Notes under the pieces: generated by a model | What the model was told of the DNA's origin: nothing | The model's input: the letters and a program-made list of their open reading frames with translations, nothing else | Databases searched by the model: none | Translations under genes and position numbers: made by a program | Source of the DNA: Bacilli bacterium | GTDB taxonomy: Bacteria; Bacillota_I; Bacilli_A; RFN20; CAG-826 | Reading direction: 5' to 3' | Assembly (NCBI GenBank): GCA_024695405.1 | Contig: JAILIF010000108.1 | Span: forward strand, 2,970-66,969 | Length of the DNA: 64,000 nucleotides | In this document: positions 1 through 64,000 of the stretch, piece after piece | Layout of the letters: each line of letters begins with the position of its first letter | Numbering within the stretch: position 1 is the first letter of the stretch

Positions 1-1103
1 AACACAATAATTCTGTTTCTTTTGCTTTTGGAAGAGGAAATAATGAAAATTTTAAAATAAAGACATATAAAATTGGTTCAAATTTCAATTTTTTTATTCA
101 TTGTGCAAAAGCAAGACTTTTCGATAAGAGTGGATTATACTCTTCTTTTGCAACAAAAAAGTTGCTTAAGTTTATTGAAAAAGAAAAACCAGATTTAATA
201 AATATACATAATCTTCATGGATATTATCTTAATATTAAAATGCTTTTAAATTATTTATTAAGCAAGAAAATTAAGGTTGTGATTACGCTTCATGATTGTT
301 GGCTTTTCACTGGTCATTGTGCATATTTTGATTATGTAGAATGCGATAAATGGCTTAATTGCTGTGGAAAGTGCCCGTGCAAAAAAGAATATCCAAAATC
401 AATTTTATTTGATAATTCAAAACGAAATTTTCTTGTAAAAAAGAACATTTTTGAAAAATTTGATCCTCGTTATTTAAGCTTTGTTAGCCCTTCAAATTGG
501 CTTATTGGTTTGGCGAGACAGAGCTTTTTGAAAAAATTCTCGTTTAATTGTATTCCAAATGGTGTTGATACTAATGTCTTTAAACATAAAATCAAAGAAG
601 ATAATGATAAATTTTGCATTATTGGTGTGGCTCATCCGTGGACAAAAAGAAAGGGCCTTTCCGACTATATTTTATTATCACGCCTCTTACCTTGTGAGGA
701 ATATTCGATTACTTTAATTGGACTGAGCAAAAAACAAATAAAAGTTTGCACTGAAAGTGGAATTATTGGCATAGGGAAAGTTGGCCTTTCTGAATTAACT
801 AATTATTATCAAAAAGCTGATTTATTTGTAAATTTTACATATGAAGACAACTATCCTACCGTTAATCTAGAGGCAATTTCTTGCGGCACTCCAGTATTAA
901 CATACGATACTGGAGGTAGTAAAGAAAGCGCTTTAAATACTCCTTATATAATTAAAAAAGGCGATGTAGATGGCGCAGCTTCTCTTATACAAAATATAAA
1001 AAAAGATTTTGTTAAAGATAATTTATTTAATGAGAAAGATATATCGTCGGAAAAAATGTGTGAAAGATATCTTTCATATTTTTATGAGAAGGTTAATGAA
1101 TGA
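1..1103 (+). CDS. Glycosyltransferase (GT4-like, polysaccharide biosynthesis), 5'-partial
   Basis: The reading frame (codons from nt 3) is open to the window edge, so the gene starts upstream. The track start at 162 is only an internal TTG. The HDCWLFTGHC and Cys-rich WLNCCGKCPC motifs plus a GT-B C-terminal half are typical of capsule/EPS glycosyltransferases. Confidence 0.6.
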   Translation, partial: HNNSVSFAFGRGNNENFKIKTYKIGSNFNFFIHCAKARLFDKSGLYSSFATKKLLKFIEKEKPDLINIHNLHGYYLNIKMLLNYLLSKKIKVVITLHDCWLFTGHCAYFDYVECDKWLNCCGKCPCKKEYPKSILFDNSKRNFLVKKNIFEKFDPRYLSFVSPSNWLIGLARQSFLKKFSFNCIPNGVDTNVFKHKIKEDNDKFCIIGVAHPWTKRKGLSDYILLSRLLPCEEYSITLIGLSKKQIKVCTESGIIGIGKVGLSELTNYYQKADLFVNFTYEDNYPTVNLEAISCGTPVLTYDTGGSKESALNTPYIIKKGDVDGAASLIQNIKKDFVKDNLFNEKDISSEKMCERYLSYFYEKVNE

Positions 1104-1313
1104 TTACTTCTTGGATTTTAAGATTATTTAATTAAGCTTCTTTTTTTATTAATATATTATTGTGATATTTTATTTATAATAAATTTTATGATTATTGACT
1201 TTGACTTTAAGGCTTAATAATAAGAATTTCAATGCAAAAAATATGCTTTCTTAAAAAATGAAAATGAATTTAGTGCTTTGTCTGATGGTTATTAGTAGAA
1301 TATAGAGGTTATT

Positions 1314-2522
1314 ATGAAAATTTCAGTTGCAGGAACAGGTTATGTTGGATTATCTATTGCAATAATCCTTGCGCAAAATAATAAAGTATACGCTGTTGAT
1401 GTAGTGCCATCAAAAATTAATTTAATTAATTCTAAAAAATCTCCTATTCGTGATAAAGAAATAGAAGAATATCTTTTAACAAAAAAATTAGATTTAACGG
1501 CTACATTGGATAGCGACAAAGCGTTTAAAGAATCTGAATTGGTTATTGTAGCTACACCTACTAATTATGATTCAATAACAAATAAGTTTGATACATCTTC
1601 TGTTGAATCTGTTATAGAGCAAGTAAAAAGAATTAATCCTAGTGCTTGGATAATTGTAAAATCAACTGTAGGAGTTGGTTTCATTAAAAATGTAAGAAAA
1701 AAATATGACTATGATAAGATTTTATTCTCGCCTGAATTTTTAAGAGAAGGCAAGGCTTTATATGATAATTTATATCCATCAAGAATCGTGATGGGAATTC
1801 CAGAAAAGAAAGAGCCATATTTATCTAAAGCTAAAGAATTTGCTGGACTATTGCAACAAGGTGCTATAAAAGAAAATATAGACACACACATTATTGGGTG
1901 TACAGAAGCAGAGGCTGTAAAACTATTTGCTAATACATATTTAGCATTGCGCGTTGCATATTTTAACGAATTGGATACTTTTGCTTTAACCAAAGGCTTG
2001 GACACACTAGATATAATAAAAGGTGTATGTGCAGATCCGCGTATTGGCAATTTCTATAACAATCCGTCGTTTGGTTACGGCGGATATTGTTTGCCTAAAG
2101 ACACTAAGGAATTAAGAGCTAATTTTGAAGATGTACCCGAAAACTTAATAAGCGCTATTGTTGAATCTAATAGTACAAGAAAACAATTTATATGTGATCA
2201 AATCCTGGCTATGGTTGGTTATAAAAACGATGGCAAAGATGATATCACAGTTGGTATTTATAGATTAACTATGAAATCTGGCAGCGATAATTTTAGGGCT
2301 TCATCTATCCAAGGCGTAATGAAAAGATTACACGCTAAAGGTATAAACATAGTTATTTACGAACCAACATTAAATGATGAAGAATTCTTTAATTGTAAAG
2401 TTATCAGAGATCTTGAAGCTTTTAAAAAAATTTCTAAAGTCATTATCGCAAATAGATATGATTCATCAATGGATGATGTCAAAGATAAAGTTTATACAAG
2501 AGACTTGTTAAGAAGAGATTGA
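1314..2522 (+). CDS. ugd: UDP-glucose 6-dehydrogenase
   Basis: N-terminal Rossmann motif [14 protein letters not shown] and a [10 protein letters not shown] catalytic Cys motif; 402 aa; a Shine-Dalgarno-like sequence precedes the ATG. Confidence 0.9.
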
Positions 2523-2523
2523 T

Positions 2524-3714
2524 GTGAAAATTTTGATAAATTATCAACATTATTGGCCTGAAAATTTCCGTATAACAGATATTGCGGAAACACTAGTAAC
2601 ATTAGGAAATGATGTTACTGTTTTATGTGGTCTTCCTAACTATCCGAAAGGATATGTTTTAGACGAATATAAACATGGCAAAAATAGAATCCAAGAGAGA
2701 AATGGGGTTAAGATAATACGCGCAAAAGAAATAGGCAGAAGAAAAGGACCTGTATTCAGGTTATTAAATTATTGGTCATACCCTCATTATGCAAAAAAGC
2801 TTTTAAATAAATTAGATAGAGATTTTGATGTTGTTTATATACAGATGACGTCTCCTATTATGATGGCTAAACCTGGTATTGAATATGGAAAGAGATTTGG
2901 TAAAAAGGTTTTAATGTATGAAATGGATCTTTGGCCAGAATCTTTACTTGCGGGTGGAATTAGTAATAAATCCTTAATATATAAACACTATAAAAAGGTG
3001 TCTACAAAGATATACTCTAGCTGTGATAAGATTTTAACTTCTACAAAAGAGCATATCGATTATATTAAGAAATTATCAGGCTGTAATAATTTAGATATTG
3101 AATGTTTAGAGCAATATGGAGATACAGTTTTTGAAGAAGCAAACTTCAAATCTGTTGATAATGGCGTTATAGATTTAATGTTTGCAGGTAATATAGGTAA
3201 AGCTCAATCATTAGATACTGTTATAAAAGCAGCTTCTATATTAAAAGATGATAATAGATTTAAATTTCATATAGTAGGTAGTGGTAGTGAATTAGATAAT
3301 ATTAAAAAGTTAGCTAATGAATTAAAACTAGATAATGTAATATTCTATGGACAAAAGCCTATAGAAGAGATGCCTAATTTATATAGTTTAGCAGATGCTA
3401 TGTTAGTCACATTAGAAGATAAGTCATACGCTAATATGACTATACCTGGCAAAGTACAATCCTATATGGCTAGTGGTAAAGCTATAATAGGGGCTATTAA
3501 TGGTAGCACTGCTAATTTTATTAAAGATAATAATATAGGATATGTATGTCCTAGCGAAGATAGTGTAGCACTTGCTAATTTAATTAAGACTTTAGATATT
3601 AAAGAGTTATCTGAAATAGGTAAAAGGTCTAAAGAAATATATTTTGAAAAATATTGTAAAGAAAAATTCTTTGCTAAACTAATTAATGATTTAAAAGAGT
3701 TATCTAATAAATAA
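2524..3714 (+). CDS. Glycosyltransferase family 4 (WbuB-like)
   Basis: GTG start 1 nt after the ugd stop. N-terminus MKILINYQHYWPEN; a GT-B fold with an EX7E-like C-terminal region; 396 aa. Confidence 0.75.
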   Translation: MKILINYQHYWPENFRITDIAETLVTLGNDVTVLCGLPNYPKGYVLDEYKHGKNRIQERNGVKIIRAKEIGRRKGPVFRLLNYWSYPHYAKKLLNKLDRDFDVVYIQMTSPIMMAKPGIEYGKRFGKKVLMYEMDLWPESLLAGGISNKSLIYKHYKKVSTKIYSSCDKILTSTKEHIDYIKKLSGCNNLDIECLEQYGDTVFEEANFKSVDNGVIDLMFAGNIGKAQSLDTVIKAASILKDDNRFKFHIVGSGSELDNIKKLANELKLDNVIFYGQKPIEEMPNLYSLADAMLVTLEDKSYANMTIPGKVQSYMASGKAIIGAINGSTANFIKDNNIGYVCPSEDSVALANLIKTLDIKELSEIGKRSKEIYFEKYCKEKFFAKLINDLKELSNK

Positions 3715-3791
3715 CTTTAACTATATATTTTTTAAACTTACTATATATACTTTTAAGTTTCTTCATATAATAAGAATATAGAGGTATTCAT

Positions 3792-4163
3792 ATGAAATTT
3801 TATAGGTGTAAACGTTGTGGCAAGATTGTTGCTTTAGTTAAGGATATTCCTGTACCAACTATTTGTTGTGGTGAAGCTATGGAAGAATTAGTTCCTAATA
3901 CACAAGATGGTGCATTTGAAAAACATATTCCAGTAGTGAGCGTTGATAATAACGTTGTTACAGTAAAAGTTGGTGAAGTAGATCATCCAATGTTAAACGA
4001 ACATTATATTGAATGGATTATGATTCAAACTAATCTAGGGAATCAAAGAAAAGTATTAAAGCCAGGTGATAAATCAATAGCTAGATTTGCTTTGTTAGAA
4101 GGTGAAGAAGTTATTAAAGCTTTAGAATACTGCAATTTACACGGACTATATTCAACTAAATAG
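3792..4163 (+). CDS. dfx: Desulfoferrodoxin (superoxide reductase)
   Basis: N-terminal desulforedoxin Cys4 (CKRCG...CCGEAM), then a neelaredoxin domain with EKHIPV, His ligands and CNLHG; 123 aa. Confidence 0.85.
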   Translation: MKFYRCKRCGKIVALVKDIPVPTICCGEAMEELVPNTQDGAFEKHIPVVSVDNNVVTVKVGEVDHPMLNEHYIEWIMIQTNLGNQRKVLKPGDKSIARFALLEGEEVIKALEYCNLHGLYSTK

Positions 4164-4331
4164 TTAATAGAGAAAGTGTATCAAATAAAAATCTATTAAA
4201 TTATTTTTATATTTAATTTGCTGTTCTTTTACTATATTTATGCAATTACTTGTATGTATTTTTAATTTTACTTGATTTGTTCATATTTGATAGTATACTT
4301 ATGTTCAGTTGAACAAAAAGGAATCAGAAAA

Positions 4332-5375
4332 ATGAACAAAAATTTAAAATTAATCCCACTTGCATTATTAGGGGTATCTGCATTAGCAGGATGTGGAAGC
4401 AGTGATGAGACTATTTATATTTATACTGCTCACGAAGATAATCGTATCGAACAATTTAATAAAGAATTAAAAGCAAAATTTCCAGATTATAAAATTGAAA
4501 TCGTTAGTAAAACAACTGGTGCTTTAATGAGTGAACTCGATGCTAATGGCGTAGAAACTGACTGTGATATTTTCGTTGGTATCGAAATTACTAATGCTGA
4601 AATCTTATTAAAGAAGAACGCTGAATTATTTGCAGATTTATCTGACTATGATACAAGTCATTATGTTGATGAAGTATTAGAATATCAAAAAGATCAAACT
4701 CTTGCTGATGGCACTGTTAGAAAAGGACATAAGAGATATCATATCCAAGATAAAGAAGCAGGATGTATTGTTTATAGTAAATCTTTATGCGGAGAAAACG
4801 TTCCTAAGTCATACGCTGATTTATTAGATCCTAGTTATAAAGGAAAAATTATTATGCCTAATCCTAAATCAAGTGGAACAGGATATTATTTCTATAATGG
4901 TTTAGCTAGTTTAAATGGTAAAGATAAGGCTTTAGAATATTTCACTAGTTTAAACGAAAACGTTAAAGAATGGTCAGCTTCTGGTAGTGGTCCAGTTAAA
5001 GGTGTTGATAAAAAAGATATCGCTGTTGGTTTAGGTATGCACTTCCAAGCAGTTGAATATGCTAATAAGAATGATGATATCGGTATTACATATTTCGAAG
5101 AAGGTTCACCATATACTCTTTATACAATGGGTATGATTAATGGAAAAGAAAAGAAAGAAAAAGTTAAAGAAGTATATGATTATTTCTTCGACTATGTTAA
5201 CTATTTAGATAACTGTAACATTGTTCCTGAAACAATCTATAAACCAGAATTTGCTAAAGAAGTTACAGTCAAAAACTGGAAGTCCCCATCTGATTATGGT
5301 GTTGACTATACTGCAATGAAAAATTTATTAGATCCTGATTTTAAGAATGAATTATTAGACGCATGGAAATTCTAA
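4332..5375 (+). CDS. ABC transporter substrate-binding lipoprotein (Fe3+/2-aminoethylphosphonate/polyamine-type binding-protein family)
   Basis: The ATG at 4332 is preceded by AAAGGAA. Signal peptide plus lipobox LAGCGSS. The binding-protein fold is inferred from its position before the ATPase and permease. The track start at 4272 lacks a Shine-Dalgarno sequence. Confidence 0.75.
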   Translation: MNKNLKLIPLALLGVSALAGCGSSDETIYIYTAHEDNRIEQFNKELKAKFPDYKIEIVSKTTGALMSELDANGVETDCDIFVGIEITNAEILLKKNAELFADLSDYDTSHYVDEVLEYQKDQTLADGTVRKGHKRYHIQDKEAGCIVYSKSLCGENVPKSYADLLDPSYKGKIIMPNPKSSGTGYYFYNGLASLNGKDKALEYFTSLNENVKEWSASGSGPVKGVDKKDIAVGLGMHFQAVEYANKNDDIGITYFEEGSPYTLYTMGMINGKEKKEKVKEVYDYFFDYVNYLDNCNIVPETIYKPEFAKEVTVKNWKSPSDYGVDYTAMKNLLDPDFKNELLDAWKF

Positions 5376-6199
5376 ACGATAAGAAGATAAGTGTTATTAA
5401 CATTAACAAAAGATATAATGGTCAAATTGTTTTAGAAGATATATCTTTTGATATTAAAGAAGGCGAGTTTATTTCTATGCTCGGTGCTTCTGGATGTGGT
5501 AAGACTACTCTTTTAAAGATACTCATTGGTATTGAAACACCAGATAGTGGAACCATCTTAAAAGATGGAGTAGACATCACAAACAATTTACCAAGTAAAA
5601 GAGGAATGGGCTTAGTTTTCCAAAACTACGCTTTATTCCCTAATATGACTGTTTGGAATAACGTAGCGTATGCTTTAAAAGGTAAAAAAGATATGTTACC
5701 TATTTTAGACGCTACAGGAAAACCTGTCGAAGGATCTAAAGAATTAGTTTTAAGAAAACGTTCTAAAGAAGAAATTAAAGCCATAGTAGATGAAGTTATT
5801 GCTATTGTTGGATTATCTGATTACGCTAATAAAAAACCCGGAAAGATGTCTGGCGGTCAACAACAACGTGTTGCTATTGCTCGTACCTTAGCACTTAATC
5901 CAGATATTATTCTTTTCGATGAGCCTATGGCAGCATTAGACGCTGACATTCGTATGTCTTTAAGAAAAGAAATTAAAGCGTTACAAAAGAAATTTAATAA
6001 AACAATGATTTATGTTACTCATGATCAAGAAGAAGCTTTCTCTATGTCAGATAGAATCATTGTTATGAACGATAATCATATCGCTCAATTTGATACACCA
6101 AACAATATTTATAAAAATCCTGCAAATGATTTTGTTAAAAAGTTTGTTGTAAATCATTTAGATGAAAAAGTTTTAGCTATTAAAAATAGCACTAAATAA
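5363..6199 (+). CDS. ABC transporter ATP-binding protein (PotA/FbpC-like importer ATPase)
   Basis: Walker A GASGCGKTT, signature LSGGQQQRVAIAR, Walker B ILFDEP; overlaps the binding-protein gene stop. Confidence 0.85.
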   Translation: MEILNDKKISVININKRYNGQIVLEDISFDIKEGEFISMLGASGCGKTTLLKILIGIETPDSGTILKDGVDITNNLPSKRGMGLVFQNYALFPNMTVWNNVAYALKGKKDMLPILDATGKPVEGSKELVLRKRSKEEIKAIVDEVIAIVGLSDYANKKPGKMSGGQQQRVAIARTLALNPDIILFDEPMAALDADIRMSLRKEIKALQKKFNKTMIYVTHDQEEAFSMSDRIIVMNDNHIAQFDTPNNIYKNPANDFVKKFVVNHLDEKVLAIKNSTK

Positions 6200-6201
6200 A
6201 A

Positions 6202-8751
6202 ATGGAAAAAGCAAAAAGAAATACTAGATTTGACCCTATAATATTTTTACAAATAGGATTAGTTTTAATTCTTTTTGTCTTTTTGCTATTACCTTTATTC
6301 TTCATGCTTTTTAAAGTAACCGGAGATGATTTTTCTTATGTTACTAAAGATGAAATATTTTATAAAGCAATAGGTAATTCTTTACTATATTCATTAATAG
6401 GTACATTAATATCTACTGTATTAGCTACTATATGTGCTTACTTTTTAAGTAGAATTCATTTTAAAGGCAAAAAGTGGTTGGTTATCTTATTAGTTTTACC
6501 TATGTTAATTCCAACTATTTCAATAGGTTTAGGAGTTAGAACATTATTTGGTGTTAACGGATTCCTAGATAAAATGTTTGGATTAAAGTTTGATGGATTA
6601 GGATTCTTCGATCTTATTGTAGGTTCTGTAGTATTTTCTTTTCCAATTGTATTTTTACTTATCTATGATGCTTTATTGTATGAAGATAAAAGTTCTTATG
6701 ATGCCGCTAATACGTTAGGGGTATCTAGATTTAAATCATTTATTGGTATCACTCTTCCTTATCTAAGAAAGACTTTAATATCTGCTTTCTTTGCTAGTTT
6801 TACATTGATATTTGCAGATTATGGTCTTCCAATGGAAGTAGCAGGAAAAGTTAAAACTCTTCCTATGTATTTATATGAGCAAGTAATATCGCAGTTTAAA
6901 TACGGAAGAGGTGCGATTATTTCTTTAGTTTTATTAGTGCCTGCTGTTATTGCATTCGTATTTGATGTTTTATTTAAAGAAAGCAGTGATGGAGTTGCTA
7001 GATCTGAAAAGATTCGTCCTTCTAAGTTATTTAATGGTTTAGGATTAGGTGCGATTATATTTGTTGGAATATTATTAATTATTCCAATGATAGCGTTTAT
7101 TACTATATCATTTGTTAATCGTTTCCCATCGGATATGAGTTTTACATTTGATAACTATATAAATGCTTTCTCTCCTAATTCAACAATATCGATTCTTAAA
7201 TTTTTAAAGAATTCTTTAATTATTTCTTTGTTAGTTGGTTTAGTCGGTACTTCAGTAGCTTATTTATCTGCATATGTATCAACAAGAACTAAGGGAGTTG
7301 TTACTAAACCTCTACATTTGATTTCTATTGCTACTTTAGCGGTTCCTGGACTTGTTTTAGGTATTGGATATGTATTCTTATTCAAATTTACAAAAGGCTG
7401 GTTTGCGGGGACATTAGCAATATTAGTAGTGGTAAATATTATTCACTATTTCTCATCACCATACTTAATGGCGAGAAATGCTTTTGAAAAGATAGATAGA
7501 AATTATGAAACTGTTGCTGAGACACTTGGCATATCAAAGAATTCGTTATTCTTTAAAGTAATGATACCTAACTCAATTGGTACAATACTTCAAATGTTCT
7601 CTTATTTATTTATTAACAGTATGATTACTATCTCTGCTGTGAGTTTCTTATGTAATCAAAATACTACTCCTTTATCAGTAGGTATAACCATTTATGAAAA
7701 TCGAGGAGTTTGGGAAGCAGAATCTGTTATTTCAACTATTATCTTATTAATTAATTTATTAATGAAAATAGGGTTTGATTTTTTAAGTAACTACGTAACT
7801 AAAATAGGAAAAAGAAAGGTGGAAAAGGATATGGAATTAAATCGTTTTCAATTCAATGTACTAGCTTATATCGAGGAACACAATAAGCAAGTATTAACAC
7901 AACGTAGAATCGCAGATGGAGTCACTTTATCATTAGGTACTACAAATAAGATTATTAATCAATTTATAGAAGATGATTTGATTGTAATCCATAATGATAA
8001 AACCATTGAAGTAACCGAGAAAGGATATAAAGCTCTTGAACCATATAAAGTAAGAAAAGCAATTGTTATCGCTGCAGGATTTGGTTCAAGAATGGTACCT
8101 GTAACTTTAGATACACCTAAGCCATTAGTTAAAGTTAATGGAGTACGTATCATTGATACTTTATTAGATGCTTTAATTGCGAAAGGTATTGATAATATCA
8201 CAGTAGTAGTCGGATATAAGAAAGAACAATTCCAACAATTATTAGAAAAATACCCAACATTAAAGTTTATTGAAAACCCTATTTATAATGAATCTAATAA
8301 TATATCTTCTGTATACGCTGCTAAGGATATTATTGATAGATGTTATATATGTGAAGCTGACTTAGTAGTAACTAATCCTAAAGTTATTACTAAGTATCAA
8401 TATTGCTCTAACTATTTAGGAGCGTATGTTTCTGAAACAGATGACTGGTGCTTCTTTAAGAAAGGTAACTACATTAGTAAAGTATCCATTGGTGGAGAAA
8501 ACTGCTGGCATATGATTGGTATTTCTTATTGGGATGAAAAAGATTCCGCTAAGTTAAGAGAAGATATTGTTAAAGTATTTAATTCTAGAGGTGGAAAAGA
8601 AAAGTATTGGGATAACGTTCCTCTTACAGTATGTAAACATGACTTCAAAGTAGAAGTTAGAGACTGTAAGAAAAAAGACGTTACTGAAATCGATAACTTC
8701 TCTGAATTAGTAATTATCGATCCTAGTTACGCAAATTATAAAAAGCAATAA
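6202..8751 (+). CDS. Fusion protein: 12-TM ABC importer permease (two EAA-loop domains), winged-HTH domain, and LicC-family CTP:phospho-X cytidylyltransferase
   Basis: A single 849-codon open frame. Residues 1-543 form two permease halves with EAA-like loops (TLGVSRFKSFIGITLPY and TLGISKNSLFFKVMIPN). Residues from about 544 hold a MarR-like wHTH. The C-terminal roughly 230 aa align with pneumococcal LicC along their length (KAIVIAAGFGSRM..VVVGYKKEQF..YWDN..EID). An in-frame ATG at 7831 carries its own Shine-Dalgarno sequence (AAAGGTGG). Confidence 0.8.
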   Translation: MEKAKRNTRFDPIIFLQIGLVLILFVFLLLPLFFMLFKVTGDDFSYVTKDEIFYKAIGNSLLYSLIGTLISTVLATICAYFLSRIHFKGKKWLVILLVLPMLIPTISIGLGVRTLFGVNGFLDKMFGLKFDGLGFFDLIVGSVVFSFPIVFLLIYDALLYEDKSSYDAANTLGVSRFKSFIGITLPYLRKTLISAFFASFTLIFADYGLPMEVAGKVKTLPMYLYEQVISQFKYGRGAIISLVLLVPAVIAFVFDVLFKESSDGVARSEKIRPSKLFNGLGLGAIIFVGILLIIPMIAFITISFVNRFPSDMSFTFDNYINAFSPNSTISILKFLKNSLIISLLVGLVGTSVAYLSAYVSTRTKGVVTKPLHLISIATLAVPGLVLGIGYVFLFKFTKGWFAGTLAILVVVNIIHYFSSPYLMARNAFEKIDRNYETVAETLGISKNSLFFKVMIPNSIGTILQMFSYLFINSMITISAVSFLCNQNTTPLSVGITIYENRGVWEAESVISTIILLINLLMKIGFDFLSNYVTKIGKRKVEKDMELNRFQFNVLAYIEEHNKQVLTQRRIADGVTLSLGTTNKIINQFIEDDLIVIHNDKTIEVTEKGYKALEPYKVRKAIVIAAGFGSRMVPVTLDTPKPLVKVNGVRIIDTLLDALIAKGIDNITVVVGYKKEQFQQLLEKYPTLKFIENPIYNESNNISSVYAAKDIIDRCYICEADLVVTNPKVITKYQYCSNYLGAYVSETDDWCFFKKGNYISKVSIGGENCWHMIGISYWDEKDSAKLREDIVKVFNSRGGKEKYWDNVPLTVCKHDFKVEVRDCKKKDVTEIDNFSELVIIDPSYANYKKQ

Positions 8752-8762
8752 TGAAACATGTG

Positions 8763-8795
8763 ACCTTCCCGAATAAAGGAAGGTTTTTATTTTAT
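8763..8795 (+). terminator. Rho-independent terminator
   Basis: Hairpin ccttcc-cgaataaa-ggaagg followed by TTTTTATTTT. Confidence 0.6.
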
Positions 8796-8880
8796 GAGCG
8801 TTTTATTTATTTTTATTTTTCATTTGGTGATAATATCTAATTACCTACTAAAATGGTAGGCAATAAAGGAGAAGACAAAT

Positions 8881-9807
8881 ATGTTATTCAAAAACGGATA
8901 TGATTTAGTAGGGGGAACTCCATTACTAGAACTCACACACATCGAAAAAGAATTAAAGTTAAAAGCAAAATTATTTGCTAAAGTTGAATACTTCAATCCA
9001 GCAGGTTCGGTTAAAGATAGAATAGTTTTATCTATGATTAATGACGCTGAAGCAAAAGGTGTACTTAAAGAAGGCACTGTTATTATTGAACCAACTAGTG
9101 GTAATACTGGTATTGGTTTAGCTTCTATTGCAACAATGAAAGGCTATAGAGTAGTTCTTACTATGCCAGAAAGTATGTCTATTGAAAGACGTAAATTATT
9201 AAAAGCATATGGTGCTGAATTAGTCTTAACAGAAGCTAGTAAAGGTATGAAAGGTGCTATTGCTAAAGCAGAAGAACTTAATAAAGAAATTCCTAATTCA
9301 ATTATCTTAGGCCAATTTGTAAACCCAGCTAATCCAAAGGTGCACTTCGAAACAACTGGACCAGAAATTTATAAAGATTTAGATGGTAAAGTTGATGCAT
9401 TCGTTGCTGGTGTAGGAACTGGTGGAACAATTACTGGCGTTGGCAAATATATCAAATCACAAAAAGCAGATGTTAAGGTTGTCGCTGTTGAACCAGCAGC
9501 TTCACCTGTATTAAGTGAAGGTAAAGCTGGACCTCACATGATTCAAGGTATTGGTGCTGGTTTCGTTCCGGATACATTAGATACTAGTGTATATGATGAA
9601 GTTATCAAAATTGAAAATGATGATGCTTTTACATATGGTAGATTTATTGGCAAAAAAGAAGGCATCTTAGTTGGTATTTCTTCTGGTGCTGCTTTATATG
9701 CTGCAATCCAAGTTGCTAGTAGGGATGAATTTAAAGATAAAAACGTTGTAGTTTTATTGCCAGATAGTGGCGATAGATACTTATCAACAAAATTATTCGA
9801 GGAATAA
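8881..9807 (+). CDS. cysK: Cysteine synthase A (O-acetylserine sulfhydrylase)
   Basis: PLP-binding region SVKDR and the TSGNTGIGLA motif; 308 aa; Shine-Dalgarno AAGGAG upstream. Confidence 0.9.
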   Translation: MLFKNGYDLVGGTPLLELTHIEKELKLKAKLFAKVEYFNPAGSVKDRIVLSMINDAEAKGVLKEGTVIIEPTSGNTGIGLASIATMKGYRVVLTMPESMSIERRKLLKAYGAELVLTEASKGMKGAIAKAEELNKEIPNSIILGQFVNPANPKVHFETTGPEIYKDLDGKVDAFVAGVGTGGTITGVGKYIKSQKADVKVVAVEPAASPVLSEGKAGPHMIQGIGAGFVPDTLDTSVYDEVIKIENDDAFTYGRFIGKKEGILVGISSGAALYAAIQVASRDEFKDKNVVVLLPDSGDRYLSTKLFEE

Positions 9808-9809
9808 AA

Positions 9810-10244
9810 ATGAAGATTTCTACAAGAGGTAGATACGCTTTAAGGGTAATGATTGATTTGGTGGACCATTCTAATGGAGAATATGTTCCACTTAAAGAAA
9901 TAGCTGAACGTCAGAATATTTCTTTAAAGTATGTTGAATCAATCATGACTAATTTATCTAAGCATAACTTAGTTATAGGTAAGCATGGTGCACAGGGTGG
10001 CTATAAGTTAGCTAAGGATTCAAAAAGTTATACTGCTCTTGAGATACTTGAAATTACTGAAGGTAGCCTTGCTCCAGTCGGATGTCTTGACTGTAAGACT
10101 AACAAATGTGAAATGCACACATATTGTAAAACTCTTCCTATGTGGGAAGGTTTACAGAAGTTAGTTCAAGATTATTTTGCCTCAATCTCTCTCAAAGGTT
10201 TAAGTGAGACATCCGAAAGATATATATTTGGAGCAGGTATCTAA
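9810..10244 (+). CDS. Rrf2-family transcriptional regulator (CymR/IscR-like) with a C-terminal Cys cluster
   Basis: N-terminal MKISTRGRYALRVMIDL wHTH. The C-terminal CLDCKTNKCEMH resembles the IscR Cys3-His Fe-S ligand arrangement. It lies between cysK and cysE. Confidence 0.8.
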   Translation: MKISTRGRYALRVMIDLVDHSNGEYVPLKEIAERQNISLKYVESIMTNLSKHNLVIGKHGAQGGYKLAKDSKSYTALEILEITEGSLAPVGCLDCKTNKCEMHTYCKTLPMWEGLQKLVQDYFASISLKGLSETSERYIFGAGI

Positions 10245-10249
10245 GATAC

Positions 10250-10285
10250 GGTCCGGTCTATCCCCGGACCTTTTATTATTTTTAG
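10250..10285 (+). terminator. Rho-independent terminator
   Basis: Hairpin ggtccgg-tctatcc-ccggacc followed by a T-rich tract. Confidence 0.65.
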
Positions 10286-10352
10286 CGTAATTCTCGCAAA
10301 TTTAAAAAAATAATATTATATTTATTATTACCTGAATTCGGAGGATAGAATC

Positions 10353-11048
10353 ATGATAGATAAAAGTAAAATTATTAATTTAGTTACTGAAACTATCTGT
10401 TGTCTTTTATCTGATTGTAATAATATTAACGACATTAAAAAATCCTTCGTAGAAGTTATTGATGATAAAGAAGAAAACGCTGATAAATTCATTGGTGCTT
10501 TTGTAGATATCAAAAGAGATTTATTAGCGGATTTAGATTTCTTTATGGAAAGCGATCCTGCTATTGATAGTAGAGAAGAAGTTATACTTACTTATCCAGG
10601 TTTTAAAGCAATTTGCTTTTATCGTATAGCTCACGTTTTACGTAACATGGGTTACTTATTGGTTTCTAGAATTATTACCGAAGAAGCACATTCAAAGACT
10701 GGAATTGATATTCACCCAGGAAGTAAAATTGCTGCTCCATTCTTTATTGACCATGGAACTGGTATTGTTATTGGAGAAACCGCAATTGTTGGTTCTTATG
10801 TAAAACTATATCAATGTGTTACATTAGGTGCTTTATCATTATCAAAGGGTGCTAAGATGAAAAACATTAAACGTCACCCAACGATTGGCAATCACGTAAC
10901 GATATATGCTTGTGCATCTATCTTAGGTGATATTACTGTTGGAGACAATGTCACAATTGGCTCTAACGTATTCTTAATTGAATCTGTTCCACCTCGTATG
11001 AGGGTTACAATTGGTAAACCTGAATTGGTAATTAAATCAAAAGAATAG
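10353..11048 (+). CDS. cysE: Serine O-acetyltransferase
   Basis: SAT N-terminal domain plus left-handed beta-helix hexapeptide repeats (GETAIVGSYV, IGNHVTIY, VGDNVTIGSNV); 231 aa. Confidence 0.85.
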   Translation: MIDKSKIINLVTETICCLLSDCNNINDIKKSFVEVIDDKEENADKFIGAFVDIKRDLLADLDFFMESDPAIDSREEVILTYPGFKAICFYRIAHVLRNMGYLLVSRIITEEAHSKTGIDIHPGSKIAAPFFIDHGTGIVIGETAIVGSYVKLYQCVTLGALSLSKGAKMKNIKRHPTIGNHVTIYACASILGDITVGDNVTIGSNVFLIESVPPRMRVTIGKPELVIKSKE

Positions 11049-11063
11049 AAGAAAAGGAAGCTC

Positions 11064-12131
11064 TTAGTTGGCTTCCTTTTTAACTGTTCTTTTAGGTTTA
11101 GATTCCTTATTTTCTTTAGCAGGTTCTTTTGATGGTTCTTTCACTTCTTTTGGCTTTTTAGGAGCTTTAGGAGTTTTAGCATTTGCTGCTGCAAATAAGT
11201 TCATTTGTTCTACTTGCTTTTCTGTAGGCTTGCCAGCAGTTGTTTTCTTACTATAGTCTGATGAGAAAGTATAAGACTCTAATTTCTTTGCTTGTTCTAC
11301 ACTTCTGTTTTCTCTTTCTTCTCTCTTATTAATATCAGAGATATAAATAACGATAGATGATGTTAATAATGAAACAATAATAATTCCATAGAATCCAATG
11401 ATAACTGAAAGGATTCTACCTGTAGTGGTTGTAACAGTAAGATCGCCAAATCCAGTAGTGGTAATTAAAGCGAAACAATACCACCATGCGTCTCCTGCAT
11501 CTTTAATTGAATCCTCGACGTGAGGAAGAATGAATGAAGTAAGTAATAGGATGATAAATAAACCAAAGAAGATATCTAAACCATGAACTCTATTAAGTGC
11601 TTTGCCTAAATCTGTAATAGAGATAACTTTCTTAACAAACATATTAGAAACTAAGTTAGCTAAACCTTTATATAAAACTAAGCATCCTAATATAACGTTT
11701 GTAGCAATATCTGATTCTTGTCCGCTGAACATTAAGAAGATAAATAGGACACAGATAATGTTTTCCATTCCGAAGAATGATTCTGTTCTATTAGATTTTC
11801 TATAAATAATTGCTTTTGCGATATTTGCAAGAACATCCGCAACACAAGAAGCGCCTACAACATATGCCATCTTGCTAGGGTCTGCGTTGAAGATAATCAT
11901 TAAGATTATGATGATGCCGTGTAATGAACCGTGAATTATCGTGTAGAGTAAGGATGATTCATATGCGAAATACTTAATAACAACTAATCCGACTTTAATT
12001 AAGAAGAATACAATCATGACCCACATGATGTAGTCTTGTAAGATTTCAATTTTCAATGTGACGATGAAACCTACGATAACTAGAAGTGATGCTAATACAA
12101 TCTCTAAAATGCCATGTAAATTTTTATTCAT
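11064..12131 (-). CDS. Potassium channel protein (2TM/pore type) with a Lys/Pro-rich cytoplasmic tail
   Basis: Selectivity-filter signature TTTGFGD; several TM helices; about 90 C-terminal residues of KPK/PKxP-rich low-complexity sequence; Shine-Dalgarno AGGAGAA. Confidence 0.8.
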   Translation of the reverse strand: MNKNLHGILEIVLASLLVIVGFIVTLKIEILQDYIMWVMIVFFLIKVGLVVIKYFAYESSLLYTIIHGSLHGIIIILMIIFNADPSKMAYVVGASCVADVLANIAKAIIYRKSNRTESFFGMENIICVLFIFLMFSGQESDIATNVILGCLVLYKGLANLVSNMFVKKVISITDLGKALNRVHGLDIFFGLFIILLLTSFILPHVEDSIKDAGDAWWYCFALITTTGFGDLTVTTTTGRILSVIIGFYGIIIVSLLTSSIVIYISDINKREERENRSVEQAKKLESYTFSSDYSKKTTAGKPTEKQVEQMNLFAAANAKTPKAPKKPKEVKEPSKEPAKENKESKPKRTVKKEAN

Positions 12132-12247
12132 GATGATTCTCCTTGAAGTGGGAAAGTTTTTGAGAAATTGACTATTTTTGTCAACAACTCCCTTATTTTA
12201 ATTGATTTTTGTATAACAACAATTATTTTTTTATAAATTTTAGTGAA

Positions 12248-12283
12248 TTTTTCAAAAATCGACCCATTTAAATAAGTAAGGAG
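12248..12283 (+). promoter_or_regulatory. Repeat family copy A (TTTTTCAAAAA-TCGACCCATTTAAATAAGTAAGGAG): putative -10 plus Shine-Dalgarno module
   Basis: Near-identical to copy B at 12577-12613; related copies at 35604, 43806 and 63902. Confidence 0.45.
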
Positions 12284-12576
12284 TATTTAAAATTTTTTAA
12301 TATACTAACCTATTAAGATTTAAAAATGGTAAAAAAGAGAAGAAAGTCTTCCTACGCGAGAAGATATAGTAAACCTTTATTAAGAGGGAAATTTTATAAA
12401 GTAAGCGATAAAAATGGAGGGCATTATTCGAGGTTATATAAAAAGAATACAAAAGAAAAAAATGAGCTACACGCGCCTTTAACAGCCCAATGTGCTTACT
12501 CACAAAATTATTAAAACAAAATCGTTTGTTACATTCAAGAAAGTATATTTAATATTTTTTTAAAATTTTTGCACAA

Positions 12577-12613
12577 TTTTCAAAAAATCGACCCATTTAA
12601 ATAAGTAAGGGGG
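12577..12613 (+). promoter_or_regulatory. Repeat family copy B
   Basis: TTTTCAAAAAATCGACCCATTTAAATAAGTAAGGGGG; an ATG follows 11 nt later (41-codon ORF 12625-12750). Confidence 0.45.
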
Positions 12614-12890
12614 TTTGTAACCTTATGAACCTTGAGAAACTTCTCTCAGTCCCCGCAATCTCTTTACGAGAAAGGATGTTAAATTTTAGTGGTAGTAATA
12701 CTGTTAAAGTTTGTACTCATCGTAGTTTTGTTGTTAATGATACTGGGTAACTGGTAACTAAAAAAGCCTGGGAGGCATGTCTCCTAGGCCCTAAAGACAA
12801 CTTTATTATACATGCGTGTTTGGCGGAAGGAAAGCACAACCTTCAAGTTGAAGGGGACTGCCTTCGTATTGATAAATAGTGAGGAAAATT

Positions 12891-13358
12891 ATGAAATCAT
12901 ATCAGCAACTTTATAGATACGCTAAACAGCTAGCGTTGAAGTGGAAACATACTGCTTCGAAAATTAAAGAAAAATTATTATTAAAAGGAGCATCTTCTAT
13001 TGAGATAGACAAAATAATTTTTTCTTTAATTAATGATAAAGTCCTAGACGATAACAAATGTTTCGAGCTAGATGTATTTGCTATGGAAGAAAAAAGATAT
13101 GGGTATAAAAGAATAAAAGAATATCTATGTAAGAAGGGATATGGTAGAGAACTCTTAGATAAGTATATTTTTAATAAAGATATAGAAAAAGATAATTGTT
13201 ATTATCACTTTTTTAAAGGAAGCAAAAAATATAAAAACTACAAATATAGTGATGTAGAAAGAGAAAAATTAATTAATTATCTAAAAAGAAATGGGTTTAA
13301 TGATACAATAATAACCGAAGTTATTAAAGTAGGTATTAAATATGAAGATGTTATGTGA
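12891..13358 (+). CDS. recX: Regulatory protein RecX
   Basis: RecX-type helical repeats; ATG at 12891 with GAGGA 7 nt upstream (track start 12879 is a GTG); 155 aa. Confidence 0.65.
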   Translation: MKSYQQLYRYAKQLALKWKHTASKIKEKLLLKGASSIEIDKIIFSLINDKVLDDNKCFELDVFAMEEKRYGYKRIKEYLCKKGYGRELLDKYIFNKDIEKDNCYYHFFKGSKKYKNYKYSDVEREKLINYLKRNGFNDTIITEVIKVGIKYEDVM

Positions 13359-14268
13359 ATACAAAGATGGTGAACACATCACTGGCCAGTTTCTCGTTTC
13401 TAATGTTTCTAAAGGAACAAACGCAAATGGTGGACAATATCTTAATGTAGAACTTAGAGATGCTTCTGCTAGTATGAACGCTAAAAAGTGGGAAGTGGCT
13501 AGTAAAGATGAAGAAATAGTTGTCTCTGGTAATGTAATTTATATTGATGGTGAAGTTTTAAAATATAAAGAATCTCTTCAAATTAAATTATTAAACGTAA
13601 GAGCGGTTGATTTAGATGAAATTGATCCTACTAAATTTTTAAAACAACCCCCAATACCAAAAGAAGAACTCATAAAGAAATTTAATAAATATGTAGATGA
13701 AGTAGAAAACGAAGACTGTAAAAAGATATTGAATTATTTTATTAATAAATATAATAATCAAATTTACGATTATCCGGCCGCTAGCAGCATTCATCATGAA
13801 TATATGAGCGGATTACTCGTTCACTGCACTACAATGGCTGAAATCGCCGAAAAACTATGTGAAATCTATCCTGTTAATAAAGACTTGGTTATAACTTCGG
13901 TATTATTACACGATATTGGCAAGATTACTGAATTAGAAGGACCGATAGTGTATAAATATTCACTTAAAGGAAAACTTATTGGCCATATTTCAATTATGGC
14001 AGCAGAAATTGATGAAGCCGCCAAAGAATTAGGACTTACTAGTGAAACTCCATTATTGTTGCAACATGCAATTTTATCTCATCATGGACAACTAGAATAT
14101 GGTTCTCCAGTTCTACCTGAAACTGCAGAAGCTCTTATGCTTTCTTTAGTAGATAACTTAGATTCTAAAATGGTTATTACATTAAAAGCATTAGAAGAGA
14201 CTAAAGATGGGGAATTCACAAATAAAGTGTATCCTCTAGATGGAAGAACATTTTATAAGCACAAATAA
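13342..14268 (+). CDS. yhaM: 3'-5' exoribonuclease YhaM (OB-fold plus HD domain)
   Basis: N-terminal OB-fold, then an HD domain (HHEYMSGLLVHC...LLHDIGK); 308 aa. Confidence 0.85.
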   Translation: MKMLCEYKDGEHITGQFLVSNVSKGTNANGGQYLNVELRDASASMNAKKWEVASKDEEIVVSGNVIYIDGEVLKYKESLQIKLLNVRAVDLDEIDPTKFLKQPPIPKEELIKKFNKYVDEVENEDCKKILNYFINKYNNQIYDYPAASSIHHEYMSGLLVHCTTMAEIAEKLCEIYPVNKDLVITSVLLHDIGKITELEGPIVYKYSLKGKLIGHISIMAAEIDEAAKELGLTSETPLLLQHAILSHHGQLEYGSPVLPETAEALMLSLVDNLDSKMVITLKALEETKDGEFTNKVYPLDGRTFYKHK

Positions 14269-14271
14269 GAA

Positions 14272-14304
14272 AAAACGACTTTCAAATTAGAAAGTCGTTT
14301 TTCA
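14272..14304. terminator. Bidirectional rho-independent terminator (yhaM / hit)
   Basis: Hairpin aacgactttc-aaatta-gaaagtcgtt flanked by A-run and T-run. Confidence 0.65.
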
Positions 14305-14715
14305 TTAAAGATTGATTTTGATTTGTTCTGCGAGTGCAGGTAAGTTAAGACCACTTGAGTTATCTTTCATTTCTACCATGAATCCTTCTTCTTCTTTATA
14401 TCTAGGAATTACATGGACATGGAAGTGCTTTACTGTTTGACCCGCAGCTTCATAGCAATTAGTAAGAATATTAACTCCTCTAGCTCCGAAAATCTTAATT
14501 GAGACTTGTCCAATTCTTTGAGCAACTGCCATAACTTTGTTCATTAAGTTTTTTGGACATGTTAAGAAGTTATCGTAGTGTTTCTTAGGAATTACAAGTG
14601 TGTGTCCTTTTGTGACCTGAGAAATGTCTAAAAATGCTAAAACATCATCGTCTTCATAGAGTTTGTAACAAGGAATTTCTCCGTCAACAATTCTACAAAA
14701 AATATCTTTTTCCAT
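14305..14715 (-). CDS. HIT-family (histidine triad) protein
   Basis: HFHVHVIPR histidine-triad motif; the likely start is MEKDIFCRIV with an AGAGG Shine-Dalgarno sequence (the track ORF extends to 14742). Confidence 0.85.
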   Translation of the reverse strand: MEKDIFCRIVDGEIPCYKLYEDDDVLAFLDISQVTKGHTLVIPKKHYDNFLTCPKNLMNKVMAVAQRIGQVSIKIFGARGVNILTNCYEAAGQTVKHFHVHVIPRYKEEEGFMVEMKDNSSGLNLPALAEQIKINL

Positions 14716-14740
14716 AATATTGCCTCTAGTTATATTATAC

Positions 14741-14769
14741 ACAATAAAAGGAAGTCCAGTACGGACTTC
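14741..14769 (-). terminator. Rho-independent terminator of the lipoprotein operon
   Basis: On the minus strand: ggaagtcc-gtact-ggacttcc followed by TTTTATTG. Confidence 0.6.
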
Positions 14770-14795
14770 CTTATTTGATATTGACTTATTTCAAA

Positions 14796-16523
14796 TTAAT
14801 CATCTTCGAACAAATCTGGGAAATTACTCTTGAAGTAATCATAGACAGATTGATCGTGGAATGAAATGTCACATTTTTCTAACCAATGCTCTTTAGAAAG
14901 AGTGATATTTGTGTCGCTAGTTGAGAGTAAAGATGCGACATCAATTCTTAAAGCATAGTTATTCTTTGCTTCATTACTATTCATGTAGTTAGCAGAAACT
15001 GCTTCTTCGATGTTAATGATGTAGTAAGTGTGAGCGCTTGTATCGTGGAAGATAACTGTTTCGTAATCTTCTTGGTTAGCTTTTAAGTTACTGTTTCTTA
15101 AGAAATAGTTATTGCCGTTTTTAGCAATGTATTTATTTCCATCGGCAACAGCGACCTTACCAGCAGTGTCTCTAGTGATTTCTGCAGCAGTACCGCCGTT
15201 TTTACCAGTAGCAACAGAGAGGTTAAATAAACGGCTTCTAATTGAATCTGGTAATGAAGAAACTTCGCTGCTTGATTTGATAAACCAACCATCTGTAACG
15301 TGGTCTTCTAAAGCAACTTTTTCTGATTCAAGTTGGAAACCAATGTCAGCAATATATTTATTGCCACCAGTGTAATCTCTTGAAGCATTTGATTTTGCTG
15401 GGTTTGGATCAAGTTTAGCATAGTCTTCAACTAAGTCACCGTAAGTTGAACCTTTAACGTAGTCGTAAGCAGTACCATCGATAGTTTTTGTTTCGATAAC
15501 GCCTTCATTGACTAAGTTAATATTCATATCTGCTAACATTTTGTTTTCAGGACTATTTGGATCGTTGTCTTTCATGAATTCACCATTCCAAATAGAAGAT
15601 AATGTGTTGAAAGATGTGAATGTATCAGTATTCTTATCTGTGAATAAGTAATCTTTAACGAAAGTTTTTACTAATGTATCAGCATATAATGATTCATCTA
15701 AATCATCATATTTAATAGAAACATAGTTAACTTTACGTGCAGATGAAGTACCTAATGTCTTTTCTTGGTTATCAAAGATGTATTGTTGTACTAAAGCATC
15801 TCTATAGATGTCTGGCATAATAACATCATCAATGTATGTACCATAGAAATTTTCGTGTAAAATACCATCTTTGAAAACATTTTCACCTTTAACATTTGGT
15901 GTGACGATTAAATCTTTAGTTAATGTTGCTTTATCAGCATCGTTCATTGTGTATGGGTTAGCAACTTTGTTTTTTCCTTCGCCATCGAATAAGCTAACTA
16001 ATAATTTGTATTCGTCAAATTTGTTATTTTCTGTAGCACTGCTTAATTTTGAGAACATCTTTTTAGCAGCAGCATCTTTCATAGCGTTGTATCTTGCTGT
16101 GATTAATGCTTTTTGAGCAGCAGCGTCACCAACATCATATGCTGGGTGTTCTTTAACGAAGTCAGCTAATTTAGCGTCATCAGCAACAACATCAGCTAAA
16201 GTGATGATTTTAGTTGCATCAATTGCTTCACCACCTTTAGTAACTTTCTTTGCGTATGTGCCTGCGATTGTAGCGTCATATGCGCCAACTACATTTATAG
16301 CGTATGTGTATAAGACGTTGTCTAATGCTTGTGCAGCGAGGTTACCATGGTAATCGTCGTTTAATGATTTATAGTTGTTATCAAAAACATCTTTAGTGAA
16401 TGCTAATAAAGTAGCACCATCTTTATTTTTAGAAGGTCTTGCTTCAATATCATCACAAGCAGCTAATCCACATGCAAGTAAGCAAGAGACTGCTAAAAAT
16501 TTACCTAATTTCTTATTTGCCAT
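14796..16523 (-). CDS. Surface lipoprotein, function unknown
   Basis: Signal peptide plus lipobox LAAC; 575 aa; rich in D/K/N/T/A; second gene of a two-gene operon. Confidence 0.7.
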   Translation of the reverse strand: MANKKLGKFLAVSCLLACGLAACDDIEARPSKNKDGATLLAFTKDVFDNNYKSLNDDYHGNLAAQALDNVLYTYAINVVGAYDATIAGTYAKKVTKGGEAIDATKIITLADVVADDAKLADFVKEHPAYDVGDAAAQKALITARYNAMKDAAAKKMFSKLSSATENNKFDEYKLLVSLFDGEGKNKVANPYTMNDADKATLTKDLIVTPNVKGENVFKDGILHENFYGTYIDDVIMPDIYRDALVQQYIFDNQEKTLGTSSARKVNYVSIKYDDLDESLYADTLVKTFVKDYLFTDKNTDTFTSFNTLSSIWNGEFMKDNDPNSPENKMLADMNINLVNEGVIETKTIDGTAYDYVKGSTYGDLVEDYAKLDPNPAKSNASRDYTGGNKYIADIGFQLESEKVALEDHVTDGWFIKSSSEVSSLPDSIRSRLFNLSVATGKNGGTAAEITRDTAGKVAVADGNKYIAKNGNNYFLRNSNLKANQEDYETVIFHDTSAHTYYIINIEEAVSANYMNSNEAKNNYALRIDVASLLSTSDTNITLSKEHWLEKCDISFHDQSVYDYFKSNFPDLFEDD

Positions 16524-18387
16524 AGTAGTAGTCTCCTCCTTCTGAGAATTTTGTTAAGTATTGAGCCTTAACATTTGGATTAGATTCTCTGCACATTGCG
16601 AGGTAATCGTAAGCAGTATTTTCATCAACTAAAGCTGTACGATGGTATTCAACGTAAACTTGTTTTTTGTTTGTTCCATCTACAGTATCGTAGTAGTAAC
16701 CTTCATCCCAAACAGTTGCACGTTTTTCGTTTTGTAATGTTAAGAGTCTTAAATAGTTTTCCCAAACTGATTTTAAACCATCTTCTTGTTTGTAAGTTTC
16801 ACTTGCTTTTAAATCAGCGATGTGACTATCAATTTTGTTTAAGATCTTATTTGTGCTTTCATCGTCTTTCTTAATGATGTCGTGATCTTTTGCATATGTG
16901 ACTAGGTAATTATAAAGTCTGTATTCTGAATTAGAATCGTAACTCTTAATAGCAGATTTAATATCAGATAATCTTGAATCAAAAGTATCTTTAGCGTTAT
17001 CTAAACCAACAATGTAGTTTGAACCAACTGCTTGTTTAGTAACATCTGTGTCACCAACCTTTAATGCGATTGGGTAGTAAGTTTGTAATCCATCTTCGTA
17101 TGCAGATTTTTGGATCTTGATGAAGTGGATACCATATTCACTACGAACACCGAAGATAATTTTGCCATCTTCAGCACAGAGACGACCATTATTGAACCCT
17201 GATGCTTTGCCTTGTTCAAATTTAGCGGGAGCATTAGCATCGACTGTGTCAGTGACTAAATTGTTAACTGTAGTTGTGTCTGCTTTCTTATTAACAATCA
17301 CAAAGACGTTGTGGTTGTTTAAGTATTTATTCCAAAGAACGTTTCTTGGATAGACACAAGCGTTCACATCTTTAATCTTTTGATCTTCTTCGTCCTCAGG
17401 GTATTTTGCGATATCGCCTAATTGTTCAAAGATTTCGTAAGGTACTGAATTAACGTTAATTGAGTCTCCAACTTTGACTTTTGTGTTGCTTCCGTCAACA
17501 TTTACTTCAGCGTCAAGACCAATACCATCAGTCTTTGTAGCGTCTTTGTTGTAGTTTTCAACATAGTCAGCAGTGTAGATACCTAATTGGAATTCACTGA
17601 CCATTTTTAATGATTTAGTAGTAGCGTTGTTATTAACGATACCGACATCACCTAGTTTATCTGATGAGTCATCGTTTAATAAGTTATTAGCTGCTAAGTC
17701 ATCGAATTTTGAACCATTAGCTAATAAAGTAACAACTTTAGATAACTTTTCGCCTTCTTCTTTGGTGATAGTAGCTCTTGTGAAATTATCAGCGCCGCCT
17801 TCAATCTTAACGAGCATGTGCTTAATGTGGTAAGGTTTTGCACTCTTAATCCAACCCTTTTCATCAGCACCGTTACCATCTCTTAAGATTTCTAATTGCT
17901 TATCATTATCCATGATAGCTGAATCTAATTGTTCTTTTTCTAGGTCTAATAAGAAACGTTGGTATAAACCATCTTCATCCTCACAGTTGTGGGATTCATA
18001 GATTGCATCCATTTCATCTGAATAAGAAGTATCGTTGTTCTTTGCATTCTTACGTGCAGTTTCTTTTTGCTCTTCGACTTTGTTCTTTGCTTGAGCTTCC
18101 AATGTCTTAAAAGGTGTTTTGACCTTTAAGCCATTAGCATCGCCAGTAACAGCTTCGAATGTAGCACGAACTAAAAGATCACGAACTTTCTCATAATACT
18201 TAGTTAAACCAGCAGATGTTTCCAAATCATCGGAATACATGTTGTCTGTTGATAAACTAATTGTAGAATCGCCAAACTTGTAATCGACAACGTTTTTATC
18301 GTCAGATGTAACACTGTTACAAGCTGTTAATGCCATTCCACAGATGAAGGAAGTTACTAAACCCATTTTGAGTTTGCTTTTCTTCAT
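16513..18387 (-). CDS. Surface lipoprotein, function unknown (weak PrsA/parvulin-like motif)
   Basis: Signal peptide plus lipobox LTAC; 624 aa; Shine-Dalgarno AAAGGAGAG; overlaps the downstream lipoprotein gene by 11 nt. Confidence 0.7.
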   Translation of the reverse strand: MKKSKLKMGLVTSFICGMALTACNSVTSDDKNVVDYKFGDSTISLSTDNMYSDDLETSAGLTKYYEKVRDLLVRATFEAVTGDANGLKVKTPFKTLEAQAKNKVEEQKETARKNAKNNDTSYSDEMDAIYESHNCEDEDGLYQRFLLDLEKEQLDSAIMDNDKQLEILRDGNGADEKGWIKSAKPYHIKHMLVKIEGGADNFTRATITKEEGEKLSKVVTLLANGSKFDDLAANNLLNDDSSDKLGDVGIVNNNATTKSLKMVSEFQLGIYTADYVENYNKDATKTDGIGLDAEVNVDGSNTKVKVGDSINVNSVPYEIFEQLGDIAKYPEDEEDQKIKDVNACVYPRNVLWNKYLNNHNVFVIVNKKADTTTVNNLVTDTVDANAPAKFEQGKASGFNNGRLCAEDGKIIFGVRSEYGIHFIKIQKSAYEDGLQTYYPIALKVGDTDVTKQAVGSNYIVGLDNAKDTFDSRLSDIKSAIKSYDSNSEYRLYNYLVTYAKDHDIIKKDDESTNKILNKIDSHIADLKASETYKQEDGLKSVWENYLRLLTLQNEKRATVWDEGYYYDTVDGTNKKQVYVEYHRTALVDENTAYDYLAMCRESNPNVKAQYLTKFSEGGDYYYGK

Positions 18388-18567
18388 GTTATTTACTCTC
18401 CTTTTGAAATAATAGCGGGAATATTATAAATATTCTCTAAAATTAATGTCAACACAAATTATCATATTTTACTAAGTAATAAGAAAAAATCGAAAAAAAT
18501 TATCGTATTAATTGCTATGTATTTTGCTCTTTTGTATTATATTTTGCGGATTTCGAGGTAAAACGCT

Positions 18568-19386
18568 ATGTCAACACTAGTTATTAAAGATTTATGCGCC
18601 GAAGTTGAAGGCAAACCAATATTAAAAGGAGTTAACCTTACAATTAGTAAAGGTGAAACTGTCGCTTTGTTAGGCCCTAATGGACACGGTAAATCAACTT
18701 TATTAAACGTTTTAATGGGACACCCTAAGTATAAAGTAACCAAAGGTGAAGTTTTACTTGATGGAAAAAATATTTTAGAGATGTCTACTGACGAAAGAAG
18801 TAAATTAGGTTTATTTTTAGGAATGCAAAATCCAAGTGAAGTACCTGGAGTTATTAATTCTGATTTCTTAAGAGCAGCAATTAACGAACATAATGATAAG
18901 CCTGTTTCTACTTATCAATTTTATAAATTATTAGATAATGCTACTAAAGAAGTAAAAATGCCATTTGATTTGGCTACACGTGGGTTAAATGAAGGCTTCT
19001 CTGGTGGTGAAAAGAAGAGAAATGAAATTCTTCAATTAATTTTGTTAAATCCTGAAATTGCTTTCTTAGATGAAATCGATTCTGGACTTGATGTTGATGC
19101 ACTTCAAATTGTCGCTGATGTTATCAATAAATTAAAAGCTCAAGGTATGGGCTTCTTAGTAATTTCTCACTACGCAAGATTATATGATTTAATCAAACCA
19201 ACTAGAGCAGTAGTTATGATTAATGGACGGATTGCAGTTGATGCTGGTCCTGAAGTAGCAAATAGAATTGATAAACATGGATATGAATGGATTAAAACTG
19301 AATTAGGCATTGAAGTTGCTAAAGAAGAAAAAGATATGAACACAGTATCTATCGGTAGCTGTGCTGTAAAGGAAAGTATTAAATAA
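18568..19386 (+). CDS. sufC: Fe-S cluster assembly ATPase SufC
   Basis: Walker A GPNGHGKST, signature FSGGEKKR; 272 aa; first gene of the suf operon. Confidence 0.9.
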   Translation: MSTLVIKDLCAEVEGKPILKGVNLTISKGETVALLGPNGHGKSTLLNVLMGHPKYKVTKGEVLLDGKNILEMSTDERSKLGLFLGMQNPSEVPGVINSDFLRAAINEHNDKPVSTYQFYKLLDNATKEVKMPFDLATRGLNEGFSGGEKKRNEILQLILLNPEIAFLDEIDSGLDVDALQIVADVINKLKAQGMGFLVISHYARLYDLIKPTRAVVMINGRIAVDAGPEVANRIDKHGYEWIKTELGIEVAKEEKDMNTVSIGSCAVKESIK

Positions 19387-20111
19387 TGAAAGAATTATTA
19401 TTGGATAACATTTCTAATAATTTTGTTGTTGATAAAAACGAAAACTTTTTCATCAATAAGTTTGATGGTGCAAAAGATATTCAAATCACTTTAAACGAGA
19501 ATGTTGAATCAGTTTTATCACTGCTTTCATTAAGTGGTTATGAAGGAAATATCAACATTAAAATTAGTAAGGATAGTAGGTTAGAAATCTATTATGCAGA
19601 TTTTGCTAAAAATGTAACAAAAACTAAAGTAAATATTTCTTTAGAAAAAGGGGCTAAAGTTATTTTCCACTTAGCTTCTTTAACTGTTGAAAATTCAAAT
19701 AAGTTATTCACTGTTTCCGTAGATCATGATGCTGTTAATACTTATTCATTAATTGATAATTATGGCGTTGTTAAAGGAAATGGAAAACTTGTTTTCGATG
19801 GTATTAGTTATATTAAAAATGGTAGTGTTAAGTCCAAAACAAGACAAAGCGCAAAGATTATGGTTTTCGATGAAAAATCCATCGGAATCGCAAAGCCAAT
19901 TTTGAAAATTGACGAGAATGATATCGAAGCAAGCCATGGTGCGGTAGTAGGCAAGATTAGTGATGAACACTTATTCTACTTAATGAGTCGTGGTCTTTCA
20001 GAAGAAAAAGCTAAGATATTAATTACATATGGTTATTTAAAACCAATCATGAATGGTTTTGATGAAAATATCCAAGCAACGATTGAGAAATTAATCGAGG
20101 GGAAAATGTAA
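19386..20111 (+). CDS. sufD: Fe-S cluster assembly protein SufD (short form)
   Basis: Position between sufC and sufS; C-terminal SufBD-type beta-helix region ([26 protein letters not shown] matches the SufB C-terminus); only 241 aa. Confidence 0.7.
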   Translation: MKELLLDNISNNFVVDKNENFFINKFDGAKDIQITLNENVESVLSLLSLSGYEGNINIKISKDSRLEIYYADFAKNVTKTKVNISLEKGAKVIFHLASLTVENSNKLFTVSVDHDAVNTYSLIDNYGVVKGNGKLVFDGISYIKNGSVKSKTRQSAKIMVFDEKSIGIAKPILKIDENDIEASHGAVVGKISDEHLFYLMSRGLSEEKAKILITYGYLKPIMNGFDENIQATIEKLIEGKM

Positions 20112-20112
20112 A

Positions 20113-21345
20113 ATGTACGACGTTTACAAAGTAAGAAAAGACTTCCCTATGCTTGATGGGACTAAGAAAATGCAAGGTAAGCCACTAGTTTATCTTGATA
20201 ATGCATCTACAACATTTAAGCCACAGGTAGTTATAGACAAGATGAATGAGTATTATACTACATTGAATGCTAACTCACATCGTGGTGACTATGATCTTTT
20301 ATATAATATGGATGTAGCTGTTCAAGAATCTAGAAAAGCTATAGCAAAGTTCATAAACGCAGACGAAAACGAAGTGGTTTTCACAAGTGGTGATACAGCT
20401 TCATTAAACCTTGTAGCGTTCGGTTATGCATTAAAGTTTCTTAAAGAGAATGATGAAATTTTAATTAGTGAAACAGAACATGCAAGTAACGTATTACCAT
20501 GGTTCAAAGTATGCGAACTTACAGGTGCTAAAATTAAGTACATCCCATTAGACGAAGATGGAAAGATTACACCAGCAAATGTTAAAAACGTATTATCTAG
20601 TTCGACTAAAATTGTTTCAATTGCTCACGTAGGAAATGTCCTTGGTTATGAAATAAATATCAAGGAAATTGCTAAGTTAGTTCACGAAGTTGGAGCAGTT
20701 ATTGTTGTTGATGGAGCTCAATCAGTTCCACACATTAAAACTGACTTTAAAGATTTAGATTGTGACTTCTTAACATTCTCTGCACATAAAATGTGTGGTC
20801 CTACTGGAATTGGCGCTTTAGTTGGTAAATATGACCTATTAGATAAGATGGACGCAGTCTTCGGTGGAGGCGGCATGAATGTCAAATTCTCTACTGATGG
20901 AACATGCATCCCGCTTAACCCACCTTCTAAGTTTGAAGCAGGAACTTTAAACCTCTCAGGAATACTTGGGTTTAAAGCTGCTGTGGAATATTTAGAAGAA
21001 TTAGGAATGGAAAATATTCATAAGCATGATGTAGAACTATTCGATTATGCTGTTTCTAATTTAGAGAAGAATGAGAACATTATTATTTATAATAAGAATT
21101 CTCATAACGGCATTCTTACATTTAATGTAAAGAACGTATTCTCGCAAGATGAAGCAACACTCTTAAACCATAAGGGTATTGCGGTCAGAAGTGGCCAACA
21201 TTGTGCGAAATTAATTGATGATGTTGTTAAAACAAAAGCAACAGTAAGAGCTAGCTTCTACTTATATACAACTAAGGAAGATGTCGATGCTTTAATAGAT
21301 GCTTTAAACGAAGGAGGAGATATTTTAGATGCTTACTTTAACTAA
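20113..21345 (+). CDS. sufS: Cysteine desulfurase SufS
   Basis: Class V aminotransferase; PLP-Lys in SAHKMCGPTGIG; catalytic Cys RSGQHCA; 410 aa. Confidence 0.9.
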   Translation: MYDVYKVRKDFPMLDGTKKMQGKPLVYLDNASTTFKPQVVIDKMNEYYTTLNANSHRGDYDLLYNMDVAVQESRKAIAKFINADENEVVFTSGDTASLNLVAFGYALKFLKENDEILISETEHASNVLPWFKVCELTGAKIKYIPLDEDGKITPANVKNVLSSSTKIVSIAHVGNVLGYEINIKEIAKLVHEVGAVIVVDGAQSVPHIKTDFKDLDCDFLTFSAHKMCGPTGIGALVGKYDLLDKMDAVFGGGGMNVKFSTDGTCIPLNPPSKFEAGTLNLSGILGFKAAVEYLEELGMENIHKHDVELFDYAVSNLEKNENIIIYNKNSHNGILTFNVKNVFSQDEATLLNHKGIAVRSGQHCAKLIDDVVKTKATVRASFYLYTTKEDVDALIDALNEGGDILDAYFN

Positions 21346-21757
21346 TGAAATGATGAGAGCTATCATCATGGACCATTATTCAAATCCAGTAAATAAAAAA
21401 CAACCTCCTAAAGATGGCTATGAAAAAATTCATATGCACAGTGATAACTGCATCGATGATATTGATGTATTTTTACTTGTAGAAAACGGTGTTGTTACAG
21501 ATGCATGTTTTGATGGTGTTGCGTGTGCTATTTCAACTTCTTCAACAGACATTATGTGTGACTTATTAAAAGGAAAAGATGTTGAATGTGCAAAATACAT
21601 CATTGATCAATATCATCACATGATTCACGAAGAAGAATTTGATGAATCAGTATTAGAAGAATCTCTGGCATTCATTAATACATCCAAACAAGCAGCTAGA
21701 ATTAGATGCGCTACTATTGGTTGGAATGCAGCAGACGAGATTCTAAAGGATAAATAA
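21329..21757 (+). CDS. sufU: SUF sulfur-transfer/scaffold protein SufU (NifU-like N-terminal domain)
   Basis: Conserved Cys at [12 protein letters not shown] plus a further Cys; sits between sufS and sufB; the start may be the internal Met at about 21350. Confidence 0.8.
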
Positions 21758-21758
21758 T

Positions 21759-23159
21759 ATGTCAGGAAAAGATGTTAAATTCCAAGAAGATTATAAATAT
21801 GGTTTTAAAGACGAAGATGTCTCTATTTTAAAAACGGACAAAGGCATCAATGAAGATATAGTTCGCGAGATTTCTCGCTTAAAAAACGAGCCAGATTGGA
21901 TGCTGGAATTCAGATTAAACGCTTTAAAAGCCTTTAATGAATTACCTATGCCTTCTTTTGGTCCTGATTTAAGTTATTTAGATTTTGATTCTTACACTTA
22001 CTTTACTAGACCTAGCAAGAAAGAAGTTCAAAGTTGGGATGAAGTTCCTGAAACTATTAAGAATACATTTAATAAATTAGGCATTCCTGAAGCAGAACAA
22101 AAATATCTTTCTGGTGTATCTACTCAATATGAATCCGAAGTTGTTTACCATAATATGTTAAAAGAAATTCAAGATAAAGGTGTTGTTTTCCTTTCTACTG
22201 ATATGGCAGTTCAACTTTATCCAGATTTAGTTAAGAAATATATCGGTACGCTAGTACCAACAAAAGACAATAAGTTCTCCGCATTAAATAGTGCTGTTTG
22301 GTCGGGTGGTTCATTTATTTATGTTCCAAAAGGCGTACATTTAGATAAGCCACTTCAAAGCTATTTCAGAATTAATAATGAAAAGAGTGGCCAATTCGAA
22401 AGAACTTTAATTATCGTTGATGAAGGTGCAGATGTACATTACGTTGAAGGATGTACTGCTCCTACATATTCAAAAGAATCATTACACGCTGCTGTTGTTG
22501 AAATCTTTGTACATAAAGGTGGCAAATGTCGTTATTCAACAGTTCAAAACTGGTCAACAAATATTGTTAACTTAGTTACAAAAAGAGCAATCTGTTATGA
22601 AGATGCTTCTATGGAATGGATTGATGGTAACATCGGTAGCCAAACAAATATGAAATATCCTGCATGTATTTTGGCGGGTGAAGGCGCAAAAGGCACTTGC
22701 ATTTCTATTGCTGTTGCTGGAAAAGACCAATATCAAGATGCTGGCGCTAGAATGATTCACTTAGCAAGCAATACAACATCTACAATTATTTCTAAATCAA
22801 TTGTTAAAAATGGTGGTGTTGCTAACTATCGTGGAACAGTTAGACACGTTAATGGTGCTAAAAACTGTAGATCACACGTTGAATGTGACACTTTAATTTT
22901 AGATAACATTTCTAAGAGCGATACAATTCCAAATAATGATGTAAGAAACAATACTTCATATATTGAACACGAAGCTACAGTTAGTAAGATTAGTGAAGAT
23001 CAATTATTCTACTTAATGTCTCGCGGCATTTCTGAAAAAGATGCAACTCAAATGATTATCATGGGCTTTATTGAACCATTTTCAAGAGAACTTCCTATGG
23101 AATATGCTGTTGAGTTGAATCAATTAATTAAAATGGATATGGAAGGTAGCGTTGGTTAG
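21759..23159 (+). CDS. sufB: Fe-S cluster assembly protein SufB
   Basis: 466 aa; C-terminal SufB/D beta-helix ([26 protein letters not shown]). Confidence 0.9.
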
Positions 23160-23160
23160 T

Positions 23161-25041
23161 ATGAAAGACTATGAAGTTATTGTAGTTGGCGGTGGCCACG
23201 CTGGTTTAGAATCCGCTTTTGCTTGTGCTCATATGGGGCATAAGACTTTACTTGTTTCTTTAAATATTAAAAAGATGGGAAATATGCCATGCAATCCTTC
23301 AATTGGTGGTTCTGCAAAGGGTATCGTTGTTAGAGAAATCGACGCTTTAGGCGGAATGATGGGCATTGCTGCTGACCATCATTATTTACAAATGAAGATG
23401 CTCAACACTGGTAAAGGCCCTGGCGTTCAATGTTTAAGAGCTCAACAAGATAAATTAGAATATCCTGAATATATTCAATCATTAGCGTTAAATACTGAAA
23501 ACTTAACCATTAAAGAAGGTGAAGTTGTTGCAGTACTTCACGATGATAAAAAAGTTTTTGGCGTTAAGATGAGAGACGGTGAAGAAATTACTTCAGACGC
23601 TGTCATTTTAACTACAGGAACTTACATGGAATCTAAAATCTTTAGAGGAAATGATATTAGAGATGAAGGCCCTGATGGAGAAAAGCCATCCAAAGGTTTA
23701 TCTCCATGCTTAAAATCTATGGGTATTGATATCTTTAGATTAAAAACAGGTACTCCTCCAAGAATTAAATCTGATTCTATTGATTGGAGCAAAGGTAGTA
23801 TTCAACCTGGAACAAAAGGTAAGTTAGCTTTTTCCTATGAAACAAAAGAATTTATTCCTGTTGAAGAACAAATCCCTTGCTACTTAATTTATACAACTCC
23901 AAAGACTCATGAAATTATTAGAGCGCACTTAAAAGAATCCGCTATGTTTGGTGGTCAGATTACAGGTGTTGGTCCAAGATATTGTCCTTCTATTGAATCA
24001 AAGATTGTTACTTTTGCTGATAAAGAAAGACACCAATTATTCTTAGAACCAGAATCTAGATATACTGATTCTATTTATATTCAAGGTTTCTCAACTTCTA
24101 TGCCAGTAGATGTTCAAGAAGAAATGGTTAGATCATTGCCTGGTTTTGAAAATGCAGTCTTTTTAAAGTATGCATACGCTATTGAGTATGACGCTATTCA
24201 AACTCACGAATATAAAGCAACTTTAGAACTTAAAAAATGGCCAGGATTATATATTGGCGGTCAAATCTGTGGTACTTCTGGATATGAAGAAGCTGCTGCT
24301 TTAGGCTTAATGGCAGGAATTAATGCTTCTTTAAAACTTGAAGGTAAAGAACCATTAATTCTTAGAAGAGATCAATCCTATATTGGTGTTATGATTGACG
24401 ACTTAGTAACTAAAGGAACAGAAGAACCATATAGACTTATGTCTTCGAGAGCGGAATTCCGTTTAATTCTTAGACACGATAACGCTGATTTAAGATTAAC
24501 TGAAATTGGACATAATATTGGTTTAATTAAAGAAGAAAGATATCAAAGATTCTTAGCTAAGAAAGCTAATATTAATAAAGCATTAGAAGTATTAGGTAAT
24601 GTCTATTTAGGCATGAGAAAAGATGTTAATGAATACTTAACTTCTATTGAGTCATCACCTTTAACTGGTGGTATCTTAGCTCTCAACTTATTAAAAAGAC
24701 CGAATGTATCTTATAGAGAAATAGCTAAGTTTATTGATGAACTAAAAGATATAGAACTCGATGATAGTGCGGTTGAAGAAATCGAAGTTATCGCTAAATA
24801 TGAAGGATATATTACAAAGCAAATCAAAGAAGCTGCTAATATGGCTAAACTTGATGAAATGAAAATTCCACAAGACTTTGATTATTTAAATATGAATGGA
24901 CTTGCTCTTGAAGCTAGACAAAAAATGGACAAAGTTAAACCTTTAACTATTGGACAAGCATCTAGAATTTCTGGAGTTAATCCTAGTGATGTTGCAGTTC
25001 TTATTATGAACGTTAGGAAAAGATTAGATGGAAAAGAATAG
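23161..25041 (+). CDS. mnmG: tRNA uridine-5-carboxymethylaminomethyl modification enzyme MnmG (GidA)
   Basis: FAD-binding VIVVGGGHAG; 627 aa; ATG at 23161 just after the sufB stop. Confidence 0.9.
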   Translation: MKDYEVIVVGGGHAGLESAFACAHMGHKTLLVSLNIKKMGNMPCNPSIGGSAKGIVVREIDALGGMMGIAADHHYLQMKMLNTGKGPGVQCLRAQQDKLEYPEYIQSLALNTENLTIKEGEVVAVLHDDKKVFGVKMRDGEEITSDAVILTTGTYMESKIFRGNDIRDEGPDGEKPSKGLSPCLKSMGIDIFRLKTGTPPRIKSDSIDWSKGSIQPGTKGKLAFSYETKEFIPVEEQIPCYLIYTTPKTHEIIRAHLKESAMFGGQITGVGPRYCPSIESKIVTFADKERHQLFLEPESRYTDSIYIQGFSTSMPVDVQEEMVRSLPGFENAVFLKYAYAIEYDAIQTHEYKATLELKKWPGLYIGGQICGTSGYEEAAALGLMAGINASLKLEGKEPLILRRDQSYIGVMIDDLVTKGTEEPYRLMSSRAEFRLILRHDNADLRLTEIGHNIGLIKEERYQRFLAKKANINKALEVLGNVYLGMRKDVNEYLTSIESSPLTGGILALNLLKRPNVSYREIAKFIDELKDIELDDSAVEEIEVIAKYEGYITKQIKEAANMAKLDEMKIPQDFDYLNMNGLALEARQKMDKVKPLTIGQASRISGVNPSDVAVLIMNVRKRLDGKE

Positions 25042-25726
25042 TTTCATTAATGAATTAAAGATTAGATGTGTTGATGTTTCTGATGAACAATATGCTTTAT
25101 TAGAAAAGTTCATGAAACATGTTCTTTTAACTAACGAAAAATTTAACTTAACTGCAATTAAAAACGAATCAGAATTCTTAGAAAAGATGGTTTTTGATAG
25201 TGCCATTTTACTCAATGACCAAGATTTGAAAAACGCATCAATCTTAGATATGGGTACTGGCGCAGGATTTCCGAGTGTGGTTCTTGCTATTTTATCAAAT
25301 AATAAAATTACTGCATTAGATAGCACTAAAAAGAAAATAGATTTTATCGATGAATTCTGTAAAGAAAACGGAATTAAAATTGATTGTGTTAATGCTCGTG
25401 CTGAAGACTTCTCTTCTAGTTATAGAGAGGAGTATGATTACGTTACTGCTAGAGCTATGGCAGAACTTAGAATTCTTGTTGAATTAGGCGTACCTGCTTT
25501 AAAAGTTGGCGGTAAATTACTTGCTTATAAAGGCCCTAACTATGAAGAAGAAGTAGAACGTAGTAGAGGCACAATGTGCAAATTAGGATGTCATATTGAA
25601 AAGGTATATTCTGATGTTTTACCTGAAACAGGTGAAGAAAGAAACATCATCTATATTGTCAAAGATAGAGCTACTGATAATAAATTTCCAAGAGAATATA
25701 AAATTATTAAGGAAAAATCATTATAA
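25028..25726 (+). CDS. rsmG: 16S rRNA (guanine527-N7)-methyltransferase RsmG (GidB)
   Basis: SAM motif LDMGTGAGFP; 232 aa; overlaps the mnmG stop. Confidence 0.85.
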   Translation: MEKNSFINELKIRCVDVSDEQYALLEKFMKHVLLTNEKFNLTAIKNESEFLEKMVFDSAILLNDQDLKNASILDMGTGAGFPSVVLAILSNNKITALDSTKKKIDFIDEFCKENGIKIDCVNARAEDFSSSYREEYDYVTARAMAELRILVELGVPALKVGGKLLAYKGPNYEEEVERSRGTMCKLGCHIEKVYSDVLPETGEERNIIYIVKDRATDNKFPREYKIIKEKSL

Positions 25727-25746
25727 ATGATACAATAGGTATCACC

Positions 25747-26511
25747 ATGGCAAAGATAATATCTATTTGTAACCAAAAAGGTGGTGTAGGTAAAACTACA
25801 TCTGCTATAAATATTTCTGCGGCGTTAGCTCATAATGGACGTCGTGTTTTACTTGTAGATATGGACCCTCAAGGTAATGCATCTCAAGGTGTTGGATTCG
25901 ATATTTCTTTATTAAATAAATGCGTATTAGATGTATTAAATGATGGACAAAGTATTAGAAAAGTCATTAAAAAGACTAATTTTGAAAATTTAGATTTACT
26001 TCCATCCAAACTTAAATTAGCTAGTATGGATGATTTAGATAGTTCTTCACAAAAATATCATATTTTAAAAGATTGCCTTATGAAGATTGAAGATCAATAT
26101 GATTATATCATTATTGATTGTCCTCCTTCTTTTGGCTTCTTAACATTGAATTCTTTAGTAGCTTCTAATACTGTTATTATTCCTGTACAATGTGAATATT
26201 TCGCAATGGCAGCTATTTCTCAAATGCTTGCTACTATTTCTAGAATTCAATCTTCATTAAATCCATCCCTATCAATCGAAGGATTCTTATTAACTATGTA
26301 TGATTCAAAGACTAATATGGATACTGATATTACTATTCAAGTTAGATCTTTGTTTAAAGAGAATACATTCTTAACACAAATTCCTAGAAATATTTCTATT
26401 CCAGAAAGTAATCAAAGAGGTGAACCAGTAACTTCTTATAGACCAACTAGTTCTGGAGCACTTGCATATTTTGCACTTGCGAAAGAAATTATTGACCACG
26501 AAACATTCTAA
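25747..26511 (+). CDS. soj: ParA/Soj chromosome-partitioning ATPase
   Basis: Deviant Walker A KGGVGKTT; 254 aa. Confidence 0.85.
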   Translation: MAKIISICNQKGGVGKTTSAINISAALAHNGRRVLLVDMDPQGNASQGVGFDISLLNKCVLDVLNDGQSIRKVIKKTNFENLDLLPSKLKLASMDDLDSSSQKYHILKDCLMKIEDQYDYIIIDCPPSFGFLTLNSLVASNTVIIPVQCEYFAMAAISQMLATISRIQSSLNPSLSIEGFLLTMYDSKTNMDTDITIQVRSLFKENTFLTQIPRNISIPESNQRGEPVTSYRPTSSGALAYFALAKEIIDHETF

Positions 26512-26546
26512 AGCATTTTATTATTTATTTATAAATTGATGGGTAT

Positions 26547-26690
26547 ATAATATATACGCTTCAGGGCAGCGAAAAGCGACCGGCGGTATACCCCGCGAGC
26601 CAAAAATGGCAGGAACTTGTTAGATTCAAGTGGCGACAGTAAAGTCTGGATGAAAGAAGTACTTTTTTAGGCCTTGGGAAAGGTCTATTT
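26547..26690 (+). ncRNA. FMN riboswitch (RFN element)
   Basis: CTTCAGGGCAGCGAAAAGCGACCGGCGGTATACCCCGCGAGCC...GTTAGATTCAAGTGGCGACAGTAAAGTCTGGATGAAAGAAG matches RFN-element conserved blocks. It is followed by a hairpin aggcctt-ggga-aaggtct plus a T-run that covers the GGGAAAGG Shine-Dalgarno sequence. Confidence 0.9.
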
Positions 26691-26693
26691 TTT

Positions 26694-27464
26694 ATGAAAA
26701 AAGAAAGAAGAACGGTCAAAGAATCGATCACAAGAATTACGACCCTTGCCATGCTAGCCGCGTTAGGTTATGTCCTAATGGCATTCGTCAAGTTTCCTTA
26801 TCCACCAGCTCCATGGCTTAAGGTTGAAATCAGTGAGCTCGTTACTATTATTGCTTATGCATTATATGGTTTCCCTGGTGGACTCACTATTGCGTTAATC
26901 AAAACATTGCTTAACTTAGTAACAAACGGGGCATCAGGATTAGGTATTGGTGATATTACCGCTTTTATTACATCCTGCATGTTCTTGTTAGGCTTATTTG
27001 TCACAAGCCATCTTAAATGGTTTAAAAAAGGTCTAAAGTTTAGAATTATTTCTTATGTGGTTATCGGCGCAATTGTAGCGGTGGTTATGACTACATTAAA
27101 TGCTATAGTAATTACTCCAAGTTATTTAACTGTATTTGGTCCTAATCCTCATTTTTCTACATGTTTTGAAGATGGCGCTATTCAAAAAACAATCGCATAT
27201 TTAACTAAGAGCGAAGATCCATCTTCAAGCGTTTTGAACTACATTTGGGTTATTACTTACATATATGGACCATTTAACTTAATGAAAGCAGCGATTTGCT
27301 GTGCGCTCTATGAGTTGTTATTTAATAGATTAATCTTTGTTTTTATGAGAAAATCACCATTTTTCCAAAAATGGTTCGTTGGCAATATATTTACTAAAAA
27401 GGTAGAGGAGCCAAAAGAAGATGATAACAAAGAAATCGTTGAAGCAGAGGAAGAAAAAAACTAG
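26694..27464 (+). CDS. ribU: Riboflavin transporter (ECF S-component RibU/FmnP-like)
   Basis: Polytopic membrane protein directly downstream of the FMN riboswitch; 256 aa with a charged C-terminal tail. Confidence 0.75.
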   Translation: MKKERRTVKESITRITTLAMLAALGYVLMAFVKFPYPPAPWLKVEISELVTIIAYALYGFPGGLTIALIKTLLNLVTNGASGLGIGDITAFITSCMFLLGLFVTSHLKWFKKGLKFRIISYVVIGAIVAVVMTTLNAIVITPSYLTVFGPNPHFSTCFEDGAIQKTIAYLTKSEDPSSSVLNYIWVITYIYGPFNLMKAAICCALYELLFNRLIFVFMRKSPFFQKWFVGNIFTKKVEEPKEDDNKEIVEAEEEKN

Positions 27465-27486
27465 GTCAAGTGGCCTAGTTTTTTAT
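27454..27486. terminator. Bidirectional terminator between ribU and the ferredoxin gene
   Basis: A-run, then ctagg-tcaagtgg-cctag, then TTTTTTAT. Confidence 0.55.
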
Positions 27487-27490
27487 ATCT

Positions 27491-27670
27491 TTACTCTTCA
27501 ACAGAGATTGCACCAACAGGGCAGACACTAACTGCATCTTCATCAGCTTCGCCTGTAACTGCTTCTGCAGGACCAGCATCACTGAATCTGAAATCATCAG
27601 GGTAGCTACCTACACAAGCACCACACATGATGCATGCTGATGGGTCAATTTTGACTTTTTTCTTTGCCAT
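27491..27670 (-). CDS. Ferredoxin (small 4Fe-4S/3Fe-4S type), 59 aa
   Basis: Minus-strand translation MAKKKVKIDPSACIMCGACVGSYPDDF...VCPVGAISVEE. Not in the ORF track, probably because it falls below the length cutoff. CxxCxxC...CP motif. Confidence 0.85.
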   Translation of the reverse strand: MAKKKVKIDPSACIMCGACVGSYPDDFRFSDAGPAEAVTGEADEDAVSVCPVGAISVEE

Positions 27671-27785
27671 TATTTTGCCTCCTAAATGGTGAGATTATTA
27701 TATATCGTAATATTGTATGTTGTCAAAACCAATTATTTATCTATAAAAACTCTTTTAATTATATTAAAATCTTTAGGAAAGATTA

Positions 27786-28069
27786 TGGAAGAAACTAGAA
27801 CAAATAAATACAAGGATTATAGAAAATCTATTTTAAAAGAAGATGCTCCTTCTAATTTTTCTAGTCGCGACGTTCTTTCGGGGAATGATGAAACTACAAC
27901 ATTACCATTTGATCAAGTAATGGATGTAAAAGAAGAGAAAGAAAAGTTCGATTTAATCTTATTTTTTAGAAAACACGCAAAACTTTTTGCAATTATTGCA
28001 ATTGGTATTGGACTTTGCCTATTAATAATTGGTATTATCTTATGGGCTTTAAATGTTTGGAGGGTTTAA
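27786..28069 (+). CDS. Hypothetical small membrane-anchored protein
   Basis: ATG at 27786 with an AGGAAAG Shine-Dalgarno sequence; C-terminal TM helix; 94 aa. Confidence 0.4.
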
Positions 28070-28070
28070 A

Positions 28071-28742
28071 ATGAGAATTTCTGTTGCTATAGATGGACCT
28101 GCAGCTGCTGGTAAATCAACAATCGCTAAAAGAATCGCATCCGATTTAGGATATGTGTATATAGATACTGGAGCAATGTATCGTTGCTTTACATGGTATT
28201 GTTTAGAAAAAGGACTTAACTGTGAAGATGAAAAAGCATGTTCAGCAGTTATTCCAGAAGTATCTATTGATTTAAAACCAGATGGCACAGTTTTATGTAA
28301 TGGAACTGATGTTACTAGAGCAATCAGAGAACCAAGAATCAATGCTAATGTTAGTTATATTGCTACATATAAAGACATTAGATTAGCTATGGTTGACCTC
28401 CAAAGAAAATTAGCTGCTAACTCTAGCGTTATTATGGACGGTAGAGATATTGGAACTTATGTTCTTCCAAAAGCTGAAGTTAAAATCTATCAAGTTGCAT
28501 CTGTAGAAGTTAGGGCAATGAGAAGATATAAAGAAAACATGGAAAAAGGTATCGCATGCACATATGAAGATATCGTTGAAGATGTTAAAAAGAGAGATAG
28601 AATTGACTCAGGTAGAGCATTCGCTCCTTTAAAACCAGCTGAAGATAGTATTGAAGTCGATACTTCAGATATGACTATCGAAGAAGTTGTCGCAAAAATC
28701 ACAGGTATTATTAATAATAAGATTAAGGAATTAAGTAAGTAA
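28071..28742 (+). CDS. cmk: Cytidylate kinase
   Basis: MRISVAIDGPAAAGKST P-loop; GGAGGG Shine-Dalgarno sequence; the track start at 28053 is probably too early. Confidence 0.9.
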   Translation: MRISVAIDGPAAAGKSTIAKRIASDLGYVYIDTGAMYRCFTWYCLEKGLNCEDEKACSAVIPEVSIDLKPDGTVLCNGTDVTRAIREPRINANVSYIATYKDIRLAMVDLQRKLAANSSVIMDGRDIGTYVLPKAEVKIYQVASVEVRAMRRYKENMEKGIACTYEDIVEDVKKRDRIDSGRAFAPLKPAEDSIEVDTSDMTIEEVVAKITGIINNKIKELSK

Positions 28743-30064
28743 TGACTAATAAAGGTATTGTCGCAATTGTAGGATCTCCAAACGTTGGTAAATCAACGAT
28801 TTTTAATCGTATGGTTGGAGAAAGACATGCAATTGTCGATGATGAAGCAGGTATTACTAGAGATAGATTATATGGAACTGCAGAATGGTTAGGAAATAAA
28901 TTCTCGGTTATTGATACTGGCGGTATCGAAGTCAAAAACACAACATTCCAAGTAGAAATTAGAGCACAAGCTGAAATCGCAATTGAAGAAGCTGATGTTA
29001 TTGTATTTGTTACTGATGGTAAACTCGGCGTAACAAATGACGATAGAGCTGTTGCTAGAATTTTGAATAAGTCAAAAAAGAAAATTATTCTCGCTGTTAA
29101 TAAAATCGATGGCGGTGCAAATATAGCTGATGCTCAAGAATTTTATTCTTTAGGCTTAGGCCATCCAATGATTGTTTCTGGTGCGCATGGTATTGGTCTT
29201 GGTGATTTAATGAATGAAATCATCAAATATCTACCAGATGTAGAAGCAAAAAAAGAAGAAGACAAAATCGTATTCTCACTTATTGGTAGACCTAATGTTG
29301 GCAAATCCTCATTAGCAAACGCAATCTTAAATCAAGAAAGAGTTATCGTTAGTAACGTTTCAGGAACTACTAGGGATTCAATTGATACAGCGTTTAAAAG
29401 AAACGGAAAAGATTATGTAGTTATTGATACTGCAGGCCTTAAAAAGCGTGGAAAAATTTATGAAAGTATTGATAAATATTCCGCAATCAGAGCTCTTAAG
29501 GCTATTGAACGTAGCGAAATTGTAGTCTTAGTTCTAGATGGAGATCAAGGCATTACAGACCAAGATAAACACGTTATTCAATATGCTTGTGACCTACATA
29601 AAGCTATCATTATATGTGTTAATAAATGGGACTTAGTGAATAAAACTACAAACACAATGAGCGATTTCACCAAGAAAATTAGAAATGAATATAAATTCTT
29701 AGACTATGCTCCTGTTATTTATTTGTCTGCATTGAAGAAACAAAGATTAGATACATTGTTTGATGCATTAGAACAAGTACATGAAGCATATTACACAAGA
29801 ATTCAAACAAGCGTTTTAAATGAAGTTCTACAAGATGCTCAAATTATGAATCAAGCTCCTGACTTCAATGGAGGAAGATTGAAAATTTATTTCGGTTCGC
29901 AAGTTGATGTTGCGCCTCCATGCATTGTCTTATTCGTAAATAATCCAGACTTCATGCATTTCTCTTACAAGAGATATATTGATAATAGATTAAGAGAGAC
30001 TTTCAATTTTGAAGGTACTCCAATTAATATTCAAACAAGAATGAAAAAAGGAAAGGAAAAGTAA
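28742..30064 (+). CDS. der: Ribosome-biogenesis GTPase Der (EngA)
   Basis: Two tandem GTPase domains (GSPNVGKST and GRPNVGKSS) plus a KH-like C-terminus; 440 aa. Confidence 0.9.
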   Translation: MTNKGIVAIVGSPNVGKSTIFNRMVGERHAIVDDEAGITRDRLYGTAEWLGNKFSVIDTGGIEVKNTTFQVEIRAQAEIAIEEADVIVFVTDGKLGVTNDDRAVARILNKSKKKIILAVNKIDGGANIADAQEFYSLGLGHPMIVSGAHGIGLGDLMNEIIKYLPDVEAKKEEDKIVFSLIGRPNVGKSSLANAILNQERVIVSNVSGTTRDSIDTAFKRNGKDYVVIDTAGLKKRGKIYESIDKYSAIRALKAIERSEIVVLVLDGDQGITDQDKHVIQYACDLHKAIIICVNKWDLVNKTTNTMSDFTKKIRNEYKFLDYAPVIYLSALKKQRLDTLFDALEQVHEAYYTRIQTSVLNEVLQDAQIMNQAPDFNGGRLKIYFGSQVDVAPPCIVLFVNNPDFMHFSYKRYIDNRLRETFNFEGTPINIQTRMKKGKEK

Positions 30065-30070
30065 ACTCCC

Positions 30071-30355
30071 ATGAAAAAGATTAACAAATTAGACTTAATT
30101 GAAATCGTTGCTGAGGAAGCTCACCTTTCCAAAAAAGATGCTGCAAATGCAATTGGAGTTGCTTTTGACGCTATTAAAGATAGTTTATTAAATAACACAG
30201 AAGTAAGTGTTTCTACTTTTGGCTCTTTTGTTCCGATAAAGAAGCAATCTAGAAAAGGAACAGATCCTTCTAGCCATAAACAAATTGTTATCGCTGCTAA
30301 AAAATCAGTTTCTTTTAAACCTTCAAGAATTTTTAAAGAAGAATTAAATAAATAA
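30071..30355 (+). CDS. hup: DNA-binding protein HU
   Basis: KLDLIEIVAEEAHLSKKDA...GFG.F...RKG..P aligns with the HU/IHF family; 94 aa. Confidence 0.8.
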   Translation: MKKINKLDLIEIVAEEAHLSKKDAANAIGVAFDAIKDSLLNNTEVSVSTFGSFVPIKKQSRKGTDPSSHKQIVIAAKKSVSFKPSRIFKEELNK

Positions 30356-30356
30356 A

Positions 30357-31037
30357 ATGAACGTACTTTCTACAGTCAAAAATTTAGAATCCCTTTTTAA
30401 TAAAAGAGGGTTTGCTTTGTTTTTTGTAGGTGGTTCTGTTCGTGATTATTTGCTTTTTAATGATTTCTTTGATGTCGATTTAGTAACAAATGCTACTCCT
30501 AATGACATGAAAGAATTCATTACAGATGGAGATTTCACTTTCTCAAAATTTGGCTTTGTAAAAGTTCGTTTTGAAGGTCAAACATTTGATGTAACAACTT
30601 TAAGAATTGAAGAAGAATACGAAGATTTTCGCCATCCAAAATCAATAAGGTTTACATCAAAATTAGAAGAAGATGTTTTAAGAAGAGACTTTACAATTAA
30701 TGGTCTATATATGGATACAAATCTAAAAGTTTATGACTATGTAAATGGCGTTGATGATTTAAATAATAAAATAATAAAAATGATAGGTAATCCTATAAAA
30801 AGACTTAAAGAAGACCCATTAAGAATAATTAGAGCAATTCGTTTTTCGTTAACCTACAATTTTAATATTGACAGTGAATTAGATTTAGCAATTAGAGAAT
30901 GTGTTCCTCTATTAGAAAGTTTAAATATTGAAAAAATAAAACAAGACATTTCGAAGATAAGAAATGTTCCAAAAGAAGAAATTAAAAAAATATTTTTAGA
31001 TTATAATATTCAAAATTATTTTGATGTGATAAAGTAA
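30357..31037 (+). CDS. Nucleotidyltransferase of the CCA-adding/poly(A) polymerase family, head-and-neck only (226 aa)
   Basis: Motifs GGSVRD, DVDLVT, RRDFTING and EDPLRIIRAIRF; lacks the C-terminal body/HD region of full-length class II CCA enzymes. Confidence 0.7.
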   Translation: MNVLSTVKNLESLFNKRGFALFFVGGSVRDYLLFNDFFDVDLVTNATPNDMKEFITDGDFTFSKFGFVKVRFEGQTFDVTTLRIEEEYEDFRHPKSIRFTSKLEEDVLRRDFTINGLYMDTNLKVYDYVNGVDDLNNKIIKMIGNPIKRLKEDPLRIIRAIRFSLTYNFNIDSELDLAIRECVPLLESLNIEKIKQDISKIRNVPKEEIKKIFLDYNIQNYFDVIK

Positions 31038-31706
31038 TTGTACTTTATGGTAAGCGGAGCATTGGATTTTAAATATCTTTTATTAGACAACTACAAAAAA
31101 TACAAGATTAATGAGAATACTCTTGCAACTATTTTGGTTATGGATCAACTCATCAATCAGGGCAATCCATTTATTACTGCAGAATTGTTATCTTTAAAGA
31201 TGTCACTTGATGTAGCGGACATCGATATTATTCTTTCTAAGCTTATTATCAATGGTTATTTAGAATATAAAGGTTCTGGTGGAAAAACAGTATGTTCATT
31301 AGCACCTTTAAAAGAAAAGCTTTATAAAGATTTTGAAAACTCTGTTTCTAGAGAAGACGCTACTGAAAGTAATAAAGAAGTAGCAGCTAATGTTAAAGCT
31401 GCAACTAAAGATATTGAAAAACTCTTTAAAAGAAATCTCTTGCCTTTAGAGATTAATAAAATCAAAGAGTGGATTATGACTGGATATAGAGTTGAAACAA
31501 TAGTTGATGCTTGCAAAGACGCTGTTAATAAAAACACTAAAACAATTAGTGCTATGGATAAGATTTTGACTACTTGGCAAAGCAGAAATGATATTGAAAC
31601 TGATGGAATTACTACTCTTTCAAGAAATTGGAATAAATCTTTAGAAGAGACTATTAAGATTGCAAAGATTCCATGGTTAGATGTTGATGAAAAAACAAAA
31701 AAATAA
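31038..31706 (+). CDS. dnaD: Replication initiation/membrane attachment protein DnaD
   Basis: N-terminal wHTH-like domain plus C-terminal DnaD/DnaB2 domain (IKEWIMTGYRVETIVDACKDAV); dnaD-nth synteny as in Bacillus; the start is either TTG 31038 or ATG 31047. Confidence 0.75.
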   Translation: MYFMVSGALDFKYLLLDNYKKYKINENTLATILVMDQLINQGNPFITAELLSLKMSLDVADIDIILSKLIINGYLEYKGSGGKTVCSLAPLKEKLYKDFENSVSREDATESNKEVAANVKAATKDIEKLFKRNLLPLEINKIKEWIMTGYRVETIVDACKDAVNKNTKTISAMDKILTTWQSRNDIETDGITTLSRNWNKSLEETIKIAKIPWLDVDEKTKK

Positions 31707-32325
31707 ATTAGAACTTATACAAAATTTTCTAGATGAAGAATTTGCGAATGCTGGTTGTGAACTTCATTATAAAAAGGACTACGAATTACTTATTGCAGTA
31801 ATGCTTTCTGCGCAAACTACAGATGTTGCAGTTAATAGTGTTACTGATTTTTTGTTTTCAAAATATGATTCTTTAGAAAAACTAAATGCACTTAGTTTAG
31901 AAGAAATAGAAAGAATCATTAAGCCTATAGGTTTATATAAGAATAAAGCAAAAAGATTAAAAGAAATAGTGGCAACATTATTAGAAAAATATAATGGTGT
32001 AGTACCTAGTGATCTTAATACATTGACTACTCTTCCTGGCGTTGGTAATAAAACAGCTTGTGTCGTAAGAGCAGAAATATTTAAAATTCCTGAATTTCCA
32101 GTCGATACTCATGTATTAAGAATTTCGAAAAGATTATCACTTTGTGATAAAGATGATGAACCAATTGAAGCCGAAAGAAAACTAAAAAGAACTTTCGAAA
32201 AAGAAAATTGGATTAAACTCCATCATCAAATAATTCACTTTGGAAGAGAGATATGCAAAGCACAAAATCCTATATGTGAAAAGTGCCCTCTTCACGAATG
32301 CTGTAATAAGTATTTAGAAAAATAG
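31681..32325 (+). CDS. nth: Endonuclease III
   Basis: HhH-GPD (LPGVGNKTA) and the C-terminal CX6CX2CX5C Fe-S motif. Confidence 0.9.
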   Translation: MLMKKQKNKLELIQNFLDEEFANAGCELHYKKDYELLIAVMLSAQTTDVAVNSVTDFLFSKYDSLEKLNALSLEEIERIIKPIGLYKNKAKRLKEIVATLLEKYNGVVPSDLNTLTTLPGVGNKTACVVRAEIFKIPEFPVDTHVLRISKRLSLCDKDDEPIEAERKLKRTFEKENWIKLHHQIIHFGREICKAQNPICEKCPLHECCNKYLEK

Positions 32326-32901
32326 TTTATCAACTGCTTCTAAATAATAAAGCCTAGGCATATAACCATGAGCAACCCTCATGGCTTTATTTTTAAAATA
32401 ATCATATGGAATTGACTTTCTTTTATTTTCCTTAATAAAAATAAGTAATTGTTCTGCTGATAAAATGTAAGTCTCATCATATTTATTGAAATTAATTATA
32501 AAGAAAGCAATTCCGCCAAATTGAATAACACTTTTTAAGTGTTCAATTTGATGTTTCGATATATTCGCTAGTGGAAATGAGGTCTTAGATTTAGTGCTTT
32601 TTGCTTCAAAATCTATATATTTCCTTCTATAAATCCCGTTATAGTCCGTAGTGGATTGCTTTTCAAAATAAGCATCAGTTATATGAGGACCATTTGTGTA
32701 ATCTACGTGAACTACATTAATAGGAGTTGGCCTTTTAGTTATTAAGGCTATTCCATGGTTAGAATAAAAGTCATTTGAGACATTTATTTCATCTTCAAAA
32801 GCCATACCTCTATTACTTGAAGATATGGAGATTTCAGTTTTTGAAAGTTTATGTTTTTGTTTATTTGGTAAATATTCTCGTCCGTCTGGGTATCTTATCA
32901 T
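32314..32901 (-). CDS. recU: Holliday junction resolvase RecU
   Basis: Strong similarity to Bacillus RecU throughout (RGMAFEDEIN, KRPTPI, TTDYNGIYRRKYIDFEAK, TSFPL, HQIEH). Confidence 0.9.
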   Translation of the reverse strand: MIRYPDGREYLPNKQKHKLSKTEISISSSNRGMAFEDEINVSNDFYSNHGIALITKRPTPINVVHVDYTNGPHITDAYFEKQSTTDYNGIYRRKYIDFEAKSTKSKTSFPLANISKHQIEHLKSVIQFGGIAFFIINFNKYDETYILSAEQLLIFIKENKRKSIPYDYFKNKAMRVAHGYMPRLYYLEAVDKLFF

Positions 32902-33632
32902 GCTAAAAATTTCTTTATTTCATTTTCTAGCTCAGATGGAGTGACGTTTTCGCCATTTAGTAACTTATTTAATATAGGCTTAACTGGCTCAGGCACTCTA
33001 GTAAATTTTCCCAAAACTTTTTTATATTCTTCTTGTACTAAAGAAGTATCCTTGATGAAAGCGTTATATAAGCTACATAAGTTCACTGCGTCAGAGCTTG
33101 GATCGTGGTTAGGACCAACGATATCTACTCCAAATTTTTCGCAATAGTGAATTAAAGATTGAGGATTACCTTTATCATCTTTAGAAAACTCACTAACGAA
33201 AGCAGAGAAGTCTATGTAGTTTTTTTGAATTTGAGAGACTATTTCTTTTGGAAAATCAAAGTTATATGCGATTGATTGAGAAAGAATTCTCATATCGTGA
33301 TTTCCAAATGTACAGAAAGAACATTTACTAAATGCTAATCCACAATACTTTTTAAAGCCTTCCATTGCTTTTCTAAATGTAACGCCGTGGTCTTTTAATT
33401 GGTCTTCAGTAATGCCTGTTAAATTAGTTACATAATTACCAATTTTGTTATGTGCTTTTACATAACATTTGTAGGGTAATTTTGTTGCTTTAACTCTACC
33501 TTTGTTATCAAGGCTAGCCATTACTGCTCCAATGGCGATCATTTCATGTGAAAATTGAGTGCCTTCGAAGTCTAGGAAGCATATGTGCTTATGTCCTTTA
33601 AGTAGTCTTTCGAATTTTTTCATCCAATGCAT
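32898..33632 (-). CDS. 3'-5' exonuclease, DEDD/DnaQ-like family
   Basis: Exo I motif CFLDFEGTQ; 244 aa; sits upstream of recU on the same strand. Confidence 0.65.
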   Translation of the reverse strand: MHWMKKFERLLKGHKHICFLDFEGTQFSHEMIAIGAVMASLDNKGRVKATKLPYKCYVKAHNKIGNYVTNLTGITEDQLKDHGVTFRKAMEGFKKYCGLAFSKCSFCTFGNHDMRILSQSIAYNFDFPKEIVSQIQKNYIDFSAFVSEFSKDDKGNPQSLIHYCEKFGVDIVGPNHDPSSDAVNLCSLYNAFIKDTSLVQEEYKKVLGKFTRVPEPVKPILNKLLNGENVTPSELENEIKKFLA

Positions 33633-33777
33633 TATAGCATTAAGAAGATAAAATTATGAGAGTAAAGTAATAAAATTCTCTCGCCTTTTTTGATAGTTAC
33701 TCTAATAGTTTTTCCTTTTTTCTATTTTGAAAAAAGATTGATACATTATTGGGGCTATTGTATCATAAACAAGTATC

Positions 33778-34140
33778 ATGGGAATCAAACTATTTTTATC
33801 TAGCGAACAGATTTTAAACCATTGCTTTGCAGCAGTGCCAAAAGGCTATGATCCATTAGATGTAGATGAATATCTAGATAGGATTATTGCTGATTATCGT
33901 ACTGTTGAAAGTAATTTACTTATCAAAGCTGAAGAACAAGAAGTTTTTGAAAAACGTCTTGAATCATTAACCAGTGAGGTAAAACGTTTAGAAATAGAAA
34001 ACGCTAAATTAAGAAGTAGACTCTCAGATATCAAACCAACAGATAATGTCAATGCTGACAATATCAATTACATTAGAAGGATCAATCAATTAGAAGCATT
34101 CCTTTATAAGGAAGGATATGATCCTAGAATAATTAAATAA
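33778..34140 (+). CDS. gpsB: Cell-cycle protein GpsB (DivIVA-domain)
   Basis: KGYDPLDVDEYLDRIIADY DivIVA N-terminal motif plus a coiled coil; 120 aa; immediately upstream of rnpB as in Bacillus; TTGATA-17-TATCAT promoter upstream. Confidence 0.8.
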   Translation: MGIKLFLSSEQILNHCFAAVPKGYDPLDVDEYLDRIIADYRTVESNLLIKAEEQEVFEKRLESLTSEVKRLEIENAKLRSRLSDIKPTDNVNADNINYIRRINQLEAFLYKEGYDPRIIK

Positions 34141-34142
34141 AA

Positions 34143-34478
34143 CATTCGACCTAGACAATTGCTGCCGTAAGGTAGAGGAAAGTCCATGCTCGCACAGGCT
34201 GTGATGCCTGTAGTGATTGCGCCAGTCCAATAAATAAGGCTGGGTACGTAGGAGTACGTAACGGCGGAGTAAGACCTAAAGGAAACCATGGTGGAGCTCC
34301 TGAAAGTGCCACAGTGACGAAGCTTTATGGAAACATAAAGGTGGAACGCGGTAAACCCCACAAGCGAGAAATCCAAATTTGGTAGGAGAGATTGGGAAGG
34401 GAAACGAACTAGTCCCAATAAGCTTTGCTTAGATAAATAATTGTCCTCGACAAAACATGGCTTACAGGGTCGAATACT
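34143..34478 (+). ncRNA. rnpB: RNase P RNA, type B (Bacillus-type)
   Basis: GAGGAAAGTCCATGCTCGCAC, AAAGTGCCACAGTGACGAAG, GGAACGCGGTAAACCCC, CAAGCGAGAAA, ACATGGCTTACAGGGTCGAAT; P1 pairs attcgacc with ggtcgaat. Confidence 0.93.
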
Positions 34479-34494
34479 CACTTAGGAGAAAATT

Positions 34495-35130
34495 ATGAAT
34501 TTGCCTACAAAGATTACTTTTTCAAGAATTATTGCTACTGTTTTAATGCTTATTTTCTTATTTGTAATGAGTTTAGTTAAACCAGAGATTCATACAATCG
34601 GAGATACACCTTTAACTTGGGTATATCTTGGATTGTTTATATTCTTTGTATTAGCAAGTTATACAGACCACTTAGATGGCAGTATTGCCAGAAAACGTAA
34701 TATGGTTACTGATTTAGGTAAATTCTTAGATCCAATTGCGGATAAATTATTAATTAACTCACTTATTATCTTCCTTGCTATTCCTGGAACCATATATTCT
34801 GGTCAAATAGCATTCCCTTATTGGTGTGCAATTATTCTAATTATTAGAGATTTAATTATTGATGCATTAAGACAAATGGCAGCAATTAAAGGAACGGTTA
34901 TTCCTGCAAATATCTGGGGAAAACTTAAAACAGTATTAGAAATGGTATGCATTGGTGTCATTTTATTAAATGATTTCCCATTCTCATACTTTGATGCTTC
35001 TTGGGGAGCATTTAGAATTGCATATATCTTTGTTTATTTAGCAACTGTTGCTTCTGTAGTTTCCGGAGCAATCTATATGTATAAAGGAAGAGAAGTTTTC
35101 TTAGGTAAAAAAATAGATGGAACAAAGTAA
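34495..35130 (+). CDS. pgsA: CDP-diacylglycerol--glycerol-3-phosphate 3-phosphatidyltransferase
   Basis: CDP-alcohol phosphatidyltransferase motif DHLDGSIARKRNMVTDLGKFLDPIADK; several TM helices. Confidence 0.85.
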   Translation: MNLPTKITFSRIIATVLMLIFLFVMSLVKPEIHTIGDTPLTWVYLGLFIFFVLASYTDHLDGSIARKRNMVTDLGKFLDPIADKLLINSLIIFLAIPGTIYSGQIAFPYWCAIILIIRDLIIDALRQMAAIKGTVIPANIWGKLKTVLEMVCIGVILLNDFPFSYFDASWGAFRIAYIFVYLATVASVVSGAIYMYKGREVFLGKKIDGTK

Positions 35131-35581
35131 TTTAAAACAACTTTTTGATGATAAAAAACTCACTTTAGGTAGTGTTGAATCTTTTACTGGCGGATTATTC
35201 GCTAGTGAAATCACTTCTATGTGTGGTGCTAGTTCCTTTTTTAAAGGAAGTGTTGTTACTTATGCTACTGAAGAAAAGATTAATGTAGTTGGCGTAAGTA
35301 AAGAAATTGTAGAAAAATACGGCGTTGTTTCAAAAGAATGCGCTGAAGAGATGGCAACTAAAGGCGTCAAAGTTTTAAATGTCGATTACTGTATTTCTTT
35401 TACTGGTAATGCAGGACCAAGCGCTATGGAAGGTAAACCAGTTGGACTAATTTACATTGGTGTATTTGATGGTAAAAATTGCCATGTTTTAGAGAAAAAG
35501 TTAGTTGGAACAAGAAATTTTGTTAGAAAAGAAGCAATTTTAATTGCTTTAGATTATTTAGAAACATTAATTTCAAAATAA
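35117..35581 (+). CDS. cinA: CinA C-terminal domain protein (PncC-like NMN deamidase)
   Basis: LGSVESFTGGLFASEIT motif; pgsA-cinA-recA synteny; lacks the N-terminal MoCF domain. Confidence 0.8.
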   Translation: MEQSNLKQLFDDKKLTLGSVESFTGGLFASEITSMCGASSFFKGSVVTYATEEKINVVGVSKEIVEKYGVVSKECAEEMATKGVKVLNVDYCISFTGNAGPSAMEGKPVGLIYIGVFDGKNCHVLEKKLVGTRNFVRKEAILIALDYLETLISK

Positions 35582-35603
35582 TTGCAAAAAATTTTAAAAA
35601 AAT

Positions 35604-35635
35604 TAAAAAAATGACCCATTTAAATAAGTAAGAGG
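35604..35635 (+). promoter_or_regulatory. Repeat family copy C (recA leader)
   Basis: AAAAAAATGACCCATTTAAATAAGTAAGAGG, 7 nt before the recA ATG. Confidence 0.45.
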
Positions 35636-35642
35636 TATTTTT

Positions 35643-36641
35643 ATGGCAAAAGAACTAAAAGACGAAAACCTAGCCGCTCTAAATGATGCGTTAAAAGAGA
35701 TTGAACGCGTTTTTGGCAAAGGCGCAGTGATGAAATTAGGAGAACGTCCATCTGTAGATATGGATGTTATTCCTAGCGGTTCCTTACTTATTGATGGAGC
35801 GTTAGGTGTTGGCGGTTATCCAAAGGGCCGTATCATTGAAATCTTTGGACCAGAAAGCAGTGGTAAAACTACTTTAGCATTGCATGCTATTGCTGAATGT
35901 CAAAAAGCAGGAGGTAGAGCAGCTTTTATTGACGCTGAGCACTCTATTGATCCTATCTACGCTAAAAATTTAGGAGTCAATGTTGATGAACTAATCCTTT
36001 CTCAACCTGATTGTGGTGAACAAGCACTAGAAATTGTTGAAATGCTTGCAGAAAGTGGTGCATTTGACCTAATTATCGTAGACTCAGTCGCAGCACTTGT
36101 CCCTCAAGCAGAACTTGATGGAGAGATGACTGATTCTTCTGTTGGCTTACAAGCTAGACTTATGTCTAAAGCAATGAGAAAACTTGCTGGAATTTTAAAT
36201 AGAAAGTCAGTAGCAGTTATCTTTATTAATCAATTAAGAGAAAAAGTTGGTGTTATTTATGGCAATCCAGAAACTACAACTGGTGGACGTGCGCTAAAAT
36301 TCTACGCGACTATTAGAATCGATATTAGAAGAAGCGAAGCTATTAAAGACGGTGGAGAGATTATTGGCAACTCATGCAAAGTTAAGATTGTTAAGAACAA
36401 AGTAAGTCCACCATTTAAGACATGTGACATAGATATTATCTATGGAAAAGGTGTGTGTAAAGAAGCGGAAATTCTAGATAAAGCAGTTGAACTTGCTATT
36501 GTTAGACGTGCAGGTGCATGGTATGAGTATGATGGAGTAAAAATTGCTCAAGGAAGAGAATCTGCAAAGGCTTATTTAATCGATAATCCTGAGAAATGTA
36601 ATGAGATTTTTGAAAAGATAAAATCCGCTCCTAAAATCTAA
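35643..36641 (+). CDS. recA: Recombinase RecA
   Basis: [10 protein letters not shown]-loop and the canonical RecA core; 332 aa. Confidence 0.97.
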
Positions 36642-36649
36642 ATTTGCTT

Positions 36650-36684
36650 AACCTCCTAGAAAATATTAATTAGGAGGTTTTTTC
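36650..36684 (+). terminator. Rho-independent terminator after recA
   Basis: acctcct-loop-aggaggt followed by TTTTTT. Confidence 0.65.
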
Positions 36685-36967
36685 TCGAAATAAATAGTAC
36701 GTTTTTAACATTTGAGCAAAAATTATGGTCTTAGACTCACTTGTTAAAAACGTTTTCTTTTGATTTTTTAGTAGCAGTTATAAATAACAATAGTTATAAT
36801 AATTTCGTGTTTGAAAAATAGCACTTACCTATATATTCTCTTTTGAGAACTTTATTATCAGGAATATTTCCTGTTATATATAACCGAAACACATATCATA
36901 ATACGGTATTAAGGGTAAATTTTATAGTTTTGAACTTTTTTTAGTTCATACGGAAAGGATTTTTATA

Positions 36968-38509
36968 ATGTTATACGCATTAGCAGCCATTGGTGGTTTA
37001 TTAGTTGGCGGTGCAATCGTATTCTTCGTTCCTTATTTTAAGAAGATGCGCGCACAAACTAATTATAAAAAAATCATTAGAGATGCAGAAATTAAAGCTG
37101 AACACATCACAAAGAACGCACAACTCGATGGTAAACAAACAATCATCGAAATGAAACAAGAAGCAAATAAGGAAATTCAAGAAAGAAAAGCTGAAATTGC
37201 TCAACAAGAAAACAAACTTCTTCAACGTGAACAAAACATTGATAGAAGAGATCAAGCTCTTTCATCAAAAGAACAATCTTTAGATGATAAGAACGAAAAC
37301 TTAAATAGAAGATTAAAAGATATCGACAAAAAAGAAGCTCAATTACAAGAAAAGATTGATTCTATTATTGTTGAATTAGAAAAAGTCGCTCAAATGTCTT
37401 CTCAAGAAGCTAAAGATGAATTATTCGCTAAAGTAGAAAGTAAAGTATCTACTGAAATTGCTGTCTATATAAAGAATAAAGAAGAAGAAGCAAAAGAAGA
37501 ATGCGAAATGAAAGCAAAAGAAATGCTTGGTTTAGCAATGAGCAAGTATGCTCAAGAATGTACAATTGAAAGATGTGTATCTGTTGTAGCACTTCCAAGC
37601 GATGAAATGAAAGGTCGTATTATTGGTAGAGAAGGTAGAAATATCAGAACTATCGAACAACTCTTAGGTGTTGAATTAATTATTGATGATACTCCAGAAG
37701 TTATTACTGTATCATGCTTTAACCCAATTAGAAGAGAAATCGCAAGAATGGCTCTTGAAGCTTTAATTAAAGATGGGAGAATTCAACCAGGAAGAATTGA
37801 AGAAATCGTTGAAAAATGTAAGAAAGAAGTCGAAGAATCAATTCATAAGACTGGACAAGATGTTGCATTTAAACTTGGCTTACCAAGAATCAATAAAGAA
37901 TTATTAGATTATGTTGGTAGATTAAAATACCGTACATCATATGGCCAAAACGCATTAGAGCACTCCATTGAAGTTGCATACTTATGTGGCTCTATGGCTG
38001 CTGAATTAGGCTTAGATCAAAACTTAGCTAAACGTGCTGGCTTATTACACGATATTGGCAAATCAGTAGACTTCGAACAAGAGGGTAGTCACGTTGAAGT
38101 TGGTGCTCATTTAGCAAAGAAATATGGTGAACCAGATGTTGTTATTAACTCTATTGAATCTCACCACGGTGATGTTCCTGCTAAGAGCATTATTGCTAAC
38201 TTAGTGCAAGCCGCAGATACTTTATCCGCTGCTAGACCAGGTGCACGTAGCGAAATCTTAGAAAACTACATCAAACGTATTGAACAACTCGAAGAGATTT
38301 GTAAATCATATGATGGCGTTTATCAAAGTTTCGCAATGCAATCAGGTAGAGAATTACGTGTTATGGTAATTCCTGACAAGATTGATGACGTTGGAGCATT
38401 CAAATTAGCTCGTGAAATTAGAGAACGTATTGAAAACGAAATGACTTATCCAGGTCAAATTAAGATCTCTGTTATTCGTGAATACAGAGCAAACGAAATT
38501 GCGAAATAG
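36968..38509 (+). CDS. rny: Ribonuclease Y
   Basis: N-terminal TM helix, coiled coil, KH domain ([12 protein letters not shown]) and HD domain (HSIEVA...LLHDIGK); 513 aa. Confidence 0.93.
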
Positions 38510-38538
38510 TAGCCCTATTTCATAGAAAGAGAATTTAA

Positions 38539-39342
38539 TTGAACATACTTTTTATTGGTGACATCGTTGGTAGAGTGGGTCGCCGAATGGTTAGAGAATA
38601 CTTAAATACATTTGTTGAGAAATATAATGTCGATTTTGTTATCGCTAACGGCGAAAACGCTACACACGGTAAAGGTTTATCAAGGAATCATTATTTTGAA
38701 TTAATCGATGCAGGAGTTGACGTAATTACTCTAGGTAATCATTATCTTTCTAAAAACGAAATTACTCGCTATATAGATAAGGTTGATTGCTTAGTTAGAC
38801 CACTTAACTTACTGCATGAGTTTGGTGGTGAAGGAAGCGCTATTTTTGATGTAAATGGTGTTCCTGTTAGAGTCACTAATTTACTTGGCTCTGCGTTCAT
38901 GACAGAAAGTGTCAATTCACCTTATTTATCTATATTAGATTTATTAGCGGATAGTGAAGAAGATTGCATACATATCATCGATTATCATGCGGAAGCTACC
39001 GGAGAAAAGTATTCATTCGCGTATTCGATGGATGGAAAAGTAACCGCTGTATTAGGCACTCATACCCATGTCCAAACTAATGATGCAAGAATATTTGAAG
39101 GTGGAACTGGATTTATTTCAGATGTAGGAATGACTGGTTTCTACGATGGAGTATTAGGCTTTGTTAAAGAAACTGTAGTTCCTAAGATTGTTTATGGCGA
39201 ATCTGGCAAGATGCAAACTCCTGATGATGGTAATGGCGTATTCTCAGCTGTTATAATGAATATTGATGAACATACACACAAATGCAAAAGTATAAAAACA
39301 ATTAAATACGTAGAGAGTGAACATGAAAACAAAAATAATTAA
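38539..39342 (+). CDS. ymdB: YmdB-family metallophosphoesterase (2',3'-cyclic-nucleotide phosphodiesterase)
   Basis: TTG start; ILFIGDIVGRVGR...GENATHGKG; rny-ymdB synteny. Confidence 0.8.
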   Translation: MNILFIGDIVGRVGRRMVREYLNTFVEKYNVDFVIANGENATHGKGLSRNHYFELIDAGVDVITLGNHYLSKNEITRYIDKVDCLVRPLNLLHEFGGEGSAIFDVNGVPVRVTNLLGSAFMTESVNSPYLSILDLLADSEEDCIHIIDYHAEATGEKYSFAYSMDGKVTAVLGTHTHVQTNDARIFEGGTGFISDVGMTGFYDGVLGFVKETVVPKIVYGESGKMQTPDDGNGVFSAVIMNIDEHTHKCKSIKTIKYVESEHENKNN

Positions 39343-40762
39343 CACACCTGATATGAATAAAGCAGCTGATAGAAGACCTTCTTCTACAGTATTTTCAAAG
39401 ATGTCTGAGACTAGTTTTAATGAACTCTCAAAATTAATTAAGGGTAAGAAATATTATATTAGAACATATGGCTGCCAAGCTAATGTTAGAGATGAAGAAA
39501 CAATGCGTGGAATGCTAGAAAATGTAGGTTATATTCCTAGCACAGAACCAGAAGAAGCAGATTTAATCATTATTAATACTTGTGCAGTTAGAGAAAATGC
39601 AGAGGATAAAGTCTATGGCGAGATAGGAAATCTCAAATATTTAACTAAGAAAAATAAAGACTTAGTTTTAGGTATTTGTGGCTGTATGGTTGAACAACCT
39701 GAAATCTTAAAAAGACTTATGACAACATTCCCAGAAATTAATTTATATTTTGGTACACACGAAATAGGAAATCTTTACGCTTTAATCTATGCAGTTTTAA
39801 CAAACAAAGAAAGAATTGTGTCTATTGAAAGTAAACCTGGTGAAGTTGTCGAAAACTTACCTGCATGTAGACTTAATAGATTTAAAGCTTTTGTAAATAT
39901 TATTTATGGATGTAATAAGTTTTGTACATACTGTATTGTTCCTTACACAAGAGGAAAAGAAAGAAGCAGAAAATTCGAAGACGTACTCGATGAATGTAAG
40001 AGTTTAGTAGATGCTGGATATAAAGAAATCACTCTGTTAGGTCAAAATGTTAATGCTTATGGTAAAGACTTAGATGAAAAAAGAGATTTTGCTGATCTTT
40101 TAGAAGCAGTCGCTAAATTAGGTATTGAACGTTTAAGATTTACAACATCTCACCCTTGGGATTTCTCAAGTAAAATGATTGATATTATCGCTAAATATCC
40201 AAATATCATGAAGTTTATCCATCTTCCTGTTCAATCAGGTAACGATAAGATCTTAAAGCTTATGGGAAGAAGGTATTCTAGAGAGCAATATTTGAATCTT
40301 GTTAAAGAAATGAGAGAGAAAATTCCTGGTTTATCTTTATCTACAGATATTATTGTTGGATTCCCAAATGAAACGGAAGAAGAATTCCAAGATACATTAT
40401 CTTTAGTTGATGAAGTTAAATACGAAGCAGCATTTACATTTATTTATTCCCCTAGAAAGGGCACTCCTGCTGCAAAAATAGAAGATAACGTTCCATATGA
40501 AACTAAATCAAAAAGATTCATTGAACTTGTTAAACATTTAGAAGGACCAATTGAAGAAAAATCTAAAAAGATGGTCGGAAATGTTTATAAGGTGTTAGTT
40601 GATGGCACAAGCAAAACAGATGAAGGTATGCTTTCTGGATATACTGAAGAGAATAAATTAGTCCACTTTAAAGGTGATGTTTCTCTTGTTGGAACTATTA
40701 TCGATGTTAAAATCACTGAATCTCATACATATTCATTAATTGGAGAAATTGTTAATGGATAA
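39317..40762 (+). CDS. miaB: tRNA-i6A37 methylthiotransferase MiaB
   Basis: YYIRTYGCQANVRDEE, radical-SAM CNKFCTYC and a TRAM domain; the true start may be an internal Met (about 39353 or 39404). Confidence 0.85.
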   Translation: MNMKTKIINTPDMNKAADRRPSSTVFSKMSETSFNELSKLIKGKKYYIRTYGCQANVRDEETMRGMLENVGYIPSTEPEEADLIIINTCAVRENAEDKVYGEIGNLKYLTKKNKDLVLGICGCMVEQPEILKRLMTTFPEINLYFGTHEIGNLYALIYAVLTNKERIVSIESKPGEVVENLPACRLNRFKAFVNIIYGCNKFCTYCIVPYTRGKERSRKFEDVLDECKSLVDAGYKEITLLGQNVNAYGKDLDEKRDFADLLEAVAKLGIERLRFTTSHPWDFSSKMIDIIAKYPNIMKFIHLPVQSGNDKILKLMGRRYSREQYLNLVKEMREKIPGLSLSTDIIVGFPNETEEEFQDTLSLVDEVKYEAAFTFIYSPRKGTPAAKIEDNVPYETKSKRFIELVKHLEGPIEEKSKKMVGNVYKVLVDGTSKTDEGMLSGYTEENKLVHFKGDVSLVGTIIDVKITESHTYSLIGEIVNG

Positions 40763-41030
40763 TAGTTTAGAGATCGCTGAGCAAATCAAAGGCAAAATAT
40801 TAGAATTACCTGAGGCTAAAGAATATTTAAGACTTAAAAACATTATTGAAAATGATGAAGAAATAAAATCTCTTCAAGAGAAAATTATTAGCCTTAGAAA
40901 AGATAAAAAAACTAAAGAAGCTAAGGAATTAACTGATAAGTTAAATTCAATGCCTATTATAATTAATTTTGAGGCCGTAAGAGACCAATTAGCTGATACA
41001 CTTAAAGTTATCTCAAATATATTAAAATAA
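40756..41030 (+). CDS. ricA: YmcA/RicA-family regulatory protein (YlbF/YmcA family)
   Basis: Small helical protein; miaB(ymcB)-ymcA synteny; the track ORF starts earlier at 40740. Confidence 0.6.
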
Positions 41031-41052
41031 ATCCCATTGCGGGATTTTTTTG
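41029..41052 (+). terminator. Rho-independent terminator
   Basis: atccc-attgc-gggat followed by TTTTTTT. Confidence 0.65.
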
Positions 41053-41067
41053 TGCTAACATAGGCAT

Positions 41068-41940
41068 ATGACATATGTGATTTTAGGACCAACTGGTATA
41101 GGAAAAACATCTTTAGCTGTAGAAATTGCAGAATATTTAGATTGCCCAATAATTTCATGTGATGCTTTTCAAATATATAAAGACATGGATATTGGAACAG
41201 GAAAGATTATGCCTAATGAAAAGGGCTTTGATAGGCACTATCTAATTAATAAAATTACACCTGAAGAAACATATTCTGTTAAGGAATATCAATCAGACTT
41301 CAGAAATATTTACGATAAACTTATAGAAACTAATAAGAATGTAGTTATTGTTGGTGGAACTGGATTATATATAAAAGCTGCTTTATATGATTATATTTTT
41401 GAAACATATGAAGATGATACTAGTGATTTAGAAAAAATGAATAACGATGAACTTTATAAGCTTTTAACTATTTTAGATCCTGAATCTACTAAAACTATTC
41501 ATCCAAATAACAGGAAAAGAGTTATACACGCAATTTCTGTAGCAAGAAGCTGCGCTAAAACCAAATCCGAAGGTATTGATAGTCAAGAGCATAAACTTTT
41601 ATACGATAATATCAGATTCTTATTTATTAATCCTGATAGAGAACTCGTTTACGAAGGAATTAATAAACGAGTTGATGGAATGTTTAAAGCTGGCTTAATT
41701 GATGAAGTTAAAAAGCTTTTATCAAAATATGAACTCTCTATAACTGCAAAAGAAGCAATTGGTTATAAAGAAGTTATCTCATATTTAAATGGGGAATTAA
41801 GCTTAGAAGATTCAATTGAATTAGTTAAAAAAAGAAGTAGAAATTATGCAAAAAGGCAAGTCACATTCTTTAAACATCAATTTGATTGTGAAACTTTTTC
41901 AAGCATTGCAAATGCCAAAAAAGCAATTCTAAATGCGTAG
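41068..41940 (+). CDS. miaA: tRNA dimethylallyltransferase
   Basis: GPTGIGKTSLA P-loop; 290 aa. Confidence 0.9.
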   Translation: MTYVILGPTGIGKTSLAVEIAEYLDCPIISCDAFQIYKDMDIGTGKIMPNEKGFDRHYLINKITPEETYSVKEYQSDFRNIYDKLIETNKNVVIVGGTGLYIKAALYDYIFETYEDDTSDLEKMNNDELYKLLTILDPESTKTIHPNNRKRVIHAISVARSCAKTKSEGIDSQEHKLLYDNIRFLFINPDRELVYEGINKRVDGMFKAGLIDEVKKLLSKYELSITAKEAIGYKEVISYLNGELSLEDSIELVKKRSRNYAKRQVTFFKHQFDCETFSSIANAKKAILNA

Positions 41941-42170
41941 GAGCGTTTTTTCTATATAATTCAAATAAATAAATAGTTTTTAAGATAATAAAAAAATAAA
42001 TTTATTATCTAAAAAATAGATACTTTTTTGCAAAAATAATGTATCATATTACGCAATAAACGTAATTTAGTTAAAAAGTATAGTTATAACTATTCTTTTA
42101 GGATTATGAAGCCTTATGACTACATATTACTTATTATGTTATTAAAATTTAAAAAAGGAGAACGTAGAGA

Positions 42171-43781
42171 ATGAATAATATCTTTGATATTGCTAATAAA
42201 GCAAAGATTGATGAAAAGTATCTTATTCCTTTTGGATATGATAAAGCAAAGATAGATTTGAAAATCATGGATGAATTAAAAGACCGTCCAAATGGAAAAT
42301 TAGTTTTAGTTACTGCAATTACCCCAACAAAAGCTGGTGAAGGAAAAACTACAACTAGTATCGGACTTCATGATGGCCTTAACTTAATCGGCATTCCATC
42401 AATGGTTGCATTAAGAGAACCTTCTTTAGGACCTGTTTTTGGCATTAAAGGCGGCGCAACTGGAGGTGGAAAAGCTTCTGTTATTCCTTCTGAAGATATT
42501 AACCTACATTTCACTGGCGATATGCACGCGTTAACTTCTTCAATCAATTTGATTTCAGCAGTTATTGATAATCATATTTTCCAAGGAAATGAGTTAGGAA
42601 TTGACCCAGAAAGAATTCTTTGGAAAAGAGCGCTCGATATGAATGACAGAGCTTTAAGAAAAGTTACTGTTATGCAAGGTGAAAAGAAAGGAAAGCCTCG
42701 TGACGATGAATTTGTTATTACAGTTGCTAGTGAAATGATGGCAATTCTTTGTTTAGCAAATAATCCTCAAGATTTCCAAGATAGAGTCAATAAAATCATT
42801 GTTGCATATAATTTCAACGGTGAACCAGTTACTATTAAGGATTTAAAGATTTCGCACGCGATTATGAAATTAATGAAGAATGCTTTAAATCCAAACTTAG
42901 TACAAACGTTAGAAGGAAACCCTGCGATTATTCATGGTGGCCCTTTCGCAAATATTGCTCATGGTTGTAACTCAATTATGGCAACAAAATTGGCTTTAAA
43001 ACTTGCTCCAGTTGTTGTTACAGAAGCAGGATTCGGTGCTGACTTAGGTGCAGAGAAGTTTTTAGATATCAAATGTAGAGTTGGTGGACTTAAACCAGAT
43101 GCAGTCGTTATGGTTACTACTATTAGAGCGTTAAAAATGCACGGTGGCCAAGCGTTTGAAGATTTAGCTAATGAAAATATCGATGCATTAAAAAACGGCG
43201 TTTGCAACTTAAAGAAACACTTAGATAATATTGCAAAATACGGTCTTCCAATCGTAGTTTGCATCAACCATTTTGCTTCTGACACTGTAGAAGAAACAAA
43301 AGTTCTTTCCAAATGGTGCGAAGATAATGGCTATGAATACGCATATTGCAGCGCATTTGGAGATGGCGCTAAAGGTGCTGAAGAATTAGCAAAGAAAGTT
43401 ATGAAAACTTTGGAAACTAAGGAAAGCCATTACGCTCCTATTTATGACACTAATTTATCTATTAAAGAAAAGATTGATGTCATTTGTAAAGAAATTTATG
43501 GAGCCGGAAGTATTGTTTATACAGATGATGCGAATAAACAAATCGAAGAATTTACCCGTTTAGGATTCGGAAAAACACCTGTTTGTATCGCAAAAACTCC
43601 TCAATCATTAACAGATGATCCAAAAGTTTTAGGCGCTCCAACAGGATTTACAGTAATGATTCGTGAAGTAAGATTATCTGCTGGTGCAAACTTTGTTGTT
43701 CCACTTACAGGCGCTGTTATGACAATGCCAGGACTTCCAAAAATTCCTGCAGCAGTTAAGATGGAAGATCAAGAAATTTAA
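42171..43781 (+). CDS. fhs: Formate--tetrahydrofolate ligase
   Basis: TPTKAGEGKTTTSIGL nucleotide-binding motif; 536 aa. Confidence 0.93.
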   Translation: MNNIFDIANKAKIDEKYLIPFGYDKAKIDLKIMDELKDRPNGKLVLVTAITPTKAGEGKTTTSIGLHDGLNLIGIPSMVALREPSLGPVFGIKGGATGGGKASVIPSEDINLHFTGDMHALTSSINLISAVIDNHIFQGNELGIDPERILWKRALDMNDRALRKVTVMQGEKKGKPRDDEFVITVASEMMAILCLANNPQDFQDRVNKIIVAYNFNGEPVTIKDLKISHAIMKLMKNALNPNLVQTLEGNPAIIHGGPFANIAHGCNSIMATKLALKLAPVVVTEAGFGADLGAEKFLDIKCRVGGLKPDAVVMVTTIRALKMHGGQAFEDLANENIDALKNGVCNLKKHLDNIAKYGLPIVVCINHFASDTVEETKVLSKWCEDNGYEYAYCSAFGDGAKGAEELAKKVMKTLETKESHYAPIYDTNLSIKEKIDVICKEIYGAGSIVYTDDANKQIEEFTRLGFGKTPVCIAKTPQSLTDDPKVLGAPTGFTVMIREVRLSAGANFVVPLTGAVMTMPGLPKIPAAVKMEDQEI

Positions 43782-43805
43782 AAAAGTTAAGAAATTTTAG
43801 CAAAT

Positions 43806-43841
43806 TTTTCAAAAAATGGCCCTCTATATAAGTATAGGGGG
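43806..43841 (+). promoter_or_regulatory. Repeat family copy D (ABC transporter leader)
   Basis: TTTTTCAAAAAATGGCCCTCTATATAAGTATAGGGGG. The ccctctata/tataggggg arms can pair with one G-U and would bury the Shine-Dalgarno sequence. Confidence 0.45.
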
Positions 43842-43848
43842 TTTTATT

Positions 43849-45897
43849 ATGAGTTTAATACAAGTCTTAAACCTGACTAAGACCTATAAAATATCTGGAA
43901 AGAAAGTAGACGTCTTGAAAGATATCAATTTAACTCTGCCAGAAAGTGGTTTAGTCGTAATTTTAGGAAAATCTGGTTCAGGTAAGTCTACATTGCTAAA
44001 TATAGTGGGAGGAATTGATAATTCCACGTCGGGAGCCGTAATTTTTTCTTCAATGAAGAAACACAGTAAAAATTCTAATTTTGAGAAGAGTTTTATATTT
44101 CAACATTATCATTTGTTAGAAAATCAGACTGCTTTATATAACATTATGCTTCCAGCTCTAATTCGAGGGTATGACAAAAAGTTTGCCGAAACCCAATCTA
44201 AGGAATTAATAAAACTTTTCTCACTGGATGAAAGCGTTGTTAATAAAGTGGTTAGGTTTTTATCAGGCGGAGAAAAAGAAAGAATTGCAATCTTACGTTC
44301 TTTAATAACAAATCCAAGATTAATATTAGCTGATGAGCCAACAGGAGCACTTGATAAAGATAACGCAATTAAGACGATGAATATTCTTAAAAACGCGAGT
44401 AAGAAAAGGCTTGTTCTTTTAGTCACACATAATAGAGATTTAGCAAAGCAATATGCTGATAGAATTATTACTCTTTTAGATGGGAAAATTATTGATGATC
44501 AGACATACAAAAATAATAAAGAAGAAGTGTACATAGATAGTATTCAAAAAAGACGCAAAAACCATTGGTCAATAAACATCATTAACCACAATTTTAAAAA
44601 AAGAATTAAAAGGAATATTGTTTCGATAATCGGAATGACAATTTCTTTAGTTTTCTGCTATTTGCTATTTGGGTTTTCTACACATTCAAATGATGCAATT
44701 AATAAGGTTTCTACAAAACATTTTGATTATGGGACTGGTACTATAAGCAAAGAATTTAGAACTGAATCCGATTCATCTATAACTTTGGTAAAAACATTAA
44801 GACCAGAAGAAAACGAATTAGATGATATAAAAACCAAATTTCCAATGTTTGAATTTATGGCAAATTATGACGCTATTTTTAACTCAGGAGAATTATATAT
44901 TGGAAATGAAGTGAACAAAGAAATAAGGAATTCTTTTATTTATGATTTTACTGATAAAAGCTTCGATAAGAATTTAATAGTTTCTGGTGCAATCAATAAT
45001 GAGTGTTCTTGGAATGATATTGTGGTTAATGAAAAAGCATTTAATATAATCCAAAATAACGATATTCATTATAAATTTTCTTATGAAAATAAAATTGAGC
45101 AGACGAATTCTTCTTTTATAGTTGATTATTTTGATGTAGAAGAAAAACTGAATATTGTTGCAGTTGTGGATGAATTAGATTTTTTGTCGGTTCCTAAAAT
45201 TTATTTTAACTATCAAGAAATAGATGAAATATTCGAAAACAAAGAATTAGAAAACCTATCTGATAAGTCAGGAAAAGAAATAAATTGGAAACAATACATT
45301 ATGGAAGCTAATTCCTATGATGATATTACTTCATATTCTTTGAGATGCTTTTTGGTGGATATTTCAAAAAAAGAAAAAGTCGATGAGCTATTAAAATATT
45401 TATCAAATGAAATAAAACTAACTAACGATAGCTTAACAATTAAAGAAGCTCTAGCGTCATTAACGTTGGCCGCTACTGTAGGGCTTGATGTATTTTTGAT
45501 TATTGCTCTAGTCGGTAGCGTGCTTATTTTGGGAGTATTTTCATTTTCTGCCTATAATGACGATAAGAAGGAATCATCTATCTTAAGTTGTTTAGGAGCT
45601 AAAGATAGTGAAGTAGTCGGGATTTTTACAAGTGAGAGCCTGATAGTTGTATTTTTGGCTTTCCTTTTTTCAACTGTATTTTCTTGGATCCTTCAAAAGC
45701 CAATTAATTTACTTTTAGATGCTTTATTAGATGTTCCAAATCTTATCGATATTCCAATTAAATCTTTTTTAGGAATTAAAGGATTGCTTCCTCTTGCGGT
45801 TTTATCAATTTCAATAATAGTGGCTTTAGCTTTTACTTCAATTCCTATTTTTATTAATAAAAAGATTTCTCTTAAAAAGGAGCTTACTGACTTATGA
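43849..45897 (+). CDS. ABC transporter, fused ATP-binding and FtsX-like permease (MacB-type)
   Basis: ATG 43849 is 8 nt after the AGGGGG Shine-Dalgarno sequence. N-terminal ATPase (GKSGSGKST, LSGGEKERIAILR, LILADEPTGALD); TM1, a roughly 290-aa extracytoplasmic domain, then 3 C-terminal TM helices. Confidence 0.8.
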   Translation: MSLIQVLNLTKTYKISGKKVDVLKDINLTLPESGLVVILGKSGSGKSTLLNIVGGIDNSTSGAVIFSSMKKHSKNSNFEKSFIFQHYHLLENQTALYNIMLPALIRGYDKKFAETQSKELIKLFSLDESVVNKVVRFLSGGEKERIAILRSLITNPRLILADEPTGALDKDNAIKTMNILKNASKKRLVLLVTHNRDLAKQYADRIITLLDGKIIDDQTYKNNKEEVYIDSIQKRRKNHWSINIINHNFKKRIKRNIVSIIGMTISLVFCYLLFGFSTHSNDAINKVSTKHFDYGTGTISKEFRTESDSSITLVKTLRPEENELDDIKTKFPMFEFMANYDAIFNSGELYIGNEVNKEIRNSFIYDFTDKSFDKNLIVSGAINNECSWNDIVVNEKAFNIIQNNDIHYKFSYENKIEQTNSSFIVDYFDVEEKLNIVAVVDELDFLSVPKIYFNYQEIDEIFENKELENLSDKSGKEINWKQYIMEANSYDDITSYSLRCFLVDISKKEKVDELLKYLSNEIKLTNDSLTIKEALASLTLAATVGLDVFLIIALVGSVLILGVFSFSAYNDDKKESSILSCLGAKDSEVVGIFTSESLIVVFLAFLFSTVFSWILQKPINLLLDALLDVPNLIDIPIKSFLGIKGLLPLAVLSISIIVALAFTSIPIFINKKISLKKELTDL

Positions 45898-48689
45898 TCG
45901 ATATTAAAGATTTAGGAATAAAATTTGAAGATAAAGTAGTATTAGATAACGTAAATATAAAGTTTCCAAGAAGTGGATTGATTTGCATTTGTGGCGAATC
46001 TGGTAGTGGAAAAACATCTTTAGTGAATGCAATTTCTTCTTTAATAGATTTCAAAGGTAGCATTAGTTTTGATGGATTAAGAATTGAAGAATTAAATGAC
46101 AAAGAAGGTGCAAATTTTAGAATTAAAAATATTGGATTTATCTTCCAAGACTTTAAGTTATTTGATAATCAGACTGTAGAGAAAAATGTAACTTTTCCTC
46201 TCAGCGTGCTTTCAAATTGTTCTGATGTTAAAAAAACACACAAGTGTAATGAATTACTTGCTCTTTGTAATTTAGAAAACTATAACAAACGAATTTGTAA
46301 AAATCTTTCAGGCGGAGAAAAACAAAGAGTAGCCATTTGTAGAGCTCTTATTAATAACCCAAAGCTAATTATCGCTGATGAACCAACAGGCTCTTTAGAC
46401 GAAAATAATGGTGAAGAAATATTGGTTTTATTAAAGAAATTTTCAACAAAATCACTTGTTTTAATGGTTACACATGACTTAGACCTAGCTAGAAAATACG
46501 CCGATAAGATTGTGTTTATCAAAAATAAACAATTAGTTGTGGAAGAGAATAATAAAATTATTGAAGATTATAAACCATTAATTATTTCTAACAAAGAAAA
46601 GCAAAAGAAGAAATCTTCTGTACCTTTTATGTTTGCGATTAATCACGCTAAGCAAAGTATGAAAGCAAAAAAGATTAGAAGCGTTCTAAGTACCATGTTT
46701 ATGTCTATGGGACTTATGGGAATTGGCTTATCAATATCTTTTTCTAATTCAATTTCAAACGACTTAAAACGCTCTTATAGCAATCTTATTGAAACAGCGT
46801 CTATTTCTATTTGTAAACAGCAAGATAAAACAGAAAGAATTAAAAATGTTACCTATGACGATACTAAATATTTATTAGATACCTATGATGAAGATAATCA
46901 ATATGAATGTGGTGTTGGTTATTTGAATAACTTCGAAGAAATGTTTAAGGATTGTAATATGTTCTATCTAGAAAGTGGGTCTAAAACATATTTTATTGAT
47001 GATCTTTCGATTAGACACATTAATGACGCTGTGACTGTAAAAGTTAACGATAATTCTTTCTTGCCTGCACCTTTAAAAAAGATGGAAGATGATGAAATAT
47101 GTTTAGGATTAACTATTTATCAAATTAGAAGTATCTGTATGGTTTTTGGTATTGAAAAAAGTGTTAATTCATTTTCTTCGTATTTAGAAAGTAATGATGT
47201 AAAGGTAGTAATTGAAGCGGGTAATGTAGATTGGGAATATTCAGATCAGCAAGTATTCACTTTAGTTGGGTTTGCCTTATCTACTGAGCCATATATTGCC
47301 CATACAAATAGAATGTTTAACAAAATCGTTTTGGAAGATAATATGAGGTTTCCATCAACTGATAGTCACGATTTAAAGGAATTTCCGTGGGTATTAAATA
47401 AGATAACCTACATTTCTACTGAAAATAATTATGATTTTTTAAAGTTTGCAAGAGAGAAAGAACTTACAGATAAATACATGTTTGAAGTTTGCGATAAGAA
47501 CTTATTTGTGAATCAACTATTAGATAAAGAAGCGTGCGACATAAATTATCTAATTCCCTACTATGCGCCTAAGACTCAATTAACAGATAAAGAAATCGAA
47601 TATATTAGTTCTGTTAGTGAAGATTTAAATAATCCGATTGTTTATAACAGTGGTGGTTATGTGAATTATCCAAATAATCTTATTTCTGGATTTGCTAATA
47701 GAACATATTTCTCTTTGTCAGAATATTCTCTACTTGAAACAACCGAAAATAATGCCTCAATTGAATTTGGCACTAATGAAAAGGAAGATTTGAAGCCCGG
47801 AGTACTTTATTCAAATTTTTCGAATAATTTCGCTAATCCTGTTAAGTTTGATTCGAATTTAACAAATATATCTTCAGGTAGAGAACCAATTGATTTGGAC
47901 GAGATTGTTGTTTCATCAGGTTTATTGGAAAACCTTAAAACAGAATATACGAACTCAGAGTTTCTCTATTTATCTACTGCGATAAAAGAAATAAATAAAC
48001 GAATAGGTATTTTTAATAGGGAATATGTAACAACAAAACTAAAAATTGTTGGCGTTGTCGAAAATGAGAAAAACTGTATTTACCATAATGCTTATTGGAC
48101 ACAAGATTATTTCTTATTACAAGATGGCTTGAAAGCAGAAAGCTTAGTTCCAACGTCTATTTCATTTTCTATAGGAGAAGATATTGATATAGATAGTTTA
48201 ATCGCGAAACTTAAAAGAGCGTTTCCTCAATACGAAATTGTTAATCCTCTTTTAGAGATAAATAAAAGTGTAGATCAATTATGCAACGCAATTTCTATTT
48301 TTATATTATGCATTTCGTTTGTCTCGTTAGTTATTTCTTTAATTTTGCTTTCTTCATGTACTTATCTTCATATTCAAGACATAAAAAAAGAAATTGCATT
48401 AGCAAGATGTATAGGAATTAATGTGGATGAATCGATGAAATTTTTATACAGCTATACCAGTTATTCTTCGTTATTTGCGTTAATTGTTGCGTGTGCCGAA
48501 TTAACAATGGTTAATTTAGCAATATTAAAACTTTCTTCTGATGTTTTATCTCTTCCTTTTAAATTCTCTGCTAGTTTTTTAGCATATGTAGTAATGTCTG
48601 TTGCATGTGTTTTAATATGTTTAGTTTCTTCTTGGATTAGTGCTAAACACATTAGAAAAATTAAACCAATTGATTGCCTTAAAATATAA
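45894..48689 (+). CDS. ABC transporter, fused ATP-binding and FtsX-like permease with a large extracytoplasmic domain (931 aa)
   Basis: ATPase (GESGSGKTS, LSGGEKQRVAICR, LIIADEPTGSLD); TM1 near aa 255; a roughly 540-aa extracellular domain; 3 C-terminal TM helices; start overlaps the upstream gene (ATGA). Confidence 0.8.
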   Translation: MIDIKDLGIKFEDKVVLDNVNIKFPRSGLICICGESGSGKTSLVNAISSLIDFKGSISFDGLRIEELNDKEGANFRIKNIGFIFQDFKLFDNQTVEKNVTFPLSVLSNCSDVKKTHKCNELLALCNLENYNKRICKNLSGGEKQRVAICRALINNPKLIIADEPTGSLDENNGEEILVLLKKFSTKSLVLMVTHDLDLARKYADKIVFIKNKQLVVEENNKIIEDYKPLIISNKEKQKKKSSVPFMFAINHAKQSMKAKKIRSVLSTMFMSMGLMGIGLSISFSNSISNDLKRSYSNLIETASISICKQQDKTERIKNVTYDDTKYLLDTYDEDNQYECGVGYLNNFEEMFKDCNMFYLESGSKTYFIDDLSIRHINDAVTVKVNDNSFLPAPLKKMEDDEICLGLTIYQIRSICMVFGIEKSVNSFSSYLESNDVKVVIEAGNVDWEYSDQQVFTLVGFALSTEPYIAHTNRMFNKIVLEDNMRFPSTDSHDLKEFPWVLNKITYISTENNYDFLKFAREKELTDKYMFEVCDKNLFVNQLLDKEACDINYLIPYYAPKTQLTDKEIEYISSVSEDLNNPIVYNSGGYVNYPNNLISGFANRTYFSLSEYSLLETTENNASIEFGTNEKEDLKPGVLYSNFSNNFANPVKFDSNLTNISSGREPIDLDEIVVSSGLLENLKTEYTNSEFLYLSTAIKEINKRIGIFNREYVTTKLKIVGVVENEKNCIYHNAYWTQDYFLLQDGLKAESLVPTSISFSIGEDIDIDSLIAKLKRAFPQYEIVNPLLEINKSVDQLCNAISIFILCISFVSLVISLILLSSCTYLHIQDIKKEIALARCIGINVDESMKFLYSYTSYSSLFALIVACAELTMVNLAILKLSSDVLSLPFKFSASFLAYVVMSVACVLICLVSSWISAKHIRKIKPIDCLKI

Positions 48690-48747
48690 AATTTTATTGA
48701 AGTGTTTTCGTATAGGCGTATGATATATAGTGCGTAAGTGAGGTTTT

Positions 48748-49863
48748 ATGGGATTAAAAGCAGGTATTGTAGGACTTCCAAATGTAGGAAAATCAACATT
48801 GTTTAATGCGATTACGAATTCACATGTAGAGGCAGCTAATTATCCTTTTGCTACTATTAACCCTAATACCGGCGTTGTTAACGTTCCTGATGCTAGATTA
48901 ACTTTCCTAAGCGATTTATTCAAACCAGAAAGAACTATTCCTGCAACAGTTGAATTTGTTGATATTGCTGGTTTGGTTAAAGGTGCTAGTAAAGGTGAAG
49001 GTTTAGGAAATCAATTCTTAGGCCATATTAGACAATGTGATGCAATTATTGAAGTTGTTAGATGTTTTGAAAATAAAGACATTATTCACGTTGAAGATAC
49101 AGTTGATCCAATTAGAGATATTGAGATTATAAATCTCGAATTGGTAATGGCTGATTTAGAGACAATTAATAAAAGAGTAGAAAAGTGTGAAGTTAAAGCT
49201 AGAGTTGCTCATGATAAAGAATGCATTTATGAAATGGGCATTTTAACTCCTTTAAAAGAAGCTTTAGAACAAGGTCTTCCTGCAAGAGGAGTTTCTTTAT
49301 CTAGCGATCAACTTCAATTCTGCTTAGACAATTATCATTTATTAACTAGCAAATCTATTATCTATGTTGCAAACGTTGGTGAAACTGATTTAGCTGACAT
49401 TGAAAATTGTGAAAATTATAAAAAAGTTAAAGAATACGCTGCAATAGAAGGAAATCAAGTTATTCCTGTTTGTGCGGGCATCGAAGCAGAACTTAGTGAA
49501 CTTTCTAAAGAAGAAAGAGAAATGTATCTTGCTGATTTAGGAGTTACTGAATCTGGATTAGATAAAGTTATTAAAGCTACATATAAATTGTTAAATTTAT
49601 CTACTTTCTTCACTGTAGGTAGTGATGAATGTAGAGCTTGGACTTTCAAAAATGGTTATTCCGCACCTGAATGTGCTGGAGTAATTCATACTGATTTCCA
49701 AAAAGGTTTTATTTGTGCTGAAGTTTATTCATATGATTCAATCCATGAATTAGGTAGTGAACAAGCGGTTAAAGAAGCTGGGAAACTTAGAACAGAAGGA
49801 AAAGGATATTATCCTAAAGACGGTGATGTTATGTTCTTTAGATTTAATGTCACAAAGAAATAA
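48748..49863 (+). CDS. ychF: Ribosome-binding ATPase YchF
   Basis: GIVGLPNVGKSTLFNA; TGS C-terminal domain; 371 aa. Confidence 0.93.
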   Translation: MGLKAGIVGLPNVGKSTLFNAITNSHVEAANYPFATINPNTGVVNVPDARLTFLSDLFKPERTIPATVEFVDIAGLVKGASKGEGLGNQFLGHIRQCDAIIEVVRCFENKDIIHVEDTVDPIRDIEIINLELVMADLETINKRVEKCEVKARVAHDKECIYEMGILTPLKEALEQGLPARGVSLSSDQLQFCLDNYHLLTSKSIIYVANVGETDLADIENCENYKKVKEYAAIEGNQVIPVCAGIEAELSELSKEEREMYLADLGVTESGLDKVIKATYKLLNLSTFFTVGSDECRAWTFKNGYSAPECAGVIHTDFQKGFICAEVYSYDSIHELGSEQAVKEAGKLRTEGKGYYPKDGDVMFFRFNVTKK

Positions 49864-49865
49864 AG

Positions 49866-50345
49866 ATGAGAGTTGGCTTAGGTTCTGACATACATAAACT
49901 TGTAGAAGGTAGAAAACTTATCTTAGCAGGTGTAGTTGTTCCTTTTGAAAAAGGAGAATTAGCACATAGCGATGGTGATGTGGTTTATCACGCTATTGGG
50001 GACGCTGTTCTTGGCGCTTTAGCGCTTGGAGATTTAGGCAAATTCTTCCCAGATAATGATCCAACATATAAAGATATGGATAGCTCAATCATTCTTGGTA
50101 ACATAGTTTCCAAGATGAAAGAAATGGGTTATAAACTGAATAACCTCGATGTAAGTGTTACATTAGAGCAACCAAAAATTAGAAAATATATTGATGAAAT
50201 GCGAGCAAATATTGCAAAGATATTTGGCACAGAAGTTGAACGCATTTCAATTAAAGCCGGAACTAATGAAGGCTTAGATGCAATAGGACAAGGATTAGCG
50301 GTTAAAGCTGATTGCATTGTTAGTTTAAAAAAGGAGGAAAAGTAA
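49866..50345 (+). CDS. ispF: 2-C-methyl-D-erythritol 2,4-cyclodiphosphate synthase
   Basis: GSDIHKL...HSDGDVVYHAIGDAVLGA; 159 aa. Confidence 0.9.
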   Translation: MRVGLGSDIHKLVEGRKLILAGVVVPFEKGELAHSDGDVVYHAIGDAVLGALALGDLGKFFPDNDPTYKDMDSSIILGNIVSKMKEMGYKLNNLDVSVTLEQPKIRKYIDEMRANIAKIFGTEVERISIKAGTNEGLDAIGQGLAVKADCIVSLKKEEK

Positions 50346-51970
50346 TGGATATTTTAGATAGTTTAAAAGTTAATGTTCAAAACGCTTTTAAAGAACTTGG
50401 CCACGAAGTCCAACTCAACGATATCATTATCGAAGTTAGTAAAGATCCAACTCATGGTGATTACGCAACAAACTGCGCAATGAAATTTTCACGCTTTTTC
50501 CAAACAAATCCTCGTGCAGTAGCAGAACTAATCATTCCTAAACTAGATATGAGCAGCATTGATAAAGTTGAAATTGCTGGTCCTGGTTTTATCAACTTTT
50601 ATATGAAACAAGATTCTCTTAGCAAAATCGTTAATGAAGTAATTACTAAAGATGCTTCTTTCGGTGCCGGAGAAAAGAAAAATAAAAAGATTAACGTAGA
50701 ATTTGTTAGCGCTAATCCAACTGGACTCCTCCATGTAGGTACTGCTCGTGGAGCAGCAATCGGAGATTGTATTAGTAGAATCTTAGCGTTCAATGGTTAT
50801 GATGTTACAAAAGAATACTACATCAATGATGCTGGTATGCAAATTACACATTTAGCTGAATCTATTTATGCTAGATATCTTCAAGAGTTAGGCATGAATG
50901 CTGAAATGCCAGAAGATGGCTATTGGGGTGATGATGTTATTGATATTGCAAAGCAATTAATTCAAGAAAAAGGCAAAGACCTTATATCTATGGACGATGC
51001 TGAAAGAATGGAATTTTTAAAGCAATATGGTATCAAATTAGAACTAGGTAGAATTATTGAACACTTAAAAGCGTTTAGAGTAGAATTTGATGTATTTTCT
51101 AGTGAAAAAGCAATTCGCGCTGATAACGCTATCGAAAAAGAAATTAAATTCTTAGGTGATAATGTTTATCAAGATGATGGAGCTTTATTCTTAAAGACAA
51201 CCAATTATCTTGATGATAAAGATAGAGTTATTCGTAAAAAAGACGGCGAATATACTTATTTCATGCCAGATATTTGTTATCACGTTAATAAATTATCTAG
51301 AGGATTTGATAACTTAATTGATGTTTTAGGTGCTGACCACCATGGATATATTAATCGTATGAAGAGTGCTCTTATGATGCATGGATACGATAAAGATGTC
51401 TTACATATTGAGTTAATTCAAATGGTTAGATTCCTTAAAAACGGTGTAGAATTTAAAGCATCTAAACGTAGTGGAGATGCAATTACATTACATGAGATTT
51501 GTGAAGAAGTTGGTGTTGATGCAATGAGATATTTCTTTGCAATGAGAGCAGCATCTACTCATATGGACTTTGATATGGATCTTGCAAAAGAGCAATCCTC
51601 AAATAACCCAGTCTATTATTCACAATATGCACACGCTAGACTTTGCTCAGTTTTGGAAACTGGCAAAGATATTAAATTAGATGTTTCTGGAAGTCTATTA
51701 AAAGAGCCTTCTGAAACAGAACTATTGAAAAATATCGCAAAATTCCCTAAAGTTGTGGAAGATGCAGGAAATACAAAATCCCCATACAAGATTACAAATT
51801 ACATTCATGATTTAGCAGAAAGTGTACATTCTTTCTATAATTGTTGTCATGTAATTGATCGTGATAATTTAGCATTATCCGGTAATAGATTAGCTTTGTG
51901 CAAAGCTACTAAAATTGTTATTAAAAACGCACTTAACCTTTTAGGTGTAAGTGCTCCAGAACACATGTAA
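50345..51970 (+). CDS. argS: Arginine--tRNA ligase
   Basis: SANPTGLLHVGTARGAAIGD HIGH-region and DALR anticodon-binding domain; 541 aa. Confidence 0.93.
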   Translation: MDILDSLKVNVQNAFKELGHEVQLNDIIIEVSKDPTHGDYATNCAMKFSRFFQTNPRAVAELIIPKLDMSSIDKVEIAGPGFINFYMKQDSLSKIVNEVITKDASFGAGEKKNKKINVEFVSANPTGLLHVGTARGAAIGDCISRILAFNGYDVTKEYYINDAGMQITHLAESIYARYLQELGMNAEMPEDGYWGDDVIDIAKQLIQEKGKDLISMDDAERMEFLKQYGIKLELGRIIEHLKAFRVEFDVFSSEKAIRADNAIEKEIKFLGDNVYQDDGALFLKTTNYLDDKDRVIRKKDGEYTYFMPDICYHVNKLSRGFDNLIDVLGADHHGYINRMKSALMMHGYDKDVLHIELIQMVRFLKNGVEFKASKRSGDAITLHEICEEVGVDAMRYFFAMRAASTHMDFDMDLAKEQSSNNPVYYSQYAHARLCSVLETGKDIKLDVSGSLLKEPSETELLKNIAKFPKVVEDAGNTKSPYKITNYIHDLAESVHSFYNCCHVIDRDNLALSGNRLALCKATKIVIKNALNLLGVSAPEHM

Positions 51971-51987
51971 GAAGGAGAGAAAATTAT

Positions 51988-52422
51988 ATGGAATGTTCAT
52001 TAATTGAAATCGCTTATGAATATGTAAGTGGTAAAAAAGACAGCTCAAGCTTTAAAGATATTTGGGCATATGTTGTTAAAAAAGCAGAATTAACTCCAGA
52101 AGAAGCTGCTAACAAAGTTTCAAGATTCTACACTAACTTAATGTTAGATGGAAGATTTGTTACTTTAGGTGAAAACGAATGGGATTTAAGAGTTCGTCAC
52201 ACATTTGATAAAGTACATATCGATATGAAAGATGTCTATTCAGAAGTTGATTCTGAAGATGATGTTGACTCAGAAGAAAAAGAAGAAGAAGACGAATACA
52301 ACGCTGCATTCGAAGAAAAGAAACCATCTGATGAACAAAATCTTAACATCGATGGCAACGAAGCAGAAAAAGTTGAAGAAGAAGACGATGATTCTTCTGA
52401 TGACGAAGACGCTAATAACTAA
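51988..52422 (+). CDS. rpoE: DNA-directed RNA polymerase delta subunit
   Basis: HARE-HTH-like N-terminal domain plus a long Asp/Glu-rich C-terminal tail; characteristic of Firmicutes and Mollicutes. Confidence 0.85.
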   Translation: MECSLIEIAYEYVSGKKDSSSFKDIWAYVVKKAELTPEEAANKVSRFYTNLMLDGRFVTLGENEWDLRVRHTFDKVHIDMKDVYSEVDSEDDVDSEEKEEEDEYNAAFEEKKPSDEQNLNIDGNEAEKVEEEDDDSSDDEDANN

Positions 52423-52425
52423 TCT

Positions 52426-53202
52426 ATGTGGGAAGAGCAACTTGACTGTGCTTTAAAAGCTGGTATTTCAGTTATCAAGCCGATTATGGATATCTATAAT
52501 CGTGACTTTGATGTTGAAATAAAAGAAGATAATTCTCCAGTAACAGAAGCTGATAAACTTGCTGATAAACTAATTAGAGAATTCCTTCATAAATGTTATC
52601 CTACATATGCATTTTTAACCGAAGAATCCGAAGATAATAAATCTAGACTTAATAACGATTATGTTTGGATTATAGATCCTGTGGATGGAACTAAAGATTT
52701 CGTAGCAAAAGACGGTGGATTCACAGTCAATATTGGATTAGCTTATAAGCACGAAGTCGTAGTGGGTGTTGTTATTGCTCCTGCAACTGGTGATATCTAT
52801 TTTGCTTCTAAAGGTAATGGTGCATATCATCAAATTGGTGATGAAGTTAAAAGAATCCATGTTAACGGTAAAATAGATAACTTAACTGTTTTATGTTCTG
52901 TATTCCATTTTAATGAAAAAGAAGAAGCTTTAATTACTAAATGGAAAGATAGAATTACATCAAAAAGAAAAGTCGGTTCGGCATTAAAAGCATGCCAAAT
53001 AGCAGAAGGTTTAGCGGAAATTTCTTATAGAATGTCCGCAGGTACCAAAGAATGGGATACCGCAGCTAGCCAATGTGTAGTGGAAGAAGCAGGTGGTTTA
53101 TTTGTTAAACCTGATGGCACGCCAATTAAATATAATAGAGAAGATGTTTACAATCGCGAAGGGTATGTGATTGTAAATCGTAAAGAAAACATATTACTTT
53201 AA
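52426..53202 (+). CDS. Inositol monophosphatase family protein (SuhB/CysQ-like phosphatase)
   Basis: DNSPVTEADKLA and WIIDPVDGT metal-binding motifs; 258 aa. Confidence 0.8.
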   Translation: MWEEQLDCALKAGISVIKPIMDIYNRDFDVEIKEDNSPVTEADKLADKLIREFLHKCYPTYAFLTEESEDNKSRLNNDYVWIIDPVDGTKDFVAKDGGFTVNIGLAYKHEVVVGVVIAPATGDIYFASKGNGAYHQIGDEVKRIHVNGKIDNLTVLCSVFHFNEKEEALITKWKDRITSKRKVGSALKACQIAEGLAEISYRMSAGTKEWDTAASQCVVEEAGGLFVKPDGTPIKYNREDVYNREGYVIVNRKENILL

Positions 53203-53218
53203 TTTAGTTTTAATAATT

Positions 53219-53244
53219 AAGCCTGAAAAGGCTTTTTTATTTTG
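53219..53244 (+). terminator. Rho-independent terminator
   Basis: gcc-tgaaaa-ggc followed by TTTTTTATTTT. Confidence 0.55.
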
Positions 53245-53329
53245 AGAATAATAGACAAAATTAATAAATGTGCCAAACGGCATATTTATTTTTTTAAAAT
53301 GCCATTTATCATTTTTAAAAAATTAACAT

Positions 53330-53350
53330 AAAAAAATGCACAAAGTGCAT
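53330..53350 (-). terminator. Rho-independent terminator for the nfu-tRNA transcript
   Basis: Minus strand: tgcac-tttg-tgca followed by TTTTTTT. Confidence 0.5.
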
Positions 53351-53364
53351 CGTTTAAATTGAAT

Positions 53365-53439
53365 TGGCTGGGGTGACTGGGATCGAACCAGTGAATGGTG
53401 AATTCAGAGTCCACTGCCTTACCGCTTGGCTACACCCCA
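53365..53439 (-). tRNA. tRNA-Gln (anticodon CUG), CCA encoded
   Basis: Reverse complement TGGGGTGTAGCCAAGCGGTAAGGCAGTGGACTCTGAATTCACCATTCACTGGTTCGATCCCAGTCACCCCAGCCA folds as a cloverleaf; the anticodon loop CTCTGAA gives CUG; closely matches Bacillus tRNA-Gln. Confidence 0.9.
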
Positions 53440-53444
53440 AGTAA

Positions 53445-53675
53445 TTATTCGGCTAATTTAACTTCTAAAACACCCGGGACTTCTTCTTGAAGAATAACTT
53501 CAACAAGTCCTTTAATATCTTGATCAGCATACATACAATCCTGGCAAGCACCGTGCATTTTTACATATACTATTCCATCTTTAAAGGAAACAAATTCACA
53601 GTCTCCGCCATCTTTTTGTAAGAAGTGTCTAATTTTATCTAATGTTGAAACAATTAATTTCTCTTCGTCTGTCAT
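53445..53675 (-). CDS. NifU-like (Nfu-type) Fe-S cluster carrier protein
   Basis: 76 aa; CxxC (HGACQDCM) in a NifU C-terminal-domain fold. Confidence 0.8.
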   Translation of the reverse strand: MTDEEKLIVSTLDKIRHFLQKDGGDCEFVSFKDGIVYVKMHGACQDCMYADQDIKGLVEVILQEEVPGVLEVKLAE

Positions 53676-53765
53676 AACGTTTGATATCTTACCACAATAA
53701 AATAAAGAGTGTTATAAAACGATAAAAATATTTTTATTTACTTTATTAAATAATATAATAAATCC

Positions 53766-54221
53766 ATGGCAGTTAGTTCTAAGAATAAACAACTTCAAAA
53801 GGTAGAAATTGCTATTAGTATTGAAAAGCAACAATACCTATTAGATTACATTCCTTGTTTATGCCAAATTCATGAGAATGAGAAGTTTTCTTATTGTGGG
53901 ATAGGTATTTCAAAACAAGAAATATTGCTTTATTCAGATATGGAACCAAATAGAATAGTGGATAATGTTTATTTTTATAATGCTTTTGCGACCCTTTTAG
54001 TTAAAGAAATTGTCACTTTAGTTAAATCTGAAATAATAAGAAACGAAGAACTACGTAATTATATTAGATTAGACATCTTTATGAAGAACGCCGAAGATAG
54101 CAAAATTATTTATTTTCCAAAATCAGATAAGTTAAAAGTTGCTCGTTTTTTAAGGGCGTGTAAATCGGTTAAGTTAAAAGTAATAAATAACGTTATAAAC
54201 TATAGTTTAGGAACTTACTAG
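53766..54221 (+). CDS. Hypothetical protein
   Basis: 151-aa ORF with no Shine-Dalgarno sequence and no recognisable motif. Confidence 0.3.
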   Translation: MAVSSKNKQLQKVEIAISIEKQQYLLDYIPCLCQIHENEKFSYCGIGISKQEILLYSDMEPNRIVDNVYFYNAFATLLVKEIVTLVKSEIIRNEELRNYIRLDIFMKNAEDSKIIYFPKSDKLKVARFLRACKSVKLKVINNVINYSLGTY

Positions 54222-54243
54222 TGAAAGCTAGTATTTTTAATGT

Positions 54244-55563
54244 ATGAAACAAAAATTAACAATTGATGAAAAGTTAGCAAAAAGAAAATATAAGACACCT
54301 TCAAACTTAGTGTGGTTTGGTTATAAGATTTTATCTAATTTACCATTCTTTGCGCCTAAGTATCACCCAACATACAAAATTATTGATGATCCAAGAAAAG
54401 AAAAAGGACCATGTTTTATTGTTTGGAACCATCTTTCAAGAAGAGATTATTTATTCTTAAAGAAGATTATTGCACCTAAGAAGTTTAATATGGTTGCTGG
54501 TTATAGCGAATTTTTTAGAAAGAAATTCTTTAACTTATTTAAGTTCTGCAAAATCATTCCAAAGAAGAATTTTACTCAAGACCCAGTAGGCATTAGAGCT
54601 ATTAATAAAGTAATTAAGAGTGGTGGATGTGTAGCATTTTCTCCGGAGGGCATGTCTTCAATATATGGACATAACCAACCTGTAGTTCCAGGAACTGGTA
54701 GATTTTTACAGTTTTATGGGGTACCTGTTTATTTTATGAAACTAGAAGGTGCTTACTTAACTTCACACAAGACAGATATTAAAGATAGAGTGGGTAAAGT
54801 TAACGTAACAATTCAAAAGTTATTTACTCCAGAAGATTTAAAGAAAATGACACCTGATGAAATTCAAGATGTCGTTAACTATACATTTAAACACGATGAT
54901 TACGAATGGAACAAAACTGCTAGAGTTAAATATAAAATCAAAAATAGAGCAGCTTACAATTTAGAAACTATTTGTTATAAGTGCCCAAAGTGCGGCGCTG
55001 AATTAAAAATGGTTGGTTGGGGCAATAAGTTATACTGTGCTGAATGTGGTAATGGTGTAGAAATTGATGAATATTATGATTTCCATTTATTGCATGAAGG
55101 CGACAAAGCACCAGTTTCTCCATCTGCGTGGGTAGATTGGGAACGTACCCAAGTTATTAAAGAAATAAGAGCGGATAAAAATTATTCTTTCTCTTGTGAA
55201 GTAACTATAGGTGAACTTCCTAAATATAAACCAATAAAAGACAATAATGCTTTATCTATTCCTTGTGGTAAAGGAATCGTTACTATTGATCATCAAGGTA
55301 TGCATTTTAATGGTGAAAGACATGGAAAACCATGGCAGTGGAGTCTTGGATATGACATTATTTATTCTCTAGTTATTGAAAATGATACAACGGCAACTTG
55401 CATGTATGTAAATGGAGAATGTATTGAGATAATTCCAAAGCAAAAATGTATTGGTAAGATGTTGCTTTTAGTTGAAGAAATGCATAGATTACATGTGAAC
55501 CTATGGAAGAATTTCCCTTGGTGTGATTACATGTATGAAGGAACTGAACTAGAAAAGAAATAA
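54244..55563 (+). CDS. Lysophospholipid (PlsC-family) acyltransferase with a C-terminal zinc-ribbon-containing domain
   Basis: HX4D motif VWNHLSRRD plus a PEGM-like SPEGMSS block; the C-terminal half has CYKCPKCG...CAECG; 439 aa. Confidence 0.65.
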   Translation: MKQKLTIDEKLAKRKYKTPSNLVWFGYKILSNLPFFAPKYHPTYKIIDDPRKEKGPCFIVWNHLSRRDYLFLKKIIAPKKFNMVAGYSEFFRKKFFNLFKFCKIIPKKNFTQDPVGIRAINKVIKSGGCVAFSPEGMSSIYGHNQPVVPGTGRFLQFYGVPVYFMKLEGAYLTSHKTDIKDRVGKVNVTIQKLFTPEDLKKMTPDEIQDVVNYTFKHDDYEWNKTARVKYKIKNRAAYNLETICYKCPKCGAELKMVGWGNKLYCAECGNGVEIDEYYDFHLLHEGDKAPVSPSAWVDWERTQVIKEIRADKNYSFSCEVTIGELPKYKPIKDNNALSIPCGKGIVTIDHQGMHFNGERHGKPWQWSLGYDIIYSLVIENDTTATCMYVNGECIEIIPKQKCIGKMLLLVEEMHRLHVNLWKNFPWCDYMYEGTELEKK

Positions 55564-55669
55564 GGAAGGATTAATAGTCCTTCTTTTTAACAATATGCAA
55601 AATTTGCATTTTTTATTGTGAGAAATATTTTAGATTAATATAATAATATTATTGGCGAGGGAATTTATA

Positions 55670-56863
55670 ATGAATTTAAAAGAAACACGCAAAAAATGCA
55701 AATTAACTCAAGAAGAAGCATCTAAAATTGTTGGCGTTCCACTCAGAACATATGTTCAATATGAAGGCGACGAAACAAAAGCAGATACTTTAAAACTTGA
55801 AAGAATGATTGAAAGATTAGAAGAATACGCAAGCAAAGATACTTCTATTCTTAAAGACAAAGTCTTATTAATTACTGGTGGTACAGGTTCATTCGGCCAT
55901 GCAGTTGTTGATAGATTTCTAGATACTGAAATTAAAGAAATCAGAATTCTTTCTCGTGACGAAAAGAAACAAGACGACATGAGAAAGTACTATAACAATG
56001 AGAAATTAAAATTCTACATTGGTGATATTAGAAACTATGATTCTATTGTTGATGCTTTTAAAGGCGTTGACTATGTTTTCTCCGCAGCTGCTTTAAAGCA
56101 AGTTCCATCTTGTGAATTCTATCCAATGGAAGCTGTAAGAACTAACGTCATCGGTAGTGATAATGTAATTACTGCTTGCGTTAGAAATGGTGTTAAAAAA
56201 GCTATCTTCTTATCTACTGATAAAGCAGCATATCCAATTAACGCTATGGGTATTTCTAAAGCTTTAATGGAGAAGAATGTTATTGCTAGAAGTAGACAAC
56301 TTTTACCAGGAGATACAGTTTTATGTTTAACTCGTTATGGTAATGTTATGGCTTCTAGAGGTAGTGTTATCCCTCTTTTCTTAAATCAAATTCATGATGG
56401 TAAGCCAATTACTATTACTAATCCAGAAATGACTAGATTCATGATGACTCTTGATGACGCTGTTGATTTAGTCTTATATGCTTTTGAAAATGGTGAACAA
56501 GGTGATTTATTCGTTCAAAAGGCACCTGCTGCAACAATTGAAACATTAGCTCAAGCAGTTATCGAATTAACAAATAGTAAAACAGGTATTGATTATATCG
56601 GTACTAGACATGGTGAAAAACTCTACGAAACTTTAGTCACTCAAGAAGAAATGATTAGAGCAGTTGATTGTGGCAATTTCTATAGAATTGTCGCTGATAA
56701 TAGAGATTTAAACTACGACAAATACTTCTCAAAAGGTAACAAAAAATTAAACTTCTCAGAATCTTATACATCACATAATACTGGTAGACTTGATGTTGAG
56801 GGTATGAAAAAACTTCTCAAAAAGTTAGAATTATTTGGTGGGGAAGTTAGACAACATGATTAA
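55670..56863 (+). CDS. fnlA: UDP-N-acetylglucosamine 4,6-dehydratase/5-epimerase (FnlA/CapE) with N-terminal XRE-type HTH
   Basis: ATG 55670 is 8 nt after GAGGG (the track TTG at 55652 is unlikely). Residues 1-50 read LKETRKKCKLTQEEASKIVGVPLRTYVQYEG, an XRE helix-turn-helix. The remainder aligns with CapE from KVLLITGGTGSFG onward. Confidence 0.8.
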   Translation: MNLKETRKKCKLTQEEASKIVGVPLRTYVQYEGDETKADTLKLERMIERLEEYASKDTSILKDKVLLITGGTGSFGHAVVDRFLDTEIKEIRILSRDEKKQDDMRKYYNNEKLKFYIGDIRNYDSIVDAFKGVDYVFSAAALKQVPSCEFYPMEAVRTNVIGSDNVITACVRNGVKKAIFLSTDKAAYPINAMGISKALMEKNVIARSRQLLPGDTVLCLTRYGNVMASRGSVIPLFLNQIHDGKPITITNPEMTRFMMTLDDAVDLVLYAFENGEQGDLFVQKAPAATIETLAQAVIELTNSKTGIDYIGTRHGEKLYETLVTQEEMIRAVDCGNFYRIVADNRDLNYDKYFSKGNKKLNFSESYTSHNTGRLDVEGMKKLLKKLELFGGEVRQHD

Positions 56864-57959
56864 AAACATACTTGTTACTGGCGCGAACGGTTTTATAGGG
56901 AAACATGTGTCCCTTAAGCTTGAAAGAGCTGGATATAATATTTTCAAGTACGACTTGGATAATACTGAAGAAGAATTAGTTAACTATGTTAAAAAAGCAG
57001 ACTATTTAGTTCATCTTGCAGGAATTAATAGACCAATGAGTGTTGAAGAGTTTTATGATGGAAATTCAAACTTTACAAAAAAACTCATTGATTTACTTAA
57101 GGATAATGGAAAAAACATTCCAGTCATTTTCTCAAGTTCAATTCAAGCTGCTTTAGACAATGATTACGGAAAAAGCAAAAAGATGGCTGAAGACTATTTG
57201 TTAGATTGTGGTCTTCCAGTTAATGTTTTCCGCCTTGCTAATGTTTTTGGAAAGTGGTGTAGACCAAACTATAACAGCGCTGCAGCAACTTTCTGTTATA
57301 ACATTGCTCATGATTTAGAAATTACAATTAGAGATCCTAATTATGTTGTTCATTTCAACTATGTTGATGATATCGTTAATGAATTTATTAACTGCATCAA
57401 AAATGGAACATCATCAAAAGATATTTTATATGTTCAGCCAACACATGATTGTTCATTGGGAAAGCTTGCTGATTTACTTTATTACTTCAAAAAAGAAATC
57501 GAAAGCGATAGGCACTTGCCTATTCTTCATGATGAATTTGAACTTAAACTATTTAAAACATTCTGTGATTATTTAAGCGAGGATGGATATTCATTTAATT
57601 ATGCCGCTGATGCTCGTGGTAGTTTTGAAGAATTATATAAGTCAAAGAAGTGGGGACAAATTTCTGAAAATATTTCTTTCCCTCACATTATTAAAGGTGG
57701 ACATTATCACACTTACAAAAAAGAAATCTTTTACACTGTCAAAGGTAAATGTGAAATTAAACAAAGAAATGTTAAATCCGATGAGATGTTAGTTGATGTT
57801 GTCGATGGGAAAGATGGAAAGATGGTAGACATTATTCCTATGTACACTCATTCAATTGAAAACATTGGTGAAACTAATTCTCATACAATTATGTGGATTA
57901 GTGAAATTTATGATGAAAAAACTGCAGATACTTATAGAGAACCTGTTGTGAAGGAGTAG
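56856..57959 (+). CDS. fnlB: UDP-2-acetamido-2,6-dideoxy-L-talose 2-epimerase/reductase (FnlB/CapF)
   Basis: MIKNILVTGANGFIGKH Rossmann N-terminus plus a C-terminal cupin domain; the track start at 56835 is probably early. Confidence 0.75.
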   Translation: MIKNILVTGANGFIGKHVSLKLERAGYNIFKYDLDNTEEELVNYVKKADYLVHLAGINRPMSVEEFYDGNSNFTKKLIDLLKDNGKNIPVIFSSSIQAALDNDYGKSKKMAEDYLLDCGLPVNVFRLANVFGKWCRPNYNSAAATFCYNIAHDLEITIRDPNYVVHFNYVDDIVNEFINCIKNGTSSKDILYVQPTHDCSLGKLADLLYYFKKEIESDRHLPILHDEFELKLFKTFCDYLSEDGYSFNYAADARGSFEELYKSKKWGQISENISFPHIIKGGHYHTYKKEIFYTVKGKCEIKQRNVKSDEMLVDVVDGKDGKMVDIIPMYTHSIENIGETNSHTIMWISEIYDEKTADTYREPVVKE

Positions 57960-57962
57960 CAA

Positions 57963-59087
57963 ATGAAAAAGAAAATTAAAGTAGTTACTATTGTTGGGAC
58001 TAGACCAGAAATTATTAGACTTTCTGAAGTAATTAAAGCTTTAGACAAAGATAATGAAATCGAGCATATTTTGGTACATACAGGACAAAATTGGGCTTAT
58101 GAATTAAATCAAGTCTTCTTTGAAGAATTAGAATTAAGAGCACCAGATTACTATCTTGATTGTGTTGGCAATGATTTGGGCGAAACTATTGGTAACGCTA
58201 TTTCAAAATCATACAAATTATTAGGTGAATTAAAACCTGATGCAGTCTTGATTTTAGGCGACACAAATAGTGCTCTTTGTGCTATTTCTGCAAAAAGACT
58301 TAAGCTCCCAATCTTCCATATGGAAGCAGGTAATAGATGTGGTGACTGGAACGTTCCAGAAACAATTAATAGAAAGATTGTTGATCACATTTCCGATATC
58401 AATCTCCCATACACAGAACACGCTTATGCTAACTTAATGAAGGAAGGCATTGAAATGGAATATACATTCATCACCGGTTCTCCAATGTTGGAAGTTTTAA
58501 ACGCTAATAACGATAAAATTGAAGCATCAAAAGTTCTTGAAGATATGGGCCTTGAAAAAGGCAAATACATCGTTGTATCTTCTCATAGAGAAGAAAACAT
58601 CGATATTAAGAAGAATTTTGATCAACTTATGCCTGCACTTAATGACATCGCAGAAAAGTATCAAGTCCCTGTTATTTTCTCAACTCACCCAAGAACACAA
58701 AAAAGATTCGATGCTAATGGTTTTAAACCACATCCATTAATCCGTAATTTAAAACCATTAGGTTTCCTTGAATATGTAAAACTTCAAGAAAACGCTATGT
58801 TTGTTCTTTCTGATAGTGGCACCCTTACTGAAGAAAGTGCTATGAGAAAATTCCCTGCAGTTTTAATTAGAACATCTACCGAAAGACCAGAAGGTGTTGA
58901 AGCAGGTTCAATCATTGTTTCAGGTATTGATAGACAAGGAATTATGCTTGCAATCGATACTGAATTGATGCGTTATAAATTCGCAAAAACTCCTGAAAAT
59001 TACGATGTTACAAATGTTTCCGAAAGAGTTGTTAAAATCATCAAAGAAAAAATTGATGTTGTCAACAAAGAGATTTGGAAGAAATAA
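57963..59087 (+). CDS. fnlC: UDP-N-acetylglucosamine 2-epimerase, non-hydrolysing (FnlC/CapG/WecB)
   Basis: VVTIVGTRPEIIRL...HTGQN; 374 aa. Confidence 0.85.
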   Translation: MKKKIKVVTIVGTRPEIIRLSEVIKALDKDNEIEHILVHTGQNWAYELNQVFFEELELRAPDYYLDCVGNDLGETIGNAISKSYKLLGELKPDAVLILGDTNSALCAISAKRLKLPIFHMEAGNRCGDWNVPETINRKIVDHISDINLPYTEHAYANLMKEGIEMEYTFITGSPMLEVLNANNDKIEASKVLEDMGLEKGKYIVVSSHREENIDIKKNFDQLMPALNDIAEKYQVPVIFSTHPRTQKRFDANGFKPHPLIRNLKPLGFLEYVKLQENAMFVLSDSGTLTEESAMRKFPAVLIRTSTERPEGVEAGSIIVSGIDRQGIMLAIDTELMRYKFAKTPENYDVTNVSERVVKIIKEKIDVVNKEIWKK

Positions 59088-59104
59088 AAACAAAAATGCA
59101 ATTA

Positions 59105-59131
59105 GGCCCTTCTTTGAAGGGCTTTTCATTT
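59105..59131 (+). terminator. Rho-independent terminator
   Basis: gcccttc-ttt-gaagggc followed by TTTTCATTTT. Confidence 0.65.
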
Positions 59132-59241
59132 TGCTTTACATATAAGTCATTTTCATAAAATGTCTTAATCATGTTTTCGCCCTTGTAGAATTCTTTATAC
59201 ACGCGTATAATTAAGAACGGTATTTTTAGGAGGATATGAAA

Positions 59242-62200
59242 ATGGCCGATGTAAAGAAAACAATGCTGTCAGTCGATGGTAACACAGCTGCAGCATTAGG
59301 ATCTTACAACTATATTGAAGTAGCTGGTATTTACCCAATTACTCCATCTTCTCCAATGGCGGAGAACATTGATGTTTATGCATCACAAGGTAAAAAGAAC
59401 TTTTTTGGTTCAGTAGTTAAAGTTAGCGAAATGCAATCTGAAGCTGGCGCTTCTGGTACAGTCCACGGTGTTTTACAAGCTGGTGGATTAGCAGCAACTT
59501 ATACAGCTAGCCAAGGTTTATTATTAATGATTCCAAACATTTATAAGTGGGTTGGCGAACTTCTTCCAGCAGTATTACATGTTTCTGCAAGAAGCTTAGC
59601 TACACGTAGCTTATCAATCTTTGGTGATCACCAAGACATTTATGCAATTAGACAAACTGGTATCGCAATGATTTGCTCTCACTCAGTTCAAGAAATTGCA
59701 GACTTAACAAACGTTGCTCACCTAGTAGCAATCGATGCTCAATATCCAGTATGTCATTTCTTTGATGGTTTCAGAACATCACACGAAATTCAAAACGTTG
59801 AATTCGTTGATGATGCTGAATGGAAGAAATTACTCCCAATGGATAAAGTTGAATTATTCCGTTCAAGAGCATTAAACCCACACACTCACCCAGTTACAAG
59901 AGGTGGTGCTGAAAACGATGACGTTTACTTCCAAGGTAGAGAAGCTCAAAACAAGAAACTTGATGAAGTTCTCGAAGTTGCTTGTAAATATTTCGAAAAA
60001 GCAAGTGAATTAACTGGTAGAAATTACGCTCCATTTACATACTATGGTGCTAAAGACGCTGATAGAGTTATCGTCGCAATGGGTTCTGTTACAGAAACAT
60101 TAACAGAAGTTATCGATGACTTAACTGCTAAAGGTGAAAAGATTGGTTTAGTTAAAGTTCATTTATTTAGACCATTCTCAGCAAAACACTTATTAGCTGT
60201 TTTACCAAAATCAGTTAAAACAATTGCTGTCTTAGACAGAACTAAAGAACCAGGTGCTGCAGGCGAACCATTATATGAAGACGTTACAGCAGTTATTAAA
60301 GAAGCTGGCTTAAATGTTGAAGTTATCGGTGGTAGATATGGTTTATCATCAAAAGATACTCAACCAAAAGATATGAAGGCAGTTTATGACTTCATGAAAT
60401 CAGATAAGAAATGGAATCACTTCACAGTTTCCATCAACGATGATGTTACACATCTTTCAATTCCAGTAGATGATAACTATCACGTTAAAGGCGACTACAC
60501 ATCCTGCTTATTCTATGGTTTAGGTAGTGATGGTACTGTTAGTGCTAACAAATCCTCCATTAAGATTATTGGTGACGCTACTGGTCAATATGCTCAAGCT
60601 TACTTCGCATATGATAGTAGAAAAGCTGGTGGTGTAACTCGTTCCCACTTAAGATTTGGTAAATCACCAATTCACTCTACATATTACGTACAAAACGCTG
60701 ACTTCGTTTCTTGTTCATTAGATTCTTACTTATATAAGTTCGACATGATCAAAAACTTAAAGAAAGGCGGAACATTCTTATTAAATACTGATTTGGATGA
60801 TGCAGCATTAATTGCATCAATGCCAAACCGTGTTAAATATCAATTAGCAACAAAAGGCGCTAAATTCTACGTCATTGATGCTAATAAGATTGCTGGAGAA
60901 ATCGGTATGGGTAGACATACAAATACAATTCTCCAAGCTTCATTCTTCTATCTCAACCAAGACATTATGCCTTATGACGAAGCTAATAAGTGGATGAAGA
61001 AATTCGCTGAAAAGAGCTATGCTAAGAAAGGTCAAGACATAGTTGAGATGAACTGGAAAGCAATCGATGCTGGTACTGAAGGCTTAAGAGAAGTCAAAGT
61101 TGATCCAGCATGGGCTAACTTAGAACCAAAAGTCGAAGCTAAATTAACTGGTGACGACTACTTCGATTCATACGTTGCTGTTATGGGTAACCTCGGTGGT
61201 GATGATCTCCCAGTCAGTAAGTTCATGGAATATGAATTACTCGATGGTACTATGAGAAACGATATTACTTTCAAAGAAAGAAGAAGTATCGCAGACAGAG
61301 TTCCATTATGGCACCCAGAAGCATGTATCCAATGTAACCAATGTGCATTCGTATGTCCACACGCAACAATCCGTCCAATCTTAATGGATGAAAACGAATA
61401 CGCTAACGCTCCTGAACTCGCAAAAGAAGCTATCAACGCTATGGGTCCTGGCTTAGCAGGATTGAAATACCGTATCCAAGTTTCACCAAGAAACTGTGTC
61501 GGTTGTGGTCTCTGTGTTGGCGAATGTATGGCTAATAAGACTGGCAAAGTCGCTCTTGAAATGGTTGAAGCTAAATCTCAATTTGCTCAAGAAGATGCTG
61601 CAGCATACTGCTATAAGAATGTTTCATACAAAGCAGACAGACTCCCAGAAGCATTACAAAATTCTGTTAAAGGTGTTGGATTCTTAATGCCTTACATGGA
61701 AATCTCTGGCGCATGTGCTGGTTGTGGTGAAACTCCATATTATAGATTAACTTCCCAATTATTTGGCAAAGATATGTTAGTTGCTAACGCAACTGGTTGT
61801 TCCTCAATTTATTCTGGTTCAACTCCATTAACTCCATTCTGCACAGATAAAGAAGGCCAAGGTGTTGCTTGGGCTAACTCCTTATTCGAAGATAACGCTG
61901 AATTCGGTTATGGTATGAGAGTTGCTACTAATGCAAAACTCAAAGCAATTATCGAAATCTTAACTGCTGCTAAAGAACGTGGCGTTGAAGCTGATTTAGC
62001 TGCTAAGATTGATGAATACTTTGCAAAGATTAAAGATAGAAAAGCAATGAGAACAATCGTTCCTGAATTAATTGCTCTTATCAAAGCAAGCAAAGACGAA
62101 GGAATCAAAGCTGCTCTTGCATATGAAAGAGACTTCGCTGATAAATCTGTTTGGATCGTCGGTGGTGATGGATGGGGCTATGATATCGGTTACGGTGGAT

Positions 62201-62790
62201 TAGATCACGTCATCGCAAACGAAGAAGATGTTAACATCTTATTACTCGATACTGAAGTTTACTCCAACACTGGTGGTCAATCTTCAAAATCATCACAAAC
62301 AGGTTCTATTGCTAAGTTCACTGCTAGTGGTAAAACAACTGCTAAGAAGAACCTTGCATTAATCGCTATGAGCTATGGTAACGTCTATGTTGCTCAAATC
62401 TCATTAGGTGCAAACCCAATCGCTGCTATTAAAGCATTAAAAGAAGCTGAATCTTATGATGGTCCATCATTAGTTATTTGCTACGCTCCATGTGCAAACC
62501 ATGGTATTAAAGGTGGATTAGCTAACTCAATGAGACAAGAAAGATTAGCTGTTGAATGTGGTTACTTCCCAATCTTCCGTTATGATCCAAGAAATGTTGA
62601 AGCTGGCAAACCAGCATTAACAATGGATATGAAAGATCCTGACTACACTAAGTTCAGAGACTTCGTCATGACAGAAACTAGATTCTCACAATTACCAAGA
62701 GTAAATCCTAATAATGCTGAGGCATTACTCACTAAGAGTGAGAAGTGTGCTAAAGATAGATTAGACAGAATTAAAAAGTTCGGTTTATAA
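59242..62790 (+). CDS. nifJ: Pyruvate:ferredoxin (flavodoxin) oxidoreductase
   Basis: 1182 aa; N-terminal PFOR domains; two 4Fe-4S ferredoxin motifs (CIQCNQCAFVCP, CVGCGLCVGEC); C-terminal TPP domain (GGDGWGYDIG); AGGAGG 7 nt before ATG 59242. Confidence 0.93.
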   Translation: MADVKKTMLSVDGNTAAALGSYNYIEVAGIYPITPSSPMAENIDVYASQGKKNFFGSVVKVSEMQSEAGASGTVHGVLQAGGLAATYTASQGLLLMIPNIYKWVGELLPAVLHVSARSLATRSLSIFGDHQDIYAIRQTGIAMICSHSVQEIADLTNVAHLVAIDAQYPVCHFFDGFRTSHEIQNVEFVDDAEWKKLLPMDKVELFRSRALNPHTHPVTRGGAENDDVYFQGREAQNKKLDEVLEVACKYFEKASELTGRNYAPFTYYGAKDADRVIVAMGSVTETLTEVIDDLTAKGEKIGLVKVHLFRPFSAKHLLAVLPKSVKTIAVLDRTKEPGAAGEPLYEDVTAVIKEAGLNVEVIGGRYGLSSKDTQPKDMKAVYDFMKSDKKWNHFTVSINDDVTHLSIPVDDNYHVKGDYTSCLFYGLGSDGTVSANKSSIKIIGDATGQYAQAYFAYDSRKAGGVTRSHLRFGKSPIHSTYYVQNADFVSCSLDSYLYKFDMIKNLKKGGTFLLNTDLDDAALIASMPNRVKYQLATKGAKFYVIDANKIAGEIGMGRHTNTILQASFFYLNQDIMPYDEANKWMKKFAEKSYAKKGQDIVEMNWKAIDAGTEGLREVKVDPAWANLEPKVEAKLTGDDYFDSYVAVMGNLGGDDLPVSKFMEYELLDGTMRNDITFKERRSIADRVPLWHPEACIQCNQCAFVCPHATIRPILMDENEYANAPELAKEAINAMGPGLAGLKYRIQVSPRNCVGCGLCVGECMANKTGKVALEMVEAKSQFAQEDAAAYCYKNVSYKADRLPEALQNSVKGVGFLMPYMEISGACAGCGETPYYRLTSQLFGKDMLVANATGCSSIYSGSTPLTPFCTDKEGQGVAWANSLFEDNAEFGYGMRVATNAKLKAIIEILTAAKERGVEADLAAKIDEYFAKIKDRKAMRTIVPELIALIKASKDEGIKAALAYERDFADKSVWIVGGDGWGYDIGYGGLDHVIANEEDVNILLLDTEVYSNTGGQSSKSSQTGSIAKFTASGKTTAKKNLALIAMSYGNVYVAQISLGANPIAAIKALKEAESYDGPSLVICYAPCANHGIKGGLANSMRQERLAVECGYFPIFRYDPRNVEAGKPALTMDMKDPDYTKFRDFVMTETRFSQLPRVNPNNAEALLTKSEKCAKDRLDRIKKFGL

Positions 62791-62909
62791 TCTAAGCGCA
62801 AAAATTGTTATTTAATTTATTAAATACTTTATCAATTTTGAAATTTATACTTGTTTATTAATTATTAATTAAGTTAAAATCAAGCATGTAGGTTAAGGAG
62901 ATTTTGAAT

Positions 62910-63296
62910 ATGAAAAAAGATTCGCGCCTTGTTGAAGCGTTAGTTGATTTGATCAACGAATACGTCGACATCGAAAATACAATTTCCTCACTCCCATGTG
63001 GTTATGTTTCTACTAAGACAATTAGTAATAAAACATATTATTATCGTCAATGGAGAGAAGGTAGCAAAATTTCTTCTGTTTATATTCCAAGCGCTCTTGT
63101 CAACGGTATTAGACGTAAGATTGCTTTTAGAAAGGAAAACGAAGCTCTTTTAAAAGAGGTCAAAAAAGACTTTGCTAAAACAACACGTAAAGTTGTCAAA
63201 GGTGGATTAATGTCAGAAGAAGATGTAACTTCTTTACTTCAAGCTGGCAGAAACGGCAAGGATGTAGCTGCAGAAGCTGCAAAATTGGTAAAATAA
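62910..63296 (+). CDS. Hypothetical protein
   Basis: ATG 62910 is 9 nt after AAGGAG; 128 aa; no recognisable motif. Confidence 0.45.
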   Translation: MKKDSRLVEALVDLINEYVDIENTISSLPCGYVSTKTISNKTYYYRQWREGSKISSVYIPSALVNGIRRKIAFRKENEALLKEVKKDFAKTTRKVVKGGLMSEEDVTSLLQAGRNGKDVAAEAAKLVK

Positions 63297-63316
63297 CAAT
63301 TAAAACCAACAAATTT

Positions 63317-63345
63317 AAGCTCCGCAATCGCGGGGCTTTTATTTT
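63317..63345 (+). terminator. Rho-independent terminator
   Basis: gctccgc-aatc-gcggggc followed by TTTTATTTT. Confidence 0.65.
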
Positions 63346-63386
63346 ACTTAATAAATAGGTTAAAAAAGATTATAATTGATACCGTT

Positions 63387-63893
63387 ATGAATAAATTAAT
63401 TGTTTTATCGGGCGTTCCAGGTAGTGGAAAAAGTTATATTTCTTTATTAATAAAAGATAGGATGAAAAACGGACACGTTTACATCGTTAGTAGTGATACT
63501 TTAAGAAAACAAATATGTGGTAGCCAACAGTGCTTTTCTCATGAAGAACTCATGTGGAATATGTATTATGAAATGGCTAAAGCCTATTCTTTGGATAAAG
63601 ACGGTATCGTTATTTTAGATAGTACAAATTCTTTAAGAATTTATAGAATTGATAAAGTAAAACCTCTTAAAGAATTATTTAATGAAGTAGATTTAGTTAC
63701 TTTTGAATTAGATAAATTAACTGTTATGCGTCAAAACATGGAAAGAGATTTTCCTATACCAAGTGACGCTTTAGAAAGATTAATTGATGAATACGAGCAT
63801 GTTAACGGAGAAGATGAAAACTTCTTTGATAACATTTACCATGTAAATAAACACGATTTAACTTCTATAATTGATAGTATTTTGAAAAAATAA
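63387..63893 (+). CDS. P-loop NTPase, predicted small kinase (AAA_33/zeta-like family)
   Basis: Walker A LSGVPGSGKSY; 168 aa. Confidence 0.6.
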   Translation: MNKLIVLSGVPGSGKSYISLLIKDRMKNGHVYIVSSDTLRKQICGSQQCFSHEELMWNMYYEMAKAYSLDKDGIVILDSTNSLRIYRIDKVKPLKELFNEVDLVTFELDKLTVMRQNMERDFPIPSDALERLIDEYEHVNGEDENFFDNIYHVNKHDLTSIIDSILKK

Positions 63894-63901
63894 TTAAAAA
63901 A

Positions 63902-63947
63902 TTTTTCAATTTTCTGAAAACACCCCCTCTATATAATTGAGGAGGTT
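63902..63947 (+). promoter_or_regulatory. Repeat family copy E
   Basis: TTTTTCAATTTTCTGAAAACACCCCCTCTATATAATTGAGGAGG with a TATAAT box. An ATG at 63954 opens an ORF that runs off the window (MNGYKIIKFRDNEF...). Confidence 0.45.
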
Positions 63948-64000
63948 TTTTCTATGAATGGTTATAAAATAATAAAATTTAGAGATAATGAATTTTAGCT

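Follow-up and report, generated by a model that had tools for sequence, protein, structure and literature searches.

The locus raises the question of whether a DNA-binding domain is really joined to the first enzyme of the fnlABC operon and, if so, what it may do there. The window, i.e. the whole stretch of 64,000 nucleotides analysed here, contains an open reading frame for a FnlA/CapE-type enzyme whose translation starts with MNLKETRKKCKLTQEEASKIVGVPLRTYVQYEGDE, in exact agreement with the peptide quoted in the first-pass annotation. That annotation had read the N-terminal segment as an XRE-type helix-turn-helix (HTH) domain and had proposed either an enzyme that autoregulates the fnlABC locus or a gene-fusion artefact. 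The features of the locus are collected in Table 1.

Table 1. Features of the HTH-fnlA locus (positions within the window; AF2, AlphaFold model).
Feature	Position	Strand	Basis or remark
Intrinsic terminator of the upstream acyltransferase gene (54244-55563)	55562-55586	+	Inverted repeat AAGGAAGGATTA/TAGTCCTTCTTT, then T-run
O1, candidate operator ATGCAAAATTTGCAT	55595-55609	.	Core GCAA-N3-TTGC, 55597-55607
Predicted sigma-70-type promoter TTGTGA-17-TATAAT	55616-55644	+	10/12 consensus match only
Shine-Dalgarno sequence GAGGG, 8 nt before ATG 55670	55657-55661	+	Sequence reading
HTH-FnlA fusion gene	55670-56863	+	397 aa; profile and homology matches
XRE-type HTH domain, residues 3-50	55676-55819	+	Pfam HTH_3 above cut-off
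O2, intragenic operator-like site CGCAAAAAATGCA	55688-55700	.	Codons 7-10 (R-K-K-C)
Predicted recognition helix, residues 25-33	55742-55768	+	AF2 helix 25-33; L25, R26, Y31, E32 conserved
Helix alpha4 (residues 40-56) and short linker to Rossmann strand beta1	55787-55855	+	AF2
FnlA/CapE catalytic domain, residues 63-388	55856-56833	+	Polysacc_synt_2, Polysacc_syn_2C, TIGR04130
fnlB-like reductase gene	56856-57959	+	Epimerase and Polysacc_synt_C domains; start overlaps fnlA end by 8 nt
fnlC-like UDP-GlcNAc 2-epimerase gene	57963-59087	+	Epimerase_2, 295 bits
Terminator closing the three-gene operon	59104-59124	+	9-bp stem, 5 GC pairs, T-rich tail

The terminator behind the upstream acyltransferase gene folds as RNA with −10.8 kcal/mol (z = −3.8) and lies 9 nt upstream of a palindrome which we designate O1, and the sole good prediction of a sigma-70-like promoter is located upstream of the HTH-coding segment. 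The ATG at 55670, previously named as the best start codon, is preceded by the GAGGG sequence as described, and the TTG codon at 55652 is implausible as a start because it lies upstream of this Shine-Dalgarno sequence. Judged from the predicted signals, the fnlABC operon is a self-contained unit bounded by two terminators. Scanning positions 55300-56000 against Rfam returned nothing credible, the sole match being to a lncRNA model with E = 0.45.

The assignment of an XRE-type HTH to the N-terminus of FnlA was borne out by the profile search which the first-pass annotation had set as a check. Pfam HTH_3 (PF01381) matched residues 3-50 with 26.2 bits when the full protein was searched and with 30.6 bits when residues 1-65 were used alone, versus a gathering cut-off of 23 bits. 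The profiles HTH_19, MqsA_antitoxin and Xre-like-HTH matched the N-terminus more weakly than HTH_3, and all matches to named NCBIfam subfamilies of the HTH stayed far under their cut-offs. The AlphaFold model of residues 1-64 (pLDDT 83) contains helices at residues 3-9, 14-21, 25-33 and 40-56, with the usual fifth XRE helix merged into one long helix. Its closest folds in a Foldseek search were HipB, controller proteins of restriction-modification systems (C.Kpn2I), HigA2, P22 c2 and 434 Cro, with TM values of 0.6-0.68 and an rmsd of 1.4-2.3 Å across about 50 residues; the E-values were weak (≥0.13) because the HTH domain is short. Helix alpha4 is modelled with a pLDDT of about 80-89 and the following linker with about 66, and the motif ADQLKLxRIKExLEEYA of this region is kept in both clades of fusion proteins described below. 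Residues L25, R26, Y31 and E32 of the predicted recognition helix are invariant in a six-sequence alignment (A1), and R26, Y31 and E32 are still invariant and L25 nearly so among the 23 sequences of alignment A4.

The remainder of the protein matched Polysacc_synt_2 with 337 bits and Polysacc_syn_2C with 78 bits. The FnlA model TIGR04130 gave 536.5 bits over residues 61-388, which is under its equivalog cut-off of 730 but by far the best match to any NCBIfam model (PseB, 306 bits). The structures of FnlA/WbjB (4J2O) and CapE (3VVB) align only from residue 59-62 on, which agrees with the earlier statement that FnlA/CapE enzymes normally have no N-terminal extension and leaves about 60 extra N-terminal residues; the additional segment noticed before is therefore present, its length being closer to 60 than to the 55 residues given. 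The catalytic residues of CapE are D125, K126, M134 (in place of the SDR Tyr) and E257 (PMC3699295), and the offset from the structure alignment places D184, K185, M193 and E316 of our protein at these positions. Together with K197, these residues are invariant across a 53-sequence alignment. The enzyme part thus appears catalytically intact, and its similarity to WbjB of A. baumannii (4J2O; 64% identity over residues 59-389, TM 0.93) suggests that it is active and hexameric; all structure models used here are of monomers. A Foldseek search with the whole-protein model recovered the enzyme part alone and no solved structure with both domains. NCBI holds the identical protein as 'MAG: polysaccharide biosynthesis protein [Bacilli bacterium]', with the HTH unmentioned.

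Homologous fusions, which had been proposed as something to look for, proved to be widespread. Over 200 protein clusters, drawn from independent assemblies, contain the fusion; the 397-aa architecture was present in 120 of the 120 best-scoring 90%-identity clusters, and a second clade with 62% identity, comprising about 90 further clusters, is also fused. A metagenome scan with an N-terminal alignment, which was dominated by a DEKKQDD pattern, added four new fusion loci. A search of cluster representatives was unfit for counting fusion families, since full-length fusions fall into clusters represented by unfused FnlA and the matches were therefore mostly fragments. Unfused FnlA proteins start with MFKDK, a stretch that reads SILKDK in the fusion, so that the ancestral start Met is lost; its codon is ATT (Ile60) in the window gene. 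The HTH is under purifying selection, as judged from dN/dS values of 0.04-0.5, compared with 0.02-0.075 for the enzyme. The number of clusters, the lost start Met and the dN/dS of the HTH rule out the gene-fusion artefact that the first-pass annotation had offered as its alternative. In a literature search on FnlA/CapE joined to HTH or XRE domains and on trigger enzymes in a polysaccharide context, no account of the fusion was found.

We likewise consider it extremely improbable that the fusion stems from annotation or assembly errors or that an internal start leaves the HTH outside the mature enzyme. A weak promoter-like match (9/12) is indeed present within the HTH-coding segment (55797-55826), Met46 is an in-frame ATG, and some database entries start at 'MLKDKVLLITGG' (P0173). 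However, the same unbroken frame recurs across hundreds of independent assemblies, dN/dS is below 1 over the whole segment, Met46 is replaced by Ile in loci L003, L004 and L011, and the protein of L004 lacks Met entirely after its first residue up to the Rossmann motif. The 'M' of P0173 falls exactly on Ile60 and is thus a start set by the gene caller. We therefore rejected an internal start or promoter: Met46 varies among the loci, and the Rossmann motif has no start codon in front of it. As far as can be read from these genes, the HTH and the enzyme are obligately co-translated in one chain. In the clade of L011, the enzyme part is 92% identical to an unfused FnlA (P0208), and the gene order is A-C-B, not A-B-C.

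Between the palindrome O1 and the predicted −35 box lie 6 nt if the 15-mer is considered or 7 nt for the 13-nt core, and a core-to-box spacing of 7-8 nt recurs in 10 of 13 loci when measured to the predicted −35 boxes. In an alignment of ten fusion loci whose synonymous sites are saturated, invariant intergenic columns were found only within O1. The motif TGCA-N5-TGCA occurs upstream in seven of the nine other fusion loci and with one mismatch in the remaining two, and was found in none of 144 loci upstream of unfused fnlA genes; because the fusion loci are phylogenetically related, these counts overstate their independence. The window contains five copies each of TGCA-N5-TGCA and GCAA-N3-TTGC versus about 1.2-1.3 expected, and those besides O1 are all located in open reading frames or in a tRNA terminator. 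The copy at 27988 is the only one resembling the layout of O1, and we propose no regulon.

A second candidate site, O2, is located inside the gene and differs by one mismatch from the GCAA-N3-TTGC core in the window; a perfect GCAAAAATTGC is present at the equivalent position in L001-L004 and L081. Codon usage points to a constraint at this site: Arg7 is encoded by CGC in all nine members of the window clade, a codon that is rare in a sample of window genes (12 of 306 Arg codons, 4%), and the 15 other invariant Arg columns all vary synonymously. Cys10 is TGC in seven of seven sequences, and the three other invariant Cys columns all vary. The codon pattern thus indicates nucleotide-level constraint on O2, held by the CGC and TGC codons. 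The centres of O1 and O2 are 92 bp apart in the window and 86-92 bp apart in its relatives.

Palindromes of this kind also accompany the same HTH subtype in genes unrelated to fnlA, for which five loci are available. Two fusions to nucleotidyltransferases carry GTGCAAAAGTTGCAC (L171) or two copies of CGCAATTATTGCG (L172) upstream, the MarR-type proteins of L170 and L173 are preceded by the palindrome core, and a Ugd fusion (L161) by the symmetric variant GTGCCAATTTGGCAC. Of 20 upstream windows, 10 contained the strict core and 17 the core with no more than one mismatch, the expected counts per 150 nt being 0.014 and 0.116, respectively. Two upstream sites, 63-98 bp apart, were found in L083, L165, L166 and L167, so that two-site layouts are recurrent, either as O1 plus O2 in the window clade or as paired upstream sites. 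A degenerate HTH (P0211, locus L167) goes along with degenerate sites, and the distant fusions L168 and L163 have no palindrome site upstream. On the evidence of these loci, the conserved palindromes co-occur with this HTH subtype, which is the only feature that the genes share.

The best reading, which we regard as fairly probable, is that the fusion protein is a bifunctional trigger enzyme that would bind the candidate sites O1 and O2 and repress fnlABC. The earlier proposal of autoregulation thereby gains support from conserved candidate operators which co-occur with the HTH subtype. In CapE, the enzyme body forms a hexamer built as a trimer of dimers; here it would provide the oligomeric state that so small an HTH requires for recognising a palindrome, and this protein itself is presumably the binder. 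Pairs of HTH domains would occupy the two GCAA-N3-TTGC copies that bracket the promoter and start codon of the operon, with O1 directly before the −35 box, its centre near −50 relative to the predicted transcription start, and O2 about 92 bp away in codons 7-10. Occupation of O1 and O2, the promoter between them probably being looped out, would repress rather than activate transcription of fnlA-fnlB-fnlC, and the amount of enzyme would limit its own synthesis. DNA binding may additionally be tuned by the catalytic domain through its nucleotide-sugar or NADP state.

Several observations count against this proposal. The Rossmann domains of CapE are at the centre of the hexamer (PMC3699295), and two N-terminal HTH domains may not be able to reach one palindrome. 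The spacing of 86-92 bp between O1 and O2 leaves the helical phase unfixed, and O2 of the window carries a mismatch. Short hairpins with a TGCA stem and a T-run do serve as terminator-like elements in this genome, as seen after the tRNA-Gln gene (53336-53350), and T-runs also follow several O1 copies. Finally, the centre of O1 at about −50 is a position seen more typically with activators than with repressors.

This position is the starting point of a different reading, in which the HTH-enzyme would bind at about −50 beside the −35 box, recruit RNA polymerase in the manner of lambda cI at PRM or of class I/II activators, and activate its own operon. O1 stops 7-8 nt short of the −35 hexamer and overlaps neither −35 nor −10; the predicted −35 boxes are in many cases poor (TTGTGA, TTTACT, TTTAAT), which is expected of activator-dependent promoters. 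We nevertheless consider activation unlikely, because the fold relatives of the HTH (HipB, HigA, C-proteins and phage repressors) and its other fusion partners, the antitoxin-like nucleotidyltransferases, are typically autorepressors, and there is no evident rationale for a biosynthetic enzyme whose own amount stimulates its synthesis. The location of O2 past the start codon and of an L165 site overlapping the likely transcription start also suit repression or looping better. Still less likely, in our view, is that the HTH has a structural role, e.g. as an oligomerisation or solubility tag, or is vestigial and does not bind DNA, and that the palindromes are read by a separately encoded factor. 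The dN/dS of the HTH is several-fold above that of the enzyme, the HTH_3 match of many L011-clade members is under the precomputed Pfam threshold, P0211 combines a visibly decayed HTH with an intact enzyme, and close unfused relatives such as P0208 evidently function without the domain. Yet the palindrome tracks the HTH subtype over four unrelated C-terminal partners, R26 of the recognition helix never varies and L25 hardly does, and the sites have decayed where the HTH has decayed.

A third alternative dispenses with a protein partner and treats the palindromes as RNA or DNA hairpins, with O1 as a weak terminator or insulator and the codon bias at O2 resulting from mRNA structure or translation initiation. 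It could draw on the TTTTTCTTT sequence directly after several O1 copies, on the L003 copy, which folds with −8.5 kcal/mol (z = −3.0), on the similar hairpin ending the tRNA-Gln gene, on the L161 palindrome as the only terminator-like element behind its upstream gene, and on G-U wobble, which could preserve pairing in TGCAG...TTGCA variants. However, the O1 of the window folds no better than shuffled sequences (−3.7 kcal/mol, z = −0.24), and the L011 copy reaches only −2.9 kcal/mol and has no T-run, which is also missing after the L165 copy. Terminators keep structure, not sequence, whereas here TTGC is invariant and the outer bases are often unpaired (T..C, A..C, T..T), and TGCAA...CTGCA of L165 contains an A-C mismatch as RNA. 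Being located before the predicted transcription start, O1 would be absent from the fnlA mRNA, and O2 alone forms only a stem of about 3 bp. A separate strong terminator precedes O1 in at least five loci, and because the window has one as well, O1 is not needed for termination there. After folding six of the hairpins, and with a proper terminator 9 nt upstream, we largely rejected O1 as a terminator, and we regard hairpins without a protein partner as very unlikely overall.

A wider version of the repressor model is possible, and we put it forward tentatively. The HTH, its promoter and its operators might form a portable self-regulating head that, in Firmicutes of gut and rumen, was transferred to unrelated proteins, with FnlA, UDP-glucose dehydrogenase, nucleotidyltransferases and MarR-type proteins as recipients. 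On FnlA, it would yield a ligand-tuned looping repressor that reads a promoter-side operator and another one in its own first codons, with the UDP-sugar/NADP state of the active site setting the affinity for DNA. The L011 clade, with its near identity to unfused FnlA and its A-C-B gene order, suggests that the head was kept when the catalytic cassette was replaced by recombination.

The proposed circuit is concrete and easily tested, as it consists of one protein, two sites of 11-13 bp and one promoter. If it is true, nucleotide-sugar SDR enzymes would join the short list of trigger enzymes, O2 would be a natural operator embedded in a coding sequence and maintained by the choice of rare codons, and the HTH-operator module would prove able to move among enzymes as a ready-made autoregulatory unit. 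In the portable-head version, the FnlA fusion would further be the first transcription factor built on an SDR sugar-nucleotide enzyme to sense a metabolite. For annotation, the name 'polysaccharide biosynthesis protein' hides a DNA-binding domain, and some gene callers truncate the fusion protein at a non-existent start.

Trigger enzymes are represented by BirA, a biotin ligase with a winged HTH, PutA, which combines an RHH domain with proline dehydrogenase, and NadR, and the hallmark of BirA and PutA is the linkage of catalysis or ligand state to DNA binding. The archaeal RbkR is a riboflavin kinase with an HTH (PMC5397151). The fusion protein resembles these four in joining a DNA-binding domain and an intact pathway enzyme in one polypeptide, in the operator-like palindromes at the promoter of its own pathway operon and in the logic of biosynthetic self-limitation. 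It differs in that its DNA-binding domain is of the XRE/Cro-C1 type instead of a winged HTH or RHH, and in that its enzyme is an extended-SDR nucleotide-sugar dehydratase/epimerase, a group in which our literature search found no DNA-binding example. With FnlA, WbjB and CapE (Cap5E/Cap8E), it shares the catalytic pattern Thr-Asp-Lys...Met...Lys...Glu and the adjacent fnlB-like and fnlC-like genes, but it has the HTH of about 60 residues at its N-terminus, has lost the normal start codon and scores under the TIGR04130 cut-off. The fold of its HTH is that of HipB, HigA and MqsA, of C proteins and of phage Cro/CI, small XRE autoregulators whose short palindromic operators lie in their own promoters, often as two sites, like the candidates O1 and O2, and antitoxin-like nucleotidyltransferases with the same palindrome also carry this HTH subtype as a fusion. 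Unlike these small regulators, which dimerise via their own C-terminal helix or a partner toxin, the fusion protein has a long helix leading into a probably hexameric enzyme, which is presumably the source of oligomerisation. We know of no regulators for the surface-polysaccharide operons of uncultured gut or rumen Bacilli. XRE regulators of the EpsR type head the eps clusters of Lactococcus and Lactobacillus and likewise place a small XRE HTH at the 5' end of a Bacilli polysaccharide locus; EpsR is a separate gene product, whereas the HTH described here is covalently joined to the first enzyme of the pathway.

The longest ORF across the fusion region extends from 55652 to 56863, but its TTG codon at 55652 precedes the Shine-Dalgarno sequence GAGGG (55657–55661). 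Therefore, the ATG at 55670 is the credible start codon, as proposed in the first-pass annotation, and the predicted protein has 397 amino acids. Residues 3–50 match the Pfam profile HTH_3 with 26.2 bits within the full protein and 30.6 bits when residues 1–65 are searched alone (gathering threshold 23 bits), which confirms the XRE-type helix-turn-helix (HTH) domain suspected at the N-terminus. The extra segment is present as claimed, but comprises about 60 rather than 55 residues. The remainder of the protein consists of complete Polysacc_synt_2 and Polysacc_syn_2C domains, and among the NCBIfam models FnlA (TIGR04130) scores highest with 536 bits, which does not reach the equivalog cut-off of 730; PseB scores 306 bits. 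The structures of FnlA/WbjB (4J2O) and CapE (3VVB) align only from residue 59–62 onward, and when the full-length protein was modelled with AlphaFold (pLDDT 80), it matched 4J2O with a TM score of 0.93 over the enzyme part only. Residues 1–64 were modelled as four helices (pLDDT 83), with HipB, controller proteins of restriction-modification systems, HigA2, P22 c2 and 434 Cro as nearest structures; no solved structure holding both domains was found in these comparisons. The catalytic residues of CapE, Asp125, Lys126, Met134 and Glu257 (PMC3699295), correspond to D184, K185, M193 and E316 and are invariant in an alignment of 53 sequences, which argues against the enzyme part being a dead sensor domain.

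The N-terminal extension is present in all 120 best-scoring 90%-identity clusters (85–100% identical), nearly all of exactly 397 amino acids and most with a precomputed HTH_3 match. When one genome per GTDB species was scanned, the 80 best fnlA loci included only five with the fusion, namely L001–L004 (87–89% identity) and L011 (62%), all from gut or rumen MAGs labelled as Bacilli or Erysipelotrichaceae, and every other fnlA starts at about 'MFKDKVLLITGG'. The Met starting the unfused FnlA is replaced by Ile in the fusions ('SILKDK'), Met46, the sole other in-frame Met in the protein of the window, has given way to Ile in L003, L004 and L011, and L004 contains no internal Met at all. Therefore, the HTH is necessarily translated along with the enzyme. 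Where dS was measurable, pairwise dN/dS values were 0.04–0.5 for codons 1–50 vs. 0.02–0.075 for the enzyme, indicating that the HTH is under constraint, if less tightly than the enzyme. The homologous fusions, the lost ancestral Met and the constraint on the HTH rule out the gene-fusion artefact initially considered, and judged from the sequences the fusion is genuine, with an HTH that is always translated as part of the enzyme. Two database entries deviate: P0173 (344 amino acids, 'MLKDKVLLITGG…') begins exactly where the fusion linker has its Ile codon and is therefore probably a gene-caller truncation, and P0225 (Bacteroides sp. CAG:545, 420 amino acids) has two segments duplicated internally, suggestive of an assembly artefact.

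Because fnlABC is bounded by terminators, has its own predicted promoter and is flanked by housekeeping genes (ychF, ispF, argS, PFOR), it represents an insulated three-gene cassette. No glycosyltransferase able to use UDP-L-FucNAc was found adjoining it. The gene just upstream (54244–55563) codes for 439 amino acids with only a weak Acyltransferase match (PF01553) and a zinc-ribbon-like CxxC…CxxC insert (CPKCGAELKMVGWGNKLYCAECG); it is preceded by an ORF for 151 amino acids (53766–54221) without any Pfam family.

Features of the fnlABC locus and palindromes upstream of genes coding for the same HTH subtype
Feature	Position	Sequence or remark
Intrinsic terminator of upstream acyltransferase gene	55562–55586	−10.8 kcal/mol, z = −3.8, strong
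O1, window	55595–55609	ATGCAAAATTTGCAT
Predicted promoter	55616–55644	TTGTGA-17-TATAAT, consensus match only
fnlB-like gene	56856–57959	8-nt overlap with fnlA
fnlC-like gene	57963–59087	after fnlB-like gene
Operon-end terminator	59104–59124	9-bp stem
O1, L003		GTGCAGAATTTGCAC
O1, L004		GTGCAGTGATTGCAC
O1, L081		GTGCAAAATTTGCAC
O1, L082		GTGCAGTAATTGCAC
O1, L083		TTGCAATTTTTGCAC
O1, L084		ATGCAAAGATTGCAC
O1, L011		TTGCAAGATTTGCAT
O1, L001 / L002		ATGAAATATTTGCA(C/T), one-mismatch form
L171, nucleotidyltransferase fusion	−66	GTGCAAAAGTTGCAC, behind separate terminator
L172, nucleotidyltransferase fusion		CGCAATTATTGCG, two copies
L170, MarR-type fusion		ATGCAATATTTGCT
L173, MarR-type fusion		GCAATTCTTGC
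L161, Ugd fusion (P0357, UDP-glucose/GDP-mannose dehydrogenase family)	gene at 239–1498	GTGCCAATTTGGCAC, symmetric variant
Another HTH gene (MTLKETRKNCKL…), beginning at the 3' end of L161	from about 2448	ATGCAATTTTTGCAC

Between the upstream terminator and the predicted −35 box lies a palindrome, the candidate operator O1, some version of which is present upstream of all ten fusion loci compared (window, L001–L004, L081–L084, L011). The pattern TGCA-N5-TGCA occurs within 200 nt upstream of seven of the nine other fusion loci, which are related by descent, vs. none of 144 unfused fnlA loci. When 100 nt upstream of ten loci were aligned, the only invariant columns besides the ATG lay within the palindrome (G, A, TTGC, T); synonymous sites of the fusion genes are close to saturation or past it. 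In 10 of 13 loci, the core ends 7–8 nt upstream of the best predicted −35 hexamer, and no such site was found upstream of the distant fusions L168 and L163. O1 might also be read as a simple terminator, since short TGCA-stem hairpins act terminator-like in the window's genome, e.g., after tRNA-Gln. However, the predicted RNA fold of the window's O1 (−3.7 kcal/mol, z = −0.24) is not more stable than that of shuffled sequences, a separate strong terminator precedes O1 in at least five loci, and the copies of L011 and L165 lack a T-run, all of which argues against a simple terminator.

An exhaustive search with residues 1–80 against 1.84 billion representatives revealed the same HTH subtype (45–60% identical over about 57 residues) at the N-termini of several other kinds of proteins, including UDP-glucose dehydrogenase-family proteins, Polbeta/NTP_transf_2 nucleotidyltransferases, large proteins with a C-terminal MarR domain and more distant Polysacc_synt_2 proteins. 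The strict core GCAA-N3-TTGC was present in 10 of 20 upstream windows (150 nt each, 20 HTH-bearing genes) and a core with up to one mismatch in 17, whereas the rest of the same loci predicted 0.014 and 0.116 occurrences per window, respectively; the cores lie mostly between −56 and −75. Because the HTH is the sole feature common to the palindrome-bearing genes, which included five non-FnlA contexts, it is probably the HTH itself that reads the palindrome, and we regard this as our strongest argument. On the contig of L161, a second HTH gene begins about 1 kb further downstream, with its own ATGCAATTTTTGCAC site and an internal GCAAAAATTGC, suggesting that several sugar-nucleotide enzymes tagged with this HTH, each with a slightly different operator, can coexist in one genome. 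In P0211 from L167, the N-terminal domain is visibly decayed and shortened (MTLLALRNKRGLSQKAEDELTHAPLKKNVSYEKDDVDQLKFDDGD…) with an intact enzyme, and the upstream sites ATGCAAAAATTACAT and TGCAGTTATTGCT have one mismatch each; regulator and operator may be decaying together.

A further site, O2, is located inside the coding sequence, where codons 7–10 of the window clade (R-K-N/K-C) read CGC AAA AAT TGC. It is a perfect GCAAAAATTGC in L001–L004 and L081, and has one mismatch in the window (GCAAAAAATGC, 55689–55699). The Arg7 codon is CGC in all nine members of the window clade, even though this codon makes up only 12 of 306 Arg codons in 17 genes of the window (AGA, 230 of 306). In the seven sequences that could be aligned without gaps, Arg7 is the only invariant Arg column with a fixed codon, each of the 15 others being encoded by two to four synonymous codons; likewise, Cys10 is TGC in all seven, whereas both TGT and TGC occur in the three other invariant Cys columns. 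This codon usage indicates that O2 is under nucleotide-level selection. O2 lies 86–92 bp from O1, beyond the predicted promoter, ribosome-binding site and start codon. In the L011 clade, Arg7 is encoded by AGA or AGG and O2 is absent; several of its members, as well as L083, have a second upstream site 63–98 bp from the proximal one, and the proximal site of L165 overlaps the likely transcription start.

CapE forms a stable hexamer, a trimer of dimers (PMC3699295). An HTH of about 60 residues tethered to such an enzyme by the conserved long helix would be displayed in multiple copies, and pairs of HTH domains could occupy O1 and O2 (in the other clade, the two upstream sites), thereby repressing fnlABC, probably via looping. 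Activation of fnlABC by the HTH-enzyme would also suit a position of O1 near −50, but is less favoured because the relatives of the domain, whether in structure or by fusion partner, repress their own genes, because the second site is located within the start region or downstream of it, and because negative feedback by the amount of enzyme is physiologically sensible. Repression by HTH pairs bound at O1 and O2 is thus the best-supported reading.

In the L011 clade, the enzyme part shares 62% identity with that of the window but 92% with unfused FnlA (P0208), and the enzyme parts of L011 and L165–L167 are 88–96% identical to unfused FnlA proteins of 344–346 amino acids from other gut MAGs. These loci also have the order fnlA-fnlC-fnlB instead of fnlA-fnlB-fnlC, while the HTH heads of both clades are clearly homologous. 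Because of these differences behind a homologous head, it seems that either the catalytic cassette was recombinationally swapped behind a retained promoter-operator-HTH head, or the head was transferred. Given its other fusion partners, this suggests a portable autoregulatory module.

The palindrome motif occurs five times in the window vs. about 1.2–1.3 expected. A perfect TGCAATTATTGCA with the core GCAA-N3-TTGC (27988–28000) lies inside the 3' end of ORF 27686–28069. It is followed after 7 nt by a TTGGAC hexamer, as is the arrangement of O1 at fnlA, and after 65 nt by the start codon ATG of a cytidylate-kinase-like ORF (28053–28742, named solely from its MRISVAIDGP start); this copy may be either another target or a chance occurrence. 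Caution is needed in motif counting, because the hairpin following tRNA-Gln (CTG; 53365–53439, minus strand), ATGCAC-TTT-GTGCAT with a T-run (53336–53350; −6.9 kcal/mol, z = −3.3), matches TGCA-N5-TGCA by accident. Upstream of this tRNA gene, an apparent long plus-strand intergenic gap contains a small unlisted minus-strand ORF (53448–53674, about 75 amino acids), whose product reads by eye as a NifU-like Fe-S scaffold domain (…HGACQDC…).

Literature searches yielded no paper describing an HTH on FnlA/CapE or any nucleotide-sugar SDR. The fusion sequences are already public under a generic name only, the exact protein being listed at NCBI as 'polysaccharide biosynthesis protein [Bacilli bacterium]'. 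It shares active site and operon context with the CapE/FnlA enzymes, but not their NCBIfam equivalog score. Its N-terminal domain agrees with the XRE family in profile and fold, but the usual dimerising fifth helix is missing and a conserved long helix leads into the enzyme instead. Functionally, we group the fusion with the trigger enzymes BirA, NadR, PutA and RbkR, and by analogy with BirA, PutA and RbkR it is attractive to assume that UDP-sugar or NADP(H) occupancy may control DNA binding.
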